A stretch of DNA of 64,000 nt, taken from positions 77,528 to 141,527 of IMG/VR virus record IMGVR_UViG_3300028376_000003. One strand, given 5' to 3'. This stretch comes from a virus. The position numbers and the translations under genes are program-made. This document shows, piece after piece, positions 1 to 64,000 of the stretch (positions are counted from its first letter, which is position 1; the number at the start of each line of letters is the position of its first letter). Below the pieces are notes generated by a model. The model had not been told where the DNA came from, did no database searches, and saw only the letters and a list, made by a program, of their open reading frames with translations.

Positions 1-1259
1 ATCTTTATAACCCAAACATCTGAACTATCAAAGTTATCAATAACAAATTCTTCATTATTATATGATAATATTTTATTATCTTTATCTATTATCCCATAGT
101 TTTTATTTATACTATCTTCTTTACCACTTAAGTCAATGTCAGATACTATTTTATAATTATAAATTATTTTATCTTGATAAAGTTCATCCACGAATCCAAC
201 AGCTTGCACTTGTCTTATTTCATCATCTTGTTGTATTGTATACTTAGATATCAAATAATAATCACCACCATACTCAACATAGAAAGGTGTTTCTTCAGAC
301 CAATTTTCTATAAATGGATTTTCTGGATTAGAAGCAGAAAATAATATATTCCCCTCTTTTATTATAACATCCTCCCTAATAATAGGCGTTGAGTAAGGTG
401 ATAAGCTAGAGGCTCTATCCATAGAGTCTAAATAAAATCCATAATAAGTGTTTAATGACCATTTTCTTTTAATCGTAGAAGTTGATGGTGTGTCATCAAA
501 CAAAAAAGACATGTTTAATATATTTGGAAAAACCACACCATTGTCTTTGTAGCTATCATAAATATATTTTTCTAACTCATATATCTCCTTTTCTTCCTCA
601 AAATAATCCCCCATAAATTTAGATTTAGAAACATATCCACCTCTTTTATAATCTATACCATTCCATTTGCTAAACTCAGTATTTCTAAAGTCTATTTCTA
701 ATGGTGATTTTGGAAAATATTCGTTCTCAACAAAATTTTTATTCATCCATTTGCCCAATGGTGTTTCTGAGGAGAAATCATACACCTTAACTGCTTTTAA
801 TTTGTTTATGATTTCTCCTTTAAAGTTATCTTTTGCTAATATTTTCACACCAGGATTATCACATCTGAATATTATAAAGTTAGATGGTAAACTTCTTGGA
901 TTTATATAAAGTGGTGCAAAGTATTCATACTCTTCTGAATAATTTTTATTATTTATTATATTTCTAGCACCATAATTATAAATACTATCATATTGTGTAT
1001 TTAACTCACTTGACATAGCATCAGAGTCATCTCTGTACTTAACATCAAAGGCTATTTCACTTGGTGTGTCCTTGAAGTATAATGGTAAAACTTCATCATA
1101 TAAAGAATCTTCTTTTAGTTTAAAATATTTGTACCTCCCTGATGATAAAGTATCATTACTATCAATACTATCAATACTGATACCATATTCGTTATTCACC
1201 ATTATTTTAGAATTGGTAGTTAATCCAACATTTGTTCTTAGTATTGAAAAGCTTTTCAT
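1..1259 (-). CDS. Large hypothetical protein, probably virion structural; runs off the window
   Basis: ATG at 1259 (MKSFSILRTNVGLTTNSK...) with an open frame toward base 1; directly downstream of the 1054-aa gene. Not in the ORF track. Confidence 0.75.
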   Translation of the reverse strand, partial: MKSFSILRTNVGLTTNSKIMVNNEYGISIDSIDSNDTLSSGRYKYFKLKEDSLYDEVLPLYFKDTPSEIAFDVKYRDDSDAMSSELNTQYDSIYNYGARNIINNKNYSEEYEYFAPLYINPRSLPSNFIIFRCDNPGVKILAKDNFKGEIINKLKAVKVYDFSSETPLGKWMNKNFVENEYFPKSPLEIDFRNTEFSKWNGIDYKRGGYVSKSKFMGDYFEEEKEIYELEKYIYDSYKDNGVVFPNILNMSFLFDDTPSTSTIKRKWSLNTYYGFYLDSMDRASSLSPYSTPIIREDVIIKEGNILFSASNPENPFIENWSEETPFYVEYGGDYYLISKYTIQQDDEIRQVQAVGFVDELYQDKIIYNYKIVSDIDLSGKEDSINKNYGIIDKDNKILSYNNEEFVIDNFDSSDVWVIK

Positions 1260-1264
1260 TTAAA

Positions 1265-4200
1265 TTATGTTATATTTGAATTTATTGGTCTTGATGATTT
1301 CTTAAATATAAGTTTGTTTCTGTTCATATTAAATTTAAGAGTAAATGCAAAAGGTCTATTTTCTGATTCGTTTTCAAATAAAAATTTTACCTTTTTAATA
1401 TGGCTTACTGTATTCTTTGATTTAGTTAAATCAATATATTCAAAGTTCACACCTGATTGGTTGCTATCTAAAGCATTCATCTTGAAATAAATGTTTAATG
1501 GTATAATAATATCATTTTCACCACCTGGTTTTATATTTTTAATCTTCTCAGAATTGTTTTCTTGTATAGATTCTAAATCTTTTATAACAGGATGTATAGA
1601 TGTTAATAGCTTATTAGTCGAGTCTACTGATGTTGTTGTATCAATCCACTTATTTTGCTCCATCAAGGAGTTGTTATTACCATTGAATGATAATATGCTA
1701 TTACCAGAATAACCTAAATTATATTCAGGTGATGATAATACATTAGTCAAAGAATTTGAATTTGATATCCTAAAATCATTACCAACATTTTCTGATAATT
1801 TAGAATTTGTATTATCTGTTATAGAATCATAATTAACACACCATATAAACTGATTATTTAATTGGCTTCTGCTCACACCAGTATTATCATTTTTTAACAA
1901 TTCATCTTGCTCATTTACGAAAAATACTTGAGGTGAGTTATTCCTATAAACATTGGAATTGCTAATATAACTTTTATCTGACAATAAGCCTAGTGGGGAA
2001 TCAACAGCCTTGTTTCTTATTCTGACTACGAAATCTTTTATAACATATATGTTATTTTCGTAAACTCTACCACTAGATATATTTGTACCACTAAAAGGTT
2101 CTAGATAATCTTCACAGTCTATATTGAATGATGTTTCGCTACCATTTGAAACTACAAATTCTTGATTATTTCTTAGTATAACAGCTTCCAACACACCCCT
2201 TGACCTAGATATTCTCTCTTCTAAGCCTTTAATCTTATCTTCTAACGCTTTCAAATATTGAAATAAATCTAACGCAACTCCATTATCATCTTTAAATCCC
2301 GACAATATCTTATTTGAATCATGGTGATATGTGTTAGAATTAAGAGATACTTGTGTTGATAAGTGATCATCTAAGCCTCTTGACTCTAGAGTGCTGTCCA
2401 TTTCTTGTAAAACATCTTCCTTTAAAGCATCTTTAGATATGTTTTCTCTCTCATTTAACTCATTATTTACTTCACTAGGAAATTCAAATGAAATAATCTC
2501 AGACCATTCAGATTCTATTGGAGATTCTGGGTATCCAACTTCTGATATTGATTTTATTCTAAACTCAACTCTTTCATTGTTTTGTATAGGTATATCTAGA
2601 CTATTTATATTTGGTACATCAGGATTAGACAAATCTTCATCTTTCCATAAATATTGACCAGTTTGTGTATCAAAAATTCTTTCCCTTATATCCGTTTTTG
2701 TAGTTTTCCAATTTGAAAAACTAGCTTTTGTACCTTCTATTTTATACTGTTCTATTGGGGTCTCCTCTCCATCAACACTAACATACCTATACTGTATTCT
2801 AAACTGTATAACTTCCTGTGGGAGTGTTCCACGCTTAGATATAGCAGTTGGGAATTCCCAGAATCCTCTTAGTCTATATTTGGGTTCTGATTTGGTATCC
2901 ACACTTCTAGAAATATCAATTATCTCTTTTGTGACTGTGTTTAATAACCTACTTCTAGTTTCTTTCTTAGATGTGAGGTCTTTTAATTCTAAACTAGCTT
3001 GTTTCTTTTCTGATTCAGATTTGAATCTAGTTATTTTTATCTTTTTGTTTCTATCAGAAATAGCTTTCTCTATTTGTCTGACTTCTGATTTAAGGCTAGA
3101 TTGATAGTTACTCTTTTGTTTCAATTCAGAGTTATTAGACGTATTTGTCAAGTGCTTATTCACCTGAGCAACTTTAAAATTGTTTATATCTAATATAGGA
3201 GCAACTGGTGTAGCACCTAATTTATTTGGTATTTTCTTAGAAACTAAATCCTGTAAAACCACACCATAGTCATTAACATATTCTGTATAAAATTGCTCCA
3301 TTGTCAAACCATCAGTATCATCATCTGATGACATTCTTAAATCATTAGTAAAAAACCCAGTCCCTTTGCTCCATTTTTTAGCAACTAGATTATTATCAGT
3401 ATTTATTGGTTTTAGAAAAATAACATTCCTTTCATTATATCCTATGCTTACTCTTACAGATTTGTTATATACAACTGGTGAATATATTTTAAGTGTTCCT
3501 TTGCCAATTGCAATAGGTTCTATACCCTCAACTCTTTCGAATCTAACACGTGGATTAGAATCACTCTTTGATATTTCTAAAACTCGATATCTAGTGGATG
3601 ATTTAGTAGTATTTATAATGACATCATCATCTATAGATAGTTCAAGAACTTCATCATTATTACTCATATCTATGTAGTTTAGTGTGTTAAGTACATACCA
3701 AAGCTTTCTATTAAGCCTATCTTCATCAGTTTTAAGTACAGTAAACTCACCATCAAAGCGTATAGTATTAGGCTCTAGTTCAAATTTTTCTTCATCAAAT
3801 CTAACATTTCTTGGATTAGATACACCTGGTGTGGTTTCTGTCCATTTATTAAACTCAATAATGGTTATATCAGTCTGTCCCCTAAATGTTTGATTAAAGC
3901 TATTTAAAGCAGACTGTCCTTTTGGTGTTAGGACATCGTCATTAGTTCTTTCAAACTCTATAATATACCTTCTGACTAAGCATTTACTAACATTGTTATC
4001 TATTTTAGAAGATAGATCAAATTCCACTTGTAACATAGGATCTATCATTGAATCAAAGAACCAATTAGCCTTTGTCTTGAAATCAATAACCACACCCAAA
4101 TCAGATACTGGTATTGGATCTCTGTTTAAATCAACTGTTATTATTTTTTTAAATTTGTTGCTACCACTTTGTTGAATCATAGATCCATTAGCATCTATGC

Positions 4201-4429
4201 TGTATAGTGAATTTATGTTATTATTCAACCTGTCTATCTCACCCTTTAGGGATACAAAAGAAGGCAATGTATAATTTCTCAGGACACCCTCTTCGTCAAA
4301 TATCTGGATATCAACAGATGATGATGTTGTTGTTGTCAACGTGTTTATCTTTGATAAAGTATCTACCAAATTTTTGTTGAAACTTATAACTTGATCTGCT
4401 ACTTTTGGAAAGCTACTATTTATAGACAT
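1265..4429 (-). CDS. 1054-aa hypothetical protein, probably structural/baseplate region
   Basis: Long N/S-rich ORF with a coiled-coil segment; TTAATATATA putative late motif upstream (~4448-4457). Confidence 0.6.
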   Translation of the reverse strand: MSINSSFPKVADQVISFNKNLVDTLSKINTLTTTTSSSVDIQIFDEEGVLRNYTLPSFVSLKGEIDRLNNNINSLYSIDANGSMIQQSGSNKFKKIITVDLNRDPIPVSDLGVVIDFKTKANWFFDSMIDPMLQVEFDLSSKIDNNVSKCLVRRYIIEFERTNDDVLTPKGQSALNSFNQTFRGQTDITIIEFNKWTETTPGVSNPRNVRFDEEKFELEPNTIRFDGEFTVLKTDEDRLNRKLWYVLNTLNYIDMSNNDEVLELSIDDDVIINTTKSSTRYRVLEISKSDSNPRVRFERVEGIEPIAIGKGTLKIYSPVVYNKSVRVSIGYNERNVIFLKPINTDNNLVAKKWSKGTGFFTNDLRMSSDDDTDGLTMEQFYTEYVNDYGVVLQDLVSKKIPNKLGATPVAPILDINNFKVAQVNKHLTNTSNNSELKQKSNYQSSLKSEVRQIEKAISDRNKKIKITRFKSESEKKQASLELKDLTSKKETRSRLLNTVTKEIIDISRSVDTKSEPKYRLRGFWEFPTAISKRGTLPQEVIQFRIQYRYVSVDGEETPIEQYKIEGTKASFSNWKTTKTDIRERIFDTQTGQYLWKDEDLSNPDVPNINSLDIPIQNNERVEFRIKSISEVGYPESPIESEWSEIISFEFPSEVNNELNERENISKDALKEDVLQEMDSTLESRGLDDHLSTQVSLNSNTYHHDSNKILSGFKDDNGVALDLFQYLKALEDKIKGLEERISRSRGVLEAVILRNNQEFVVSNGSETSFNIDCEDYLEPFSGTNISSGRVYENNIYVIKDFVVRIRNKAVDSPLGLLSDKSYISNSNVYRNNSPQVFFVNEQDELLKNDNTGVSRSQLNNQFIWCVNYDSITDNTNSKLSENVGNDFRISNSNSLTNVLSSPEYNLGYSGNSILSFNGNNNSLMEQNKWIDTTTSVDSTNKLLTSIHPVIKDLESIQENNSEKIKNIKPGGENDIIIPLNIYFKMNALDSNQSGVNFEYIDLTKSKNTVSHIKKVKFLFENESENRPFAFTLKFNMNRNKLIFKKSSRPINSNIT

Positions 4430-4577
4430 ATTATAATTATATTTTATTTATATATTAAAACTATTCCATTTCATATAATTAATGCAATGACAAAAACCTT
4501 ATTAATATTTAAATATTTATATAATTCTTGTTATTGTATTAATTATTTTGCTTATATTTGTTCAAAATAAAAAAAAT

Positions 4578-6416
4578 ATGATTAGTAATCTTAAAAAAAG
4601 AATTGTAGAAGCCAATGATGCTTATCGATTAGGTGTTCCTATTATGTCGGATAAAGTATATGATGGTTTAGTTGATGAATTAAGTAAACTATCACCAAGT
4701 GATGAATTACTTACAAAGATAGGACACGCAACAGAAGATGAAAGTCGAAAGCAAAAACTTCCTATTGTAATGGCATCTATGAATAAGATAAAAACAATAG
4801 AAGATATTGACGATTGGTCTAGACTTAGGGATGTCCCCAAATCTACATTGGTTATACTAACCCCTAAATATGATGGTCTAGCACTTTGTGTTGACGAGAG
4901 TAATGGGGATGCATACACAAGAGGGGATGGTATTGTTGGTCAAAAGTCAAACGAACACTATGACCTCATAGGAAATAAGCTTATATCTAATGAAAGTTTA
5001 TTTCAATATACTTATGGTGAGGTGATGATAGCCAAAAGAGTATTCACTGATAAGTACTCGACACAGTTTGCAAATCCACGAAATCTAGTTGCTGGATTAT
5101 TAAATTCTAAAACACCTACTGATAAATTAAAAGATTGTAAATATATAAAGTATGGGATATCTAATGAATTTAGACCACACTTTCAAAGTAAAAAGCAAGT
5201 TATAGAATTCTTAAATAAAAACCAAGAATCAAAAGTTAAATATAAAATATGTAGGATATCCGACATAACAGAGGATTTAATGATTGAGTTATTCAAAGAA
5301 TGGTCTGAAGAATTTGAAATTGATGGTATTATAATAGAGGTAAATGATTTGAACCACCAAAGAGTTTTGGGTAGAGAGACTTCTTCTAAAAATCCAGTCT
5401 TTGCTAGAGCATTTAAGCATAATAGTTTTGAACAGACTGCCACAACACAAGTATTAGACATGACTTGGAATGTTTCAAAACATGGCTTAGTAAAACCTAT
5501 TGTAAATATAAACCCTGTTCAACTTGATGGTGTTAAAGTATCTAATGTAACTGGTAATAATGCAAGATTTGTAAAGGAAATGGGTATAGGCATAGGTGCA
5601 GTTATAACCATTAAAAGAAGTGGTATGGTTATACCTCTTATAGTTGATGTATTAGAAAGAGTTGATTTTGAAATACCTCTAATAGAAGGCAGCGAACTTG
5701 AATGGGATGAAAACGGGATAGAACTTATTACGAAGACTGAAACTGATGAGCAAAAAATTAAAAAAATTATAGCATTTTTTGAAATACTAGGTACTGATAA
5801 TGTATCTGATGGTACTATTAGACAACTATGGGATGCTAATTATAGAAGTATTAAAGATGTTCTAAGCCTATCAATAGATGATTTATTACAAATTGATAGA
5901 TTTGGCAAGAAAAAAGCTGAAAAAGTATATAATTCTTTTAAAAAATCAGTTACTGATGTTAGGCTTAGCAAATTGCAACATGCCACTGGTATATTCAAAG
6001 GCTTAGGGTCTAAGAAGCTAGCACTTCTAGAACATTTTAAACATAGACCAAGTGTTGAAGAAGTTAAAGCATTAGAAGGCTTTGCAGACACTAGTGCTAA
6101 TGTATATGTAGATTCGTTTGATGTGTTTTTTGAATTTATTAAAGACCTACCAGTAACTATAAGTTATGAAGATAAGAATATTGAATCTGAAAATCTTAAA
6201 GGAAAGTCATTTGTTTTTACTGGTGTAAGAAGAAAAGATTTAAATGAAATAATCGAATCTAATGGTGGTAAGGTAAGCACATCTGTCTCTAAGAACACTA
6301 CATACTTAGTAGTGAAGGAATTAGGAAGCGGTTCTTCAAAGGAGGTGAAGGCTACTAGTTTAGGAATAGAGATTTTGAGTGTAGAGGGATTGGAAAAAAT
6401 CTTAAACGAAATATAA
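4578..6416 (+). CDS. ligA: NAD-dependent DNA ligase
   Basis: PKYDG adenylation motif, TRGDG, NPRN, OB and HhH segments, C-terminal BRCT (SFVFTG...VSKNTTYLV). ATG at 4578 preferred. Confidence 0.95.
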   Translation: MISNLKKRIVEANDAYRLGVPIMSDKVYDGLVDELSKLSPSDELLTKIGHATEDESRKQKLPIVMASMNKIKTIEDIDDWSRLRDVPKSTLVILTPKYDGLALCVDESNGDAYTRGDGIVGQKSNEHYDLIGNKLISNESLFQYTYGEVMIAKRVFTDKYSTQFANPRNLVAGLLNSKTPTDKLKDCKYIKYGISNEFRPHFQSKKQVIEFLNKNQESKVKYKICRISDITEDLMIELFKEWSEEFEIDGIIIEVNDLNHQRVLGRETSSKNPVFARAFKHNSFEQTATTQVLDMTWNVSKHGLVKPIVNINPVQLDGVKVSNVTGNNARFVKEMGIGIGAVITIKRSGMVIPLIVDVLERVDFEIPLIEGSELEWDENGIELITKTETDEQKIKKIIAFFEILGTDNVSDGTIRQLWDANYRSIKDVLSLSIDDLLQIDRFGKKKAEKVYNSFKKSVTDVRLSKLQHATGIFKGLGSKKLALLEHFKHRPSVEEVKALEGFADTSANVYVDSFDVFFEFIKDLPVTISYEDKNIESENLKGKSFVFTGVRRKDLNEIIESNGGKVSTSVSKNTTYLVVKELGSGSSKEVKATSLGIEILSVEGLEKILNEI

Positions 6417-6417
6417 T

Positions 6418-6831
6418 ATGGACATGATATCATTATTAATTGGGATAGGGATAGGGATGGGGATAATTTTTTTATATAATTATGTTATGTCTTTTTTAAA
6501 AAAAAAGAAACTAGATCCTTATATTAACTCAAGACGTGGCATATATCAAAAAGAATTTACAATGGTTTATAGTCCTAATGATGAATATCATTTTGGTGTT
6601 GTTTTTGAAATAACAGAACTTAAGGTTGTTAAAAATAATTCAGGTACTATGATTTCTAAAATAAGAGTTGATGATATTAATATTAACAATAGTAGAGCAT
6701 CATCAAAGGAAAATATTTCTAAAATAATGGAAATGATAGATGGTTCTTGGGTAGAATCGGATGCTATAATATTTTTGGATGATGATATAAGGTTTCAACG
6801 AAGTGAAAAGCTAAAAACTGTATTAAAATAA
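6418..6831 (+). CDS. Hypothetical membrane-anchored protein
   Basis: N-terminal hydrophobic helix; C-terminal RSEKLKTVL tag. Confidence 0.6.
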   Translation: MDMISLLIGIGIGMGIIFLYNYVMSFLKKKKLDPYINSRRGIYQKEFTMVYSPNDEYHFGVVFEITELKVVKNNSGTMISKIRVDDININNSRASSKENISKIMEMIDGSWVESDAIIFLDDDIRFQRSEKLKTVLK

Positions 6832-6909
6832 TACTTAATATATACACAACTTATTACAAATATAATATATAACTATTAGTGTTTAATAACTAAAAATAAA
6901 AGGCAATAA

Positions 6910-7515
6910 ATGGAAATAAAACAAGAAAGCTATTTCTCGGAAAAAGAGAAATTATTTAAAGAAAGAACTGGTAAAGATTTTACATTTCTATATAAAAAGT
7001 ATTATCCTAAACTAATATACTTCACATCTAAGATATGTAATGATAGAAAAAAGGCAGAGGATATATCTACTGACTCTTTCATAGTAGCATTTAATAAAAT
7101 AGAACTTTATGATAAATCAAAGGCACAATTTTCTACATGGTTATTTACAATAGCTAAAAATTTATCTTATCAAGATGTGAAAAAAAGCAAAAAGTCTATA
7201 TCACTCGATGTTGAATATGACAATGATGGTACAACAATGAAAAGCTTCATATCAAATGATGAAGATGAAGATGAGTCTAAGTATATTGTTATTAATAAAA
7301 AGGCTAAGTTAATGAAAGATTCGATATATAAGTTAAAAGAGCCTTATAGAACAGTTATTGAAATGAGAGAGATTAGAAAGATGTCTTATAAAGACATCTC
7401 TAGTGATCTTGGTAAAAACTTGTCCACTATAAAATCACAGATTAGAAATGGTCGTATGCTTTTAATTGACATATGTGAAAACAATTTCGATAAAATAGAT
7501 AAAATGTATTCTTAA
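6910..7515 (+). CDS. ECF-type sigma-70 factor
   Basis: Region 2 (AEDISTDSF...FSTWLFTIAKN) and region 4 HTH (MSYKDIS..LGKNLSTIKSQIRNGR). Confidence 0.9.
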   Translation: MEIKQESYFSEKEKLFKERTGKDFTFLYKKYYPKLIYFTSKICNDRKKAEDISTDSFIVAFNKIELYDKSKAQFSTWLFTIAKNLSYQDVKKSKKSISLDVEYDNDGTTMKSFISNDEDEDESKYIVINKKAKLMKDSIYKLKEPYRTVIEMREIRKMSYKDISSDLGKNLSTIKSQIRNGRMLLIDICENNFDKIDKMYS

Positions 7516-7528
7516 AAATAAATGAATT

Positions 7529-7849
7529 ATGGTAGCTTATATTACAGATTTAAAAGATAATACTTTTGATAATTTTGTCAAGAAAGGGATAGTATTAATA
7601 GATTTATATGCTGATTGGTGTGCACCTTGCAAATCTTTATCACCAATAATAGATGAAATTTCTAGCGAATACCTCAACAAAATTAGAGTTGGTAAGCTAA
7701 ATGTTGATAATAATAGCAAGATACCAGCACTATTAGGTATAAGGAGTATTCCTACTATACTAGTATACAAAGATGGTGAAATAGTATCAAGAACATCAGC
7801 CGTGTTGTCTAAGAAAGATATAATCACCGAACTAGATAAGCACATATAA
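7529..7849 (+). CDS. trxA: Thioredoxin
   Basis: WCAPC active site, IRSIPT cis-Pro motif, 106 aa. Confidence 0.92.
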   Translation: MVAYITDLKDNTFDNFVKKGIVLIDLYADWCAPCKSLSPIIDEISSEYLNKIRVGKLNVDNNSKIPALLGIRSIPTILVYKDGEIVSRTSAVLSKKDIITELDKHI

Positions 7850-7857
7850 ATTAAGAT

Positions 7858-8346
7858 ATGAGAGATTCAATATCAATAGAGGAAACTACTCGTTTTATGC
7901 GTATGTCGAAAATATCCTTTATAGAGTATGATACTCATAGCATAGATGTGTTCAAATATTTAACCACAAAAGAAACACACATCAAATACATTAATGAGTT
8001 CACTAAATATGGTATTAAATCATCAATCCGCAATCTTAGAATAAAAGAGTTATTAGGTAGTGAGAACATAAATAATAGTAAAATACCCAGAGAGAAAGAT
8101 GTAGACACCTTTGTAATTCATATAAATGAAATTCATGGATATTCATATTCTTCATTTGTTAAGAGAGGCAAGGATTTGTTAGATATATTAAGGTATGTTA
8201 GAACAAGCAAATACAACTTAATATTCACAGTTCCTTTAAATAATAATAATATCACAAGTATAGATAGAAAAATCTTATATAGTTCTAGTTTTGGATGTAA
8301 TATAGAAAATAATATAATAACTAGTGTAAAAAATAGATACGTCTAA
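7858..8346 (+). CDS. Hypothetical protein
   Basis: ORF tightly packed in the operon. Confidence 0.55.
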   Translation: MRDSISIEETTRFMRMSKISFIEYDTHSIDVFKYLTTKETHIKYINEFTKYGIKSSIRNLRIKELLGSENINNSKIPREKDVDTFVIHINEIHGYSYSSFVKRGKDLLDILRYVRTSKYNLIFTVPLNNNNITSIDRKILYSSSFGCNIENNIITSVKNRYV

Positions 8347-8347
8347 A

Positions 8348-8782
8348 ATGAAAACTATAAAAAATAAAAGAGCATATTTTGATTTTAATATATTAGAGGA
8401 ATTTGACTGTGGTATAATGTTAGAAGGTGGTGAGGTTAAAAGCATTAGGGATGGTAATGTGTCTATGAATGATTCTTTTATATTCATATCTAACTCTGAG
8501 GTCTATATTAAAAGCTTTAGAGTAAGCAAATATAGCCATGCACACCCATCTGTTGTACATATAGAAGATAGGGATAAAAAGCTACTTTTGACAAAAAAAC
8601 AAATAGAGAAGATACAGAAATTTCTAAAAGATAAAGGAAATACGTGTGTGCCTTTAAAAGTGTTTATTAAATCTAATAAGATAAAAGTAAAGATAGGACT
8701 TGGCAAGGGTAAAAAACTGTATGATAAAAGAAAAGATTTAAAAGAAAAAGATTTAAAAAGAGAAATATCTAGAAATACATAA
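8348..8782 (+). CDS. smpB: SsrA-binding protein SmpB
   Basis: NKRAYFDF, GIMLEGGEVKSIR, KKLLL, GKGKKLYDKR motifs. Confidence 0.95.
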   Translation: MKTIKNKRAYFDFNILEEFDCGIMLEGGEVKSIRDGNVSMNDSFIFISNSEVYIKSFRVSKYSHAHPSVVHIEDRDKKLLLTKKQIEKIQKFLKDKGNTCVPLKVFIKSNKIKVKIGLGKGKKLYDKRKDLKEKDLKREISRNT

Positions 8783-8827
8783 CTTTGTATTGTATTAAAT
8801 AAGTATATTTGCCAAAATATTTTAAAT

Positions 8828-9106
8828 ATGATTATGAACGAATTTTTACAAACAAAAAAAGCTAATTCAGTATATGATGTATTAGTAGAATTAGCAGGTG
8901 CGAATGAGTCTGACAGACAAGACTTTGTTTATAACCATTGTAGTGGTGAAAACGGTTGTTCTGAATGGAGATTTTGTGGACACTTTGGTTTTGGTGGAAA
9001 ATATAGATCCCAAAGAAATATAATAAGCTATTATATTGAAGATACAACGGATTCTAGAGAAGCATTAAAAAAAGATATAAACAATAGATTGAGTGAAATA
9101 TATTAA
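8828..9106 (+). CDS. Hypothetical phage protein
   Basis: EWRFCGHFGFGGKY motif; TATATTTG promoter-like site upstream. Confidence 0.55.
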   Translation: MIMNEFLQTKKANSVYDVLVELAGANESDRQDFVYNHCSGENGCSEWRFCGHFGFGGKYRSQRNIISYYIEDTTDSREALKKDINNRLSEIY

Positions 9107-9126
9107 AAATAATCAAAAAAAAACAC

Positions 9127-9807
9127 ATGATACATTTAGAACCTTGTGAAGAAACAATGCCTAGGTTTGAAGATGGTAGTTTTGACACTATTATAACATC
9201 ACCACCTTACAATATTGGTAAAATGCATAGTAATAATTTACAGTTTGGCACTTATGCGAATAATGATATGAGCGAAGGTGCTTATCAAGAATGGCAAATA
9301 GAAATACTGAATGAATGTTATAGAATACTTGAGGATGGTGGGAGCATGTTCTACAATCATAAGGTTAGAATAAAAAATGGAGTTGCAACACATCCCCTAT
9401 CTTGGATATTAAAAAGCAATTTTTTATTAAAACAAGAAATTGTCTGGGATATGGGTAAAAGTGCCAATTGTGATAAGATTAGATTTTTTCCATTTTCAGA
9501 AAGAATCTATTGGTTGGTTAAAAATCCCAAAACAAAATTATACAATGAAAATAAATTGAGTGATGTTTGGCGATGTGTCCCTACTCATAAAAGAAAAAAA
9601 GAAGGCCATATTGCTGTTATGCCAGATGAAATAGTTTCAAACATTTTAGAGAGCTTACCTAATGTAAGAAAGGTCTATGATCCATTTGGGGGAAGTGGTA
9701 CTACTCTAAAAGTATGTAACGAAAAAAACATATATTGTGAAATATCAGAAATAGACATTAGTTTAGAAGAGACAATTAACAAAAAAGTAATAAATAAAGT
9801 ACGATGA
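9127..9807 (+). CDS. N4-C/N6-A DNA methyltransferase (beta class)
   Basis: TSPPY catalytic motif precedes DPFGGSGTT SAM-binding motif. Confidence 0.9.
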   Translation: MIHLEPCEETMPRFEDGSFDTIITSPPYNIGKMHSNNLQFGTYANNDMSEGAYQEWQIEILNECYRILEDGGSMFYNHKVRIKNGVATHPLSWILKSNFLLKQEIVWDMGKSANCDKIRFFPFSERIYWLVKNPKTKLYNENKLSDVWRCVPTHKRKKEGHIAVMPDEIVSNILESLPNVRKVYDPFGGSGTTLKVCNEKNIYCEISEIDISLEETINKKVINKVR

Positions 9808-10019
9808 GGCTAATTAAAAAAGAAATTAATAAAAAAAATAACATAGTATTAACTTGTCAGGACTCTGTTCTTCTTGGATTGTTTAAACAACAGGTAAAAT
9901 TCATAGCAACAGAGGAATACTCTTGTGGTTATTGGAATTGGAGAAAACTACCAGACAAGACATTAATTGATGATGAACTTAGTTCTAAATTGGATATCTT
10001 GTGCAGAAATTCTAAATAA
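9804..10019 (+). CDS. Hypothetical protein
   Basis: ATGA overlap with the upstream gene. Confidence 0.5.
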   Translation: MRLIKKEINKKNNIVLTCQDSVLLGLFKQQVKFIATEEYSCGYWNWRKLPDKTLIDDELSSKLDILCRNSK

Positions 10020-10346
10020 TATCAAATTGTTTATTTTAAATGTGATAAATTATGAGTAGATGTTTAATAAAATGTTGTATATTTGTTTTCTGAATACTAA
10101 ACTAATAAAATTATACACATAGATAATAACTTAAATCAAAGAGAAAAAGCTTTGAAAGAAATAGAAGATACTTTTAAACAAAGAGAAAAAGTTTTGGATT
10201 TAATGGATGAAAATCTTGAAACTAGAGAAATTTATAACCAATAAACACAACTATATCTATTTAAGCATAATAAGATATATTCCACAAGGAAACGGTGTGT
10301 TCGTAAGTCTTTAGATTTTTATGTTATAGCCACTTCTTTTTATTTT

Positions 10347-10781
10347 TTAAAAATTTTGATCGATTTCGTATCTAACCCAATTGTCTGTTGATATACATTC
10401 GTAAATAAATAAGTCGTCTGAAGCTCTTTGTCCTTGAACACCCGAAGATGTACTGTTTGTTGGTATAGAAACATATTCTAGTGGAGTAGCATCATCAACT
10501 GTTAAATATCTTGACCAAGTACTACTACTAGTGCCATTACTAGCGTTACTGTATAGTACACCTTCTTCATCAAATGCTAATGCAAAGTACTCTGGTGTTG
10601 ATGAAAATACTGATGATGATGTACCACTAAATCCTAAATAGTTATTTTCTGAATCATATATTAGATTAGAATAACTTAGACCACTAGATTCCATTTTTAT
10701 ATCATCACTTCCTTGTGTTGATAATATACTACCACCATTCATATTTATTTTACCACCTCCTAAAATAATTATCTCGGTCAT
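10347..10781 (-). CDS. Tail-fibre-like fragment, possibly a degraded gene
   Basis: S/G/T-rich; C-terminal PTNSTSSGVQGQRASDDLFIYEC..DNWVR resembles fibre termini; upstream region looks frameshifted. Confidence 0.4.
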   Translation of the reverse strand: MTEIIILGGGKINMNGGSILSTQGSDDIKMESSGLSYSNLIYDSENNYLGFSGTSSSVFSSTPEYFALAFDEEGVLYSNASNGTSSSTWSRYLTVDDATPLEYVSIPTNSTSSGVQGQRASDDLFIYECISTDNWVRYEIDQNF

Positions 10782-10958
10782 ATGCTATTACATAACCACC
10801 TAGCTCAGGAGCAATTGCTTAGTCTATTGTTATTTTTTTTTGAAAGTATACTAATACCATACGTTATAATATTTTTTATTATACTATATATATTTAATTT
10901 CACAATTGCTTTTAAACTTAATGTAGTAATTTTAATATATAAGTAAATATGCTTTCAT

Positions 10959-11480
10959 ATGACACGGAATTTTAAATCAGTTAAAGAAGTACGAGATTTC
11001 AAGAAAAAAACTCTTGATATTTATGAGAAAATAGATAATGGAAGAAAATTCACAAACCACTATAAAGAATATGATATCTTCAATATGTCTAAGCACTTGG
11101 AGATTGGACAACATTTTTTATACGAGAAATATTTATACAAAAGAAGTAAAGGAAATAGTAGTCTTATATGTTATCCAGAAATGGGTGTGTTTTTAAATAC
11201 AATACCAATAGATCAGACCTTTGAGTTGGAATGGTATGATTATAGAAGAACATGGGAATATAATATAAGTGTAACAAATGATGATAGTGAGATGTTAATG
11301 TATGATTTTCCTAGTGAGATTAGTACTCTTATATTATGGCAAGATAGTTTATTTGTTTATGACGTTTGGGACAAAAAACCTGACTGGAAACAAATGAGAA
11401 AAGCATATGATAAAACTTGGTGGTTCCATAAAACTAAAGAAAAGATAAGACATTTAAAGATAAATTCCATATTAAGATAA
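10959..11480 (+). CDS. Hypothetical protein
   Basis: 173-aa ORF; C-terminal RHLKINSIL tag. Confidence 0.6.
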   Translation: MTRNFKSVKEVRDFKKKTLDIYEKIDNGRKFTNHYKEYDIFNMSKHLEIGQHFLYEKYLYKRSKGNSSLICYPEMGVFLNTIPIDQTFELEWYDYRRTWEYNISVTNDDSEMLMYDFPSEISTLILWQDSLFVYDVWDKKPDWKQMRKAYDKTWWFHKTKEKIRHLKINSILR

Positions 11481-11483
11481 TTG

Positions 11484-11816
11484 TTATTTAGGTAATTTCA
11501 TATCACTTGTTACTTCAATCTTAAATCCAAGTCCTGTGCTTTCATCAGAACCATACTTAGTCTCAGAGTGATATCCATTATCAGAATGAAATGTTATTGG
11601 TTTAGCACCATGCATCTTTTGCTTATCCTTTTCCTCTTTTTCTTTAAGCATTTCCTCAAATGTTAGATTATCTGATTTATTTACACTATTATCTCTTATA
11701 GTATCTTGTCTATCAGAGTAACCGTACTTTCTTAGTAGTTCCTCTGCCTCTTGTCCAGTTACTTCCCTTTCACTTTCAACTCTTTGTCCTTCTATTTGTC
11801 TTGTAGTAGCTCTCAT
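11484..11816 (-). CDS. Hypothetical protein (putative late gene)
   Basis: TTAATATATA immediately upstream. Confidence 0.6.
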   Translation of the reverse strand: MRATTRQIEGQRVESEREVTGQEAEELLRKYGYSDRQDTIRDNSVNKSDNLTFEEMLKEKEEKDKQKMHGAKPITFHSDNGYHSETKYGSDESTGLGFKIEVTSDMKLPK

Positions 11817-11951
11817 ATCATATATATTAAAATAATATCTTTGTTAATTATATCTTAAAAATAGTGTGTTAAATTAATACATTTCATATATTTGTATAAT
11901 AAATATCAAAAGAGACAAAACTTTTTTAATATATAGTATATAAACATAAAT

Positions 11952-12024
11952 CGCGGGGTAGAGCAGTAGGTAGCTCGCTAGGCTCATAACCTAGAGGTCG
12001 TTGGTTCGAGTCCAACTCCCGCTA
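11952..12024 (+). tRNA. tRNA-Met(CAT), initiator-like
   Basis: CGCGGGG start with unpaired 1:72; anticodon arm ctagg-CTCATAA-cctag; GGTTCGAGTCC. Confidence 0.9.
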
Positions 12025-12044
12025 CAAATAAATAAATAAATAAA

Positions 12045-12128
12045 ATGAATACTTTTACTAACATAGAATATTATTATGAAGAATCTGAACGAAAACGCTC
12101 GGCTAGTCTTTTGATGTCTATAATGTAA
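12045..12128 (+). CDS. Leader peptide 1 (MNTFTNIEYYYEESERKRSASLLMSIM)
   Basis: GAA TAT TAT TAT GAA GAA TCT GAA run upstream of a terminator and tRNA-Tyr/tRNA-Glu. Confidence 0.8.
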   Translation: MNTFTNIEYYYEESERKRSASLLMSIM

Positions 12129-12143
12129 ATTAAATTATAGTAT

Positions 12144-12181
12144 AAAAAAAACCCAGTCTAGTAATATAGACTGGGTTTTTT
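12144..12181 (+). terminator. Intrinsic terminator / attenuator 1
   Basis: ACCCAGTCTA-loop-TAGACTGGGT followed by a T tract. Confidence 0.85.
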
Positions 12182-12194
12182 GTTTTAAAAATAT

Positions 12195-12277
12195 GGGGGT
12201 AATATGGCACAGGTAGTCATGTCGGTCTGTAAAACCGATTCCGAAAGGTATTGTGGGTTCGAGTCCCACTACGCCCA
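12195..12277 (+). tRNA. tRNA-Tyr(GTA)
   Basis: tcggt-CTGTAAA-accga, long variable arm, T loop. Confidence 0.85.
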
Positions 12278-12287
12278 CTTAGTACAT

Positions 12288-12360
12288 GCTCCGTTCGTCT
12301 AGTGGACTAGGACCCCAGGCTTTCAACTTGGTAACGGGAGTTCAATTCTCCCACGGAGTA
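12288..12360 (+). tRNA. tRNA-Glu(TTC)
   Basis: ccagg-CTTTCAA-cttgg; acceptor stem pairs. Confidence 0.9.
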
Positions 12361-12442
12361 CTAGTTTTAATATTGTTTAAAATAGGATTATAATAATATA
12401 ATGCTTATATTTGCCTATTATTTAATTTTAAAAAGCTTTTAA

Positions 12443-12607
12443 ATGGAAAAAAACACAATACAAGATTTTAAGTGTGTATATGTTTATAGAACTGGTAAAA
12501 AAATACATGAATGTGTATTTAAAGCCTACAATGTTGAGCAAGCTAAGACACATTTTTCGTTTTTTTATCCGAAAAGGATATTGAAAGAAATTGAATTACA
12601 AAAATAA
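12443..12607 (+). CDS. Small hypothetical protein (54 aa)
   Basis: MEKNTIQDFKCVY...; TATATTTG promoter-like site upstream. Confidence 0.5.
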   Translation: MEKNTIQDFKCVYVYRTGKKIHECVFKAYNVEQAKTHFSFFYPKRILKEIELQK

Positions 12608-12613
12608 ATTATT

Positions 12614-12832
12614 ATGGTTTTAAAAATAGAGATAGAAGGAATTGGCGAATTCGACATAAAACATGATTTGTTACATCGAGGTAATCGACCAAGACTGAAA
12701 ACTTACCATAAAGGGATATTTAGAGAAGTATCTTTTAATAGTTTTGAAGACTATCTAAATCCTACCTATCAGAGAGGATTTGATTATGAAGGAACAGAAA
12801 TACAGATTAAAATTTTAGAAAATACAGATTAA
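12614..12832 (+). CDS. Hypothetical protein
   Basis: ORF packed behind the previous gene. Confidence 0.5.
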   Translation: MVLKIEIEGIGEFDIKHDLLHRGNRPRLKTYHKGIFREVSFNSFEDYLNPTYQRGFDYEGTEIQIKILENTD

Positions 12833-12879
12833 TTTAAGAGGGAGAGTAAACTTTTAATATATAGTGTAATATAACAATT

Positions 12880-12954
12880 ATGAGAACAATTAATAACATA
12901 GCAATAATAGCGATAGGCAAAGGGAAAACTCATTGGCTGGGAATTGTTATGTAA
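12880..12954 (+). CDS. Leader peptide 2 (MRTINNIAIIAIGKGKTHWLGIVM)
   Basis: ATA GCA ATA ATA GCG ATA GGC AAA GGG run; contains TGGCTGGG complementary to the terminator 5' arm. Confidence 0.85.
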   Translation: MRTINNIAIIAIGKGKTHWLGIVM

Positions 12955-12977
12955 TTAATTTAATTATAAATTATCAT

Positions 12978-13006
12978 AAACCCAGTCAGAAATGACTGGG
13001 TTTTTT
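12978..13006 (+). terminator. Intrinsic terminator / attenuator 2
   Basis: AAACCCAGTCA-GAAA-TGACTGGGTTT plus T tract. Confidence 0.9.
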
Positions 13007-13020
13007 ATTTTATTATAAAT

Positions 13021-13094
13021 TGGTATGTAGCTTAGATGGTAAAAGCACATGGCTTATATCCATGAGATAGTGGGTTCGATACCCATCATACCAA
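13021..13094 (+). tRNA. tRNA-Ile(TAT)
   Basis: catgg-CTTATAT-ccatg; acceptor tggtatg/catacca. Confidence 0.85.
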
Positions 13095-13102
13095 CAAAAT
13101 AA

Positions 13103-13176
13103 GCAGGTAACGCATAAGTGATGGTGCACTAGCCTTCCAAGCTAGAATAGAATCGGTTTGATCCCGATTACCTGCT
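13103..13176 (+). tRNA. tRNA-Gly(TCC)
   Basis: ctagc-CTTCCAA-gctag. Confidence 0.8.
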
Positions 13177-13187
13177 CGATATAAAAT

Positions 13188-13261
13188 GCAAATGTAGCTC
13201 AATTGGCTAGAGTGTCTGATTTCCATTCAGAAAGTTGTAGGTTCGAATCCTATCATTTGCT
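13188..13261 (+). tRNA. tRNA-Gly(TCC)
   Basis: tctga-TTTCCAT-tcaga; canonical D and T arms. Confidence 0.9.
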
Positions 13262-13268
13262 CATTAAT

Positions 13269-13346
13269 GGGGGATTAGCTCAGTCTGGTCGTAAGCGATA
13301 GCTTTGCAAGCTGTGTCATACATCGGTTCAAATCCGATATCCTCCA
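13269..13346 (+). tRNA. tRNA-Ala(TGC)
   Basis: atagc-TTTGCAA-gctgt; G3:U70 pair in gggggat/atcctcc. Confidence 0.88.
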
Positions 13347-13638
13347 CAGCTTAATTAAAAAAAACAATAATTATAGAAGATTTGAGTGCGAGATAGATAG
13401 AGAGAGGAGTAATTACTAAATTTGCATCAGATGAATTGGAGAAGTTGTCTAAAAATCATCAGGCTAGAAAATATCAAAGCTTCACTATAGATAGGTGAGT
13501 TGTTGATATTGTGGACATGTCACCGATTTCTAAGCTAACAAATTCAGTAGATGTGATAGTTTATGGTGGTGATTCATTAATGGAGATTTCTTAGAAACAT
13601 ATTAATAATATATATATAGAGAAAATGTACATATTATT

Positions 13639-14394
13639 ATGATTATAAGATTTAGAAGTAGAGGAGAAAAAGTTAAGGATTTACAAAACTTGTTAGGACT
13701 AAAACCTGATGGTATATTTGGTCCTAACACTTTGAAAGCTTTGAAGAATTTTCAAAGAGATAATGGATTAAGCGTAGATGGTATAGTTGGTCCTAATACT
13801 TGGTCTGTTTTAGTAAAAAACGATAAGAATAGAATAAGACCAATTTACGATGTTGATCTAAACGAAGAAGATTCTGTATCTGATCCAGAGTGTATGTTCT
13901 GTGTAGAAGATATTGAGGAAACACAACCTTTGTCCCCTAGTACAAGGGAACTTATAAACCTAATAGAATCTAGTGATATTACTAGGAATATAAAAAGGCT
14001 TGTTTTCCATTGTACTGCAACATCTCAAAAAGCTACTGTATCTGCCATTGTGAATTATTGGAAGAATACACTTGGGTGGCGTTCACCAGGTTATCATATA
14101 ATTGTTAGGCCAGATGGAACTTGGAATCAACTACTAGACTTTAACAGAGTCTCTAATGGTGTTCGTGGTATCAATTCTACTACTATAAATATATCATATA
14201 TTGGTGGTGTTGACCGAAATGGTAGAGCATTGGATAATAGAACTAAAAAGCAAAAGGATGTCTATGAAACCATTTATAGAGCTTTTAAGCATAAATTACC
14301 TAGAATAACATTTCATGGACATAATGAATTTTCATCAAAAGCATGTCCATCTTTTAATGTTAAAAATTGGATAAAGTCTTTAAGAGTAATTTAA
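13639..14394 (+). CDS. Endolysin: peptidoglycan-binding domain plus N-acetylmuramoyl-L-alanine amidase
   Basis: DGIFGPNT/DGIVGPNTW repeats; HCTA, GYH, GHNE..KACPSF zinc-amidase motifs. Confidence 0.9.
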   Translation: MIIRFRSRGEKVKDLQNLLGLKPDGIFGPNTLKALKNFQRDNGLSVDGIVGPNTWSVLVKNDKNRIRPIYDVDLNEEDSVSDPECMFCVEDIEETQPLSPSTRELINLIESSDITRNIKRLVFHCTATSQKATVSAIVNYWKNTLGWRSPGYHIIVRPDGTWNQLLDFNRVSNGVRGINSTTINISYIGGVDRNGRALDNRTKKQKDVYETIYRAFKHKLPRITFHGHNEFSSKACPSFNVKNWIKSLRVI

Positions 14395-14522
14395 TTAGTA
14401 TATATTTGCATAGTAAGAATTCTAAAAGAAAGAAAAATTATAATATTATTTTACTATATATCATGATGTTGCATGTTTTTAGATGAATTAACAACACTAA
14501 TCACTTAATAATACAAATCTAT

Positions 14523-14951
14523 ATGACCACAATTCAAACAAATAATATAATTAACTTTTATTTCAATATTAGCACTGAATGTGGTATTGATATATTACAT
14601 CTATCACCAAGCTATCTTAGAGAAAAGTGGATACTCCATATAGGAACTGATATTGAAAATAATAATATAACCAAAAGTGTTAAGTTGGATACTTGGACTA
14701 AAATATGGGGTGTTACTGATAAAAATACAACATCAATATATTATATAATTCTAGAATTAAATTCAGTTCCACTAAGGGAAGCTAATATAACGTCTGTAGT
14801 TAATAAAATTATTCCTTATATTGATGAAAATAAGATAAACAAAGAAGAATATAATGGTTTACACCCATCAATAAATAGTTGTAAGGATCAATGGATGATG
14901 AAGAAAGAAAACAAAAGATACTTAAATATTCAAATGTTATTGAATGACTGA
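14523..14951 (+). CDS. Hypothetical protein
   Basis: 142-aa ORF. Confidence 0.5.
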   Translation: MTTIQTNNIINFYFNISTECGIDILHLSPSYLREKWILHIGTDIENNNITKSVKLDTWTKIWGVTDKNTTSIYYIILELNSVPLREANITSVVNKIIPYIDENKINKEEYNGLHPSINSCKDQWMMKKENKRYLNIQMLLND

Positions 14952-14974
14952 TATTTATATATAAGAGAAAAACA

Positions 14975-15430
14975 ATGAAATTAAGAAAGACTATAGCAAC
15001 CACAATGAGAGGATATCTTAATGAGAATAATAGTAATGAAAGTCATTTTTTATCTGAAAGTGAAAAATATGGCTCTTATGAAGGTATTATTCATTCTGAT
15101 ATAGAAAAAGTCAAGAATTAGTTCTCAAAACGAGGTATTGACTACAATTCATATCTTAATCAAATTGAACTACCTGTAGCATTTTTAAACAATATAAATG
15201 TAGAATTAAAATATAGAGGAAAGGGATATGGTGATGAACTATATTTTGATTTTGAACAGAATTGTTATTATTATAACACTAAATGCATAATATTAGAAAG
15301 TGATAGTGGCGAATCACAGAAGAAAGGTTTTAATTTGGACAATTGGTATGAAATCTTAGACTATGAGATAATTGGGGAAGAAAGTGGTAATTCAATTATG
15401 AAAAAAAAATTAATTAGTTCACAACGATGA
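14975..15430 (+). pseudogene. GNAT-family acetyltransferase interrupted by an in-frame TAG
   Basis: One frame MKLRKTIATTMRGYLNE...KVKN*FSKRG...YRGKGYG; TAG at 15119-15121. Confidence 0.65.
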
Positions 15431-15491
15431 TGGTGATAATAGTGCTTTACTTAATTCTGATTATGAAATGATAATTATTTAAAAATAAATT

Positions 15492-15713
15492 ATGGGACTA
15501 TACGATACAGTAAAAGTACCTTGCCCTTCATGTGGTGAGAAGAAAGATTTTCAAAGTAAGAGTGGTGATGGTTTTTTAGAAGTAGTTGATTTAGAAAACT
15601 GCCCATATGATATACTAGTAGGCGTAAACAGACATTCACCCCATACTTGTAAGTGTGGAGAAATATTTAAAGTGGATTTAAATACTAGAAAAAGTGTAAA
15701 AACAGAAAAATAG
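15492..15713 (+). CDS. Small zinc-finger phage protein
   Basis: MGLYD..CPSCG...FQSK...CKCG. Confidence 0.6.
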   Translation: MGLYDTVKVPCPSCGEKKDFQSKSGDGFLEVVDLENCPYDILVGVNRHSPHTCKCGEIFKVDLNTRKSVKTEK

Positions 15714-15970
15714 ACTATGATAATGTCCCAAATATCTATTAAATAAGGGACTTTAAAAATTAGGTAATTTTATACATTGTTGTGCAGAGTAGGTTATTAA
15801 TTTAATTATGAGATGAGTAGTATTAATTATATAAAAAATACAACTTATTATCTGTTTGTAAGTATAAGTGTGTAAGTGCTACTTATGATAAACTTCTAAT
15901 ATCACAAACAATCAATTTTAATAAAAGCATATACTAGAAAATAGAAAATAAAAAATAATAAATTAAATAT

Positions 15971-17206
15971 ATGAATAACACATCAATTATAGATTCATTT
16001 ACTGAGCTTAAGTCAGACAAAATGATTAATAAAATAGAGATAATGGAAATCCTAGACTCTGTTTTTAGATTTGAGTTTAGAAAAAAATATGATACAGATG
16101 AAAACTTTGATATAATTCTAAACCCAGATAACGGAGATTTAGAAATATGGCAAAACAAAATCGTTGTACAAGATGGCGAGGTTGAAAACCACAATACTGA
16201 AATAGAAATTTCAGAAGTTCTTAAGGTGGAGTCAGATTTTGAAATAGGGGAAGAATATCCACAAGAATTCAAAATATCAGAATTAGGAAGAAGATCTATA
16301 TTAAGTTTAAGACAGAATCTAAAGGCTAGAATAAAAGACTACGAAAATAAATCAACAATAGAGAAGTTTGAAGATATGATTGGATATATTTTCAATGCCG
16401 AAGTCCATCACATAAAAAGAAATATGGTTATATTACTAGATGATGAGGGTATTGAAATTTGTTTACCAAAAGATAATCAGATACCTGGTGAGTTTTACAG
16501 AAAAGGTGATACAATATCATTTGTGGTAGAAGAAGCTGAAATTAGAAACAATAAGCCATACATTATTGCATCAAGAACATCAAGTAAGTTTCTAGAAAGA
16601 ATAATGGAACAAGAAATACCTGAAATATTCGATGGTCTAATAAATATAAAGAACATAGTTAGAGTACCTGGTATTAAAGCTAAGGTAGCAGTGGAAACAT
16701 ATGATGATAGAATTGATCCTGTTGGAACTTGTGTTGGTAGTAGAGGAAGTCGAATAATGGCAGTTACTAGAGAGCTAAATGGTGAGAGTATAGATATCAT
16801 AAGCTACACAAATAATATGGATTTATATATAACTAGGTCGTTAAAACCAGCCGTTGTTAAATTTATAAAGGTAGAAGATGGTAAAGCTGACGTTCATTTA
16901 AATGGTGAAGATATTGGTAAGGCTATTGGTAAGAAAGGTTCTAATATAAGATTAACTAGCTTACTTACTGGTCTAGAAATAAATCTTATAAATGATGAGC
17001 AAGCTACAGAGGAAGATATAGATCTTATGGAATTTTCTGATGAAGTTGATTTATGGGTAATAAATGAATTTAAAAAAGCTGGTATAGATACTGCTAAATC
17101 ATTACTATCTTATGGTTTTAGTGAACTTGTAAATATGACAGATTTAGAGGATGTGACTATTGAGAAGATAATAAAAATAATCAAACAAGAATTTGTTGAT
17201 AGTTAA
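15971..17206 (+). CDS. nusA: Transcription termination/antitermination factor NusA
   Basis: N-terminal domain, S1, KH domains (EIPEI, IDPVGTCVGSRGSRI, AIGKKGSNIRL). Confidence 0.95.
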   Translation: MNNTSIIDSFTELKSDKMINKIEIMEILDSVFRFEFRKKYDTDENFDIILNPDNGDLEIWQNKIVVQDGEVENHNTEIEISEVLKVESDFEIGEEYPQEFKISELGRRSILSLRQNLKARIKDYENKSTIEKFEDMIGYIFNAEVHHIKRNMVILLDDEGIEICLPKDNQIPGEFYRKGDTISFVVEEAEIRNNKPYIIASRTSSKFLERIMEQEIPEIFDGLINIKNIVRVPGIKAKVAVETYDDRIDPVGTCVGSRGSRIMAVTRELNGESIDIISYTNNMDLYITRSLKPAVVKFIKVEDGKADVHLNGEDIGKAIGKKGSNIRLTSLLTGLEINLINDEQATEEDIDLMEFSDEVDLWVINEFKKAGIDTAKSLLSYGFSELVNMTDLEDVTIEKIIKIIKQEFVDS

Positions 17207-17215
17207 AACAAAATA

Positions 17216-17443
17216 ATGTCAAATAGAAACTATAAAATAGATAAGGAAATCGAGGTAACACTTAAAGTTAAAGTAAAGATTAATTCTTGCAATGACTATA
17301 ATAGGTTGAACGAATTACAAATAGAAAATAATGTATCTGATTTTAAAAATGATATTAAAGAACATCTGCTAGATAAGCTAAGAAATAGCTATCAAGAAGA
17401 AGTTACAATAGGTATTGATTTTTGGGATTATGAAGTAGATTAA
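17216..17443 (+). CDS. Hypothetical protein
   Basis: ORF in operon. Confidence 0.5.
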   Translation: MSNRNYKIDKEIEVTLKVKVKINSCNDYNRLNELQIENNVSDFKNDIKEHLLDKLRNSYQEEVTIGIDFWDYEVD

Positions 17444-17502
17444 TTAAATACCATAAAATACTTGTATAATATTTTTTATTTGTATATTTGTAAAAAAATA
17501 AT

Positions 17503-17772
17503 ATGAAAACTTTTAAGAAATCATTTATTATAATAGGACTTGGCGTACTTAACATACTACATGCTAGCCTTCATATATTTCAATTTGTTCAATCTTTTAT
17601 GCTTGTAAAGGCATCTATAGAACTACAAGACACATCAACAAATCACAGTGGTTTATTTTCAGATTTACTACACAGTCCATATTTTACAATAGTTTGGGCA
17701 TTAGTAGGCATCTTGACCTTATACATCGGTATCAAGGATTTTATTCATCATAAAAAATGTAAAAATGGGTAG
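17503..17772 (+). CDS. Hypothetical membrane protein
   Basis: Two hydrophobic segments, His-rich. Confidence 0.55.
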   Translation: MKTFKKSFIIIGLGVLNILHASLHIFQFVQSFMLVKASIELQDTSTNHSGLFSDLLHSPYFTIVWALVGILTLYIGIKDFIHHKKCKNG

Positions 17773-18670
17773 TTTTAATATAATATGTTCAATATCTAAT
17801 ACAGTCATAAGTGACGGCGATAGAGCAAGTATTCAGATATTAGTCCCTGGTGGAAGTGAAAATTTCAATTCACATAAGAACATAATTGTATCAGAAAGTG
17901 GTACACAAGAGTTCTTCTCACCATTTGGGTTTCCAATAAATGGTCGATATGATAGCTATGGAAGATTAAGACATATAGAAAATGACATAAATGTAGAAAT
18001 GTTAGAAAAATTCTTTAACATAAATATATATGAATTACTTAATCTAATACATTCTAGTAGTAGAACTTATGATGAAGAGGTTAAAAACACAGACATAATT
18101 GACAATTTGTTCATATCTTTTTTTAGAACAGAAGTCATTGACTACATAGACAATGGAAGCCTAGATATAAATATTGACAACCCCGAAGAATATACTAGAG
18201 GTGCTTACATAAAAAGTATTTTAGATGGTATTGATGATTATAACATAACAAACATATCAGAAAGAATATCATATATTGAAAGTATGGCAGAAGCTGATAT
18301 TACAGAAGAAATTTCGAAAGAGTTTTTTGATTTAATAAGAAAACAAACTACAAGAAAAAAGACATATATTCAATCATTATGGCAATATAATATGTTTGAA
18401 TTGCTACCAATTGATTTAATATTTAAAGACTATATAATTAAACAATATAATCTTATTTCAACGATGACAAATGAATTGAAAGTATTATTGAGACCAAGCT
18501 TATATGGATCACAAGAAGGTGATGATTTATATAGATACAAATTTAATAAAGAAATAAATAATCTAATCATTAATGATTTAGAATCAGAATCAGAATGGTT
18601 AGATGGTGAAGAAAAATCCATTATAAAGACACATAATCGATCTGTCAAACTAGACAAATTGTATTCATAG
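17765..18670 (+). CDS. Hypothetical phage protein
   Basis: MGSFN..CSISN and PINGRYDSYG motifs; C-terminal RSVKLDKL tag. Confidence 0.6.
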   Translation: MGSFNIICSISNTVISDGDRASIQILVPGGSENFNSHKNIIVSESGTQEFFSPFGFPINGRYDSYGRLRHIENDINVEMLEKFFNINIYELLNLIHSSSRTYDEEVKNTDIIDNLFISFFRTEVIDYIDNGSLDINIDNPEEYTRGAYIKSILDGIDDYNITNISERISYIESMAEADITEEISKEFFDLIRKQTTRKKTYIQSLWQYNMFELLPIDLIFKDYIIKQYNLISTMTNELKVLLRPSLYGSQEGDDLYRYKFNKEINNLIINDLESESEWLDGEEKSIIKTHNRSVKLDKLYS

Positions 18671-18934
18671 ATGAAATTTAATAAAGAAGATAGCCTTATT
18701 GGTATGCATTTTGTATACATGTCTGGATATGATAAGAATCCTAAATTTGATAAGATAATAAAACTCGTTGAACCAGTAGGTTTAACTATACAAGAATTTA
18801 TAAATAAAGCTTATTATCCTATAGATTCATATGTAATTTCACAAAATGGCATAAGGTACGAAATGAGAGAGATAAAGCTAACTCCAATTAGTGAAATTAG
18901 AAAAAACAGATTAAAAAAATTAGGAATTAAATAG
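18671..18934 (+). CDS. Hypothetical protein
   Basis: C-terminal RKNRLKKL tag. Confidence 0.55.
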   Translation: MKFNKEDSLIGMHFVYMSGYDKNPKFDKIIKLVEPVGLTIQEFINKAYYPIDSYVISQNGIRYEMREIKLTPISEIRKNRLKKLGIK

Positions 18935-18950
18935 ATATATGTAATTAGTT

Positions 18951-19388
18951 ATGGCAGAACTTAAAAAGAAAAGAAAACGTTATAGATTAAATACATTTTT
19001 CTACATTGAAGTATATGATATAGCAGCACTTAGGAGTAAAAAACTAAATAAAGTAATGGGATTAGATAATAACATAAGACCCACCTATTTTAGTACACTA
19101 AGTAGAAATACTTCTATAAAGAATATATATCTTTCTAGCTTTTGGAAGAAGAAACAAAGTGCTATCAACCAAAAGGCTGCTATGAAAGAAATGTGTGATA
19201 AAAAGAATCTAACTATGGAAATAATCGAAATTAATAGATTAGAGTTTATAAAATTAATACCGCTAAAAGTACCAGAGTGTTCAAAATGGGATATGGGATT
19301 ATACATAATTAATATAGGCATTGTGCGTGATGAGAAAGCATATATGGAAACATTAAAGTGTAGGGAAATAGACAACATTAATGAATAA
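18951..19388 (+). CDS. Hypothetical protein, probable paralog of 19381..19797
   Basis: Both share YIE.Y...R..[KR][LI]..V and I..I...[ED]F...IP patterns. Confidence 0.55.
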   Translation: MAELKKKRKRYRLNTFFYIEVYDIAALRSKKLNKVMGLDNNIRPTYFSTLSRNTSIKNIYLSSFWKKKQSAINQKAAMKEMCDKKNLTMEIIEINRLEFIKLIPLKVPECSKWDMGLYIINIGIVRDEKAYMETLKCREIDNINE

Positions 19389-19797
19389 TCAAAATAAGAC
19401 ACGAATTAGATATCTATATTATATAGAAATGTACACACTTGTACAATATAGAAGATTAAGGATTGCTCAAGTGTTGTCTCATCAAACAGAAACATTAGAG
19501 ACCCTTTACTATAATGGACCTAGGGGATATATCGAACCCCAAAATAATATATACTTTGCCTTATTTTTTAGAAGTTCAGAAAGTGCAAGGAAGTGTATAA
19601 ACCTAGTTAGTGAGAATAACTACAAAAATTTTCAATTTATTATTAACAAAATTAGTTCGACTGACTTTGTTAATATAATACCAACTACAAAACCATTTAG
19701 GATAAACACAAGTCTTACATCAAGATACTACTATAGAAATAACCTAGGGCTAAGAAATGTTGAACTAACTCACTTAAAAGAATTAAATTTAAAATAA
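19381..19797 (+). CDS. Hypothetical protein, probable paralog of 18951..19388
   Basis: Shared motif layout; overlapping start/stop. Confidence 0.55.
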   Translation: MNNQNKTRIRYLYYIEMYTLVQYRRLRIAQVLSHQTETLETLYYNGPRGYIEPQNNIYFALFFRSSESARKCINLVSENNYKNFQFIINKISSTDFVNIIPTTKPFRINTSLTSRYYYRNNLGLRNVELTHLKELNLK

Positions 19798-19807
19798 TTA
19801 ATACACT

Positions 19808-20182
19808 ATGGAAAGCATGGATACAAATATTAAAGACATTATAAGAGGTATTAAAATTGATATAGTTAATAATAGATATAAATGTATATCAGCATACAAA
19901 ATACCAAAAGACGTTGAGCATTGGTTGAATTGTCCAATTTGTGATTTAAAGCCACTTATATGGGAATTTAATAATGGATCTTCTACTGGTTGTGGCTGTG
20001 GTGAAAACCAATACAGAAACTTTAGTATTGTGACAGAATCTATAATGTCACATATAAGTAGAAATAATGGATCTGCACTTAATTATGACCATCGTAAATT
20101 GAAAAATAACTGGAATCATTGGGTATGTACTAGAGAAGAACTAGAAACACACAAAGGATTATTAGAAGAGGGTAAGTGGTAG
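19808..20182 (+). CDS. Hypothetical Cys-rich protein
   Basis: CPIC and GCGCG motifs. Confidence 0.55.
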   Translation: MESMDTNIKDIIRGIKIDIVNNRYKCISAYKIPKDVEHWLNCPICDLKPLIWEFNNGSSTGCGCGENQYRNFSIVTESIMSHISRNNGSALNYDHRKLKNNWNHWVCTREELETHKGLLEEGKW

Positions 20183-20183
20183 T

Positions 20184-20525
20184 TTATTCCACAATATCTT
20201 CTGCTGTTTCTGATAGTGCTATACAAGCCTTTGCAGTTTCTTCGTGTTTAAACTCTAAACACCTATCAGCACAATAAACAGAACTTTCAAATACCAAATC
20301 CGATATATTAGAGAGATGGTGTGATTTATTCTCAAGTGCATACACAAAAGCTTCACATATCTTAATAAACTCTCCTAGGTCTACTGAAAAGGCTTTAACT
20401 TTAGTCTTTTCCATTGACTTATTTAGTAACTCTATACAGCTATTAACATCATCTATTAGCTGAGAGTTATCATTTACCTCCTCTGTTTCTTCATTCTGTT
20501 CTAAAAACTTTTTAAGATGTATCAT
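20184..20525 (-). CDS. Putative head-internal protein
   Basis: MIHLKKFLE N-terminus; late motif upstream. Confidence 0.5.
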   Translation of the reverse strand: MIHLKKFLEQNEETEEVNDNSQLIDDVNSCIELLNKSMEKTKVKAFSVDLGEFIKICEAFVYALENKSHHLSNISDLVFESSVYCADRCLEFKHEETAKACIALSETAEDIVE

Positions 20526-20641
20526 TATAATTTATTTATTTACTTATATATTAAATATTTACATAGTAAACAGATACAAATGTTAAAGTATCCTTTTTAT
20601 ATAAACTTTTCCATAGGTATGTATATATTAATAAAGAAACT

Positions 20642-21313
20642 ATGGTAGAGTTATTACATTTTGATATAGAAACCACAAGTGAGTATGAAAACTTCGAATC
20701 ATTTAAGGAAAACGATGAGAGGGGATCAGCTTTATTTGAAGCCAAATGCAAAAAAATGAATTGGATAGAAAAGTGTGGGAGTATAGAGCAAGCATACATT
20801 GAAAATGGTGGGATAATATCAACATATGGTAAGATAATATGTATATCATTTGGATTTACCGTTAACGGAGAAAAAAGAATAAAATCGTTATACTCTGATA
20901 ATGAAAAGGATTTAGTCAATAAGTTCAATGAATCTCTAAAATACATAGAAAAAAAAGCTTTTCATTTATGTGGATTCAGGATAAAACATTTTGATATTCC
21001 TTGGATATTACACAAATTACATAAATATGGTATAGAGCCAGTTGATATGATATATGTATATGATAAGAAACCATGGGAGATGAGAGTAGCTGATATGTCT
21101 GATGATTGGAAAACTGGTTACTTATTATCACATACCTTTGATGAAATGTGTTATGAATTAGGTGTGGAATCCCCTAAGAATGAACTAGATGGTTCTAAAG
21201 TCCATAAAGCATACTGGTCTGGTAATTTAGATTCAGTTGTAAAATACTGCGAATCAGATGTTTCATCATCAATTGATGCTGGGATTAAACTATATAAACA
21301 TTATAAACATTAG
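20642..21313 (+). CDS. 3'-5' exonuclease (DnaQ/PolB-exo-like)
   Basis: FDIET, FDIPWI, YCESDV motifs. Confidence 0.85.
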   Translation: MVELLHFDIETTSEYENFESFKENDERGSALFEAKCKKMNWIEKCGSIEQAYIENGGIISTYGKIICISFGFTVNGEKRIKSLYSDNEKDLVNKFNESLKYIEKKAFHLCGFRIKHFDIPWILHKLHKYGIEPVDMIYVYDKKPWEMRVADMSDDWKTGYLLSHTFDEMCYELGVESPKNELDGSKVHKAYWSGNLDSVVKYCESDVSSSIDAGIKLYKHYKH

Positions 21314-21315
21314 AT

Positions 21316-21756
21316 ATGGGAGAAAAAATCACAAAAGGAGATTTATTTTTATTTACATCACATTATGATAATGGTCGTTCAGTCCATTACTATGGTTCAC
21401 TTGTAGAAATAATTGGTATTGCAAGTAATAGCATAATGATGGTAACTGGTGAAGGAGATTTAAACACTAAAGAGAAATTGCTTATAAGAATAATAAAGGA
21501 TAGTAACTTTAAAGACATTGATTCTAGTAAATTTTCTAAAACGCTTGTAAAAGATTTAAAAATTAAATTTAAATTTAATCTAGAAAATGATACCATTGAA
21601 GCAGATTCACATGATGTGCACAAGATAAATATAGACTATGGATTAGTTGAAATTGATAAAAAAATAGATAGGCTTTTAAAAGAGAAAACTCTTTACAATG
21701 ACTTTCATATCAGGACAAGAAAGCTAAGGAAATTATTAGATGATTCTAATGACTAG
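21316..21756 (+). CDS. Hypothetical protein
   Basis: C-terminal RTRKLRKLL tag. Confidence 0.55.
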   Translation: MGEKITKGDLFLFTSHYDNGRSVHYYGSLVEIIGIASNSIMMVTGEGDLNTKEKLLIRIIKDSNFKDIDSSKFSKTLVKDLKIKFKFNLENDTIEADSHDVHKINIDYGLVEIDKKIDRLLKEKTLYNDFHIRTRKLRKLLDDSND

Positions 21757-22304
21757 TTATTCTCAAATGGACTTATCTTAGAATCTATCAAAGACATCAA
21801 TTCATTGTGTGTTTGTGATAGATTCCTTGATACTAAACCATCTAAAATAAATCTAGTTTCTGTCACATACTTGCTGACAAATTTATCACTACCTTGTTCT
21901 AAATCTGAGCAATTGTGTAATCTATCAGCTAACTTTATAACAAGAGCATAACTAGTCATATTTAGCATTTTATCTAATAAATACTCTGATTTACCTACCT
22001 TCTCTATTTTGTTATTATCAGATGTAAGTTCTTCTACTATACTACTGACCATTTTTCCAAACTCTTCTTCTATATTACTAATAGTAACATCACAATCTTC
22101 AACAGTGTCGTGAAGTAATGCCGCAATACAAATTAGCTCCTTATTTTTACTCACCTTGACCTCCCTAACTATTTTGCTTACTGCAATTGGGTGCCATGCA
22201 TATTCTTTGCCAGAAAATTTTCTAAACTGTCCATCGTGTGCCTCTATCATAAATAATAGAGCCTTTCTTAGCTTTGTTTCTTTTTTAGTTTTCATAGTTG
22301 TCAT
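21753..22304 (-). CDS. HD-domain (p)ppGpp hydrolase-like protein (SpoT-HD/Mesh1 family)
   Basis: AHDGQFRK..EY..HP, AALLHDTVED, IKLADRLHN. Confidence 0.85.
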   Translation of the reverse strand: MTTMKTKKETKLRKALLFMIEAHDGQFRKFSGKEYAWHPIAVSKIVREVKVSKNKELICIAALLHDTVEDCDVTISNIEEEFGKMVSSIVEELTSDNNKIEKVGKSEYLLDKMLNMTSYALVIKLADRLHNCSDLEQGSDKFVSKYVTETRFILDGLVSRNLSQTHNELMSLIDSKISPFENN

Positions 22305-22391
22305 ATATATTAAACAAATATAACCTTTTTATTTGATATATACAACAGGGGAGATATATACTTTTATATATATAATAAAATATAAAAAATC

Positions 22392-22550
22392 ATGGGTACA
22401 AAGAATAAAATGTTTTCATTTAGAATACCACCAAAATTATTAGAAGAATATCACGAAATGTGTGATGAGAACTCAATAAACATATCAAAAAGGATTAGAA
22501 AGTTCATTGAGCGTGATTTAGAAGGATGGAGAAATAAGAAAAAGGAATAA
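22392..22550 (+). CDS. Ribbon-helix-helix DNA-binding protein (52 aa)
   Basis: MGTKNKMFSFRIPPKLLEEYHEMCDENSINISKRIRKFIE; below the ORF-track cutoff. Confidence 0.65.
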   Translation: MGTKNKMFSFRIPPKLLEEYHEMCDENSINISKRIRKFIERDLEGWRNKKKE

Positions 22551-22660
22551 ATTTAATAAAATATTTCATAAATACTTTAATAATTCGAAATATATTCAGT
22601 ATGTTTGTATCATATAATTTACTACAGATAATAGTATTATGAACAAACAAAGAAGTTATT

Positions 22661-24238
22661 ATGAAAAATCTTAAAAAATGGTTTAGAAATTTATCAATTA
22701 CTAACCTTGCTCACTACTACTGGCTAAAAATAAGAGAAGAATCAAAAGATAGACATGGTGAAAAATTATGTTATTGTGGACACACTAATAAATGTAGTTG
22801 TGATGACCCAGATAAACAAACTTTTAAAGATTCTGTAAAAAGAGGAACTATAATTATATTTGATAAAAAGAACGGTTGGAAAACTTCCAAAAAATAAATG
22901 TAATAAATATAAAACTATGGAATCTAATAAAAAAGAAACTAATGGGATATTGTCAGTAGTTCTAAATGTTTTCCTAGTAGCTACAGAAAATAGGCTAATA
23001 AGCTTCGCTATCAAAAATAAAGAATTAAGCCCTGAGCAGACTAGTTATATAGAGTCTGAATACGGCAAAATAGAATCTATCGAAGATGGTAGTAGTGGGT
23101 TCACTAAAACTGTTATATACATTTAATAAAATGAACTATGTTAATTAGAAAAATGTATACCTTGTACATAAATACAACACTTAGAACTGCATACTTTGGT
23201 AATCTAAAGTTTGGATGTAGAATAGGTGGTGCAAAGTTTGGTAAAGTAATTGATTGTAATTTATCTGATTTGAAACACAACCTAAGAATACTAGCAGAAG
23301 AAAATTATTTAATTAATAAACGCACGTATTAAAATGAAAATAACAAAAGGAACATTCAAATATACTGGTATTAACGATATAGATATTGACTTAGTCACAG
23401 ACAAGTGGAATCATTTATGGATGCTTGCTGAGTGGAAAGTAGACAATTCTTGGAAAATAGTCAAATATATTAGAAAAGACTCTCAAAATACCGAGATAAA
23501 GCTAACGATATCATGTGAACAAGCAACTGAACTTATTAAAAACCTTGGCTTAATTAATATTAATACTGGGTTTCAAAGTGGTTACTCTTGGAGGACTAAA
23601 AAGGATATGGTGTATTTAGAGAACTGGAGATTGGCAAGACATAAGAAATTACAGACCAAATTAATAACAAACAACTTTTAAATTATGAAAGATACATTTA
23701 GATACTTCATCAGAAAGAACTTCTCTGAGATTGGCGAAATAAGCAATGAGGATATTGATGAAATCGGAATTGAATTTCACAAGTACTTGGATAGCAAATT
23801 AAATGATGACCAAAAGGCTAAAATACTACCAAAAAGTGCGATTGATGTAATAATGAATAGCGACCACCCACTTAAAACAAACGGATTTGAGCCAGCATAT
23901 ATGCTACATTTTACACAATGGACAAAGGAACAAAGTGAATCGCAAGACTAGTTAAATGTTTTTATAAATTTTTTGGCTATTAGCTTCTATATTTACACAA
24001 TAATAATAATAAAACAATGAATAAAGACAATAATTCTATTATAGATACTAATGTACCTCTTTTTAAGTATATCGAGATTAAGGATTATGACAATGATAGT
24101 GTTGTTAAGCGACTAGATGTAAGCGATAAATCCGATAGGCGTATAGATACTATCGAAAGTGGGATTGATATAAACTTAAACCATGACCAATACTATACGT
24201 TTAGTCATGATAGTGAAGTTGAATTAGAACTCATATGA
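22661..24238 (+). CDS. Cluster of six small hypothetical ORFs (22661, ~22917, 23138, 23334, 23685, 24017)
   Basis: Tandem same-strand ORFs of ~60-115 aa with A-rich starts. Confidence 0.5.
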
Positions 24239-24267
24239 AAATAAATTTAAATCTTTTTAAAAAACAC

Positions 24268-24380
24268 TTGTGAGAAACAAATATTAGTTATATATTTGCA
24301 CAGAACCTAAAATAATTTAAACTTTTAGTAAAAAAAAGAATATAAATAACCAAAGGAAGAAATAAAATTTAATATATAAT
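24268..24380 (+). promoter_or_regulatory. Stacked host-type, putative middle and putative late promoters
   Basis: TATATTTG (~24291), AACTT-N16-TATAA (~24320-24345), TTAATATATA (~24369); homologous block at 28999-29090. Confidence 0.6.
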
Positions 24381-24384
24381 AGTG

Positions 24385-24504
24385 ATGAAAAATTTAAACC
24401 TAAATACAAATAGAAACTTAACGCTCAATGTGGTGAATATTATGTTATGTAATAGACCATCTAGGGGTTCTAGTGTATTTAATAAATTTCATCTTATGAC
24501 ATAG
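24385..24504 (+). CDS. Leader peptide 3 (MKNLNLNTNRNLTLNVVNIMLCNRPSRGSSVFNKFHLMT)
   Basis: Codons 3-24 use only N,L,T,R,V,I,M,C; contains TCTAGGGGTT antiterminator segment. Confidence 0.85.
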   Translation: MKNLNLNTNRNLTLNVVNIMLCNRPSRGSSVFNKFHLMT

Positions 24505-24526
24505 TGAAATAAAAAATACAAATAAC

Positions 24527-24563
24527 TAAAACCCCTAGAAATGAAAATTCTAGGGGTTTTTTT
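24527..24563 (+). terminator. Intrinsic terminator / attenuator 3
   Basis: AAAACCCCTAGAA-loop-TTCTAGGGGTTTT plus T tract. Confidence 0.9.
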
Positions 24564-24570
24564 GTTTTAT

Positions 24571-24655
24571 GCTAGTGTGGTGGAATGGTAGACACGAGGG
24601 ATTCAAAATCCTTTAATCAGAAATGATTATATGAGTTCAAATCTCATCATTAGTA
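24571..24655 (+). tRNA. tRNA-Leu(CAA)
   Basis: aggga-TTCAAAA-tcctt; long variable arm. Confidence 0.85.
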
Positions 24656-24667
24656 CATATATTACAA

Positions 24668-24741
24668 TCCTCGTTAGCTCAGTGGTCAGAAGCTCTCGTC
24701 TGTTAAACGAAAGGTCGGTGGTTCGAATCCACCACGAGGAG
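24668..24741 (+). tRNA. tRNA-Asn(GTT)
   Basis: tcgt-CTGTTAA-acga. Confidence 0.9.
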
Positions 24742-24749
24742 CAAATAAT

Positions 24750-24831
24750 CGGCATATACCAGCCCAAGCTGATACCTTGGAGAACTGTAGTTGGTAAGTT
24801 GAAAACGTAGGTTCGAGTCCTACTGTGCCGA
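24750..24831 (+). tRNA. Non-canonical tRNA-Ile(GAT)
   Basis: Acceptor cggcata/tgtgccg, anticodon arm ccaag-CTGATAC-cttgg, normal T arm; no D arm at the usual position. Confidence 0.7.
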
Positions 24832-24845
24832 CTTTTATGACACTT

Positions 24846-24930
24846 GTCGGAGTGGTGGAATGGCAGACACGCTGGGTTTAAGCTCCAGTGGGCAGTGATG
24901 TCCGTGAGGGTTCGAGTCCCTTCTCCGATA
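24846..24930 (+). tRNA. tRNA-Leu(TAA)
   Basis: ctggg-TTTAAGC-tccag; long variable arm. Confidence 0.85.
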
Positions 24931-24939
24931 CGAATAAAT

Positions 24940-25029
24940 GCCAGTGTGGTGAAATTGGATGAAACACGCTAGTCTTAGGAACTAGTACCCAAGAGGTAAA
25001 CATTGTCGGTTCGAGTCCGACCACTGGTA
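24940..25029 (+). tRNA. tRNA-Leu(TAG)
   Basis: ctagt-CTTAGGA-actag. Confidence 0.88.
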
Positions 25030-25039
25030 CAAAATAAAT

Positions 25040-25120
25040 GCCTTAGTAGTCCCGATTGTCTTCTAAACAATTAAGGGTAATTGGAAGCTGAAAATATAGG
25101 TTCGAGTCCTATCTAGGGTA
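25040..25120 (+). tRNA. Non-canonical tRNA-Arg(TCT)
   Basis: Acceptor gccttag/ctagggt, attgt-CTTCTAA-acaat, normal T arm; no D arm at the usual position. Confidence 0.7.
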
Positions 25121-25129
25121 CAAATAAAA

Positions 25130-25203
25130 AGTTCTGTAATTCAGGGGTTCAGAATGCTTCCCTTACAAGGAAGAAGTCGTTGGTTCGAATCCAACCAGAA
25201 CTA
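25130..25203 (+). tRNA. tRNA-Val(TAC)
   Basis: cttcc-CTTACAA-ggaag. Confidence 0.9.
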
Positions 25204-25209
25204 CAAAAT

Positions 25210-25281
25210 GTACCTATGACCGAGTGATTTAGGTAGGTGGCTGCAACCCATCGTACGGGGGTTTGAATCCCTCTAGGTACT
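25210..25281 (+). tRNA. tRNA-Cys(GCA)
   Basis: ggtgg-CTGCAAC-ccatc; U discriminator. Confidence 0.85.
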
Positions 25282-25288
25282 CTAATAT

Positions 25289-25361
25289 GCTGACATAGCT
25301 CAATTGGTAGAGCATTTGATTTGTAATCAAAAGGTTGTGGGTTCGAAGCCCTCTGTCAGCT
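25289..25361 (+). tRNA. tRNA-Thr(TGT)
   Basis: tttga-TTTGTAA-tcaaa. Confidence 0.9.
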
Positions 25362-25371
25362 CTGAAAAAAT

Positions 25372-25461
25372 GCACTAGTGGCGAAGTGGATGAAACGCAT
25401 CAGACTTAAAATCTGATACCCTTTGAGGTGAACAACGTGGGTTCAAATCCCACCTGGTGTA
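25372..25461 (+). tRNA. tRNA-Leu(TAA)
   Basis: tcaga-CTTAAAA-tctga; long variable arm. Confidence 0.88.
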
Positions 25462-25465
25462 CTAA

Positions 25466-25551
25466 ATCGCTATGAACAGATGTGGTAATTGTGCTTGGCT
25501 CATATCCAAGTTAGAGAAATCTTATTGTTGGTTCAAGTCCAACTAGCGGTA
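25466..25551 (+). tRNA. tRNA-Met(CAT) (elongator or Ile2) with long variable arm
   Basis: cttgg-CTCATAT-ccaag. Confidence 0.75.
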
Positions 25552-25552
25552 C

Positions 25553-25593
25553 AAAAAAAGAGGGGATATAATTAATTATATCCCCTCTTTTTT
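25553..25593. terminator. Bidirectional terminator closing tRNA array 3
   Basis: AAAAAAGAGGGGATATA / TATATCCCCTCTTTTTT inverted repeat between convergent units. Confidence 0.85.
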
Positions 25594-25605
25594 ATATTAT
25601 TTGTT

Positions 25606-26037
25606 TTATTTATTTTTAAGACTTTCTATATCATCCCTTATCTCATCTATATCATCTAAAGATATATCATCCAAATCTTTACCAGCATCACCAGTATTAT
25701 CTGTTACTACAGGAATAACATCTTCTATCCCTTTATCTATTTCCTTAGCAATGTAATCATCCCCTGCAATACTCTCTCTTTCTATTTGTAAACAGAACTG
25801 TGCTAATACTGCTAAATCATCATTTTTCTGTGCTAAATCGAATACTTTGCTATTAAGTTCATATTTTGACATACCTCTAAATTTCTTTCTAGTATAGTAG
25901 TCATAGAAATCTTGCTCTTCTCTAGACATAACATTAGATGGTTTTCTATCAATACCAAATATCTCTGTCTTTTTAGCTTTTGCAGTTACTGCTTCGCTCA
26001 CTTTTTTATTGTTAAAGTCTTTATATTTTTTTATCAT
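25606..26037 (-). CDS. Putative head-internal protein
   Basis: MIKKYKDFNNKKVSE N-terminus; late motif upstream. Confidence 0.5.
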   Translation of the reverse strand: MIKKYKDFNNKKVSEAVTAKAKKTEIFGIDRKPSNVMSREEQDFYDYYTRKKFRGMSKYELNSKVFDLAQKNDDLAVLAQFCLQIERESIAGDDYIAKEIDKGIEDVIPVVTDNTGDAGKDLDDISLDDIDEIRDDIESLKNK

Positions 26038-26055
26038 ACTCTTATATATTAATTT

Positions 26056-26691
26056 TTATTTACCATTTATTTCTTCAAACTCTTTTTCTAAATAAAGATA
26101 AATGTATTTTTTATACCTTTTCTTAATATCATCACTCACCGCCCTTGATATTCCCATCCATAGACCAATACTTTTTAATTTAGAAAATGCATCTTTTATA
26201 TCATTTGGATTTCTTTCCATTATTAGGTCTGTTATAGATTGTGAAAAAGCCATTACCTCATCTTTATTCGAAAAATAAGCCTTTTGATCTGAAATGTTTC
26301 CTAAAAATTCAAAATTTAAATCAGCTGGTCGTCTCAAACCTTGTTTTAAATGTATATTTTCATGCTTTAATACGTGGATAGCAAAACTGATATCATTACT
26401 CTCAAGATATCTTACATTATTAGCAAGAACCAATCTAGGCTTTTTAGTAACTGGGTTTAATAAACCAAATACTTTCATACCATTTGGTGGTGCATCTTCC
26501 CTCATTTTATCAGTTGGTAATTCATCATAGAATGTTCTGTAATAAACAACCTCTATATCATTTTTTGCACCAATTCTTTGTAATTCATCAACACTAATAC
26601 TCCACTCAGCCTCGACCTCTTTTATAAACTTTTCTAAATTATCAGACTTCCAATCTATTATTGCCTCATTAAACTTTTTTAAATGTTTCAT
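26056..26691 (-). CDS. Putative head-internal protein with HExxH motif
   Basis: MKHLKKFNE N-terminus; HENIH and EVMAFS (zincin-like). Confidence 0.55.
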   Translation of the reverse strand: MKHLKKFNEAIIDWKSDNLEKFIKEVEAEWSISVDELQRIGAKNDIEVVYYRTFYDELPTDKMREDAPPNGMKVFGLLNPVTKKPRLVLANNVRYLESNDISFAIHVLKHENIHLKQGLRRPADLNFEFLGNISDQKAYFSNKDEVMAFSQSITDLIMERNPNDIKDAFSKLKSIGLWMGISRAVSDDIKKRYKKYIYLYLEKEFEEINGK

Positions 26692-26707
26692 TATTATTCT
26701 TTTTTTT

Positions 26708-28933
26708 TTAGAAATTTTCGTTTAATGGAAAATTCTTTAGATAAATTTTATCATTGGCATTATCACCAAATATTAAATATTTAGAGTCATCACCCAATAT
26801 ATATTGATTCAATACTTTATTATGAGCTTCCTCTGGGATAACATCACTAAAAAGTCTTATGTTAGTAACCTTCATATCAGATGCTAATATCTTAGGATTT
26901 TTATCAATATTATACTGAATAGGTTCTATGTCTTGTTTATTATAATACTCTTTTCTCAAAATTGTACTATTAAGCATTTTTGCATCATCTTCTATATCTA
27001 CATTTCTCTTATATATATAATTTTCAATATACCTTTGACGTTGGTTTAAATTTAGCACATAACAATACCAAGTATCTTCCTCTAATGCATCACTTTCCCC
27101 ATCATTTAACTCAAATATATATTCTTCTTCATTCATAGTAACTGTAATGCTATCATTCTTTAGACTAGACTTCCATCCTTTATTAATCCCATTGTCATAA
27201 ACGTCCATAAATTTATAAACTTCATCTTTTATGTAGTTATTTATACTAAACCAAACTTGTAATGATATGTTGTCAGATACATCAAGTATAGAATTAAAGT
27301 TCTTGTATTGAACTGCCAAACCATTATATTCTACTGTTGATAAATCATAACAATATTTAGATATTATGGTTGTTGAGTTTTCAATAAGTTCTTTATCAAC
27401 TTCAGAAAAATACTCAAGTCTAATAGGATCTCTAGATAAAGGTTGTTGTTCCTTCTTATTAGCAATTGACTTCTTATCTTGTTCTATCTCCTTTCCAAAT
27501 AGTTCATCAATAGTAGTATTCTTTGTTAACTCACTAATGCTATTAGAAATTTCTGGAATATCTGTCTGAACATTTGATTTTTGAGAATATTTTTTGAGAA
27601 TAAGTTTATAATAAACAGCCGCATTATTAAAATTTCTAAACTGTTGAGCATGGTCAACTTGATACATTCTATTAACTTGACAAAAATGTATAAAATCTTC
27701 TTTAGAAGGTCTTCTCTGGACACCAAACATTTCCTTAAATTGTTTCTTTGTTATATGTGCTTCCATTGAATCAAATAATCCTAAATCGAATATGTTCATC
27801 TTAATCTGTGAGTCTGGAAAATTATTACCATCAATAGATATTTTTAAATCTCCCTCACACACAACATTATATAATTGATATTCATTAAGTGTGTGGTCTT
27901 GACCATTGGCATCTGGATCAGTTGCATAATAAGTTACTTTATGTCCTAGTACTTGTTCAGAGTCTGTACTTAATTTTTCATATAGTTGAGTAGCTTGTGT
28001 TTGTTCATAAGGATTATATAACTGAGCCTTGTCTGTATCTGTCATTGGTTTAAATGCATCATTCTCACCTTCACAGTTGTTACCTGTTGTGTTTAAATTA
28101 TCATTCATTATATACTTACCTTCACTGTTTATATAGCCTATCTGGTTGGATTTACAACATTCTCTTATCCCAAATAGATTACTCTTTTTATAATCTTCCT
28201 TAACATTTTGAAAATCTCCTACTAAATTTATGTCTTGAAACCTAGACACTGATCCCGATTTGTTATCAATAAGATATTCTATTTCAAAGAAACGTATAGG
28301 GTTTATCCTTTTGGTTGTTATATTTTCTTTAGTCAATGGTTCCCATTCAGTCCAAGTTCTAGAGTTATCTTGTGAGAATCTATACTTTATACTTATGTCA
28401 TCTAAACTAGTTATATTAATGATTTGTATATCTTCTAATTTAAAAACTTTATATATGAAAGGTGCTTTTACTATCTTAGAATCACCTGGCTCTATATAAA
28501 ATGCTTGTTCACCATTGAATTGTATTTCTTGTCTATCTATAATACCTTCTAATTTATATTCTAGTATTCTTATACTACCTATTTCAGAAGTTCCCTTTCT
28601 CACCCATTTAATTTCAAGGTACATACTATCTAGTGTATCAACAACTGGGAAGTTGGTTATATTAATATTTAAGTCTAACCACTCAGACCATGTGTTACCA
28701 TCTCTGGAAACTCTATAATATTGTAAGAGAAATCTATCTTGTTTAAGACCTAAACTATCGTATGTAAATCTTTTGAACTTTTCCACATTATCTAACTTAT
28801 CAAAAGATAATATGTATTCATCATTGATAGAATTTAGATAAGGAGTTTCATCTTCAACACCAGTTGCCATCACGTCATATTCATCTGATATAGTTATTAT
28901 TCCTTTCTCAAAATCTGAGTTTATATTTACCAT
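26708..28933 (-). CDS. Virion protein, possibly gp14-like neck/head-closure domain with lectin-like C-terminus
   Basis: Central GHKVTYY...PSKEDFIHF..RMYQV pattern resembles T4 gp14 by eye; late motif upstream. Confidence 0.45.
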   Translation of the reverse strand: MVNINSDFEKGIITISDEYDVMATGVEDETPYLNSINDEYILSFDKLDNVEKFKRFTYDSLGLKQDRFLLQYYRVSRDGNTWSEWLDLNINITNFPVVDTLDSMYLEIKWVRKGTSEIGSIRILEYKLEGIIDRQEIQFNGEQAFYIEPGDSKIVKAPFIYKVFKLEDIQIINITSLDDISIKYRFSQDNSRTWTEWEPLTKENITTKRINPIRFFEIEYLIDNKSGSVSRFQDINLVGDFQNVKEDYKKSNLFGIRECCKSNQIGYINSEGKYIMNDNLNTTGNNCEGENDAFKPMTDTDKAQLYNPYEQTQATQLYEKLSTDSEQVLGHKVTYYATDPDANGQDHTLNEYQLYNVVCEGDLKISIDGNNFPDSQIKMNIFDLGLFDSMEAHITKKQFKEMFGVQRRPSKEDFIHFCQVNRMYQVDHAQQFRNFNNAAVYYKLILKKYSQKSNVQTDIPEISNSISELTKNTTIDELFGKEIEQDKKSIANKKEQQPLSRDPIRLEYFSEVDKELIENSTTIISKYCYDLSTVEYNGLAVQYKNFNSILDVSDNISLQVWFSINNYIKDEVYKFMDVYDNGINKGWKSSLKNDSITVTMNEEEYIFELNDGESDALEEDTWYCYVLNLNQRQRYIENYIYKRNVDIEDDAKMLNSTILRKEYYNKQDIEPIQYNIDKNPKILASDMKVTNIRLFSDVIPEEAHNKVLNQYILGDDSKYLIFGDNANDKIYLKNFPLNENF

Positions 28934-29093
28934 AACTCTATATATTAAAAAAGATTATTTTAATTTAAAAAAAACCTTGTATAAACCATTTATTTATATT
29001 ATATTTGCATAGAAATAATATAATTCTAAACTTTTATAAAAAAAAGTCTATAAATAACCATAGAGAGAAATAAAAGTTAATATATAAAACATA

Positions 29094-29198
29094 ATGAAAA
29101 ATTTAAACTTAAACATAGTAGTTAACCCTCAACCCCAAGTTGATATCGATCAGGATTCTGATACGAAAGGTGCTAACTATGTTTTAAATTTAAGTTGA
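29094..29198 (+). CDS. Leader peptide 4 (MKNLNLNIVVNPQPQVDIDQDSDTKGANYVLNLS)
   Basis: CCT CAA CCC CAA GTT GAT ATC GAT CAG GAT TCT GAT run upstream of Asp/Gln/Pro tRNAs. Confidence 0.85.
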   Translation: MKNLNLNIVVNPQPQVDIDQDSDTKGANYVLNLS

Positions 29199-29216
29199 TA
29201 TTTAAATAATAAAAAC

Positions 29217-29256
29217 AAAAACTCGGTTAGTCTTTTAGATTAACCGAGTTTTTTTT
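29217..29256 (+). terminator. Intrinsic terminator / attenuator 4
   Basis: AAAACTCGGTTAGTC-loop-GATTAACCGAGTTTT plus T tract. Confidence 0.9.
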
Positions 29257-29264
29257 GTTTATAT

Positions 29265-29337
29265 AGCTCTGAGGTCAAATGGTTAAGATGTACGTCTGTC
29301 TCACGTAACGGAGTGGGTTCGATTCCCATCAGAGCTG
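29265..29337 (+). tRNA. tRNA-Asp(GTC)
   Basis: tacgt-CTGTCTC-acgta. Confidence 0.88.
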
Positions 29338-29349
29338 CTAATATTAAAT

Positions 29350-29423
29350 TGCCCCATAGTGTAATTGGCTAACACATCTGGTTTTGGTCCAGAAGATTGC
29401 AGGTTCGAACCCTGCTGGGGTAA
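29350..29423 (+). tRNA. tRNA-Gln(TTG)
   Basis: tctgg-TTTTGGT-ccaga. Confidence 0.9.
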
Positions 29424-29432
29424 CAAGTTAAT

Positions 29433-29506
29433 CGAGAAGTGACTAAGGTTATAAGCACGGGTGCATTGGAGGCATCAGTTAGCAGGTTCGATTCCTGTCT
29501 TCTCGA
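29433..29506 (+). tRNA. tRNA-Pro(TGG)
   Basis: ggtgc-ATTGGAG-gcatc; weak D arm. Confidence 0.75.
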
Positions 29507-29518
29507 CAAATTTTTAAT

Positions 29519-29590
29519 AGTCCATTAGTGTAAAGGTTATCATTTCCGACTGTCTCTCGGAAGATAGGGGTTCGAATCCCCTATGGACTG
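29519..29590 (+). tRNA. tRNA-Asp(GTC)
   Basis: tccga-CTGTCTC-tcgga. Confidence 0.9.
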
Positions 29591-29596
29591 CAAAAA

Positions 29597-29670
29597 TGCT
29601 CTATAGTGTAATTGGTTAACACGTCTGGCTTTGGTCCAGGAGATTGTAGGTTCGAACCCTACTGGGGCAA
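29597..29670 (+). tRNA. tRNA-Gln(TTG)
   Basis: tctgg-CTTTGGT-ccagg. Confidence 0.9.
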
Positions 29671-29679
29671 CAAGTATAG

Positions 29680-29752
29680 CGAGGGTGTAGTGTAATCTGG
29701 TAACACACGATGTTTGGGACATCGAATTGCTGTTCGAATCGGACATCTTCGA
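29680..29752 (+). tRNA. tRNA-Pro(TGG)
   Basis: cgatg-TTTGGGA-catcg. Confidence 0.8.
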
Positions 29753-29772
29753 CAAAAATTATAGTTAAAACT

Positions 29773-29830
29773 AAATGTTGTTAATAAGCAACATTTTAGC
29801 ACTTTTTGTTGTTAATAAGCAACAAAAAAA
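29773..29830. repeat. Two tandem hairpins sharing TGTTGTTAATAAGCAACA, likely terminator(s)
   Basis: Direct repeat of an imperfect palindrome right after tRNA array 4. Confidence 0.55.
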
Positions 29831-29889
29831 ATTAACACAAAAAACAACATATAATTCAAACTAAACTGTTATATTTGAATATATAGTAT

Positions 29890-30342
29890 ATGGATCGTAT
29901 ATATAAAATTAAGTTTGATGTTACTGATGAAGAGTTAGATGACCTATTTATGTATTTCTCTGATGAAGACCTAGATGATGTTGAAGAGTTAGAGGCTGAG
30001 GCATATTTCTATTTTCACGAAGAAGGTAACTATGTATGTTATTTAATAACTACTGAGGTAGAGATGAGAACTTACGTGGGTGTTATGGATAAAAACAAAA
30101 TAAATATATATGTTAAAGATTTTTCCGATAGAATATTAAATTCAACTGTTAATCTAGAAGATAACTTAAGACATAACATCGATAAGGAAAATTGTGAAGA
30201 CTTTGAAGACTTCATTATTTGCCTAAATGAATGGGTTCTTGGAAAATTAGATATAGACTTTGTATTAGATAGGATATCTAGCGTAGGAATTGATAATCTA
30301 ACAGAAAATGAAAAATACTTTTTAAACTCATATAAAATATGA
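29890..30342 (+). CDS. Hypothetical acidic protein
   Basis: C-terminal DFVLDRISSVGIDNLTENEKYFL motif. Confidence 0.55.
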   Translation: MDRIYKIKFDVTDEELDDLFMYFSDEDLDDVEELEAEAYFYFHEEGNYVCYLITTEVEMRTYVGVMDKNKINIYVKDFSDRILNSTVNLEDNLRHNIDKENCEDFEDFIICLNEWVLGKLDIDFVLDRISSVGIDNLTENEKYFLNSYKI

Positions 30343-30719
30343 ATATATTCTTAGATGATATAAGAGAACCAAATATGTCACATAATAAAACTAAAGGATT
30401 AGGTAATGAATATTCTGATTCTAATAAATGGATTATAATAAGAGATTATTTTTCTTTCATTAAATTCTTAGATGATAATATAGAAAATATAACACTTATA
30501 TCATTTGATCACGACATAGCTTCATATAAAGATAGTAAAGAATACACTGGTAAAGATGCTGCCAATTATTTAATAGAGATATGTTTAGATAATAGTTTAA
30601 AAATGCCTAAATGGTATGTACATTCTGACAACACAGTTGGTGCTCATAATATAAATAGCATACTACATAACTATGTTAGGGTTGTTGAGCAGTTTAAAGG
30701 TCCAAATCACCACCTCTAG
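30339..30719 (+). CDS. Cyclic-phosphate-processing receiver-like domain protein
   Basis: IFLDDIREP, ISFDHD, HSDN.VG motifs. Confidence 0.7.
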   Translation: MNIFLDDIREPNMSHNKTKGLGNEYSDSNKWIIIRDYFSFIKFLDDNIENITLISFDHDIASYKDSKEYTGKDAANYLIEICLDNSLKMPKWYVHSDNTVGAHNINSILHNYVRVVEQFKGPNHHL

Positions 30720-31731
30720 TGTTATATCCACCACATGTGCTATCAAGTAGATAGTATCCCTCATATTCTACATTATTGTTATATAAAATTTTTCTTTCCT
30801 TATCGTAATTTCTGAAAGTATCCATAAATGGATAAGCATTATAATCACCTTCTAACTTTATGTTCATATTAACTCTATATGTCTTATCACCATAGTTCAT
30901 TAAATCCATGTTTTTAATACTATTGTGAGTTCTGTAACCCCAACCATTATCCTTAGCATATTTAACTAACTTATCACCATCTGAATCAGTGAAATAATAT
31001 CTTCTATCCATATAATATTCTACATCCCCAAGTTCATCACTTATAGTATTAATACCATTTAGTTTAAATACTAAAGCTCTAGCTAATAACTTACCATCTT
31101 TAACTAATATTGCTAGGCTACAAACATCTTTATTATTTACAAACATTTTAAACAAATTAGAATCAACGCCTACCATACAAGACTTCCCTAGTGTACCAGT
31201 TCGTTTTTTTATAAAGTGTTTGTCCGCGTCATACCACTCTGGTATTTCATCACCAGATACTATTTCAATGTGTGCTTCTGAATAATTTGAGTTTGATTTA
31301 TATTTATTTACAAAATTTTCAACTTCTTCTTTACTAAATCGGCTCGGGAATGCTCTATTAATAAATTTGCCTATTTTAAACTCACTTCTATTCCCTTTGT
31401 ATATGCCACCAACATCATTATTGTGTATCTCATCTGCCAATTCTTCACTAAACTCATCAAATTTAGTTATGGGTACTCTGACATTATTATTAACTTTTCT
31501 AATAGCACTATTCATTGTTGTAAAACTAACATATCCTTCTTTTTTACCGTTATCAATAAAAGTTATATCTGGGTTTATATCCTCGCCTTCTAATGAAAGT
31601 AATGCATCTGATATATCACCACCAATTATTGATATAGTATTTCTAAAATTTGGTGAGTAATACACAACAGATTCTGTTATTAACTTTTCCATAATAGAAT
31701 GGTTTTTAAAACTTAAATAATTTTTAATCAT
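30694..31731 (-). CDS. Phage protein with SCM/DRxY/YPFMDT motifs, putative head-internal
   Basis: MIKNYLSF...ITE N-terminus; late motif upstream. Confidence 0.55.
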   Translation of the reverse strand: MIKNYLSFKNHSIMEKLITESVVYYSPNFRNTISIIGGDISDALLSLEGEDINPDITFIDNGKKEGYVSFTTMNSAIRKVNNNVRVPITKFDEFSEELADEIHNNDVGGIYKGNRSEFKIGKFINRAFPSRFSKEEVENFVNKYKSNSNYSEAHIEIVSGDEIPEWYDADKHFIKKRTGTLGKSCMVGVDSNLFKMFVNNKDVCSLAILVKDGKLLARALVFKLNGINTISDELGDVEYYMDRRYYFTDSDGDKLVKYAKDNGWGYRTHNSIKNMDLMNYGDKTYRVNMNIKLEGDYNAYPFMDTFRNYDKERKILYNNNVEYEGYYLLDSTCGGYNTRGGDLDL

Positions 31732-31769
31732 ATAAGGTATATATTAAATATAATTACTACATTTGCAAA

Positions 31770-32288
31770 ATGAAGCCAGCCTTAAACATATCCGAATTAA
31801 AGACACCATTTATCATAATGTTGATTGGATTACCACTATCTGGCAAAACCACTTGGATTAAAGAGAATATACTAAATATGAAAGGTTATGAAAATATTGA
31901 TATTATATCTAGAGATGATATAATTATGGAGTTATCAAGTAGTGATGATTATAATAAGTCTTATTCAGAAGTTGATGAGAAAGAAGTAAATACACTATTA
32001 AGAGAAAGGCTCATAGAATCTAACAAAAATAGAAGATGTGCTATTGTTGATATGACTAATATGTCTAAAAAAAGAAAAAACACTCTTAACTATTTTAAAA
32101 AAGATTATACTAGAGTAGCTATTTTATTCCCTTTGTTAGATGATGAAAAGTATACTATTAGAAATGATAAAAGAAAACGAGAAGAAAAAAAGCATATCTC
32201 CTTAACAGTATTAAAGGATATGTTAGAAAAATACGCAATTATTAATGAGGAAGATAAATTTGATATAGTAGTTACCGTTGAAAAATAA
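31770..32288 (+). CDS. P-loop kinase (polynucleotide-kinase-like)
   Basis: GLPLSGKTT, ISRDD, IVDMTN. Confidence 0.8.
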   Translation: MKPALNISELKTPFIIMLIGLPLSGKTTWIKENILNMKGYENIDIISRDDIIMELSSSDDYNKSYSEVDEKEVNTLLRERLIESNKNRRCAIVDMTNMSKKRKNTLNYFKKDYTRVAILFPLLDDEKYTIRNDKRKREEKKHISLTVLKDMLEKYAIINEEDKFDIVVTVEK

Positions 32289-32300
32289 ATAAAAATATAA

Positions 32301-33002
32301 ATGAAGTATTTAGGGAGTAAGAATAGAATATCTAAGTACATATTGCCAATTATACTAGAAGGTAGAACTAATGGACAATATTATGTCGAGCCTTTTGTGG
32401 GTGGTGGGAACACAATTGATAAAGTTGGTGGCAATAGAATTGGTTCTGATAGTAATAAATATATGATAGCACTACACAAAGCTTTACAAAAAGGCTGGAT
32501 ACCACCAAAGAATGTGTCTAAGGAAGAATATCTACATTTGAAGGATAACAGAGATGATTATCCACTTGAAATGGTTGGTTACTTTGCTACACAACTAGTA
32601 TTCGGTAGTGTGTGGTTCGGCTCTTATAGAAGAGATAACAAAGGAAATAGAGACTATGATATTGAAGCATATAATAATGTTATGAAACAACAACCAAATC
32701 TAACAGATGTTGAATTTGTTTGTTGTAGCTATGAGTGTCTAGATATACCACCAAACAGTCTTATTTATTGCGATCCACCTTATAGAGGTGCTAGACCTTA
32801 TATTGGTGATAATAAAATTAATCATAATATGTTTTGGGACTGGTGTAGAAAGGCATCAAATGAAGGTCATCAAGTATTTATAAGTGAATATAATGCTCCT
32901 GATGATTTTGAATGTGTGTGGGAAAAAGAAATATCATCAAGTGGGAATGGGATAACAGATAAAAAGTTAAGAGCCACAGAAAAACTATTCACAATAAAAT
33001 AA
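32301..33002 (+). CDS. DNA adenine methyltransferase (Dam/D12 class)
   Basis: KYLGSK, YVEPFVGGG, YCDPPY. Confidence 0.9.
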   Translation: MKYLGSKNRISKYILPIILEGRTNGQYYVEPFVGGGNTIDKVGGNRIGSDSNKYMIALHKALQKGWIPPKNVSKEEYLHLKDNRDDYPLEMVGYFATQLVFGSVWFGSYRRDNKGNRDYDIEAYNNVMKQQPNLTDVEFVCCSYECLDIPPNSLIYCDPPYRGARPYIGDNKINHNMFWDWCRKASNEGHQVFISEYNAPDDFECVWEKEISSSGNGITDKKLRATEKLFTIK

Positions 33003-33071
33003 AAAATATATACAAATCAATTATTTATTCGTATATTTGTTTAAACAAAACCATAAACTAAAACTATAACC

Positions 33072-33311
33072 ATGGTAGACACATTTAAAAATCATAGATT
33101 TGAAAGAAATTTATTAGAGAAAAAAATGGTAGATGAGTTCTCAGAGGAAGTAAACTTAGCAGAAATAGAATCAAGAGTTTTTGGTGATTTTAATTCTAAG
33201 TATGAAATACTAACAAAAAGAGAATTAAAAATTGTAAATTCTACTGTACAATGGTTAGGTACAGAAGTTGGACAAGACTATCTTAAAAGATGTGGATTTG
33301 AAAAAGTATAG
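33072..33311 (+). CDS. Hypothetical protein
   Basis: STVQWLGTEVG motif; host-type promoter upstream. Confidence 0.55.
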   Translation: MVDTFKNHRFERNLLEKKMVDEFSEEVNLAEIESRVFGDFNSKYEILTKRELKIVNSTVQWLGTEVGQDYLKRCGFEKV

Positions 33312-33316
33312 AATAT

Positions 33317-33404
33317 GAGAGAGTTCCAGAGTGGTCAAATGGGCTTATATAAAGTAATATGAGTGTCTTAACAGACTTCGGGGTTCGAATCCTATCCTCT
33401 CTCA
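33317..33404 (+). tRNA. Pseudo-tRNA with Tyr-like body and abnormal anticodon loop
   Basis: Acceptor gagagag/ctctctc, D loop AGTGGTCAAA, variable arm and T loop present; loop region ATAAAGTAAT is non-canonical. Confidence 0.6.
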
Positions 33405-33536
33405 CTAATTGGGTGCTAGTATAATAGGCAAAGCTTAATTGTGATAAGCCCTTCCCATCTCGAAGGATAAAATCATAGCCCTTTGTAAAAAAGTTTATCT
33501 TTTAAAGATAAACTTTTTAAATTTAATTAAAAAATT

Positions 33537-34034
33537 ATGAAAAAAGAAGAAAATCTAGAATTAAGAATGTATGGACTAGTCCCTTATAATATATCGGACA
33601 TACAAAAGGGAATACAGTTTGGACACTCCGTAGTTAGATATGGAAGAAATGTTACTAAACTCAATTCCTTTAATAAATATCATAAACAGTATATAGATTG
33701 GGCAGATAATCACGAAACTTTTGTTATATTAAATGGTGGTACTACTAACATCAGAAAAGGTATTGATGGTAATTGTCTAGGTAGTCTCAATAATTATCAC
33801 AAGATGTTAACTGATAGAGGTATCCTAACAAGTGATTTTTACGAACCAGATCTCGGAGATCAATTAACTGCCTTTTGTCTAATAATAGACGAGAGAGTTT
33901 TTAATAGGAAAAAATATCCTGAATATGACACTGACATTCTTGGTGGTCAATCTTATGAAGAATGGGTTGATACAATAGGTGGTGAGGAAAATGTATTTAT
34001 AAGAAATTTACTATATCCACTTAGACTAGCATGA
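33537..34034 (+). CDS. Peptidyl-tRNA hydrolase 2-like protein
   Basis: IQFGHS, VILNGG, FYEPDLGDQLTAF, terminal LRLA fit the PTH2-like pattern. Confidence 0.65.
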   Translation: MKKEENLELRMYGLVPYNISDIQKGIQFGHSVVRYGRNVTKLNSFNKYHKQYIDWADNHETFVILNGGTTNIRKGIDGNCLGSLNNYHKMLTDRGILTSDFYEPDLGDQLTAFCLIIDERVFNRKKYPEYDTDILGGQSYEEWVDTIGGEENVFIRNLLYPLRLA

Positions 34035-34369
34035 TAACTGAAATTAATATAGAGGGGATAGGAATAATAGAAGTTACTGATTTTAACACTCTATCAAATT
34101 CATATACAACATACACTGATGTAATACCTTCTATAGATTGGTCAATTATTACAAATTTGGATTTGGATCTATTGAATAAACTAAAAAATATGTACAAATT
34201 TAATGTTAATAGCAATGTGTTTAATTTTTATAACACATTTGTTAAAAATGTTACGTATGGATATAATCCCAATTCTAAATCAATGCATATTACTTTTTGC
34301 AGTGATCACTTTGTAAGATTAAGCAAACAAGAAATAAGAAGCTACAAATTAAAAAAAATACTTCATTAA
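34031..34369 (+). CDS. Hypothetical protein
   Basis: C-terminal RSYKLKKIL tag. Confidence 0.55.
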   Translation: MITEINIEGIGIIEVTDFNTLSNSYTTYTDVIPSIDWSIITNLDLDLLNKLKNMYKFNVNSNVFNFYNTFVKNVTYGYNPNSKSMHITFCSDHFVRLSKQEIRSYKLKKILH

Positions 34370-34498
34370 AACACAATGAATCAGTTGGTTATAAAAACTA
34401 AAAAAATTATTGAGCAAATTATAACAATTTAATTAAAACTATTTTGTATATTTGTCCATATTTAAGAAACAAAATACTTATCAATCACTATAAACATT

Positions 34499-36640
34499 AT
34501 GAATAAAAATCAAATTATGCAAAAAGACAAAGAAGGGAAAGATTACTTAAGAAAAACTATCGATGTGAAAAACTCTATTGCAGATGATGGACCACCAGAT
34601 GAAGATTTTAAAGTCCCTGACAAGAAGAATGGTAAATCTAAGACTCCTGTCCTTGATACATATAGTAGAGATCTTACTAATATGGCAGAAGATGGTAAGC
34701 TAGATCTTATTGTTGGTAGAGATAAAGAAATAGAACGTGTTTCTCAAATTTTATCTAGGAGAAAAAAGAACAATCCTATTCTCATTGGTGAAGCTGGTGT
34801 TGGTAAATCTTCTATTGCAGAAGGTCTAGCACTTAGAATTGTACAGAGAAAGGTAAGTAGAGTTCTTTTTGATAAAAGAATTGTTATGTTAGACTTAGCA
34901 TCTATGGTAGCTGGTACTAAATATAGGGGTCAATTTGAAGAAAGAGTTAAGGCTCTTATGAGTGAAATAGAAGATGAACCAAATGTTATTCTTTTTATCG
35001 ATGAAATTCATACTATGGTTGGTGCTGGTGGAGCATCTGGTAGCCTAGATGCCTCCAATATGTTCAAACCAGCATTAGCACGTGGTGAAATTCAGATAAT
35101 TGGTGCAACAACATTAGACGAATACAGAAAGCATGTTGAGAAAGATGCTGCTTTGGAAAGAAGATTTCAAAAAGTAATCGTAGAACCTGCCACACCAGAG
35201 GAAACTTTACAAATCATAGGAAACATCAAAGATAAATATGAGAAGCATCATAATGTGGTTTACTCACAAGAGGCAATTGAATCTTGTGTTGATCTTACAG
35301 TCAGATATATGAGTGATAGATTCTTACCAGACAAAGCAATTGATGCATTAGATGAGGCAGGATCAAGAGTTCATATCTCAAATATAGTTGTTCCTAAAAG
35401 GATAACTGAAATCGAGAAAAAGATTGAGGATATTAAAGAAGAAAAGAAAAAAGTAATTAGGTCTCAAAAATATGAACAAGCTGCTAGACTTAGAGATGTT
35501 GAGAAAGAACTTGATGCCGAATTAGAATTGGCTAGAGATAAGTGGGAAGAAGATACTAAAAATAACCCACAAGTTGTGTCACAAGAAGATGTTGCACAAG
35601 TAGTATCTATGATAACTGGAGTTCCTGTTAGTAAGGTTGGGCAAAAAGAAAATTCTAAATTAGCCAAAATGTTTGATGTTATTTCAAATAACGTTGTTGG
35701 TCAAGACAAAGCAGTTAAAAAAGTAGTACAAGCTATACAGAGAGGTAGAGTTGGTATGAAAGATCCTAACAAGCCAATTTTCTCAGGAATACTAATTGGT
35801 AATAGTGGAGTTGGTAAAACTGAATTGGCTAAACAAATTGCTAAGTATATGTTTGACTCAGAGGATTCTATTATTCGTTTAGATATGTCTGAATACATGG
35901 AGAAAGTCTCCCTTACTAGAATCCAAGGTTCTGCACCTGGGTATGTTGGATATGAAGATAGTAATGTATTGGATAAGGTAAGGAGAAAGCCTTACTCTGT
36001 TATTCTTTTTGATGAAATTGAGAAAGCCCACCCTGATGTTGTCAATCTATTTTTACAAATGTTAGATGATGGAGTTGTAACAGATTCACATGGAAGAAAA
36101 GTATCTTTTAAGAATTGTGTTATTCTGATGACATCAAACGTTGGTACTAGAAAGGTTAAGAGTTTTGGAACTGGACTAGGCTTCTCAACAAAAACATCAG
36201 TTGAGAAAGAACACAATAAAGTTAAAGCTATTTTACAAAAGGAATTAAGTGTGGCTTTTCCACCAGAGTTTATCAATAGATTAGATGATATTATCTACTT
36301 CAAAGATTTGGACAGAGATGACATTATGAAGATTGTTGAACTTGAAATTACTAAGACACTTAAAAGAGGTTCTGATATTGGATATAATCTAATTGTAACA
36401 GATGAATTGAAGGAACACCTTCTAGATGTTGGTTATAACTTAGATAGTGGTGCTAGACCTCTTAAAAGAGCTTTACAGACTTGGATTGATGATTATGTAA
36501 CAGAGTTTATCATCCAAGAAAGTCCTAAAGAGGGTTCTACACTAACAATTAGCTATGATAAAGATTTGGATGAGTCAGTAGTTAGTCTTGGTAAGAAAAG
36601 AAAGAAGAGAGTTTCTAAGCCCAGGGACGAAGAAATTTAG
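34499..36640 (+). CDS. clpC: ClpC-type AAA+ unfoldase lacking the Clp_N domain
   Basis: Two Walker A motifs (GEAGVGKS, GNSGVGKT), UVR coil (QKYEQAARLRD), RFLPDKAID, GARPLKR. Confidence 0.92.
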   Translation: MNKNQIMQKDKEGKDYLRKTIDVKNSIADDGPPDEDFKVPDKKNGKSKTPVLDTYSRDLTNMAEDGKLDLIVGRDKEIERVSQILSRRKKNNPILIGEAGVGKSSIAEGLALRIVQRKVSRVLFDKRIVMLDLASMVAGTKYRGQFEERVKALMSEIEDEPNVILFIDEIHTMVGAGGASGSLDASNMFKPALARGEIQIIGATTLDEYRKHVEKDAALERRFQKVIVEPATPEETLQIIGNIKDKYEKHHNVVYSQEAIESCVDLTVRYMSDRFLPDKAIDALDEAGSRVHISNIVVPKRITEIEKKIEDIKEEKKKVIRSQKYEQAARLRDVEKELDAELELARDKWEEDTKNNPQVVSQEDVAQVVSMITGVPVSKVGQKENSKLAKMFDVISNNVVGQDKAVKKVVQAIQRGRVGMKDPNKPIFSGILIGNSGVGKTELAKQIAKYMFDSEDSIIRLDMSEYMEKVSLTRIQGSAPGYVGYEDSNVLDKVRRKPYSVILFDEIEKAHPDVVNLFLQMLDDGVVTDSHGRKVSFKNCVILMTSNVGTRKVKSFGTGLGFSTKTSVEKEHNKVKAILQKELSVAFPPEFINRLDDIIYFKDLDRDDIMKIVELEITKTLKRGSDIGYNLIVTDELKEHLLDVGYNLDSGARPLKRALQTWIDDYVTEFIIQESPKEGSTLTISYDKDLDESVVSLGKKRKKRVSKPRDEEI

Positions 36641-36915
36641 GCTTCGAAAGAATGCCCCCCTATATTCTGTAGAATAGGCACATATTCAAGCGAGTTAGAT
36701 TTCTGACTCGCTTTTCTTATGTTATCATTGCTTATAGAATGTACCATTTCATTTGGATACTTAGTAAAGTACTCAATCATAGAATCTACATTTTCATCCT
36801 CAGACAAACTCTTGTTCCATAAATCTGGTAGGTTGTACTTATTCATACTCACATACTCCTTTACTTTTAAATCTAATACAGGATTGAACTCTTTCCATTC
36901 TTTTAAATATTCCAT
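36637..36915 (-). CDS. Hypothetical protein, putative virion
   Basis: MEYLKEWKEF N-terminus. Confidence 0.5.
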   Translation of the reverse strand: MEYLKEWKEFNPVLDLKVKEYVSMNKYNLPDLWNKSLSEDENVDSMIEYFTKYPNEMVHSISNDNIRKASQKSNSLEYVPILQNIGGHSFEA

Positions 36916-36919
36916 ATAA

Positions 36920-37519
36920 TTATATTTTTTGTATTATAGTAGTAATATTCTTTGTCTCTAATACCTTACTCTTATCTAATAAAAATTCTATGTCATAGAA
37001 GTTGAAACTAAACGTTAGTGTAAATTCTTTACCAGTAACTCTTTGTTGGGAGTAATTGAAATTGACATCTGATAAACTCCTAAGAATTATCTCACCAAAT
37101 TTAATTATGTATATAGCATCTCTATGTATGTCCAATGATGTTATAGTAAATGGATCCAGAAAAGAATTCTCAACATCTATATAATGCTTGTTTATAATAT
37201 CAAATAATAGCCAATAATTAAGATAAGCATCAACTGATCTAAAAGTTATTTGAAGTTCTCTAGTAGATACTATATCTTGTGGATTCTTAGAAGGTTTGAA
37301 ATTTCTTTTCTTACCCCTCATTCTTATCTGCTCTGGCATATCAAAAGATATACCTGGAAAATTCACTGACAAGATTGTAGAATTTATATAGTCTATGACG
37401 TTTTCATACTGAACCCAGTTTTTTTCCAATATAGGTTGATAACTCTCTATCAATTCATTTGGAAGAAATGATTGTGGTAGGTTAAAGATGAACTGTGATG
37501 ATTGCGAACTAAGTCTCAT
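36920..37519 (-). CDS. Putative tail tube/terminator-fold protein
   Basis: SVNFPGISF...LQITFR...FTLTFSFNFY pattern; late motif upstream. Confidence 0.45.
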   Translation of the reverse strand: MRLSSQSSQFIFNLPQSFLPNELIESYQPILEKNWVQYENVIDYINSTILSVNFPGISFDMPEQIRMRGKKRNFKPSKNPQDIVSTRELQITFRSVDAYLNYWLLFDIINKHYIDVENSFLDPFTITSLDIHRDAIYIIKFGEIILRSLSDVNFNYSQQRVTGKEFTLTFSFNFYDIEFLLDKSKVLETKNITTIIQKI

Positions 37520-37563
37520 TCAATTATATGTATTTATAGTATATATTAACTTATGAAAATCTC

Positions 37564-39513
37564 TTATTCATTGAATATATCATCACCAGAATCCCTAAAT
37601 CTAACATCATTTGGTCTGCTATTAGTATTGGGTGTATTAGCAGAACTAGACTTTTTAATTGGTCTGTTGTCATCACTAATAACTCTTCTAGTTACTATTG
37701 CAGTTTCCTTCTCTGGTTCAGTTACAACATCTTGTTCTACCCCACCATTTTCTATGTCATCATTTAATTCTCCAACATTGTTCATATCATCATATATTTT
37801 AAATAACCCAGTATAGACAACTGAAGTAGTTGATGAATTAGTACCAGTTATATAAAAAACGTTTATACCACTAGTAAATATTTGTTTTATTTGACTGAAT
37901 TTACCTTGTGTTATTTTAAATACAACTATACCATTTGCTAGGTCTACTTCACCAGATTCTATAAAAGGAGAGAATGATATTGATGTTTTGTCGTTCTTTA
38001 TGGTAAATAGAATTTCAGAATAACCTGTTAAATCTAGGTATTTTGGTTTTTCATTAGTACCAGAAGCTATTGTGAATGATATTACATTATCAAACGGATA
38101 TAAAAGTATTTGTATTTTACCAAATCCATAGAACCTACTTTCGTCCAATACTGAACTTTCTGATTTAGCCATTATATTAAACCTATCTACCAAAACAGGG
38201 AATGGTACTTTAACTTGTTCTACAATAACGCCACCATTGCCACCATTATTACTATTGTTATTATTTGAATTTAATTCATCTAGTGTTATTCTAGGTCTAA
38301 TAGGTGATTTAGGAGTGTTGTTTATTGGTATAACACCAAAAGAGTTAGCAACTCCAACTAAATCTGGATTTATTGAAGATTTTATATTATACACCTTTGG
38401 CTTGGATGCATTAGCTATATTTATTTTAGTCATTCTAAGAGAATACTTAGATACCTCATCTTGTAACATACCATATGATGCCCTTCTTATTATATAAGAC
38501 TGGTCAACAGAGTCTATAAGTCTAAGTTCTACATCTATAATAGCAGTTGTAGTTGAGTACTTTATAATAGGTCTATATTCAACAGTCTCATTGAAGTTAT
38601 TAGTAAGTGTTATAGTAGTTGTTTTACCCCTTATATTTTGCTCATATATCGTTATATTGTATTGTACATAGTATCTGTTACCCAATGGTATTGCATCATC
38701 TATAAACCTTTTAAATTCAGCTATATTACCATTGTATGTTCCATAAATCTCAAAAAAGTCACCATTAGGCGAGTTTTCTATTTTAAGACCTAGTTTTTCA
38801 AATTCTGGTGTCTGTGGAATTGTTGTAGTAATTGCACTTTCTAATAAATATGTCTTTATTTGATTTATTCTCTGAGTTTTATTTATAAAATGAAAATCTA
38901 TAAATACTGGGGAATTTATATTTAGACCAAGACCATTAGTAAGAACAGAGTTAAGACTATTTTCAGTTGGTTCTTGATTTGTTAATTGTGTAGAAACCTC
39001 ACTTAAAGCTGGTATATCTAATACAATATTCTTACCCCAAAGTTTCTCTTGGAATAGAAGTGGTGGTGATGAAAAATTAAGTAAATACTGTTGTTCAACA
39101 TCTGTCATATCAAAATAGAAATTTGATAAATCATGTTGTGTTTGATTTAACCTATCAAATGCATATATTCTAACATAAAATCCTAAGTATTGTCCAAATG
39201 TCCAATTTATAGGTAAATGTATTTTAACTGTATCATGTCTTAGTGGTGAGGATGCAGTATAGTTTTTTTCTTGTAAAAATGTATAATTACTTTCATCTAC
39301 CTTACCCCATTTAGATTCTATTGGATCTAGTCTAAATAATTGATTTGTTTTTGTATTGCTAGTGGATGATGTACTTGTTGAAAAATATCCAGTTGTCCTA
39401 TCTTTTGAGTTAACCAATATGTTATATGGTTCACTCAGTAGGTTAGCATCATTATAAATATATTCTAATAATATATCTTTATTTAATTTTACAAATTTAG
39501 AGATTTTAGCCAT
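37564..39513 (-). CDS. 649-aa putative structural protein
   Basis: Long beta-rich ORF with late motif upstream. Confidence 0.55.
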   Translation of the reverse strand: MAKISKFVKLNKDILLEYIYNDANLLSEPYNILVNSKDRTTGYFSTSTSSTSNTKTNQLFRLDPIESKWGKVDESNYTFLQEKNYTASSPLRHDTVKIHLPINWTFGQYLGFYVRIYAFDRLNQTQHDLSNFYFDMTDVEQQYLLNFSSPPLLFQEKLWGKNIVLDIPALSEVSTQLTNQEPTENSLNSVLTNGLGLNINSPVFIDFHFINKTQRINQIKTYLLESAITTTIPQTPEFEKLGLKIENSPNGDFFEIYGTYNGNIAEFKRFIDDAIPLGNRYYVQYNITIYEQNIRGKTTTITLTNNFNETVEYRPIIKYSTTTAIIDVELRLIDSVDQSYIIRRASYGMLQDEVSKYSLRMTKINIANASKPKVYNIKSSINPDLVGVANSFGVIPINNTPKSPIRPRITLDELNSNNNNSNNGGNGGVIVEQVKVPFPVLVDRFNIMAKSESSVLDESRFYGFGKIQILLYPFDNVISFTIASGTNEKPKYLDLTGYSEILFTIKNDKTSISFSPFIESGEVDLANGIVVFKITQGKFSQIKQIFTSGINVFYITGTNSSTTSVVYTGLFKIYDDMNNVGELNDDIENGGVEQDVVTEPEKETAIVTRRVISDDNRPIKKSSSANTPNTNSRPNDVRFRDSGDDIFNE

Positions 39514-39630
39514 TAATGTAATTGTTTTACATATATATTAAATGGTAGTTGCTCTAATTAAGTTGTTTTAAAGTGTTCATTATTTTAAAGTGTTCAGTGT
39601 CACTGAACAGGATAAAATAATGAACACTTA

Positions 39631-41880
39631 TTAAATAATCTTTTTAATTATCCCTAGCCTATAGTCGTAAGAGAAATTAATAGCTATATAGGGTGATTTA
39701 TCTAACCTAGCTTTTCTTCTAAGATCGTCTATTTTAATATTTTTATAATGTTTATTACTATTTATACCATAATTATATTTATACCCAGAAGTAGGTGATG
39801 ATATATTTTTTATTATTTTTATCATCTTACCTACCGAAATGGCGGTACCACCTTCATTAAAATCTTTATCAAAACTATCGTACATGCTCTTGGTGAATGG
39901 ACCAACCCATTTGCCTTTAACGTCCTGTACTATAAAAAATACTTCTGAACCGTTGCTTCTAAGTGGGTTAGAATTTGCCGACATATAACTTGGTGGTGTT
40001 GTGTTATAATGCTTGACTGGGTATATATTGTTACTCGAACTTTCATTACTTTGATGAAGACTGTCATCTATGTAATCTACTATTTCAGTATTATTTGTAA
40101 TATTAAAATCATTATAATGTACATATATCTCGTCAAGTGTTAAGGAACTACCACTCAATAATTTTAAATGATCAACCCAAAGTTTTCTTAAACTCTCATT
40201 ATATTTTATATCAACGACATAGCCATTTGATGTGGTGGGACAAGTGTCTATAATATTTATAGTAGCAGTTTTATTCCGACCCCATCTGTTACATCTTCCT
40301 ATCCGTTGTAATGTGGATTCTGGGGATAATGGTATCTCATATAGATTATTAAAAGATATATCAAGAGCCGCTTGTAAAATAAGTGTTGATATGTAAGGCT
40401 TTCTGTTAGTTGTTTTAGAATCCTTACCATAATCCTTTAATAATTTATCAAACATCTTTAATTTATCACCTTCTATGAAATTAGAGTGTATTAATATAGC
40501 ATCTGTTAACTCCTTTGCAATTTCTTGGGATTCTTTTATTGAGTTAACAAATAATATCTCATCGTTTGATATTGTACTAGGTATCTTATTTATAATATTA
40601 ACTTTATATTCTTTCTTATGTATAGAAGGTAAGTGGTTTTTTCCATTAGGTATAATCTTAGTTTTGTTTGAATTAGTAGTCCACAAATGGCTTATATCGA
40701 TGGGTGTAGCACTTAATAACAAAGTTCTAGAATCTGTCTTTATGTTTCTAACTCTCATAAGGTTTATAAAGAGGCTAAATATAGGTAAATCAGTTACATT
40801 TTCATGATACTCATCAAATATAACATCACTATGTATTATAAAATACATAAGAGACATGTCTTTACCAGCATTACTATATGGTCTTAGATAATAATCAATG
40901 TTTGTAATAATGATATCTGCTTCTTTTCCTTCTCCATTAAAGCTTGACTTTTGAACCTTCCCAGCATACCTTAGTTCTATATTTACTTTCTTTTCAGAGT
41001 CTTCTAATTCTTTTACAATAGAATAGTATGTTGATATTGCTATATTATTTCTAGGACATACCCACAATAACTTTTTATCTGACTTCTCACTCCACATAAG
41101 ACCTAACATAGTTTTACCAAATCCTGTAGGTGCTTTAATTATTGTAGTTTTATCCTCATCCTTAATATCATTTATAATCTTTTTTTGCTCTTTGAATCTT
41201 TTGTCGTCAGGGAAGTGACAAACTTCAAATAAGAACTTGTTTGCTTTTTTAAGATTTATATCATCAGCACCAGATATAGTTCTATCAGAATAAACTAATA
41301 TCATTCTAATTAATGTTATATCTCGGTTGAGGTTGTCTGTTTTTTCTTTCCTATCTTTGTTAAATAAAAAGTAATCAGGTCTAGTATTGTTATTTTTTTT
41401 AGGATTATTAATGATATACTTACTGTCAATTAGTTTACCAAGCTCTTTCTTCATGGTATCTATATCACTAGATGGTATACTACCTAAAACATCTTTGGCA
41501 CAAATCCCCTCATTGTCCAAGATACCATGATGCCAATATATTAGATTGGGTATTATGTTTTTACCAACACAATTCTTTATTTCGTTGTCTTTGAAATAAT
41601 TTACATAATCGAAATAAGTATCTACAAAAGCCCATGAAACTTGTTGATGTAAGTACTTGTTTTTATGTTTCTTATCTACTTTCTCTCCATTTATATGTTT
41701 TTGGAAAGAGTCTGTTGACTTCCCAATATCGTGTAATAGAGAAGCTACCTTTATGTTTACCATTAAGTGTTCTTTCACATTTGGTAATTTTTTTAATTCT
41801 TTCACAGCCTTATCACTGACTTCCTTTGAATGTTCCTCTAATGATATATTATTACCATTATTCGACTTTGCTACTATCAT
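39631..41880 (-). CDS. cas3: Cas3 HD nuclease-helicase
   Basis: LEEHS, LLHDIGK, HHG, APTGFGKT, DEYH, SAT, QRIGRCNR; adjacent to the array. Confidence 0.95.
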   Translation of the reverse strand: MIVAKSNNGNNISLEEHSKEVSDKAVKELKKLPNVKEHLMVNIKVASLLHDIGKSTDSFQKHINGEKVDKKHKNKYLHQQVSWAFVDTYFDYVNYFKDNEIKNCVGKNIIPNLIYWHHGILDNEGICAKDVLGSIPSSDIDTMKKELGKLIDSKYIINNPKKNNNTRPDYFLFNKDRKEKTDNLNRDITLIRMILVYSDRTISGADDINLKKANKFLFEVCHFPDDKRFKEQKKIINDIKDEDKTTIIKAPTGFGKTMLGLMWSEKSDKKLLWVCPRNNIAISTYYSIVKELEDSEKKVNIELRYAGKVQKSSFNGEGKEADIIITNIDYYLRPYSNAGKDMSLMYFIIHSDVIFDEYHENVTDLPIFSLFINLMRVRNIKTDSRTLLLSATPIDISHLWTTNSNKTKIIPNGKNHLPSIHKKEYKVNIINKIPSTISNDEILFVNSIKESQEIAKELTDAILIHSNFIEGDKLKMFDKLLKDYGKDSKTTNRKPYISTLILQAALDISFNNLYEIPLSPESTLQRIGRCNRWGRNKTATINIIDTCPTTSNGYVVDIKYNESLRKLWVDHLKLLSGSSLTLDEIYVHYNDFNITNNTEIVDYIDDSLHQSNESSSNNIYPVKHYNTTPPSYMSANSNPLRSNGSEVFFIVQDVKGKWVGPFTKSMYDSFDKDFNEGGTAISVGKMIKIIKNISSPTSGYKYNYGINSNKHYKNIKIDDLRRKARLDKSPYIAINFSYDYRLGIIKKII

Positions 41881-41933
41881 ATTAATATTTTAGACTGCGA
41901 ATATACTAATAAAAAAAACAATTGCTATATATA

Positions 41934-43473
41934 TTTATGATTACCTTATGTATTAATATGATTACTACTAATAATTAGCTTCGATTGTTGCGAAGGTCGG
42001 TTTTGATTACCTTATGTATTAATATGGTTACTATCTCCAAAAAGGGGTGTTAAGTCTACTTCGTAGTTGTGATTACCTTACGTATTAATATGATTACTAT
42101 CTACATAACTTTTACTCCTGGGAGAAGAGTAGTTGTGATTACCTTGCGTATTAATATGATTACTATCATCACGTTTACAATGATTAAAGGGGTGATGGTT
42201 GTGATTACCTTGCGTATTAATACGATTAGTACAAACCGCTAGCATTCATGTTGTGATTACCTTGTGTATTAATATGATTATTATCTCCTTTAACTGAAAA
42301 TTAGACCATTTCATGTTGTGATTACCTTGCGTATTAATATGATTAATATTTCATATTCAGACAGTTTAAACGTGTATTTAGTTGTGATTACCTTATGTAT
42401 TAATATGATTACTATCTAAAGTAGGAGGCAGAACATCATCTATATTGTTGTGATTACCTTACGTGTTAATATGATTACTATCATGCTACCATGCTTTATA
42501 AAATAATTACCAGTTGAGATTACCTTACGTATTAATATGATTACTATCTTAAAATCAAAACAGCCAATATAGACGAGTGTTGTGATTACCCTATGTATTA
42601 ATATGATTACTATTTTTTGTATAATCCTAGCCATAATGGCGTTGTTGTGATTACCTTATGTATTAATATGATTATTATCACTTTTCAAAAAGAGTCCTAT
42701 TAAGTATTTGTTGTGATTACCTTGCGTATTAATATGATTACTATCAAAAATAACACTAAGATATTCAGGTTCTATGTTATGATTACCTTACGTATTAATA
42801 TGATCACTATCTAAGCCTTTTGGTAGATATTTGTGTTAAGGTTGTGATTACCCTATGTATTAATATGATTTCTATATAGTGCTATTAAAGCATATGTCAA
42901 TAAAGTGTTGTAATTACTACATTTAATTATTTAGTGGTTTGTTTTAAAATGTCAAAGAACTATTTTTATCTATGTAGATAATTACCTTACGTATTAATAT
43001 GATTACTATCAAAGAATGATGAAGCTACTTATTAAGCTACCGTTGTGATTACCTTACGTATTAATATGATTACTATCTAGGAGGTCTTTTGCTACAAATT
43101 TTTATGGGTTGTGATTACCTTGCGTATTAATATGATTACTATCATAATCGAGTTGTTGGAACTTTGATTTGTGGTTGTGATTACCTTGTGTATTAATATG
43201 ATTACTATCTTGCAAGATTTTCTAGCTTGCGTTGTAAGTGTTGTGATTACCTTGCGTATTAATATGATTACTATCATGCTGTAATTAAGATGATGGTAGG
43301 TCCATGTTGTGATTACCTTGCGTATTAATATGATTACTATCTATCACGTACCAATTCATTTTTACCCTTATGTTGTGATTACCTTGCGTATTAATATGAT
43401 TACTATCAGAAAATTTATCCAAAGGAATACTTATCCCGTTGTGATTACCTTGCGTATTAATATGATTACTATC
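41934..43473 (-). CRISPR. CRISPR array: 23 repeats (one interrupted), 22 spacers mostly 29-31 nt
   Basis: 36-nt repeat GTTGTGATTACCTTGCGTATTAATATGATTACTATC (+ strand) at ~66-nt period; conserved at the cas6 end, degenerate at the cas3 end. Strand inferred from the operon. Confidence 0.97.
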
Positions 43474-43476
43474 CTA

Positions 43477-43511
43477 ACTTATATATCTAGCTGAAAGCTA
43501 GATATATAAGT
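43477..43511. repeat. Perfect 15-bp inverted repeat between cas6 and the array
   Basis: ACTTATATATCTAGC-TGAAA-GCTAGATATATAAGT. Confidence 0.8.
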
Positions 43512-43533
43512 GTCATTTAGGATATAAAAACTA

Positions 43534-44238
43534 CTAAAATAGCTCTTCTTTTGGATGGTATTTGCTAATATTATCAGTTCTAATTAGAGTCCCAAACCCC
43601 GAACCAGTGCTATTACCCAATCCATAATTATATATATGTTCAATAAGACTTCTATCACCATATATAGTGAGTGGACAATAGCTAGATTTGTTTCTGATGT
43701 TATTTACATAAACATTTATAGTTCTGTTTGATTTGTTATTATGACCAATTTCAATTTTGAAGTCTTTGAAACTTAATCCTTTATTTATCTTAGAAAACTT
43801 GGATCTAGTTTGTTCTTCTAAAGCTTTTTCAAATCCACTATCTTTTAATGTTAAAAATCCTAATTTTGTCTTTAGAAGAATACCATTCCTAAGTGTTTTA
43901 AAATGATTATATCCACTATAAAAATTTCCAGATATGTAATCAATACCATTTACTTTCATACCCTTTCCTAGATTACCATCTAAATGTAATCCATTTATGA
44001 CTTTACCGATAAAATCTTCTTTCAACGAACTCACAACAATAAAGCCACCATTTGGAAAATTTACATCTCGTCCACCATTTATAAACACACCACCTTCTAG
44101 GTTTGATATTGTATAATCTGATACAGAGTTATGATATTTGTTGTTCTTGCCTAGACATTTATGTATAAATCCATTTACTATTTTCTGATTATTAATTAAT
44201 GGTTCAGTGTTTGGAGTAAAACTAATTTTAATTCTCAT
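43534..44238 (-). CDS. cas6: Cas6 endoribonuclease
   Basis: C-terminal G-loop GLGNSTGSGFG; next to the array. Confidence 0.9.
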   Translation of the reverse strand: MRIKISFTPNTEPLINNQKIVNGFIHKCLGKNNKYHNSVSDYTISNLEGGVFINGGRDVNFPNGGFIVVSSLKEDFIGKVINGLHLDGNLGKGMKVNGIDYISGNFYSGYNHFKTLRNGILLKTKLGFLTLKDSGFEKALEEQTRSKFSKINKGLSFKDFKIEIGHNNKSNRTINVYVNNIRNKSSYCPLTIYGDRSLIEHIYNYGLGNSTGSGFGTLIRTDNISKYHPKEELF

Positions 44239-44248
44239 GTTTTATGTT

Positions 44249-45118
44249 TTAATGGTTAATAATTTGATTTGATATATCAGATACTTTTTTGTATTTATCA
44301 AACTCTCTGCTACTTATATCTTCTTCATCAATGATGCCATCAATAAATACAATACCACCATCTAATATAGTTGAAAATGGCTTCATCACACTCTCCCTTT
44401 CTCGTAAAAAGTCATTTACTGGTATTAATATTTCACCATTGTATATTTCAAACTTCTCAATACCACTATTTACCAATATAGGACTTCCATCTTGTATTGA
44501 TGAAGTTACAGTATTTTTACCAGTCTGGATAGTTCTAACCAATGCTGTTTTACCAAGTCTAGAAATAGCTACAAAAACAGCTTTGACTTTTGTGTCATCT
44601 TTTATATTTCTTATCTCTGACTCTATGTCTTTGTAGTTATATTCTAGAATGTTCTTTTTAAGTATTTTTGAAAACTCCTTTACAAAATACCCCCAGGCTA
44701 GACCTTTATTATAAGTCATATATTTTCTAACTAGTTCCCAATTCAATTTAATTGATGGATTAAATGAATTGTAGAAAGCTTTCTTAGTTGATATAGTCTC
44801 TAGATACTTATTGACCTTATTGTTTTTAAAAACAGGTTTAAACACAGTTTCTACACGAATAAGTGAATTTGACACCAAGTCATCAATTTCACTTATTCTC
44901 TTATAAAAGACTTTTCTATGAAGAGGAACAGGTCTCTCACCTAGAAGTACATGAATTGAATTAGACAATTGATGATGTGTTATTGGCTCTACATAAGAAA
45001 ATAAGTTATTTCTATTAACTCTATGAACTTTAGGCCCAGAATATATAGACTTGTCTTTAGTGCCTTTATTATACCTAAATAATTTGGCATCTTTGAATAT
45101 TAGTTTAAGATATTCCAT
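44249..45118 (-). CDS. Cas5-like subunit (possibly Cas5fv-like)
   Basis: Position between cas7 and cas6; basic; EPIT..QLSNSIHVLLGERP occupies the usual Cas5 N-terminal motif position. Confidence 0.6.
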   Translation of the reverse strand: MEYLKLIFKDAKLFRYNKGTKDKSIYSGPKVHRVNRNNLFSYVEPITHHQLSNSIHVLLGERPVPLHRKVFYKRISEIDDLVSNSLIRVETVFKPVFKNNKVNKYLETISTKKAFYNSFNPSIKLNWELVRKYMTYNKGLAWGYFVKEFSKILKKNILEYNYKDIESEIRNIKDDTKVKAVFVAISRLGKTALVRTIQTGKNTVTSSIQDGSPILVNSGIEKFEIYNGEILIPVNDFLRERESVMKPFSTILDGGIVFIDGIIDEEDISSREFDKYKKVSDISNQIINH

Positions 45119-45127
45119 AAATTATTT

Positions 45128-46213
45128 TTATTTCTTTTTAGACTTTAATGCTTTCTCTTCAGCCGCCTCTTTGATTATAGCCTTTTCTTTTTCGATACCT
45201 TTATTAATTCTTTCTTCTGTTTTTTCAACTATATGACCACTAACTTCCTCATAAAAATCAAAGGGTTTAAACGAGATATTTTTAATATCTTTCATATTTT
45301 TTATATCATCCCAACCTTCTGGATTTCTCATAGTATCTACATAAGGATCTCTTACTAGCTTTATTCTAACGCTAATTACATCAGCACTAGCATTACTTCT
45401 TTTTATTTGTGTTTTTAACAAACGGTATATATATTCTTTTACCAAATATACAACATTATCATCATTCAGCTTAATACCATATTCTGCAAGATCTAGACAT
45501 GATGTTGATAATTTGTAATATGCCAACTTTGTATCAGTGCTATTAAGATTCATATTCAAAGACTTTATCAATATCTCAGCATTATCTGGATTAAATCCAT
45601 ATCTATCGAAAGCTGCATCACAAGATAAAAATTGTAATTGTCCAATGTCTATAAAGGAAGTACCACTATATTTTATATCTCCTAAAGACTCATATTGAAA
45701 CAAGCTTGTACTACCCTTTCCAGAGATTGGAGACTTTTTACTACCTGCTTTAACTGCTTGTGGTAAAGTAGGTAGTGCAGTACATGTCTGTTGGATATTG
45801 CCTGTGGTTATTGGACCTTTTCTTTTTAAACTTTCACCCTTTGTTGCTTTCAAATAACCCTTTAGGATTGCATGTGTAGATCCTAGGTAGTTATAAAGAG
45901 TATTCTTATCATATAAAGCTCTTGGGTTATCTTCTACGTAATCTTCTTTAAACAGTGCCTTGTTAAAACATTCTGCTGATATCTTAACCTTAAAATCTAA
46001 CTGACCTTTCTCGTTATAGAAGAAATTCTTTTTAGAATAGTTACAATTATCGTTAATCTGTGCCAATGCTTTTACTTTTGGCATTCTATCATCATCTTTT
46101 TTATTAGCATCTTTGAAGAACATGAACTTCTGATCTGTTGAATCAAAGTTTACAATACCACTTCCTTCTAATTTAAAGTCTACTAGAATACCACTTACTG
46201 GTGAATTACTCAT
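45128..46213 (-). CDS. cas7: Cas7fv-like backbone subunit
   Basis: Motifs G.GIVN, IS..C...LF, KGY, KR..P, STS.F....GD..Y, QLQF.S.D..FDR, GI.LNDD.V..LV match type I-F2 Cas7fv as recalled. Confidence 0.8.
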   Translation of the reverse strand: MSNSPVSGILVDFKLEGSGIVNFDSTDQKFMFFKDANKKDDDRMPKVKALAQINDNCNYSKKNFFYNEKGQLDFKVKISAECFNKALFKEDYVEDNPRALYDKNTLYNYLGSTHAILKGYLKATKGESLKRKGPITTGNIQQTCTALPTLPQAVKAGSKKSPISGKGSTSLFQYESLGDIKYSGTSFIDIGQLQFLSCDAAFDRYGFNPDNAEILIKSLNMNLNSTDTKLAYYKLSTSCLDLAEYGIKLNDDNVVYLVKEYIYRLLKTQIKRSNASADVISVRIKLVRDPYVDTMRNPEGWDDIKNMKDIKNISFKPFDFYEEVSGHIVEKTEERINKGIEKEKAIIKEAAEEKALKSKKK

Positions 46214-46332
46214 AATTTATGTTTTAAGTTTATATTATTTTGACAAATATACAAAACATATTCTATTAAAATGTAGTTTTTTACTTTTATTATGAGATAA
46301 TACAGTAATCGATTATTTTACATAGTCAGAAT

Positions 46333-46728
46333 TTATAAATTTTCTTGTCTAAGCCTATCCCCAACCTCTTTAATTATCTGATCATCAGATAATTCTGGGT
46401 TTTTTTCTTTTAATGTTCTAAATAACTCATTTTCTTCCTTTTGTAGTTTCTCAATCTCTTTATTCATGGGTGCCATAAGTGTTTCTAGCTTATTTCCCTC
46501 TACCTCTACCTCTTTAATAACCTCCATTAGCTTAGATATTGACTTCTCTGGATCAGTTACCTTCTTACTCTTGATGTCTTTTTGTAGCTTATCTAGACTC
46601 TCTATATTCTTATCTAGAATAGATACTATTTCTTTTGATCTTTTGTGATATAGTTCTATATTAGATGAAACCTTTAAATACTCTTGTCTTATAGTTACTG
46701 CTGATTGTAATAAATTTTCTTGAATCAT
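46333..46728 (-). CDS. Coiled-coil hypothetical protein
   Basis: Heptad E/K/L pattern. Confidence 0.6.
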   Translation of the reverse strand: MIQENLLQSAVTIRQEYLKVSSNIELYHKRSKEIVSILDKNIESLDKLQKDIKSKKVTDPEKSISKLMEVIKEVEVEGNKLETLMAPMNKEIEKLQKEENELFRTLKEKNPELSDDQIIKEVGDRLRQENL

Positions 46729-46735
46729 ATTATAT

Positions 46736-47710
46736 CTATTTTTTTAGTTCACTAATTCTTTTCTTACCCGCTTTTTTTACAGTCTTAGCAGTCTCGCCTT
46801 TTAAAGCTACATCAATTTCTTCTACTGTTTCTAACTTAGATATCGATTTAACCCTATCACTTGCACTAGGCTTTTTACTAGATTTAGCTTTAGGTTTAGA
46901 TTCTTTCTTATCAGATTCAGATTCACCATAGACTTTTATCTCAATTTCTCTCTTAATTCTATCTTTTACTAAGGATGGATTATGTAATAACTCTCTAGTG
47001 AATTCCTCAGCTAAAAAATCAATAATAGATACATTATATGAATCCTCCATCATCTCTATAAAATCTAGACGAGGTATTTTCCTATCTATCTCTAAATCAA
47101 AAGTAAACGGTACATTCTTCTTGACATTTTTAAACATTGCTATAATCGGATCTTCATCTATCCTCTGTGTTTGTTGTATAGGTTCTGCATTAGATTGTCT
47201 TGTTGTAGTTTCCCTAGTTTCGCTAGTTTGTTTAGTATCATAAGATATATCTTGTGATTTTCTAGCATTACTAGGATTTTCACTAGGGGTATCATCACCG
47301 TTTATGATTCTATTCATAGCTTCATTCTGCTTATTCACACTATCAGAAACATCAACCTCAGCACCATACTTTTTAGCTAATGCTGCTCTTTCTTCCTCTT
47401 CGCTAGATTGTATGATTGCACTCTCATTACTAGAAGGTTTAAAAGAGTCATCTCTATCAAAACTAACATTTTCATCAATCATATCATCTGTTTTTAGATT
47501 TTTGATGTCATTAAGCACACTAGAAAAGGCACTAGATGTATCTAAAAAAGAACTAGGATCTATTTGTTCCGAGTATTTAGATGTATCTAATAATACACTC
47601 TTATCAATCTTAGTCTTGTTTTCTAAAACTACAGTATCCCCAAAATTATCTAAAACTCTTATAGTTTCTCCTGTCTTATTGTTTCTAAAAGTTTTGTTAG
47701 CTAAAGTCAT
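46736..47710 (-). CDS. Hypothetical protein
   Basis: Likely start MTLANKTF at 47710. Confidence 0.6.
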   Translation of the reverse strand: MTLANKTFRNNKTGETIRVLDNFGDTVVLENKTKIDKSVLLDTSKYSEQIDPSSFLDTSSAFSSVLNDIKNLKTDDMIDENVSFDRDDSFKPSSNESAIIQSSEEEERAALAKKYGAEVDVSDSVNKQNEAMNRIINGDDTPSENPSNARKSQDISYDTKQTSETRETTTRQSNAEPIQQTQRIDEDPIIAMFKNVKKNVPFTFDLEIDRKIPRLDFIEMMEDSYNVSIIDFLAEEFTRELLHNPSLVKDRIKREIEIKVYGESESDKKESKPKAKSSKKPSASDRVKSISKLETVEEIDVALKGETAKTVKKAGKKRISELKK

Positions 47711-47872
47711 GTTATTTATTTTATTTTTTATTGTTTTAATAATTTTGTTTAAATATTCTATCAAAACACTTTTATTATTTATTATTATATACTTAAATAT
47801 TAATTTGTTTAATAATACAACAAAAAAAAGCACACATTGTATAATGTGTGCTTTCTTAATATTAACTATCTA

Positions 47873-48847
47873 CTAGAGGTCGTCAAAAAAGTCATCTTCG
47901 TCAGTACTAACTGCTTCTTCTTTACCTTCCGTGAAGTTATTCTCGAAATCGAAGTCGCTTGATTCGGGCTTTTGTTCAGAAGCACTAGTTGAATTAGCAC
48001 TATTAAAGCTATTAGACGACTTACCAAGTAATATATTCGTAATTTCTGAAATTTTCGAATGTTGTTCGTCAGTAAGTGGCTTAGGACCGAAGTCTTCTAC
48101 ATTATGATCTCTATCTAATAAAAATCCTTTAATCTTTCCTTGTGCCTTTTGACTTACTTTGTTATTTTCATCTAAAGGTACATTCTTAAACTCTTTAGTT
48201 TCTTTAAAGTAGATTGGTAGAGATGTAGTTTGTTGCTTAAACATACTCATTTTGTAATCAGGGTAAGTTGCATCTCCTGTAGAGATTTCTTTTACGATTA
48301 ATACAAAGTCCTTACCATCTGCTAGTTCAAACACATTACAAGGTTCACCAGAGATTTCTCCATTCTTTTCTGCCGAAATCTTGTCCTTAATTGTCTTACC
48401 ATACTGCATAACCATAATCTTACCAACTAACTCTGGTTGTTGCTCATCTTCAAGTACTAATACATAAGAGTAGTACTTTCTAGAGTAGTTAAGAACGTTC
48501 GCCTTCTCAACAAGAACTGCATTCTTAGAGTTCTTCATCTGGTAAAAAAGATTTGTAAGTGGACATGGTTCTCCAAAGTTTTTAGGAGAGTCATAATAAC
48601 CACCTAATTCTCTTGGTTCTTTAATTTCTACATAGTGTGAAATCTTTTCAAGTGCTACTTGTCCTAATTTACCTTCCTCTGTTAGGTTAGGTAAAAACCT
48701 AACAACTGAACGATATCCTCTTTTAGTGTCCTTAACCTTTGTCAAGTCAACACGATAAATTCCATCGTTGTTTGAGGTCTTTTTTTCCTCTAAGAAGTCC
48801 ATTTTCGTGTCTAGACTTCCGTCAAATAATTGATCTAATTCTTCCAT
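47873..48847 (-). CDS. T4 gp32-like single-stranded DNA-binding protein
   Basis: VRFLPN, CPL, YGKTIKDKI, GKDFVL, acidic tail DEDDFFDDL. Confidence 0.88.
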   Translation of the reverse strand: MEELDQLFDGSLDTKMDFLEEKKTSNNDGIYRVDLTKVKDTKRGYRSVVRFLPNLTEEGKLGQVALEKISHYVEIKEPRELGGYYDSPKNFGEPCPLTNLFYQMKNSKNAVLVEKANVLNYSRKYYSYVLVLEDEQQPELVGKIMVMQYGKTIKDKISAEKNGEISGEPCNVFELADGKDFVLIVKEISTGDATYPDYKMSMFKQQTTSLPIYFKETKEFKNVPLDENNKVSQKAQGKIKGFLLDRDHNVEDFGPKPLTDEQHSKISEITNILLGKSSNSFNSANSTSASEQKPESSDFDFENNFTEGKEEAVSTDEDDFFDDL

Positions 48848-49049
48848 AATATTGCTTTTTATTTATTTTTATATTCAACTTAATTGTTGATATATGTTAT
48901 ATTAAAAAGGTCTGAAAAGTTTAGATTTATTTTTATTTATTTTTCTTTATTTCTCGACACTTTATAATACTGAATCTTTATATAAGCAATATTACTGTTT
49001 GTTTATTTTTTAGTATTTATTTAACATATTCACTCTATCTATCTAAGGT

Positions 49050-49253
49050 TTACTGGGTCCAAATAATAGATAGTTCAATTAAAGGAACTTCTAATTTTGG
49101 TATATCAAAGTCTTTGAAAGATATTGTTGCAGTATCTGTTTCTTTATTATATACTCTAAGATATACCATTTCCTCATATTTCCAAAACACTAAACAACCT
49201 TCAAATAGCTTGGAATCTGGTCTTGTTGTTTTATCTGTTGTATCTAATTTCAT
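49050..49253 (-). CDS. Hypothetical protein
   Basis: ATGA overlap with the upstream gene. Confidence 0.5.
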   Translation of the reverse strand: MKLDTTDKTTRPDSKLFEGCLVFWKYEEMVYLRVYNKETDTATISFKDFDIPKLEVPLIELSIIWTQ

Positions 49254-49990
49254 TGTTTCTTAGTCTTTATAACATTCACTCTATCTAGCTGATACTTCTC
49301 TATGTCTAAAGAATGGTTATCTTTCATAGTTCTAAATATACTTATACACATCTCACCCATTAATACACAATCTGTAAGTGCATCATGGTATCCTTTCATA
49401 TCTATATCTAGTGCTGGACCGATTTTGGACAAAGAAGATGATATAAGACCATTGTCTCTATCAGATGTTCCAATTTTATTTAGGAGTTCTTTATAATGGT
49501 TATCAGTTTCAGATAATTTTTGGAAAATAGGTATTAAATATAACCTAATAAGCATTTTAGTATCAAAAACTTCTTCAACTATTTTATGATTATACCTACC
49601 AGTTAACATATCAACATCAAACGGTGCGTTTTGTGCAACTAATAGACTAGGAGTATTTTGTTTTATAAATTCAAAAAAACTATCTAGTACAATATTTTCA
49701 TTTTTATACACATAATCACCATCATCATAATGATTAAACTCTAATATAGGCTTAACTATATCATAACGCCTAATTGTTTCAGCGGTTAATAATATTTTTT
49801 CATCAAATTCTGCCTTGTATAAGAATTTATTTTCTAAATAATCATATTTAACTAACTTAGCAGACACTTGAGTTAGTTGCTCTATTTTAGAACCTTTGAG
49901 TCCTGTGGTTTCAGTGTCCAGTAAAATCCAATTTATTTCAGATTTATTTTCTAACCAACTAAGCATTTCTGGTATTGACTTGTAATTCAT
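49250..49990 (-). CDS. DEDDh 3'-5' exonuclease
   Basis: LDTETTG, NAPFD, HDALTD. Confidence 0.88.
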   Translation of the reverse strand: MNYKSIPEMLSWLENKSEINWILLDTETTGLKGSKIEQLTQVSAKLVKYDYLENKFLYKAEFDEKILLTAETIRRYDIVKPILEFNHYDDGDYVYKNENIVLDSFFEFIKQNTPSLLVAQNAPFDVDMLTGRYNHKIVEEVFDTKMLIRLYLIPIFQKLSETDNHYKELLNKIGTSDRDNGLISSSLSKIGPALDIDMKGYHDALTDCVLMGEMCISIFRTMKDNHSLDIEKYQLDRVNVIKTKKQ

Positions 49991-50006
49991 TTTATTTATT
50001 TTAAGG

Positions 50007-50540
50007 TTATTCTTCTAGTTTAAACATAGTCTTTTCATCTGCCGAGTACATAACTTTTTTAGATGATAGAGTAGCATTGTAATTATCAACAACATACTTT
50101 TTACCCTTACCTTTCTTCACATAAGCTATTGTGATATGTGGATTATAATCAGGGAAGTCTGTAGTATGTGGCAATATAGATAATTTTTCATTAATATCTA
50201 ACAATTCTTTAGTTTTTTTAACTTTGAATTTAACAACATCAAACTTATCATTCTCAAATAAATCAACTGACTCTAATTCTATATCAATAGAAGTATAACC
50301 TTCAAATGCCTTTTTCACGTCATCTATGCTAACTTCATCTTTATGAAGTCCAAATAGAAGTGTTAAGTGAGGCTCATCTTCCAAACCATCTTCACCTATA
50401 TCCTCTTTGTCTATAAAGCTAGTTATTTCTTCCCAGTTCTTAACATTGAAGTATAACATAGCACATCCATATTCATATATTTTTTCTTCTTTGGTTTCGT
50501 TTTTCTCATTGATGAACAATGAATAGCTTGTAATTATCAT
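50007..50540 (-). CDS. 2H phosphoesterase (Acb1-like candidate)
   Basis: Two HxT motifs (PHLTL, PHITI). Confidence 0.8.
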   Translation of the reverse strand: MIITSYSLFINEKNETKEEKIYEYGCAMLYFNVKNWEEITSFIDKEDIGEDGLEDEPHLTLLFGLHKDEVSIDDVKKAFEGYTSIDIELESVDLFENDKFDVVKFKVKKTKELLDINEKLSILPHTTDFPDYNPHITIAYVKKGKGKKYVVDNYNATLSSKKVMYSADEKTMFKLEE

Positions 50541-50605
50541 ATTTTTACTTATTTTTAATTTATATATATATTAAAATATTATATTTGTAAAAAAAAACAA
50601 CTGCT

Positions 50606-50773
50606 ATGGAAAAATTTTCAATGAAAGAACTTCTTAAAAATAAGTATGGAGAACCAGAAAAGAATAAAAAAACCGCTTCGTCTACTAAAAAGTCAACTAA
50701 GAAAAAAGTAAATGATGGTAGTAAGTATAAAACTAAAATAGTTAATGGTATTAAGTATATGGTTCTTAGGTAA
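50606..50773 (+). CDS. Small basic protein (55 aa)
   Basis: MEKFSMKELLKNKYG...; host-type promoter upstream. Confidence 0.5.
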   Translation: MEKFSMKELLKNKYGEPEKNKKTASSTKKSTKKKVNDGSKYKTKIVNGIKYMVLR

Positions 50774-51322
50774 TTACTTAATCTTAATATCTAAGTAGCT
50801 TTCATCTTCATCTGCACCTAAATCTTGTTCCATATCAAGGTCGAATCCTTTATCAACAACATGGTGCATTACTGAGTCAAATTTACTTTTGTGTATATCT
50901 AGCTTATCTAACATCTTATCCAATACTCTTACTGTTACAGATTCACCATCACTTCTCATTTTTTCTAAACGAGGAAGTATTTCAGTTGCTATTTTTTCTG
51001 TCTCGGTGTGATCTGTATTACCTCTAGAATCTTTATCATACTCAAAGCTTTCGTTAAAAGGAGACATTAAGTGTTTTAAGTTCCATGATGGTATAAACTT
51101 TTTATTCTTTTTTTCAAAATCTTCATATGACTCTAATCCATTCTCAATAGGATTTCTAATATACACAATATTAGCACCTTCCTTACTCATATCTGATATT
51201 CTATTCCCTATATCTGTCTTAGAAGATAACTTCATAACTCTTTCCAGCTGGTCTACACTTTTTTGCCTAGGTAAAGATTCATTTATTACTTCTACTTCAC
51301 TGAATTTGCTTAAATATTTCAT
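50774..51322 (-). CDS. Putative head-internal protein
   Basis: MKYLSKFSEVEVINE N-terminus; internal LKHLMSPFNE. Confidence 0.5.
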   Translation of the reverse strand: MKYLSKFSEVEVINESLPRQKSVDQLERVMKLSSKTDIGNRISDMSKEGANIVYIRNPIENGLESYEDFEKKNKKFIPSWNLKHLMSPFNESFEYDKDSRGNTDHTETEKIATEILPRLEKMRSDGESVTVRVLDKMLDKLDIHKSKFDSVMHHVVDKGFDLDMEQDLGADEDESYLDIKIK

Positions 51323-51422
51323 AGTTTATTTTACTCATTTTAAGTTTATCACTTACGTTATATATTAAATAAAAAAACCCATAATATAATTATGGGTTTT
51401 CATTAAAATAAAATATAAATCT

Positions 51423-52391
51423 CTAGAAATCTTCATCAAGGTCATCATAATCAATAGCTTTATCAGATACTTTTTGATATTCACCCACTCTTTTTTCGAA
51501 AAAGTTGGTTTTGTTTTGTAAAGAAAGCATGTCCATAAAATCAAATGGATTTTCAGAATTATAAACTTTTTCACAACCTAGTTCTAATAACCAGAAGTCT
51601 GCAACAAACTCTATATACTGCTTCATAAGGTCTGAGTTCATACCAATAAGTGCAACTGGTAAAGATTCTGATACGAATTCTTTCTCAATTTCAACAGCAT
51701 CACATAATATAGCCTTAATTCTTTCTTTTGGAACTTGGTCTATAACATGATCGTTATGTATCATAGTTGCAAATTGACAATGTAAGCCTTCATCTCTTGA
51801 TATAAGTTCATTTGAAAATGTAAGACCTGGCATTAAACCTCTTTTCTTCAACCAGAAGATAGAACAAAATGATCCAGAGAAAAATATACCCTCAACTGCT
51901 GCAAAAGCAATTAAACGCTCAGCAAATGAATCTGATTCAATCCATTGTAAAGCCCAATCTGCTTTCTTTTTCACAGAAGGCACAGTCTCTAGTGCATTAA
52001 ACAAGCGGTCTTTCTCCTCATTATCTTTGATGTAAGTATCAATTAATAGAGAGTAAGTCTCCGAGTGAATATTTTCTACCATGATTTGGAAGCCATAAAA
52101 GAATTTAGCCTCTGCATACTGAACTTCAGTTAAGAAATTTTCAGCTAAATTCTCGTTAACTATCCCGTCACTTGCCGCAAAGAAAGCCAAGACATTCTTA
52201 ACATAAAATCTTTCATCATCATTTAACTTATTTTCCCAATCGTCCATATCTTGTGATAGGTCAATTTCTTCGGCAGTCCAAAATGAATGTTCTGCTGTTT
52301 TATACATTTGCCAAATATCGTTATGTTGTAATGGAAATATTACAAATCTATTTGGATTTTCCTTTAAAATTGGTTCTTCTTGTTTGCTCAT
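51423..52391 (-). CDS. nrdB: Ribonucleotide reductase class Ia beta subunit
   Basis: [44 protein letters not shown]. Confidence 0.96.
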
Positions 52392-52494
52392 ATAATTAAA
52401 TTTTGTTTACTATATATATCATTATAACTCTACTATGTTTAGTTATTTCTAGATATTTTTTGATAGGTTTAACTTATATTAATATAAGACTTGT

Positions 52495-54234
52495 TTATCT
52501 ATATATTTTTTCAAACTTTATCTGTCCACAATCAAATATTTTATAAGAACCAAGGTTATCTTCCATTATTTTGGATTCTGATAAATTTTTATCATAACCC
52601 ATCTTAATAAGCTTTTTCTTAGTCCACTTTTGTTTATTTGATCTATTTTTATTAACTATATATGAATAATTGGGATATGTGATATTTTTAATATAAAATC
52701 CTAGATTAGTATACAAATTACCAGTTGACCATGATTTATCTGCAAATGATATGACACGAGTTGGTTTATATGTTTTATTAAAATATGATATTAATTTACT
52801 AGCACCTCCTATAACACTAGTATTTATTTTATTACAAAACCTTGACAAATTCCATTCAGAGTCTAACATCTTCTTACGTCCTTCAAAATGGTCAAATGTC
52901 ATCAAGGACACCAATTCATCATTGTAATATAGTCCTATTTTTAAAGATGCAGATACATATCCCTGTATATGGTTATTATTTAAGAAGTTTCTATATTCAC
53001 TAACATCATCTATTTCTTTTATAACACATTTTCTACCATATATTTTATTATCCGTTAATCCAATCCAATTTTTTATCTGACTTTCTAAGATATCCCTTCT
53101 ATCTGACCAATCATCTTCCCAAATATGTATAATTCTTATATCCCTTTTGTTAAAATGCTTGGTTTTGTCTAGGTGATAGTTTTTATCTTTGAATAATTCA
53201 CTATGCCAGTATAATCCATTAAACTCAAATCCAATTTTTAATTCAGGTAAATATATGTCTATTTCTAGACCATCTCTATAGGATTGTATAATTTGTCCAT
53301 TATATATGCTCTTTATAAAGTTATACAATTCTAATTCCTTAAACGAAGTACTCATAACTGGGAAACATGTAGTGCATTGCTTATTATTTAGTCTATTCCT
53401 AAAATGGTATAAACTAGAATTGGTAATAAATGTGTGGTTTTCTTTGTTATCACAATACATCTCATGTTTTCCCAAACCTAAGTAATTCATATAATTCGTA
53501 CTAGTATTTAAGTTAGTTCTAATATCACAACCTCTATATTTCTCAAACATTAATTCTTTATACATTTTAGTTTTTGTATAATTATTAACACCCCATCTAT
53601 TTATATTGTCTTTTTTAAGTTTATCAATCACTTTTCCCAACTTCATATGATGTGTGACACCATATTTTACCATATTTTGCTTCTTTATTATATTTTTAAT
53701 TTCCTCTGACTCAAAAGGATTATCAACACCAAAGTTATGTTTAGTTGTTATTTTTTTCTTTGCCTTTATTTCATCTATTTGTGATACGTTATCAACTCCA
53801 TATCTTTCATTATTTGTCTTTTTCACTTTTTCATTCACTTTATCGTAATCTATCATAGATTTACTTTTTTTGATTTTATCTCTGACCACTTCACTTTTAG
53901 ATGGATTATCAACACCCCATTTATCTATGCTATTTTTTTTAAAAGATAATATTTTAGTACTAATTAAGGCTAAATTATTATTAGAACATTTATAAGAACA
54001 AAATTCCCTATATCCCCTTTTTATTGATAAAAATTTTACATTACCATCACATGATTTACACTTAGCTTTTTCATTTTCTATTAAGTATACCTTTTCTGTA
54101 AATGATATTCCAATTAAATTATTTGTAAATTCATAAAAATTGGGCAAATTCTTTTTAACCCAAGACTCTTTTACTGAGTGTTGACTTACCTTTTCTATAA
54201 ATGTATTATATTCTTCTCTTGTTTTATTATCCAT
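52495..54234 (-). CDS. Homing-endonuclease-like protein with (Y/W)GVDN repeats
   Basis: Repeated WGVDNP/YGVDNV; EIDIYLPELKIGFEFNGLYWH nuclease motif; conserved C-terminal domain. Confidence 0.75.
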   Translation of the reverse strand: MDNKTREEYNTFIEKVSQHSVKESWVKKNLPNFYEFTNNLIGISFTEKVYLIENEKAKCKSCDGNVKFLSIKRGYREFCSYKCSNNNLALISTKILSFKKNSIDKWGVDNPSKSEVVRDKIKKSKSMIDYDKVNEKVKKTNNERYGVDNVSQIDEIKAKKKITTKHNFGVDNPFESEEIKNIIKKQNMVKYGVTHHMKLGKVIDKLKKDNINRWGVNNYTKTKMYKELMFEKYRGCDIRTNLNTSTNYMNYLGLGKHEMYCDNKENHTFITNSSLYHFRNRLNNKQCTTCFPVMSTSFKELELYNFIKSIYNGQIIQSYRDGLEIDIYLPELKIGFEFNGLYWHSELFKDKNYHLDKTKHFNKRDIRIIHIWEDDWSDRRDILESQIKNWIGLTDNKIYGRKCVIKEIDDVSEYRNFLNNNHIQGYVSASLKIGLYYNDELVSLMTFDHFEGRKKMLDSEWNLSRFCNKINTSVIGGASKLISYFNKTYKPTRVISFADKSWSTGNLYTNLGFYIKNITYPNYSYIVNKNRSNKQKWTKKKLIKMGYDKNLSESKIMEDNLGSYKIFDCGQIKFEKIYR

Positions 54235-54357
54235 TTTCTATATATAATCTAAACCATCGCTCCTTGCAAAAAACACTAAAAATATATTTTTTATAATGAT
54301 TATGTTGTCAATATATAATTATTTAGTATATTTGTTTTAAATTAATAAATAAATAAA

Positions 54358-54708
54358 ATGAAATTCATATACAATAGTGTATTTTACATTTGTAATAAGA
54401 TTGTTAGTAACATAAGACCTAATAGCTGGCAAAGTTGGGAATCAGTCAGAATGACATGCACCATTCCAAAAAAAGTGTATTTAGATATTAAAGGAACTAG
54501 TGGCGATATTGAATTTATAATATATGATGATAATAGTCCTAAAGTGTCTTATGTATTATACAATTCTACTATAGAAAGAATGACAATTTCATCGGCTTTC
54601 AAAAACGGTGATGTTAGAGTTACATTTATATTGTCAGTTACTGATTCACAAGCTATAGAAAATAAATCATTTATAAGAAATTTAAAGTTAAAGCAAGTAT
54701 ATCTTTAA
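54358..54708 (+). CDS. Hypothetical protein
   Basis: C-terminal RNLKLKQV tag. Confidence 0.55.
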   Translation: MKFIYNSVFYICNKIVSNIRPNSWQSWESVRMTCTIPKKVYLDIKGTSGDIEFIIYDDNSPKVSYVLYNSTIERMTISSAFKNGDVRVTFILSVTDSQAIENKSFIRNLKLKQVYL

Positions 54709-54712
54709 AAAT

Positions 54713-54799
54713 AAAAGCCAGAAGTAGCGAATTTCTGGCTTTTTATAGTTGTTATAACTACACCGATCCTAAAGTAAGGGCATTCGCCCCTCGGTGTTA
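54713..54799 (-). ncRNA. Candidate structured small RNA complementary to 23S rRNA H69-H70
   Basis: GC-rich intergenic island with ACACCGA/TCGGTGT stem, terminal hairpin AAAAGCCAGAA/TTCTGGCTTTT and late motif upstream. Confidence 0.55.
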
Positions 54800-54892
54800 A
54801 AAGTATATATTATTATTCAAAGCCTCCTTTTATTAAACTTTTTAGAACATTGAGCATAAAACAATAAATAATAAATAATAAAAATCATTAAA

Positions 54893-55201
54893 ATGACAAA
54901 ACACGAAGTAAAAGTAGAAATCACAGAGAAAGACTCTATCTTGAGTATGATTAACAAAGCCTATCCCAAAAGTATGAAGGGTAGGATAAATGGTAATGAG
55001 AACTTTATGGAAATATATAGCACTAGTGATAGTTTTTCTGTATTCAAAGGTCTTAATGGCTCAACTGCTAAGATAAGTAATCAAGAGATTATAGATGGAA
55101 CTATTAGAGTTATGGTAAAGGAAGAGAAAGGAATTGTCAAACTATACCCCATTTCTATTTATTGTATAGATGATGAACAAGGTAGATATATCTTTTACTA
55201 A
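54893..55201 (+). CDS. Hypothetical protein
   Basis: AACTT-N15-CATAA upstream. Confidence 0.55.
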   Translation: MTKHEVKVEITEKDSILSMINKAYPKSMKGRINGNENFMEIYSTSDSFSVFKGLNGSTAKISNQEIIDGTIRVMVKEEKGIVKLYPISIYCIDDEQGRYIFY

Positions 55202-55202
55202 T

Positions 55203-56231
55203 ATGAGAGATATAAAACTAGATTGGAATGACATATCATTAGTACCACAGGCTATAAGTAGCATATCTTCAAGAAATGAAGTCACTATAACAGACTTATG
55301 TAATATGCTTCCTCTATTTACTGCACCAATGGATACAGTTATTGATGGGAATAATTCTAAAACATTTCACGATAAGGATATAAACGTTTGTCTACCTAGA
55401 AATGTTAAGTTCAAGAAAGGCAGTGAACAGAAGTATTTCTATTCATATGGACTTGATGATATTATAGAGAAAGTAAATAATGATTTGTTATTACCAAATA
55501 GGATACTAATAGATGTTGCTAATGGTCATATGGAAAAACTTATAAATATATCAAAAAAGATAAAAGATAAGTATGGCAATGATAAGGAACTTATGGTTGG
55601 TAATATAGCCAACCCAGAAACATATAAAACTTATTGTGCTATTGGTGTTGATTATATAAGAGTTGGTATAGGTGGTGGAAGTTCTTGTACAACATCTGCC
55701 AATGTATCTATCCATTACCCAATGGCATCGCTTATATCAGAGTGTTATGATATAGGATTGTTGTATGCTAAGCCAACAAAAATAATAGCAGACGGTGGCT
55801 TTAGAAGCTTTTCAGATGTTATAAAAGCCATTGCAGTTGGTGCTGATTATGTTATGCTTGGTGGTATTTTTAATAAATGTATGGAAAGTTGTAGCACTAG
55901 TTATACTAAGCTTAGTGATAATACTTATGTAGAAAAGGATTATATGACTGCTAGGACATTATTTGAAAGTGGTGATAATGTATATAAATACTATAGAGGT
56001 ATGTCAACAAAAGAAGTACAGAAAGCCTGGAATAAAAAAGATTTAAAAACAGGTGAAGGTATAACCAAATATAACTTGGTCGAATATACTTTGGACGGAT
56101 GGGTAGAAAACTTTAGCGATTATTTAAAATCCGCTATGTCATATACTGGATGTAGAACACTAGAAGATTTTATAGGCGGACCAGAGATTATTCAAATATC
56201 ACAAATGTCTTTTAATAGATTCCATAAATAA
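55203..56231 (+). CDS. GMP reductase / IMPDH-family enzyme
   Basis: APMDTV, IDVANGH, VGIGGGSSCTT, IIADGG, YRGMST, SAMSYTG. Confidence 0.88.
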   Translation: MRDIKLDWNDISLVPQAISSISSRNEVTITDLCNMLPLFTAPMDTVIDGNNSKTFHDKDINVCLPRNVKFKKGSEQKYFYSYGLDDIIEKVNNDLLLPNRILIDVANGHMEKLINISKKIKDKYGNDKELMVGNIANPETYKTYCAIGVDYIRVGIGGGSSCTTSANVSIHYPMASLISECYDIGLLYAKPTKIIADGGFRSFSDVIKAIAVGADYVMLGGIFNKCMESCSTSYTKLSDNTYVEKDYMTARTLFESGDNVYKYYRGMSTKEVQKAWNKKDLKTGEGITKYNLVEYTLDGWVENFSDYLKSAMSYTGCRTLEDFIGGPEIIQISQMSFNRFHK

Positions 56232-57385
56232 AGAGCAAGAAATCTTGTTGTCTAAACATTTTGGGTGTTCAAGATTCATATATAACCATTTTCTTAATGA
56301 GCGTAAAGAACAATATCAAAAAGATAAGAAATCAGATAACTATTATGTTCAAGCAAAATCTTTAACAGAATTAAAGAAAGATGAAGATTATAAATGGTTA
56401 AAAGAAGTTAATAGCCAGACTATACAATTTGCTTTAAGGTGTTTAGATACTTCTTATGTTAATTTTTTTCGTGGTAATGCTCAGTTTCCTAATTTTAAAT
56501 CAAGAAAAAACAAAAACACATTCACTATTCCTCAGTTTGGTAGATTAGAAGAAAATAAAATAATTATACCTAAATTTAAAGGTGGTATTAAAGTTAAATT
56601 AGATAGGAGAAAAATTAAAGGCAAAATTGGTAAAATGAGCATTACTAAAACACCAACAGGTAAATATTATGTTTCTATTTTCACCGAACAAGAAATCGAA
56701 CAATTACCTAAAACTGGTAAAAAAGTGGGTATTGATTTAGGTATCAAAGATTTTGTGATTACCTCAGATAATAAAAAATATAAAAATAATAAATATACTA
56801 AAAAGTATGCTAGAGAATTAAAGAAAGTACAACAGCATTTATCTCGTAAACAAAAAGGTAGTAATGGGTTTGAAAAACAAAGACTCAAAGTTGCTAAAAT
56901 TCACGAAAAGATAGCAAGTTGTAGATTGGATACCTTACACAAAGTTAGTAGAGAACTTGTCGAATCTTATGATTTAATAAGTGTTGAAGATTTGAATGTA
57001 AAGGGTATGATTAAAAATCATAAGTTATCTAAACATATTGCTGATGTAAGTTGGGGTAATTTTGTTACATTACTTCAATATAAGTGTAATTGGTATGGAA
57101 AAGAACTTGTTAAAATAGGTAGATTTTTTCCATCATCAAAAACTTGTAATAGTTGTGGTTGGATAAATCAAGGATTAAAACTTTCAGACAGAGAATGGAC
57201 TTGCTCACCTTGTGGTGAAACTCATGATAGGGACATAAATGCAAGTAAAAACATTCTAAAAGAAGGTTTAAAAATATTTGGGCAGGGACTGTCCAATACA
57301 AAGGTGGAGAGTAAATCAGACTTCTGTGAAGAAGCACACTCTGTGAAACCCGAAACACATTAGTCTTTAGCTAATGGGTAGTTCA
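56227..57385 (+). mobile_element. tnpB: IS200/IS605-family element: tnpB plus right end, left end deleted
   Basis: GIDLG, VEDL, DRDINA RuvC motifs; CxxC zinc finger; right-end hairpin ending GGGTAGTTCA. Confidence 0.9.
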
Positions 57386-57725
57386 TTTTATACATTATGA
57401 AAGTTTTAAAACCAGCCTTAGTAGTTTTGTCTGTTTTAGACAAACAATCTATTTTATCAGCTATTCTTTCTTCATCACCACCTTTCTCTATCCACACAGC
57501 ATCTATTAACATGTTATCAGATAATATCTTACTTATATCAATGTAAGATTCTCCTTCCAATGTATTAGCATAAAACTGTGTTTTTAATGGACTATCCGCA
57601 ATTTTGTGTATAGTTAATGTTTCATCATCAAATTCAATTGTCTCTATATAAGTTTCGTCCACTTCAGCACTTTCTTTTATAAACATTGCCATTGTTTTTA
57701 TAAATCTTTTGTTTCTTTTTTCCAT
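57360..57725 (-). CDS. Hypothetical protein whose C-terminus derives from the IS right end
   Basis: Last residues NYPLAKD are antisense to the IS end. Confidence 0.6.
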   Translation of the reverse strand: MEKRNKRFIKTMAMFIKESAEVDETYIETIEFDDETLTIHKIADSPLKTQFYANTLEGESYIDISKILSDNMLIDAVWIEKGGDEERIADKIDCLSKTDKTTKAGFKTFIMYKMNYPLAKD

Positions 57726-57727
57726 AA

Positions 57728-58168
57728 TTATATTGAGTATTTTTTGAGTATTTTTTTTATATCATTAAATGATTTTGTAGTTAGTTTAGCTCTTTTGACA
57801 TCCATGTAATCAATTTCACCATCCTCATAATCAAATTCTAACCAAGTAAGTGTCCCAGCTTCAATCTTCACAAAGCATTTAGTTTTCTCTTTCTTATCAG
57901 TCATATCATATGTGACCGAAAAATTAAATCTAACTTGCTCTGGTATACTTCCTTCGTAACTATTATCCCTATTAGGATCTTTACTATCTAAACGATAGTC
58001 CATAAATACCTTATTAGATCCTGGTACAAATGCAACTCTTTTATATGTTGCTTTAGGATTACTAAAAGTTAGAGTTTTGGGAAAATCCGACTCTTTGAAT
58101 TTTTTATAATATTCTAATGAATAGTTTAATTCAGGTGTATAATTTTCGAATTTTTTAATATGATTCAT
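57728..58168 (-). CDS. Putative head-internal protein
   Basis: MNHIKKFENY N-terminus; late motif upstream. Confidence 0.5.
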   Translation of the reverse strand: MNHIKKFENYTPELNYSLEYYKKFKESDFPKTLTFSNPKATYKRVAFVPGSNKVFMDYRLDSKDPNRDNSYEGSIPEQVRFNFSVTYDMTDKKEKTKCFVKIEAGTLTWLEFDYEDGEIDYMDVKRAKLTTKSFNDIKKILKKYSI

Positions 58169-58196
58169 AAAGTATATATTAAGTTACAAATATTGC

Positions 58197-59021
58197 TTAT
58201 CTTATCAAATCTAAATCAATCTTAATGAACTCATCTTTATATCTCCATATGAATCCCATTGCTGTCTTTGACAAACCCCTACACACATTTGCTATATTGC
58301 CTTTATTATAACCTAGTTCTCTATTTACTTGAGCTGGGGAATCCCATTCTTTTAAAAAGTTACCATCTAAACTATATTGATACACAATTTTCTTTGAGTT
58401 ACTAAGTTGTTTTTTCCAAACTTCTTTTTCTTTTTTAATATTATGGTCTTGTAAAGACTGCCATATTTTCTTTCCACTAAAACCTAATTCCTTAGAAATA
58501 CTTGGTATAGATAGATTATCCGTTATATATAATTTGTATAGTAAGTCTTTATCAATTACTTTTTTAATATTATTACCACTCCTATTATAGTTTGGCCTAT
58601 CTATGTATATGTCTTTCACAGACTTTGAAATTTCTTCTTTATGTGAATTTGTCAAAGTACATCCTAGTTTGGATTTTCTCATTTTTAGCTTACTATCTTT
58701 ATTATGTTTATAACCATTGAGTCCTATGCCACCACTAGTTAAGTTTGTTAGGTTAAATCCCCAGCATCTTAGTTGTGTTATCCAGTAAGTTTCCCAAAAC
58801 TCCCAATCCTCACTAGAAACCTCATCAATAACTTCTATAGTAGGTTTTTTATCTTTTTCAAGTAGAGATCTAATCCAATTAGCTTTGTGAGATTTTGATC
58901 CTAGCTTAGAAGTTGTTATATGTGCATTTAGCCTTTTATTTACCTTTAATTGGGTTTTGCCAACATACCTTATCTGATTAGTTATTGGATCTACTAGTGT
59001 ATATATGCATATTGTTTTCAT
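58197..59021 (-). CDS. GIY-YIG homing endonuclease with NUMOD domains
   Basis: CIY...RYVG.T...R; NUMOD3-like and C-terminal NUMOD1-like (VYQYSLDG...TAMGFIWRY). Confidence 0.85.
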   Translation of the reverse strand: MKTICIYTLVDPITNQIRYVGKTQLKVNKRLNAHITTSKLGSKSHKANWIRSLLEKDKKPTIEVIDEVSSEDWEFWETYWITQLRCWGFNLTNLTSGGIGLNGYKHNKDSKLKMRKSKLGCTLTNSHKEEISKSVKDIYIDRPNYNRSGNNIKKVIDKDLLYKLYITDNLSIPSISKELGFSGKKIWQSLQDHNIKKEKEVWKKQLSNSKKIVYQYSLDGNFLKEWDSPAQVNRELGYNKGNIANVCRGLSKTAMGFIWRYKDEFIKIDLDLIR

Positions 59022-59070
59022 ATATTATATATGAGAAAAATATGGATACCATAGATGGTGAACAAAGATT

Positions 59071-59856
59071 TTATTTTTTAACCATGAAGAAGAATGATGA
59101 ATTAGACATTTCGCCTATATAATCCGTAACCTCCTTAGTTTCCTCCTTTCCCTGTGATACCAAGTCAGCTCCATTTATCTTAACAGCACCAGGCAATGAG
59201 AAGTCATACCTACCAACCATGTTGCCTAGTTGTTGTTTAGCATACCCTGCTACATATTTAAAGAAAAGGTCATCGTTAAATAAATTCTCTTTAGGAATAT
59301 CGGCATAGGCTTCCATAATCACGTTGTGCTTAATATTAGTCAATATGTGTAATCTGTGGTTTAATTGGTTGTATTGGTGCTTTAATGTATACTTATTCAT
59401 CTGGTTAAGCATATCAGACATACTATCTAGTACTGTTTTATACACCCCAAGCTCACCGATTGTGGTTACGTAGGAAGATAGGTAGGGTTGATTTGTAACA
59501 CCTAAATTAACCGACATATTAGGAGTATTAATACCCAACTGAAACAATGAATCCCCTCTAACTTCATATAAGTAAGTTACAGACTGTATTTCACAAGGAA
59601 CTGTCACATAGTTATACTTAGTAAATTCATCTGTCTGAAAGGCTTCCTTTCTTATTAAAAAGTACATTTTCTGAACTGCATACATATAAGACCTATAGAA
59701 ATATGGCAATGCTCTTTTTTCTATTGTAAGCCTTATTGCCTCATCTGGTAATGTCTTAGGTAAAGAACATGCTATTGTTAATTCTGTTTGTATAGAATCT
59801 ATAAACTCTTCTATTGTTTGACCACCTTGAAATGGTTTGTAATCTTCTCCTTCCAT
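59071..59856 (-). CDS. T4 gp13-like neck / head-tail adaptor
   Basis: AKQQLG...LPGAVKING..L...GKEE motif. Confidence 0.75.
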   Translation of the reverse strand: MEGEDYKPFQGGQTIEEFIDSIQTELTIACSLPKTLPDEAIRLTIEKRALPYFYRSYMYAVQKMYFLIRKEAFQTDEFTKYNYVTVPCEIQSVTYLYEVRGDSLFQLGINTPNMSVNLGVTNQPYLSSYVTTIGELGVYKTVLDSMSDMLNQMNKYTLKHQYNQLNHRLHILTNIKHNVIMEAYADIPKENLFNDDLFFKYVAGYAKQQLGNMVGRYDFSLPGAVKINGADLVSQGKEETKEVTDYIGEMSNSSFFFMVKK

Positions 59857-59943
59857 AAATAAATAGTATTTTACTTATATATTATTTTCTGATATTAAGA
59901 AAGTGGCTATATTTGATATATACTAAAACATATATGCTTACTC

Positions 59944-61752
59944 ATGCGAGAACTAATAGAAAAAAAGACATGCAATATAGGATCATTGTGTAGCTTTTTG
60001 AATAAAAGTGAGAATTTTTTGTATTTAAAACACATAAATGACTCACTTGGTAAATCATTTATGGATATTCCCTTAACAACATCAGAAAAAATATATTATT
60101 ATATAAATAGAATTAATATACCGAATCTATGTTTTTGTGGACAAAGAACTAAGTTCATAGGCTTTAAAAATGGACATAGAAAAACATGTGGTTCTAAAGA
60201 ATGTGTAGTTATATCAAGAAAAAATACTTGTATAGATAAATATGGTGTAGACAATCCCAAGAAGTCAAAAGAGATAAAAGATAAAGAACAATATAAGATT
60301 AAAGAGAAATGGGATGGTAAGCATTATATGCACAATAATGATGTTAAGGCTAAATTTAACTCCACTATGGATGATAGGTATGGTGTTAAATGGGCTCAGC
60401 AATCAAATCTAATATCTAAGAAAAGCATAAGTACCTTTTCACACAACACAGATAGAGAGGATATAATTAGAACAAGGGCAAATTCTAATAAGGACAAATC
60501 ATTAGATGAAAAGAAGTTAATAGATGAAAAGAAGAAGAAAACACTAGAAGAAAATTGGGGTAGTATATCATTATTTAATGACTATAGGAATGAGAAGATA
60601 AAAGAATCATCAATGAAAAAATGGGGAGTTGACCATCACTTTAAGGCAAATACAATAGCTAAAAAAAGAATTGATTCTTATAATAATACACAAATGAAAA
60701 GCCTTATAGATTCTTTACCAAAAGAAGTATCCTTTATATCAAAGAAGCAAAATAATAACAATACTGATACTGTGTTTAAGCTAGTGTGTGAAACATGTGA
60801 TAAGCATTTTAGTATAAATAGACAACTTATGTGGTTTCGTATTAATTCAAATAGTGGAGTATGTGTATATTGTAATCCTATATCTAGTGGTAAATCTAAT
60901 AAAGAGCTAGAAGTATTAGACTTTATAAAAAGCATATACAAGGAAAAGATTGTTTCAAATGCTAGGAATATTATATCAAAGGAGTTAGACATATATATAC
61001 CTTCTTTAAAAATAGCATTTGAGTTTAATGGACTTTACTGGCATAGTGATTTGTTTAAGACCAAGAGTTACCATTTAGACAAAAGTAAAGAGTGTGAAGA
61101 TGTTGATATTCAATTAATACACATTTGGGAAGATGATTGGGATTATAAGAAAGATATTGTAAAATCTATTATATCTTATAAGTTAAATAAATCAGATAGG
61201 ATATTTGCTAGAAAGTGTGTTATTAAAGAGATAAAAGATAACTCTATAGTTAAGAAGTTTTTATTAGACAATCATATACAGGGATTTGTTGGTTCTAGAG
61301 TTAAAATAGGCTTATTTTTTGAGAAAGAACTAGTTAGTTTAATAAGTTTTGGTAGCCTTAGAAAATCTTTAGGTCATAAATCCTCTGCAAATAGATGGGA
61401 GTTATTAAGGTTCTGTAATAAGATAAATACATCTGTTATAGGTGGTGCATCTAAGTTATTTAATTTCTTCATAAAGAATTATAATCCAGAATATGTAATG
61501 AGTTATAGTGATTCGTCTAGGGGAAAGGGAAATCTGTATGATGTATTAAAATTTAAGAGAAATCATCAAACTGTACCTAATTATTACTGGGTTATTGATG
61601 GTATAAAAACACATAGGTTTAACTGGAGGAAGGACAAGCTTGTTAAAATGGGGTATAGTTCAGATAAAACAGAAATAGAAATAATGAATGAAATTGGATA
61701 TTATAGAATTTTTGATTGTGGATCTTGTAGATGGGACTGGTTGGGTAAATAA
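59944..61752 (+). CDS. Homing-endonuclease-like protein, paralog of 52495..54234
   Basis: YGVDNP repeats, ELDIYIP...FEFNGLYWH, IHIWEDDW, RFCNK, IFDCG. Confidence 0.75.
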   Translation: MRELIEKKTCNIGSLCSFLNKSENFLYLKHINDSLGKSFMDIPLTTSEKIYYYINRINIPNLCFCGQRTKFIGFKNGHRKTCGSKECVVISRKNTCIDKYGVDNPKKSKEIKDKEQYKIKEKWDGKHYMHNNDVKAKFNSTMDDRYGVKWAQQSNLISKKSISTFSHNTDREDIIRTRANSNKDKSLDEKKLIDEKKKKTLEENWGSISLFNDYRNEKIKESSMKKWGVDHHFKANTIAKKRIDSYNNTQMKSLIDSLPKEVSFISKKQNNNNTDTVFKLVCETCDKHFSINRQLMWFRINSNSGVCVYCNPISSGKSNKELEVLDFIKSIYKEKIVSNARNIISKELDIYIPSLKIAFEFNGLYWHSDLFKTKSYHLDKSKECEDVDIQLIHIWEDDWDYKKDIVKSIISYKLNKSDRIFARKCVIKEIKDNSIVKKFLLDNHIQGFVGSRVKIGLFFEKELVSLISFGSLRKSLGHKSSANRWELLRFCNKINTSVIGGASKLFNFFIKNYNPEYVMSYSDSSRGKGNLYDVLKFKRNHQTVPNYYWVIDGIKTHRFNWRKDKLVKMGYSSDKTEIEIMNEIGYYRIFDCGSCRWDWLGK

Positions 61753-61756
61753 AGCA

Positions 61757-62398
61757 TTATCTTAACTTCATTTTAATAAATGTCATAACAATATTTTCTT
61801 TTGTTTTATTATCCTCTGTATTAAACCATTTCCAGGTAAAGGTAGATTCCAAAAATACTGTTTTATCTCGATAAGAATCTATTACTCCTAACATGTTATC
61901 CTTATCACTTTCATCTAGGCTATAATTTATATCTAACCCATCACATATTCTATACATAGCTATTCTATCCTTATCTTTATATGCAACAGTAGCATTTATA
62001 TACGTATTATTTTTTTTCTTATCTTTAACTTTATCTGGATGTGTTATTTTAGCAATAGACCTATATAATTGTTTTAACTTTATATCACCATCCACTTTTC
62101 CAACAGACTCTTCAATGCTTTCCTTCTCTTCCTTATTATCATCATTCTTTTCACTTTCTTGTGATATTTCATTTTTAAGTTCTTTTATTTTATTTTCTAA
62201 GTCTTTATTTAGAGCTTGTTCTAATTTATTGTTATATGCTTTTTTAAGACTAGGATTATCTTCTAGAACATCATCAATAGCTTTTGTGAATAAATCATCA
62301 GAATTTGAGACTATTTCGGATACATAATTATAGTTTTCTTCTATATAATCTAACTCTTTTATAAGTTTTTTCAATTCTAACTCTTTAATTCTATCCAT
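61757..62398 (-). CDS. J-domain-like co-chaperone
   Basis: LYRSIAKITHPDK; likely start MDRIKELE. Confidence 0.65.
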   Translation of the reverse strand: MDRIKELELKKLIKELDYIEENYNYVSEIVSNSDDLFTKAIDDVLEDNPSLKKAYNNKLEQALNKDLENKIKELKNEISQESEKNDDNKEEKESIEESVGKVDGDIKLKQLYRSIAKITHPDKVKDKKKNNTYINATVAYKDKDRIAMYRICDGLDINYSLDESDKDNMLGVIDSYRDKTVFLESTFTWKWFNTEDNKTKENIVMTFIKMKLR

Positions 62399-62487
62399 TG
62401 GGTGGTGGTTACCTTTATATTTATATATTATAAGAAACATGTTTTGTTTATATTTTAATACATAATATACAAATTAATATATACTCT

Positions 62488-63099
62488 ATGAAACATATAA
62501 AACCTTATAAGATATTCGAGAGTGCTAGTACTAACTTCCCAACTACAAAAGAGGAAGTTATAGAAGTGTGTGAAAAGTATGATATAAGAAAATACACTAT
62601 TAATGATGATTTAAGTATTGATGTTAATGGTGGTGTTTTTTTGCGTAATAAAAAATTAGAATACTTACCACTTAGATTTAATTATGTGAGTGGTAGTTTT
62701 AATTGTTCTTATAATCGTAAATTAAGATCATTAAAAGGTAGTCCACAAACAGTATCTGGTGATTTTTATTGTAACAGTAGTGGATTAAAAACATTAGAAG
62801 GTTGTCCGCAAACAGTAGGTGGGGATTTTAATTGTTATAGTAATGAATTAAAATCATTAGAAGGTAGTCCACAAACAGTAGGTGATGGTATAAATATAGA
62901 GGAAAACACAGTAAATTTATTAGTGTATACCTTTATTGAAAATGCTGATAGCTTTATGATAGAAGATTTTAACGACTATGAAATAGTTAGAAATAGAGAT
63001 ACTGTTATGTTAGATAGACTACAAACTTTCATTAGAGATAATGATTTAGAAATGCCTGATTTGGAAAAAATTAAAAAACACTATAAAATAATAGAATAA
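62488..63099 (+). CDS. LRR-like repeat protein, paralog 1
   Basis: 22-aa LxSLEGSPQTVxGxFxCxxN repeats; MKHIKPYKIFE N-terminus. Confidence 0.75.
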   Translation: MKHIKPYKIFESASTNFPTTKEEVIEVCEKYDIRKYTINDDLSIDVNGGVFLRNKKLEYLPLRFNYVSGSFNCSYNRKLRSLKGSPQTVSGDFYCNSSGLKTLEGCPQTVGGDFNCYSNELKSLEGSPQTVGDGINIEENTVNLLVYTFIENADSFMIEDFNDYEIVRNRDTVMLDRLQTFIRDNDLEMPDLEKIKKHYKIIE

Positions 63100-63101
63100 A
63101 A

Positions 63102-63896
63102 ATGAAACATATAAAACCCTATAAGATATTCGAGAGTACGAGTCCTAACTTCCCAACTACTAGAGAGGGAGTTATACAAGTGTGTAAAAGGTATGAAATA
63201 AAGAACTATACCATTAATGATGATTTAAGTATTGATGTTAATGGTGGTGTTGAATTATATGGCGAAGGCTTAGAATATCTACCGCTTAAATTTAACTACG
63301 TAAGTGGTGTATTTTACTGTTCATATAATAAATTAAAATCGTTAGAAGGTAGTCCAAAAACATTAAATGGTCGTTTTAGTTGTTCTAATAATAATTTAGA
63401 ATCATTAGAAGGTAGTCCGCAAACAGTAGGTGGGGATTTTAAATGTTCTTCTAATGGATTAAAATCATTAGAAGGTAGCCCACGAACAATAAATGGTCGT
63501 TTTAGTTGTTCTAATAATGAATTAAAAACATTAAAGGGTAGTCCACAAACAGTAAATGGTGATTTTAATTGCTTTAACAATAAACTAGAATCATTAGAAG
63601 GTAGTCCACAAACAGTAAATGGGAATTTTCTTTGTTTTAATAATGAATTAAAAGACTTAGAATACTTCCCAGAGGTAAATGGGATTATATATATAAAGAA
63701 AAACACAGTAAATTTATTAGTGTATACCTTTATTGAAAATGCTGATAGCTTTATGATAGAAGATTTTAACGACTATGAAATAGTTAGAAATAGAGATACT
63801 GTTATGTTAGATAGACTCCAAACTTTCATTAGAGATAATGATTTAGAAATGCCTGATTTGGAAAAAATTAAAAAACACTATAAAATAATAGAATAG
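63102..63896 (+). CDS. LRR-like repeat protein, paralog 2
   Basis: More repeat units; 3' end nearly identical to paralog 1. Confidence 0.75.
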   Translation: MKHIKPYKIFESTSPNFPTTREGVIQVCKRYEIKNYTINDDLSIDVNGGVELYGEGLEYLPLKFNYVSGVFYCSYNKLKSLEGSPKTLNGRFSCSNNNLESLEGSPQTVGGDFKCSSNGLKSLEGSPRTINGRFSCSNNELKTLKGSPQTVNGDFNCFNNKLESLEGSPQTVNGNFLCFNNELKDLEYFPEVNGIIYIKKNTVNLLVYTFIENADSFMIEDFNDYEIVRNRDTVMLDRLQTFIRDNDLEMPDLEKIKKHYKIIE

Positions 63897-63898
63897 AA

Positions 63899-64000
63899 AT
63901 GAAACATATAAAACCCTATAAAATATTCGAGAATAAAAGTCCTAACTTCCCAACTACAAGAGAAGAAGTTATACAAGTGTGTGAAAAGTATGAAATAAAT
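63899..64000 (+). CDS. LRR-like repeat protein, paralog 3 (truncated by the window edge)
   Basis: MKHIKPYKIFENKSPNFPTTREEVIQVCEKYEI. Confidence 0.75.
   Translation, partial: MKHIKPYKIFENKSPNFPTTREEVIQVCEKYEIN

Follow-up and report, generated by a model that had tools for sequence, protein, structure and literature searches.

A probable Cas8-less interference module in a giant Bacteroidota phage, a mosaic variant of CRISPR-Cas type I-F2

[quoted passage not shown] The locus that raises this question lies in the 64,000-nt stretch of phage DNA analysed here (the window), where four minus-strand ORFs and a set of CRISPR repeats are found at the coordinates, and in the order, given by a preliminary description: cas7 (45128-46213, 361 aa), a cas5-like gene (44249-45118, 289 aa), cas6 (43534-44238, 234 aa), the repeats, and cas3 (39631-41880, 749 aa). 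The four proteins together amount to ~1,630 aa and include the hallmark set of type I, i.e. a Cas3 with HD nuclease and SF2 helicase and a Cas7-Cas5-Cas6 Cascade, accompanied by an array. An operon promoter had been placed at ~46243-46251; the promoter-like box TATATTTG is indeed present there (46244-46251, minus strand), ~30 nt ahead of the cas7 ATG, its status as a promoter being a match to the Bacteroidota-type -7 motif only, and the exact octamer accounts for 33 of the 124 TAnnTTTG sites in the window. No GenBank phage matched the locus by Megablast, and the sequencing runs listed as containing it included no RNA run. A further ORF of 649 aa, which has no explained function, comes after cas3, and searching the ESM Atlas with it returned noise or nothing.

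The 23 repeats of 36 nt, with a period of 66, occupy the interval between cas6 and cas3 (41934-43473) and form not a single array, as originally described, but two, each with its own leader on the minus strand. Array 1 (42975-43473) comprises 8 repeats of 36 nt, the last of them degenerate, and 7 spacers of 30-31 nt, and its leader (leader 1, 43474-43533) has a hairpin just ahead of the first repeat. Array 2 (41934-42876), with 15 repeats and 14 spacers, has degenerate distal repeats and one spacer truncated together with its adjoining repeat (42198-42249). The leader-like insert that separates the arrays (42877-42974) carries TTCTTTGACAT (42949-42959), which also occurs in the leaders of related phage loci, and a boxA identity for the insert was rejected because its motif is this leader motif.

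Two related strains, L001 and L002, are 99.2-99.5% identical with the window outside the array, and all three have 12 spacers in common, in the same order, while their leader ends differ. As the leader-proximal spacers vary among three strains with 99% identical flanks, we conclude that spacers are still being gained. The alternative, in which the arrays are inherited relics, spacers are no longer acquired either in cis or in trans, and deletion and recombination account for all differences between strains, is unlikely. It would accommodate the internal spacer blocks in which the window and L002 differ, which are explicable by deletions, the arrays of the L004-L010 lineage, nearly identical in seven contigs and almost static, and the many substitutions among the repeats of array 2. 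However, the unique spacers of the three strains sit exactly at the leader 1 end, L001 has spacer 3 in common with the window but its own newer spacer ahead of it, a polarised pattern of gain, and exact 30/30 protospacers co-occur with the phage in the same samples.

These protospacers indicate what the arrays are directed against. Spacer 3 has a 30/30 match in 61 metagenome contigs, within an ORF-less group II intron, and the truncated spacer 18 matches at 21/21 positions ~1.2 kb off on one of the same contigs; contigs with protospacers of spacers 3, 4 and 10 occur together with the phage in lake runs. Exact searches of IMG/VR with spacers 1, 2 and 10, and of the JGI metagenomes with spacer 1, gave no matches, spacer 4 was found in IMG/VR in a sister strain's array only, blastn of the arrays against GenBank phages gave chance-level matches only, and neither self-targets nor targets in related phage records were above chance. 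The flanks of five protospacers are not uniform (CTG, TTG, TTG, TTGC and TTA), and none is CC. We take the targets to be mobile elements of the same host population, comprising a mobile group II intron on phage-like and integrative contigs and a set of other, unknown contigs, and the system would therefore serve inter-element competition; this belongs to the explanation whose overall probability is given below. The group II intron is promiscuous, and one spacer directed at it matches many different mobile elements at once.

The source of new spacers must be considered in the light of the missing adaptation genes, already noted in the preliminary description. Searches for Cas1, Cas2 and Cas4 throughout the 141.5-kb record gave no matches, those for Cas1 and Cas2 covering all six frames, and the Cas3 has no Cas2 domain. 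Since this record represents ~20% of the genome (CheckV), the absence of Cas1 is better supported by the relatives: it was found in none of 19 phage records, of which seven are 90% complete or more. The virus appears to keep an up-to-date CRISPR memory without adaptation genes. The most likely inserter of new spacers, we infer, is the Cas1-Cas2 of a host type II-C system, given the II-C/VI-B format of the phage arrays. These agree with Bacteroidia II-C arrays in the length of repeats and of spacers and in the leader-distal GTTGTGATT end, and those II-C arrays beside cas9-cas1-cas2 have the same 36/30 geometry and ...AATCACAAC end. The features of the trans-adaptation format are present together, i.e. 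36-nt repeats, 30-nt spacers, the GTTGT end, no cas1 or cas2, and spacer turnover; no motif at the leader-repeat junction was seen in common with host II-C leaders. There is a precedent in the VI-B array of Flavobacterium columnare, which has the same format and acquires spacers via II-C Cas1 in trans (PMC8092290). Like the phage arrays it has 36-nt repeats, 30-nt spacers and no adaptation genes of its own, its repeats match those of II-C in the leader-distal GTTGT end only, its transcription starts at the leader and runs opposite to that of II-C, and the PAM end of its spacers lies toward the leader. It differs in that its effector is the RNA-targeting Cas13b in the host chromosome, rather than a type I Cascade with Cas3 in a phage, and in that trans-adaptation was shown there by cas1 deletion and is here inferred from format.

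The effector that would use these spacers is related in two of its four subunits to type I-F2 (I-Fv). Cas7 scores with Cas7fv and Cas7f models only (NCBIfam Cas7fv, E 1e-24; PADLOC Cas7fv, 9e-20), its NCBIfam score of 87 bits falling under the 200-bit cut-off, and is by sequence a Cas7fv homologue outside the curated NCBIfam equivalog. Its only PDB sequence matches are two I-F2 Cas7 chains, 9g44_F and 5o6u_C (E 3e-13), hhalign against Cas7fv of Acinetobacter, the one named locus from which the I-F2 reference sequences for Cas7 and Cas3 were taken, gave 99.8% (E 2e-28), and in Foldseek searches its AF2 model (pLDDT 91) matched I-Fv/I-F2 Cas7 best (E 1e-16, TM 0.59-0.75), the next families reaching only E 1e-8. 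Cas3 is, as described, a stand-alone protein with intact motifs, and alignment with relatives shows that the HD motifs, Walker A APTGFGKT, DEYHE, SAT and QRIGRCNR are kept. It is recognised by the NCBIfam models TIGR01596 HD (2.6e-12) and cas3_core (6.8e-22), its helicase region matches PADLOC Cas3fv (6e-47), its sole strong PDB match is the I-F2 Cas2-3 protein 9g44_A (E 9e-32), and the nearest plasmid Cas3 genes, at 26% identity, lie within Acinetobacter I-Fv loci. On these comparisons Cas7 and the Cas3 helicase are specifically I-F2-like.

The Cas5-like subunit resembles Cas5fv in predicted fold only. It has no matches in Pfam, NCBIfam, PADLOC or PHROGs, its 70 homologues are all unnamed, ESM Atlas gave noise or nothing, its family profile found only spurious mL64 matches among PDB sequences, and sequence-profile comparison with Cas5fv was without signal. 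The AF2 model (pLDDT 80) shows a RAMP core into which a helical segment is inserted at about residues 127-199; in fold it comes closest to Cas5fv 5o6u_F (Z 7.5) and 9g44_B (Z 6.5), followed by Cas5a and Cas5e, other Cas5 proteins being only slightly lower at Z 5.2. The gene is flanked by cas7 and cas6 in 17 of 18 loci. A part in PAM recognition would rest on fold and position, as there is no sequence-level link to Cas5fv.

Cas6 is, from its sequence, Cas6b-like and not Cas6f: it matches PADLOC Cas6b (1e-36), TIGR01877 (5.5e-14) and Pfam Cas6_C (1.6e-11), and BLASTP against Cas6f found no similarity. The canonical G-loop reported for it is there (GLGNSTGSGFG), as in the alignment is a conserved His within IHKCLG, and the catalytic motifs of both Cas6 and Cas3 are kept among proteins only 30-43% identical. 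The repeats are also conserved in form, their final 9 nt being invariant across 14 lineages and their 5-bp stem showing compensatory changes at one pair (CG 8, UA 3, AU 2, UG 1). Paired cells make up 84%, compared with 77% in shuffled data, and none of 500 shuffles reached that level. This conservation and covariation fit processing by Cas6 of a cas-sense transcript.

The system is thus a new mosaic variant of I-F2. The more conservative view, that it is canonical I-F2 after loss of cas1 in the phage and so already classified, we judge improbable, even though Cas7 and the Cas3 helicase point that way, Cas8 is absent, and the commonest gene order among the relatives, cas3-cas7-cas5-cas6-array, equals cas1-cas2/3-cas7fv-cas5fv-cas6f. 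The I-F2 systems of Shewanella putrefaciens CN-32 and Acinetobacter plasmids (5O6U, 5O7H, 9G44; PMC12956352, PMC4937334) likewise have neither Cas8 nor Cas11, are associated with mobile elements, and provide the nearest fold, helical insertion included, for the phage Cas5. They differ, however, in several components. They have Cas6f where the phage has a Cas6b-like enzyme, and a Cas2-Cas3 fusion with adjacent Cas1, whereas the phage Cas3, with no Cas1 beside it, is unfused and ~150 residues shorter at the N-terminus, the missing stretch being that which holds Cas2. Their repeats are of 27/28 nt with 32-nt spacers as against 36/30 with the predicted handle ...AUCACAAC, and their PAM is GG (CC), unlike the few phage protospacer flanks. 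Sequence identity between the phage and I-F2 systems is 18-26%. The phage Cas5 is missed by every Cas5fv model or profile, and the phage Cas7 is ~40 residues longer, with a conserved, lineage-specific Lys-rich C-terminal helix (residues 326-360). The failure to classify cleanly, which bears out the suggestion of a possibly unclassified variant, follows from four missing I-F2 features, namely Cas6f, the Cas2-Cas3 fusion, adjacent Cas1 and 27/28-nt repeats. Type I-B (Cas8b, Cas7b, Cas5b) does not accommodate it either, as there is no Cas8b and matches to I-B models are confined to Cas6 and, in part, the HD region of Cas3.

Nor is the locus a one-off, as it belongs to a populous giant-phage lineage with 30 IMG/VR loci and 430 Cas7 clusters at 50% identity; a sample of 400 other Bacteroidia genomes yielded no copy of the phage Cas7. 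Exactly these four genes, and no fifth family, are common to about 18 distinct loci of giant phages in IMG/VR. Among the neighbours Pfam, NCBIfam and PADLOC searches gave no match to Cas8 or Cas11, and no large subunit is conserved beside the four genes across the 18 loci; a need for one encoded elsewhere would have told against the preliminary description. The 649-aa ORF was considered as a hidden large subunit and rejected, being conserved at no other locus among the 18, and use of the arrays by a phage-encoded Cas9 was rejected when Cas9 was found in none of five records. That the module is incomplete, requiring host or distant phage genes (a large subunit, Cas9), or is only a binder or repressor, is very improbable, for although partial systems are frequent in giant phages (PMC7162821; PMC13037316), the repeats start on the plus strand with GTTGTGATT like the Cas9 crRNA repeats of Bacteroidia, and the 649-aa ORF is unexplained, Cas3 retains intact, conserved motifs for both nuclease and helicase, I-F2 functions without Cas8 (PMC12956352), no fifth gene is conserved in the 18 loci, and the repeats look suited to Cas6 processing. 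The four-gene module is probably self-sufficient for interference.

We therefore put at about 0.78 the probability that a giant Bacteroidota phage here carries a functional type I interference module with neither Cas8 nor Cas11, I-F2-derived and mosaic, and directed against the mobile elements described above. The arrays would be transcribed from their cas6-proximal leaders, and the Cas6b-like enzyme would cut each 36-nt repeat at the short conserved hairpin, leaving a 5' handle of ~8 nt (AUCACAAC). On the 30-nt guide a complex of Cas6, one Cas5-like subunit and multiple copies of Cas7 may then assemble. As in I-F2, whose mechanism without Cas8 has been described (PMC12956352), the helical insertion of Cas5 would read the PAM and the Cas7 backbone would recruit the stand-alone HD-helicase Cas3, by which the target DNA would be both unwound and degraded.

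Phage-borne systems already known are distinct from this module. Those of huge phages (Al-Shayeb et al. 2020, PMC7162821) are similarly found in giant phages without Cas1, Cas2 or Cas4, with an intact effector nuclease, host-array-like repeats and spacers against other mobile elements, but they comprise a type I-C variant that lacks Cas6 and has another helicase, together with class 2 systems. The type I-F1 system of Vibrio phage ICP1 (PMC10161043) is also a phage-encoded member of the I-F family directed against a host mobile element, but has Cas8f (Csy1), Cas6f, a Cas2/3 fusion and Cas1. The papers covered, which did not include the 2022 Cell survey of virus-encoded CRISPR systems, contain no account that we found of a Cas8-less lineage related to I-F2 whose processing is Cas6b-like. 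The phage lineage may constitute a second family of Cas8-less type I effectors that diversified independently; it is abundant in nature and would offer raw material for compact type I tools. Having a Cas5 without sequence relationship to Cas5fv and an apparently different PAM, it should be useful for comparing how the PAM is read and Cas3 recruited without a large subunit.

A more speculative proposal, which we hold only tentatively and regard as rather doubtful, is that giant phages rebuilt a Cas8-less I-F2 effector around mimics of host II-C arrays, into which host Cas1-Cas2 loads spacers. The host enzymes would insert spacers with the PAM end toward the leader, and the phage array would be read from the leader, on the strand opposite to Cas9 crRNAs; this would place the PAM-proximal end beside the 5' handle, the arrangement that a type I Cascade needs. 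If true, a virus would be parasitising adaptation across genomes and across CRISPR classes, and confirmation of the array mimicry would widen in-trans adaptation to host-virus pairs and to exchange between CRISPR classes. Under the same proposal sister lineages that exchanged their Cas6 and repeat modules would be adapted to different hosts; sister lineages carry a Cas6e-like or type IV-like Cas6 instead.

The CRISPR locus of the window represents a new and mosaic variant within the I-F2 kind, the Cas8-less type I formerly called I-Fv, and one that is typical for a lineage of giant phages. All of the elements listed in the preliminary description were found on the minus strand, namely cas7 (45128-46213, 361 aa), a cas5-like gene (44249-45118, 289 aa), cas6 (43534-44238, 234 aa), arrays holding 23 copies of a 36-nt repeat at a period of 66 (41934-43473, between cas6 and cas3) and cas3 (39631-41880, 749 aa). 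The source is a 141.5-kb IMG/VR virus record estimated by CheckV to be ~20% complete, indicating that the window is a fragment of a very large phage; its G+C content is ~29%, and DNA of the phage is present in 23 lake and salt-lake metagenome runs. Phage replication genes, encoding a gp32-like ssDNA-binding protein (PF08804, phrog_224) and a DNA polymerase exonuclease subunit, flank the locus, and its neighbours also include a gene for a 713-aa Lon-like ATP-dependent protease (34499-36640, plus strand; phrog_4871, E 4e-220), which lies a few kb away. Directly after cas3 is a 649-aa ORF (37564-39513, minus strand) with no match in Pfam, NCBIfam, PADLOC, PHROGs or ESM Atlas and no homologue beside the other loci of the lineage. 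The locus had been credited with its own promoter before cas7; the octamer TATATTTG is indeed present ~30 nt upstream of the cas7 ATG (46244-46251, minus strand), as a motif match only. This octamer, which fits the Bacteroidota -7 box, accounts for 33 of the 124 TAnnTTTG sites across the whole window, a frequency consistent with Bacteroidota-type promoters phage-wide and hence with a Bacteroidota host.

The Cas7fv-like identity that had been proposed for the 361-aa protein is supported. It matches NCBIfam Cas7fv (E 1e-24, under the model cut-off) as well as PADLOC Cas7fv and Cas7f, and a sequence search of the whole PDB finds only two chains, 9g44_F and 5o6u_C, both of them I-F2 Cas7 (E 3e-13). 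Foldseek places the AF2 model (pLDDT 91) with the same two chains (E 1e-16 to 1e-14, TM 0.59-0.75), the next Cas7 families (I-A, I-E, I-B and I-C) beginning at E 1e-8, and a profile of 43 sequences matches annotated Acinetobacter Cas7fv with 99.8% probability (E 2e-28, 25% identity). Unlike canonical Cas7fv, the modelled phage protein has a Lys-rich helix at residues 326-360, and alignments with most relatives extend through this segment. The adjoining 289-aa protein has no match in Pfam, NCBIfam, PADLOC or PHROGs, its 70 homologues are all unnamed, and a profile-based comparison with Cas5fv gave no sequence signal. Its AF2 model (pLDDT 80) shows a RAMP fold with a helical insertion, for which the top fold matches are the Cas5fv chains 5o6u_F (Z 7.5) and 9g44_B (Z 6.5), followed by Cas5a and Cas5e (Z 5.2); the remaining rows are nearly all Cas5-like RAMP proteins. 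We call it a putative Cas5 on the strength of this predicted fold and its fixed position between cas7 and cas6, without implying orthology to Cas5fv.

The defining components of I-F2 are Cas6f2, Cas5f2, Cas7f2 and Cas2-3f2; its repeats are 27 bp long and its PAM is GG, the PAM being read by Cas5 and Cas3 being recruited by Cas7 (PMC12956352). The phage Cas3 helicase is nearest that of I-F2 (PADLOC Cas3fv, 6e-47), with 9g44_A as sole strong PDB match (9e-32) and cas3 genes of Acinetobacter I-Fv loci as best plasmid matches. I-F2 Cas3 proteins hold Cas2 in ~150 N-terminal residues that the phage protein lacks, and no Cas2 match was found in the 141.5-kb record. Its description as a stand-alone protein with intact nuclease and helicase motifs therefore holds, every HD motif, Walker A, DEYHE, SAT and QRIGRCNR being present and kept among relatives. 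Cas6 is of the Cas6b kind (PADLOC 1e-36), has the canonical G-loop ascribed to it (GLGNSTGSGFG) plus a conserved His, and shows no similarity to Cas6f. The earlier suggestion of an unclassified variant is thus supported, Cas7 and the Cas3 helicase being I-F2-like but Cas6 of the Cas6b kind and Cas3 unfused. The 2025 classification names only an I-F1/I-F2 intermediate (PMC12669027), and among the papers searched, a set without the 2022 Cell survey covering CRISPR systems encoded by viruses, none links I-F2/I-Fv with jumbo or huge phages.

Giant phages more distantly related (L110, L112, L114 and L115) retain the Cas3, Cas7 and Cas5 genes. L110, L112 and L115 encode another Cas6, of 172-184 aa, that resembles Cas6e or type IV Cas6, and the repeats of L112, L114 and L115 are shorter, form a hairpin and end in ATTGAAAC, ATTGAAAG or GTTGAAAG, the ends ATTGAAAC and GTTGAAAG belonging to L112 and L115. 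Such differences alongside the same Cas3, Cas7 and Cas5 indicate that a Cas6-plus-repeat module has been exchanged within the lineage, for which the term mosaic is apt.

The lineage is large, a search of cluster representatives (50% identity) giving 430 relatives of Cas7 with E ≤ 0.001, 120 of them at E ≤ 1e-30, and lengths mostly of 340-390 aa among the matches listed. It includes 30 IMG/VR loci, ~18 of them distinct, on contigs mostly of 124-597 kb, and local HMM searches recover the four cas genes at all loci. The commonest gene order, cas3-cas7-cas5-cas6-array, is the canonical I-Fv order; cas7-cas5-cas6-array-cas3 is seen in the window and one related locus (L104), and cas6-cas7-cas5-array-cas3 in three others (L111, L113 and L116). 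Cas8 had been reported absent, leaving the possible need for a large subunit encoded elsewhere, and when the flanking ORFs of 18 loci were clustered all-against-all only Cas7 (18/18), Cas3 (18/18), Cas5 (17/18) and Cas6 (15/18) were common. The lack of a fifth shared family argues against a hidden large subunit. Nor does the reported absence of adaptation genes end with the window, as Cas1 was found in none of 19 phage records searched, seven of them at least 90% complete and three of these with terminal repeats. Adaptation genes are commonly missing in huge phages, some of which have host-like repeats (PMC7162821; PMC13037316). The locus probably has all it needs for interference and relies on its host for adaptation.

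The repeat is 36 nt long in 14 lineages, and its last nine bases in the direction of the cas genes are AATCACAAC, with one change in one lineage. Columns 16-20 can form a 5-bp stem with columns 26-30, in which 84% of cells are paired versus 77% in shuffles, none of 500 shuffles matching this value and slid controls reaching at most 61%; one pair of the stem varies on both sides (CG 8, UA 3, AU 2, UG 1) and is unpaired in none. These features fit transcription in the cas direction and cleavage of the repeat by Cas6, which would leave an ~8-nt AUCACAAC handle. The two arrays of the window are split by a 98-nt insert (42877-42974) containing TTCTTTGACAT (42949-42959, minus strand), a motif with no second copy in the window but shared with the leaders of two related loci (L003/L094 and L010/L097). 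The insert therefore looks like a second leader, and its reading as a boxA site was rejected on this recurrence. Leader-distal repeats are degenerate, and the spacer-repeat unit at 42198-42249 is truncated, only 21 nt of its spacer remaining and the following repeat having lost its 5' part. Upstream of the first repeat, at a distance of 5-25 nt, the leader of the window (43474-43533) and those of four of five related loci examined (L003, L011, L012 and L015) contain a perfect or near-perfect hairpin, possibly a terminator following cas6 or else a leader element.

Where new spacers might come from is suggested by Bacteroidia genomes, six of 401 having arrays of 36-nt repeats with period 66 and the same ...AATCACAAC end. 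Of the four of these with a Cas1 match, three have that gene immediately next to the array, and the two loci examined carry cas9, type II cas1 and cas2. No Cas9 was found in the five phage records searched; the Cas7 profile matched the MAG contig that brought in the related locus L015 and none of the 400 other sampled Bacteroidia genomes. GTTGTGATT begins the Bacteroidia repeats in the Cas9-crRNA sense and also the phage repeat on the plus strand, and the degenerate repeat is distal in the Bacteroidia II-C arrays, so that, seen from the leader, the repeats are oriented as they are in the phage; no leader motif common to the two was seen. A VI-B array of Flavobacterium columnare that lacks cas1/cas2 gains spacers via II-C Cas1, both arrays having 36-bp repeats with only the leader-distal GTTGT in common; new spacers enter with their PAM end towards the leader, and VI-B is read from the leader, II-C toward it (PMC8092290). 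The phage arrays have exactly the VI-B format, in which a leader-driven transcript would set the PAM-proximal end beside the 5' handle, as type I requires. By this analogy host II-C machinery would be the most likely source of the phage spacers.

The window and its sister strains L001 and L002 are 99.2-99.5% identical across cas genes and flanks. The window and L002 have 12 spacers in common in kept order, their three leader-proximal spacers all differing, and in L001 a first spacer of its own precedes spacer 3 of the window. Such a distribution is expected if spacers are gained in a polarised way at the cas6-proximal leader; the internal differences resemble deletions, and the arrays of another lineage (L004-L010) are nearly static. 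No self-targets were found. Spacer 3 matches 61 JGI contigs, mostly at 30/30, in an ORF-less group II intron of ~650 nt (RF01999 plus RF00029) to which it is antisense. These contigs come from many lake and marine metagenomes, the intron often at contig ends (an example is L056:2115-2746), with two copies 4 kb apart in L079. Phage-like carriers include L088, with tail-lysin genes beside the intron, and L053 and L031, with strong PHROG matches, and the carrier L085 encodes a tyrosine integrase together with type III restriction-modification. In this integrase gene spacer 6 finds a match at 26/30 positions, and truncated spacer 18 matches L040, which also has the intron site, at 21/21 and L053 at 19/21. 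Read in spacer sense, the five protospacers have the 5' flanks CTG, TTG, TTG, TTGC and TTA, which gives a hint of a YTG-like PAM; CC occurs at none of them. For spacers 3, 4 and 10, contigs with the spacer sequence alone, continuing into other DNA, occur in the same runs as the phage.

Follow-up and report, generated by a model that had tools for sequence, protein, structure and literature searches.

It is known that CopA/CopT of plasmid R1, RNA I/RNA II of ColE1, and Sok/hok each rely on a small untranslated RNA with its own promoter and an intrinsic terminator. The complementary bases of these RNAs are placed in loops with a YUNR turn, a feature of fast-pairing antisense loops, and the stems are free to vary. 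Other small RNAs meet the ribosome or the rRNA itself. Ribosome-associated noncoding RNAs and tRNA fragments bind ribosomes, as in the case of a Val-tRNA fragment of Haloferax on the small subunit. The box C/D and H/ACA guides of archaea and eukaryotes are short RNAs that complement conserved rRNA over 10-20 nt; the helix 69 (H69) region of 23S rRNA is among their targets. H69 makes the intersubunit bridge B2a and contacts the A-site tRNA. The Y RNA-like and tRNA-like RNAs of the rsr-yrlBA-rtcBA loci are noncoding RNAs encoded near RNA-repair-type genes. Phages also intervene in translation; they supply tRNAs, translation factors, and ribosomal proteins of their own.

Here, I describe a putative small RNA of an uncultured phage that combines several of these traits. 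The reading that I favour is that it is a loop-presenting antisense RNA which would pair with the host 23S rRNA; I assign it a probability of roughly 0.45. Comparison among distant phages supports the view that complementarity to 23S residues 1911-1938 (E. coli numbering) is the conserved feature of the RNA.

The element and its surroundings

The window, i.e., the whole stretch of DNA analysed here, is the final 64 kb of a 141.5-kb virus record with a G+C content of 28.7% and 20 tRNA genes; the completeness of the record is about 20% according to CheckV. The phage nrdB is 73-78% identical to nrdB of Flavobacterium and other Flavobacteriaceae, and these nrdB relatives were used as the route to a host-like rRNA. 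The TnpB gene was also tried as a host marker, and no relative of it was found among the genome contigs. Near-identical DNA is present in 23 sequencing runs, all of which are DNA runs of lakes or salt lakes. The element lies in a spacer between two plus-strand ORFs, and the second ORF is followed by a GMP-reductase-like gene and then by the TnpB gene. The features are as follows.

54358-54708, plus strand: upstream ORF, 116 amino acids, without a Pfam match
54709-54892: spacer with the element, 184 nt, between two plus-strand ORFs
54707-54799, minus strand: predicted extent of the small RNA, about 90 nt, with the start placed by the promoter motif and the end by the U-run past hairpin 1
54713-54743, both strands: hairpin 1, bidirectional intrinsic terminator, stem GCCAGAA/TTCTGGC between an A-run and a T-run
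54744-54759, minus strand: linker between the hairpins, variable in length and sequence across the family
54755-54776, minus strand: 23S-like 22-mer whose RNA strand is complementary to 23S rRNA (E. coli about 1911-1932)
54760-54797, minus strand: hairpin 2, bulged, with outer stem ACACCGA/TCGGTGT, inner stem GGGC/GCCC, and an 11-nt internal loop
54804-54812, minus strand: promoter-like motif TAATATATA, directed toward the hairpins
54893-55201, plus strand: downstream ORF, 102 amino acids, without a Pfam match

Hairpin 1 starts 5 nt past the stop codon of the upstream ORF and thus doubles as the plus-strand terminator of this ORF. It has 13 pairs in a terminator scan and a T-run on the plus strand, as expected for an intrinsic terminator, and its stem is followed by UUUUAUUUUU on the minus strand. 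The 9-nt loop (54724-54732) reads GTAGCGAAT on the plus strand and AUUCGCUAC on the RNA strand, the latter being complementary to 23S GUAGCGAA(A)U. An earlier note on this DNA, made from the letters alone, had placed a second 23S-like block within a hairpin loop. This was correct, since GTAGCGAA occupies positions 54724-54731 of the loop.

Hairpin 2 has the internal loop UUACUUUAGGA on the RNA strand, the complement of 23S UCCUAAGGUA. The 22-mer lies partly inside this internal loop, and its complement in 23S rRNA comprises the H69 loop, the 3′ strand of the H69 stem, and the junction. The 3′ part of the linker is TAACT on the plus strand, which extends the likeness to the H69 loop. Both RNA loops start with YUNR-type turns (UUUA and UUCG), as far as these can be read from the letters. 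The bulged hairpin at 54760-54797 and the service of hairpin 1 as the terminator of the upstream ORF are the two features added to the account given in the earlier note.

The predicted RNA stretch has no ORF longer than 4 codons. A minus-oriented promoter motif, the lack of such an ORF, and a minus-strand terminator together give the locus the make-up of a small RNA gene at the sequence level. The comparison of loci described below supports the view that the element is a discrete minus-strand unit of about 90 nt, consisting of the promoter-like motif, the bulged hairpin, and the terminator hairpin.

The spacer is 100% identical in five IMG/VR contigs of the same phage population, which carry no covariation information. 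The element is invariant in five related contigs and in four further lake DNA runs, while polymorphism is seen in the ORF next to it. Relatives of the 102-aa ORF at 50% identity (loci L011-L013) have no element immediately upstream; one of these contigs has the element about 700 nt farther upstream, ahead of a gene for a cRec domain protein.

The promoter-like motif

It was assessed how TAATATATA is distributed in the genome. The motif is the most intergenic-enriched 9-mer of its composition, with 42 of 48 copies in intergenic regions, as compared with a median of 5 of 21 for 9-mers of like composition. Thirty-two copies lie at most 60 nt upstream of a start codon on the same strand, and one copy lies 17 nt before the tRNA-Met gene at 11952. 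Of the copies in tandem spacers, 17 have the direction of the genes and 3 are anti-oriented, one of which in fact serves a tRNA block. The copy at 54804-54812 belongs to these three; it aims at hairpin 2 and the terminator, and no ORF lies beyond them on the minus strand. A position weight matrix (PWM) trained on unambiguous promoters, which themselves score from 7.4 to 18.3 bits, gives this copy 8.8 bits on the minus strand and 1.1 bits on the plus strand. The claim that a late-type motif at 54804-54812 and a terminator-like hairpin frame a predicted minus-strand transcript is thus borne out, at the level of sequence, by the PWM scores and the minus-strand terminator.

Is the element simply a local antisense regulator? 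An RNA of the window type fully complements the plus-strand spacer, and it shares the terminator hairpin with the upstream ORF. Moreover, no co-oriented promoter motif is found within 60 nt of ORF 54893. The minus-strand RNA might therefore act solely on the plus transcript of its own spacer, for example by changing how often transcription reads through the terminator into ORF 54893-55201 and the GMP-reductase-like gene, or by altering the stability of the upstream mRNA. Such a role would leave unexplained why only the rRNA-complementary loops are conserved and why the RNA is co-oriented with its neighbours in other subfamilies (see below), and I consider it very unlikely.

Match to 23S rRNA and the level of chance

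The match of 18 of 22 positions between 54755-54776 and the H69 region, on which the earlier note was built, was reproduced with TAACTATAACGGTCCTAAGGTA of a Flavobacterium 23S rRNA (locus L095). The note had counted five differences, four of which would become G-U pairs in an antisense RNA. In fact, there are four differences, three of them transitions that would give G-U pairs and the fourth a G.A mismatch.

In this genome alone, the complementarity (23S rRNA against 141 kb) is no better than chance. The phage genome has 30 segments with at least 18/22 identity to some part of the whole 23S rRNA. When G-U pairs are allowed, 43 segments reach 21/22, as against 22-29 in shuffled genomes. The weighted duplex score at the site is 43, and the maxima of shuffled genomes are 44-52. 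The duplex of the full-length RNA with 23S rRNA has an energy of -54.8 kcal/mol, which equals the expectation from the G+C content; this energy was dropped as evidence.

The 28-nt segment that includes the internal loop, the 3′ stem strand, and the linker (the reverse complement of 54752-54779) pairs with 23S rRNA at -29.0 kcal/mol, and 0 of 300 shuffles were as strong. The best place for this segment in the whole 23S rRNA is the H69 site. The loop of hairpin 1 alone pairs weakly (-13.4 kcal/mol, matched by 30 of 300 shuffles), and GTAGCGAA is present at two further places in rRNA, three in total. For an exact 11-mer match to 16S and 23S rRNA, about 0.002 occurrences are expected per block. 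The evidence beyond chance is comparative: the two 23S-like blocks are the sole invariant parts of the family in distant phages.

Homologous loci in other phages

The protein of ORF 54358-54708 has one distant relative, with 30% identity, in the uncultured 635-kb phage LR745206. In the spacer downstream of that ORF, a hairpin presents the identical loop, GTAGCGAAT, on another stem. The hairpin is followed by AAACTACACCGGTCCTAAAG and then by TTAATATATAAG on the minus strand, which scores 15.1 bits as compared with 5.8 bits on the plus strand. This homolog was found through the flanking protein, and neither block was used in finding it.

Viral and metagenome contigs were then scanned with a pattern of the two blocks. 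The window type comprises six distinct sequences, namely, those of the window and loci L101, L105, L114, L112, and L103. Two intermediates, L102 and L104, have features of both the window type and a T4-like subfamily. The aligned RNA strands share a mean identity of 56%, and no blocks other than C.TTAGGA.CGGTGT and ATTCGCTAC are invariant. The former is unchanged in the six members, and the inner hairpin of hairpin 2 shifts in both sequence and position. The loop of hairpin 1 is identical in 8/8 members. Among the stems that carry it in these eight members, six differ in sequence and are perfectly paired or have one U-G pair; the stem of L103 has no more than 3 bp, and the stem of L102 recurs in L104. 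Locus L112 carries CGGTCCTAAGGTAG, i.e., 14 contiguous 23S bases, in its loop 2, and GGTAGCGAA, which overlaps and extends the 23S stretch of loop 2, in its loop 1.

Since the scan required both blocks, their invariance is partly built in for the members found by pattern; LR745206 and a scan with block B alone are the unbiased cases. Loci L108, L111/L116, and about 15 of the 48 block-B loci look like chance or coding matches and were omitted. For LR756502 and LR756504, one match with 1 mismatch falls in coding-looking sequence and was likewise not counted as an element.

In this family, the bases complementary to the proposed target are found in unpaired loops and are kept even as the stems change. 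The earlier note had held that homologs keeping the hairpins and losing the rRNA complementarity would speak against its proposal, and the opposite pattern was observed across phages; the stems change, and the rRNA-complementary loops stay. The same pattern bears on whether the locus is merely a terminator, a stray hairpin, and a promoter that happen to resemble rRNA. The chance-level statistics within the genome and the fact that hairpin 1 is an ordinary terminator of the upstream ORF would suit such a coincidence. Both blocks are kept in LR745206, which was found without them, and in phages with unrelated flanking genes, and coincidence is therefore an extremely unlikely explanation.

The T4-like subfamily

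The scan with block B alone gave 48 loci, and 27 of them, of which 17 are distinct, form the T4-like subfamily. Their neighbours encode a family B DNA polymerase, a DsbA-like regulator, a Dps/ferritin-like protein, and a radical SAM protein. The T4-like loci have in common with the window type a hairpin of the form ACACC / GGTCCTAAGG / GGTGT, and they retain the loop CGGTCCTAAGG. In the window, the corresponding hairpin is ACACCGA...TCGGTGT, which conforms to the ACACC / loop / GGUGU form (the complement of 23S GGUCCUAAGG), and its internal loop carries TCCTAAAG with two G-to-A changes.

The T4-like loci have an extra hairpin, in which the loop region CAGCAGCCGCG is identical to 16S residues 519-529 at 11 of 11 positions. 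The stem of this hairpin covaries (GCGC/GCGC, GGGC/GCCC, CCGC/GCGG, and ACGC/GCGT). The GCTCAC tail, the CACGAC hairpin, and the 16S-like AGCAGCC hairpin are all absent from the element of the window. In comparison with the T4-like form, the window form has instead a terminator hairpin, the loop of which is complementary to the next 23S segment; it also has its own promoter motif and lies inverted relative to the neighbouring genes. By its features, the window element is a separate subtype that is tied to the T4-like subfamily through L102 and L104.

The 16S-like loop and the GCTCAC tail co-occur in the T4-like form, and both are missing from the window type. This suggests that the identity to 16S rRNA may be partly incidental. 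It also suits the idea that the RNA family is real and has another partner, such as a phage or host protein or RNA, the rRNA identity being incidental. The loop (GCUGCU) and the tail (AGUGAGC) of the T4-like RNA could form an intramolecular pseudoknot or a kissing contact, and pseudoknot partners would be expected to be present and absent together. Furthermore, GTAGCGAA is short and occurs three times in rRNA, and the permuted order of the two blocks fits contiguous pairing with 23S rRNA poorly. On the other hand, the parts of 23S rRNA that the two loops match adjoin and overlap within one stretch. The matches extend to 14 contiguous bases in L112 and to 18/22 in the window, including bases of the H69 loop outside the core. 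Since the loops are invariant in phages of varied G+C and gene content, any other partner would have to be equally invariant. Taken together, I regard another partner as unlikely.

Which strand is functional?

In the window, the functional strand is probably the minus strand, which is complementary to rRNA. Loci L101, L105, and L114 have the same promoter motif on the same strand and in the same place as the window. The motif favours the antisense strand in the window, L101, and L114, and the PWM scores are alike on both strands in L105 (scored on its duplicate L106). In L112 and L103, GATAAATA occupies the place of the motif. The earlier note had argued from wobble pairs, and this argument held across the family; the substitutions inside CGGTCCTAAGG are all sense G to A, i.e., C to U in the RNA, and G-U pairing with 23S rRNA is kept.

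The plus strand may instead be the functional one. The RNA would then be a sense mimic of rRNA that serves as a decoy or a competitor for a factor recognising rRNA sites, such as a host-defence ribotoxin, an rRNA-modifying enzyme, or a ribosomal protein. It would display copies of 23S 1920-1938 and, in the relatives, of 16S 519-529. Phage RNA decoys are known elsewhere in the form of tRNA variants and repeat-like anti-CRISPR RNAs. On the sense strand, the loops are identical to rRNA rather than just similar. A sense-strand T-run, TCTTATTTTTT, follows the last T4-like hairpin (P3), the sense strand gives the better fold of L102 and L104 (-45.3 vs -33.6 kcal/mol), and L120, L122, and L102 have G-U pairs of the sense strand at helix ends. 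Consensus folding of the T4-like loci gives similar scores for both strands and was rejected as a strand test, since the strands are too similar to decide.

Several observations are at odds with a sense mimic. In the window, L101, L105, and L114, a sense transcript would stop at hairpin 1 and its T-run before reaching hairpin 2. Hairpin 1 has no promoter motif ahead of it, and the motifs aim in the opposite direction. The flanking genes all lie on the antisense strand in L102, L103, L112, and 15/15 T4-like loci, so that the neighbours of the GC-richer and T4-like loci speak for the strand other than the mimic's. C.A mismatches in the stem interiors of the sense strand become U-G pairs on the antisense strand in L114, L103, L124, and L149. 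Finally, G-to-A changes in the loop would alter a mimic, yet they preserve antisense pairing. A sense mimic is thus unlikely.

How the RNA might act on 23S rRNA

If the minus strand is functional, an antisense mechanism may be proposed. The RNA would start a few bases past the phage's own promoter motif, fold a bulged 5′ hairpin, and terminate in the terminator hairpin. It would expose two stretches: the internal loop of hairpin 2 with the linker, including CUUUAGGAUCGGUGUAGUUA, and the hairpin 1 loop, AUUCGCUAC. Both are complementary to one universally conserved stretch of 23S rRNA, from the H69 loop through the 3′ strand of the stem and the junction to about residue 1938.

Residues 1920-1924 of 23S rRNA form base pairs in the H69 stem, and the interface of the 70S ribosome is occupied. 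Since the target is paired or buried in the 70S ribosome, free or unfolded rRNA is the more likely partner. Pairing may thus occur where the 23S stretch is free, i.e., on free 50S subunits, nascent 23S rRNA, or broken 23S rRNA, and it would alter what the ribosome or the rRNA can do. Subunit joining might be blocked, or the site might be shielded or held. The complementary stretch is itself partly paired within hairpin 2. The two blocks are permuted relative to the order in 23S rRNA and overlap by GUA; thus, they cannot both pair contiguously with one 23S molecule.

A gene for a cRec domain protein adjoins the element in L106 and L114, which belong to a single clade, as well as in L112. Between the L112 and L106 proteins, the identity is 33%, and the L112 gene has the opposite relative orientation. 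In the window, the cRec gene is at 30339-30719, 24 kb from the element. In jumbo phages, cRec is linked to RNA ligases; it is predicted to be an enzyme that processes cyclic phosphates, and a role in RNA repair has been proposed for it (PMC7824862). The recurrent neighbour suggests a tie to RNA damage and repair at the 23S site.

A more specific possibility is that the RNA is the phage's answer to an attack on the ribosome. The two loops would grip 23S rRNA on both sides of G1930-A1932, between H69 and H70/71, and would either protect this site against a host ribonuclease or keep the cut ends in place so that the phage can repair them. In the case of repair, the cut 23S ends would be processed by the RNA-end-processing and ligase enzymes of the phage. 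This would explain the cRec neighbour in two independent lineages, the GUA overlap, and the placement of the blocks in separate hairpins instead of one antisense stretch. Even so, I consider it distinctly unlikely. If it were true, it would be the first RNA-guided system of rRNA protection or repair, and it would imply an unknown defence toxin that cuts 23S rRNA in the G1930-A1932 region.

For the favoured antisense reading in general, pairing with 23S rRNA at H69 and the junction would let phages act on the large subunit directly through an RNA. Since members occur in giant Flavobacteriia-type phages, T4-like phages, and GC-richer phages, the mechanism, if true, would be widespread. The recurrence of cRec also raises the question of whether this part of 23S rRNA is targeted when phage and host are in conflict. 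The antisense reading is readily testable, as the RNA is 90 nt, the target sequence is known, and loop mutants can be designed.

Searches for related RNAs and other identities

In a search of the window with Rfam 15, the best hits were Thr_leader with 21 bits (cut-off 55) and a snoRNA with 23 bits (cut-off 60); at the element in 12 homologous loci, nothing was above the threshold. The 1-kb region and the T4-like element had no blastn match among 50,697 phage records, and no isolate phage with the element was found there. The two-block pattern was absent from the 401 genomes of the host class that were searched. A search of the literature yielded no description of the motif or of a phage RNA complementary to H69. 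By its features, the element is a member of an undescribed RNA family that appears to belong to uncultured phages.

Other identities were also considered. A tRNA fragment and a mimic of an anticodon loop were both dropped. A mimic of the sarcin-ricin loop was rejected, since the antisense strand shares AGGACCGG.GUG with the 3′ flank of that loop but does not have the GAGA; 23S residues 1919-1926 are complementary to 23S residues 2662-2669. A boxA-like reading of GCTCACTTTAA is weak, with a 2-nt indel. The covarying stems point to RNA and not to a DNA site of a homing endonuclease. A guide RNA of TnpB or CRISPR was rejected because linkage to such genes is not seen across the family.

Comparison with known systems

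The recurrent cRec neighbour in L106, L114, and L112 recalls the Y RNA-like and tRNA-like RNAs of rsr-yrlBA-rtcBA, in which a noncoding RNA is found near a gene of the RNA-repair type. The likeness ends with this gene context; there is no sequence or structural likeness and no Rfam match, and the window cRec gene is distant from the element.

The box C/D and H/ACA guides resemble the element in being short RNAs with complementarity to conserved rRNA of a similar kind. Unlike them, the element has permuted blocks that are not in the order of an H/ACA pocket, and no partner enzyme is linked to it. The 91-nt RNA strand has neither C/D boxes (RUGAUGA and CUGA) nor an ANA/ACA box or a pseudouridylation pocket.

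As with ribosome-associated noncoding RNAs, the proposed action is directly on the ribosome and not on an mRNA. Those RNAs are cellular and are mostly processing products, and none is known to depend on long Watson-Crick complementarity to H69.

The closest likeness in design is to CopA/CopT, RNA I/RNA II, and Sok/hok. The element shares with them a small untranslated RNA, its own promoter, and an intrinsic terminator, as well as complementary bases in YUNR-turn loops on stems that are free to vary. Those RNAs target an mRNA or a primer of the same locus, whereas the computed target here is a universal rRNA in trans, and the element occurs in unrelated gene contexts. Thus, a small antisense RNA with recognition loops is a known design; what appears to be new, with no earlier description found, is a conserved family of phage RNAs putatively aimed at a universally conserved rRNA.

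Variable gene content around the predicted small RNA locus

The features considered here are as follows (window coordinates unless stated).
29890-30719: region of the cRec gene (30339-30719), encoding a predicted cyclic-phosphate-processing enzyme (PF20274, 67 bits)
52508-54286, minus strand: 579-aa ORF (DUF7487) with repeated GVDNP-type motifs
54305-54357: Bacteroidota-type promoter (TTG, 19 nt, TATATTTG), 5′ of the 116-aa ORF
56229-57363: TnpB (OrfB_IS605) gene, 3′ of the GMP-reductase-like gene
Genome position 11503 (window coordinate -66025; 66,025 bases before the window start, outside the window), plus strand: TAATATATA copy

The DUF7487 ORF looks like a free-standing homing endonuclease. 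Two related contigs (L002 and L003) share it with the window, whereas L001, L004, and L005 lack it cleanly; it is thus a mobile insertion, placed between nrdB and the 116-aa ORF. The TnpB gene is shared with L003 only, and the remaining related contigs have different sequences at that position; thus, the TnpB locus is a second presence/absence polymorphism within the same 5 kb.

The 116-aa ORF (54358-54708) has 12 variable sites among close relatives, evenly spread over the first (5), second (4), and third (3) codon positions, and individual lake samples contain two haplotypes of it side by side. Either fast evolution or weak constraint accounts for this variation. In contrast, the adjoining spacer with the small RNA element is invariant.

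Promoters

The 116-aa ORF is preceded by the Bacteroidota-type promoter. Most other genes carry the phage motif TTAATATATAA. ATATTTG is likewise enriched 5′ of genes. Thus, the phage genome seems to have two promoter classes. Among anti-oriented TAATATATA copies in spacers between co-oriented genes, the one at 11503 is the only other without an ORF within 545 nt, and it possibly marks a second orphan transcription unit.

RNA-related genes and the T4-like subfamily

The cRec gene comes just after the Asp/Gln/Pro tRNA cluster and an ORF of 150 aa, a position that would be consistent with a function in repairing tRNA or other RNA. In another phage, represented by a 328-kb IMG/VR contig (L103), a member of the small RNA family was found in one genome with a circularly permuted tmRNA (RF04321, 95.6 bits; 2858-3176).

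In the T4-like subfamily (27 loci within L119-L157; for example, L124:7171-7251), the P1 loop region GGCACGACTCC is invariant, and neither it nor the 5′ tail GCTCACTTTAA has an rRNA match. After the T4-like element, the opposite strand carries a near-consensus sigma-70 promoter (TTGCAA, 17 nt, TATAAT or TACAAT), which belongs to a DsbA-like gene.
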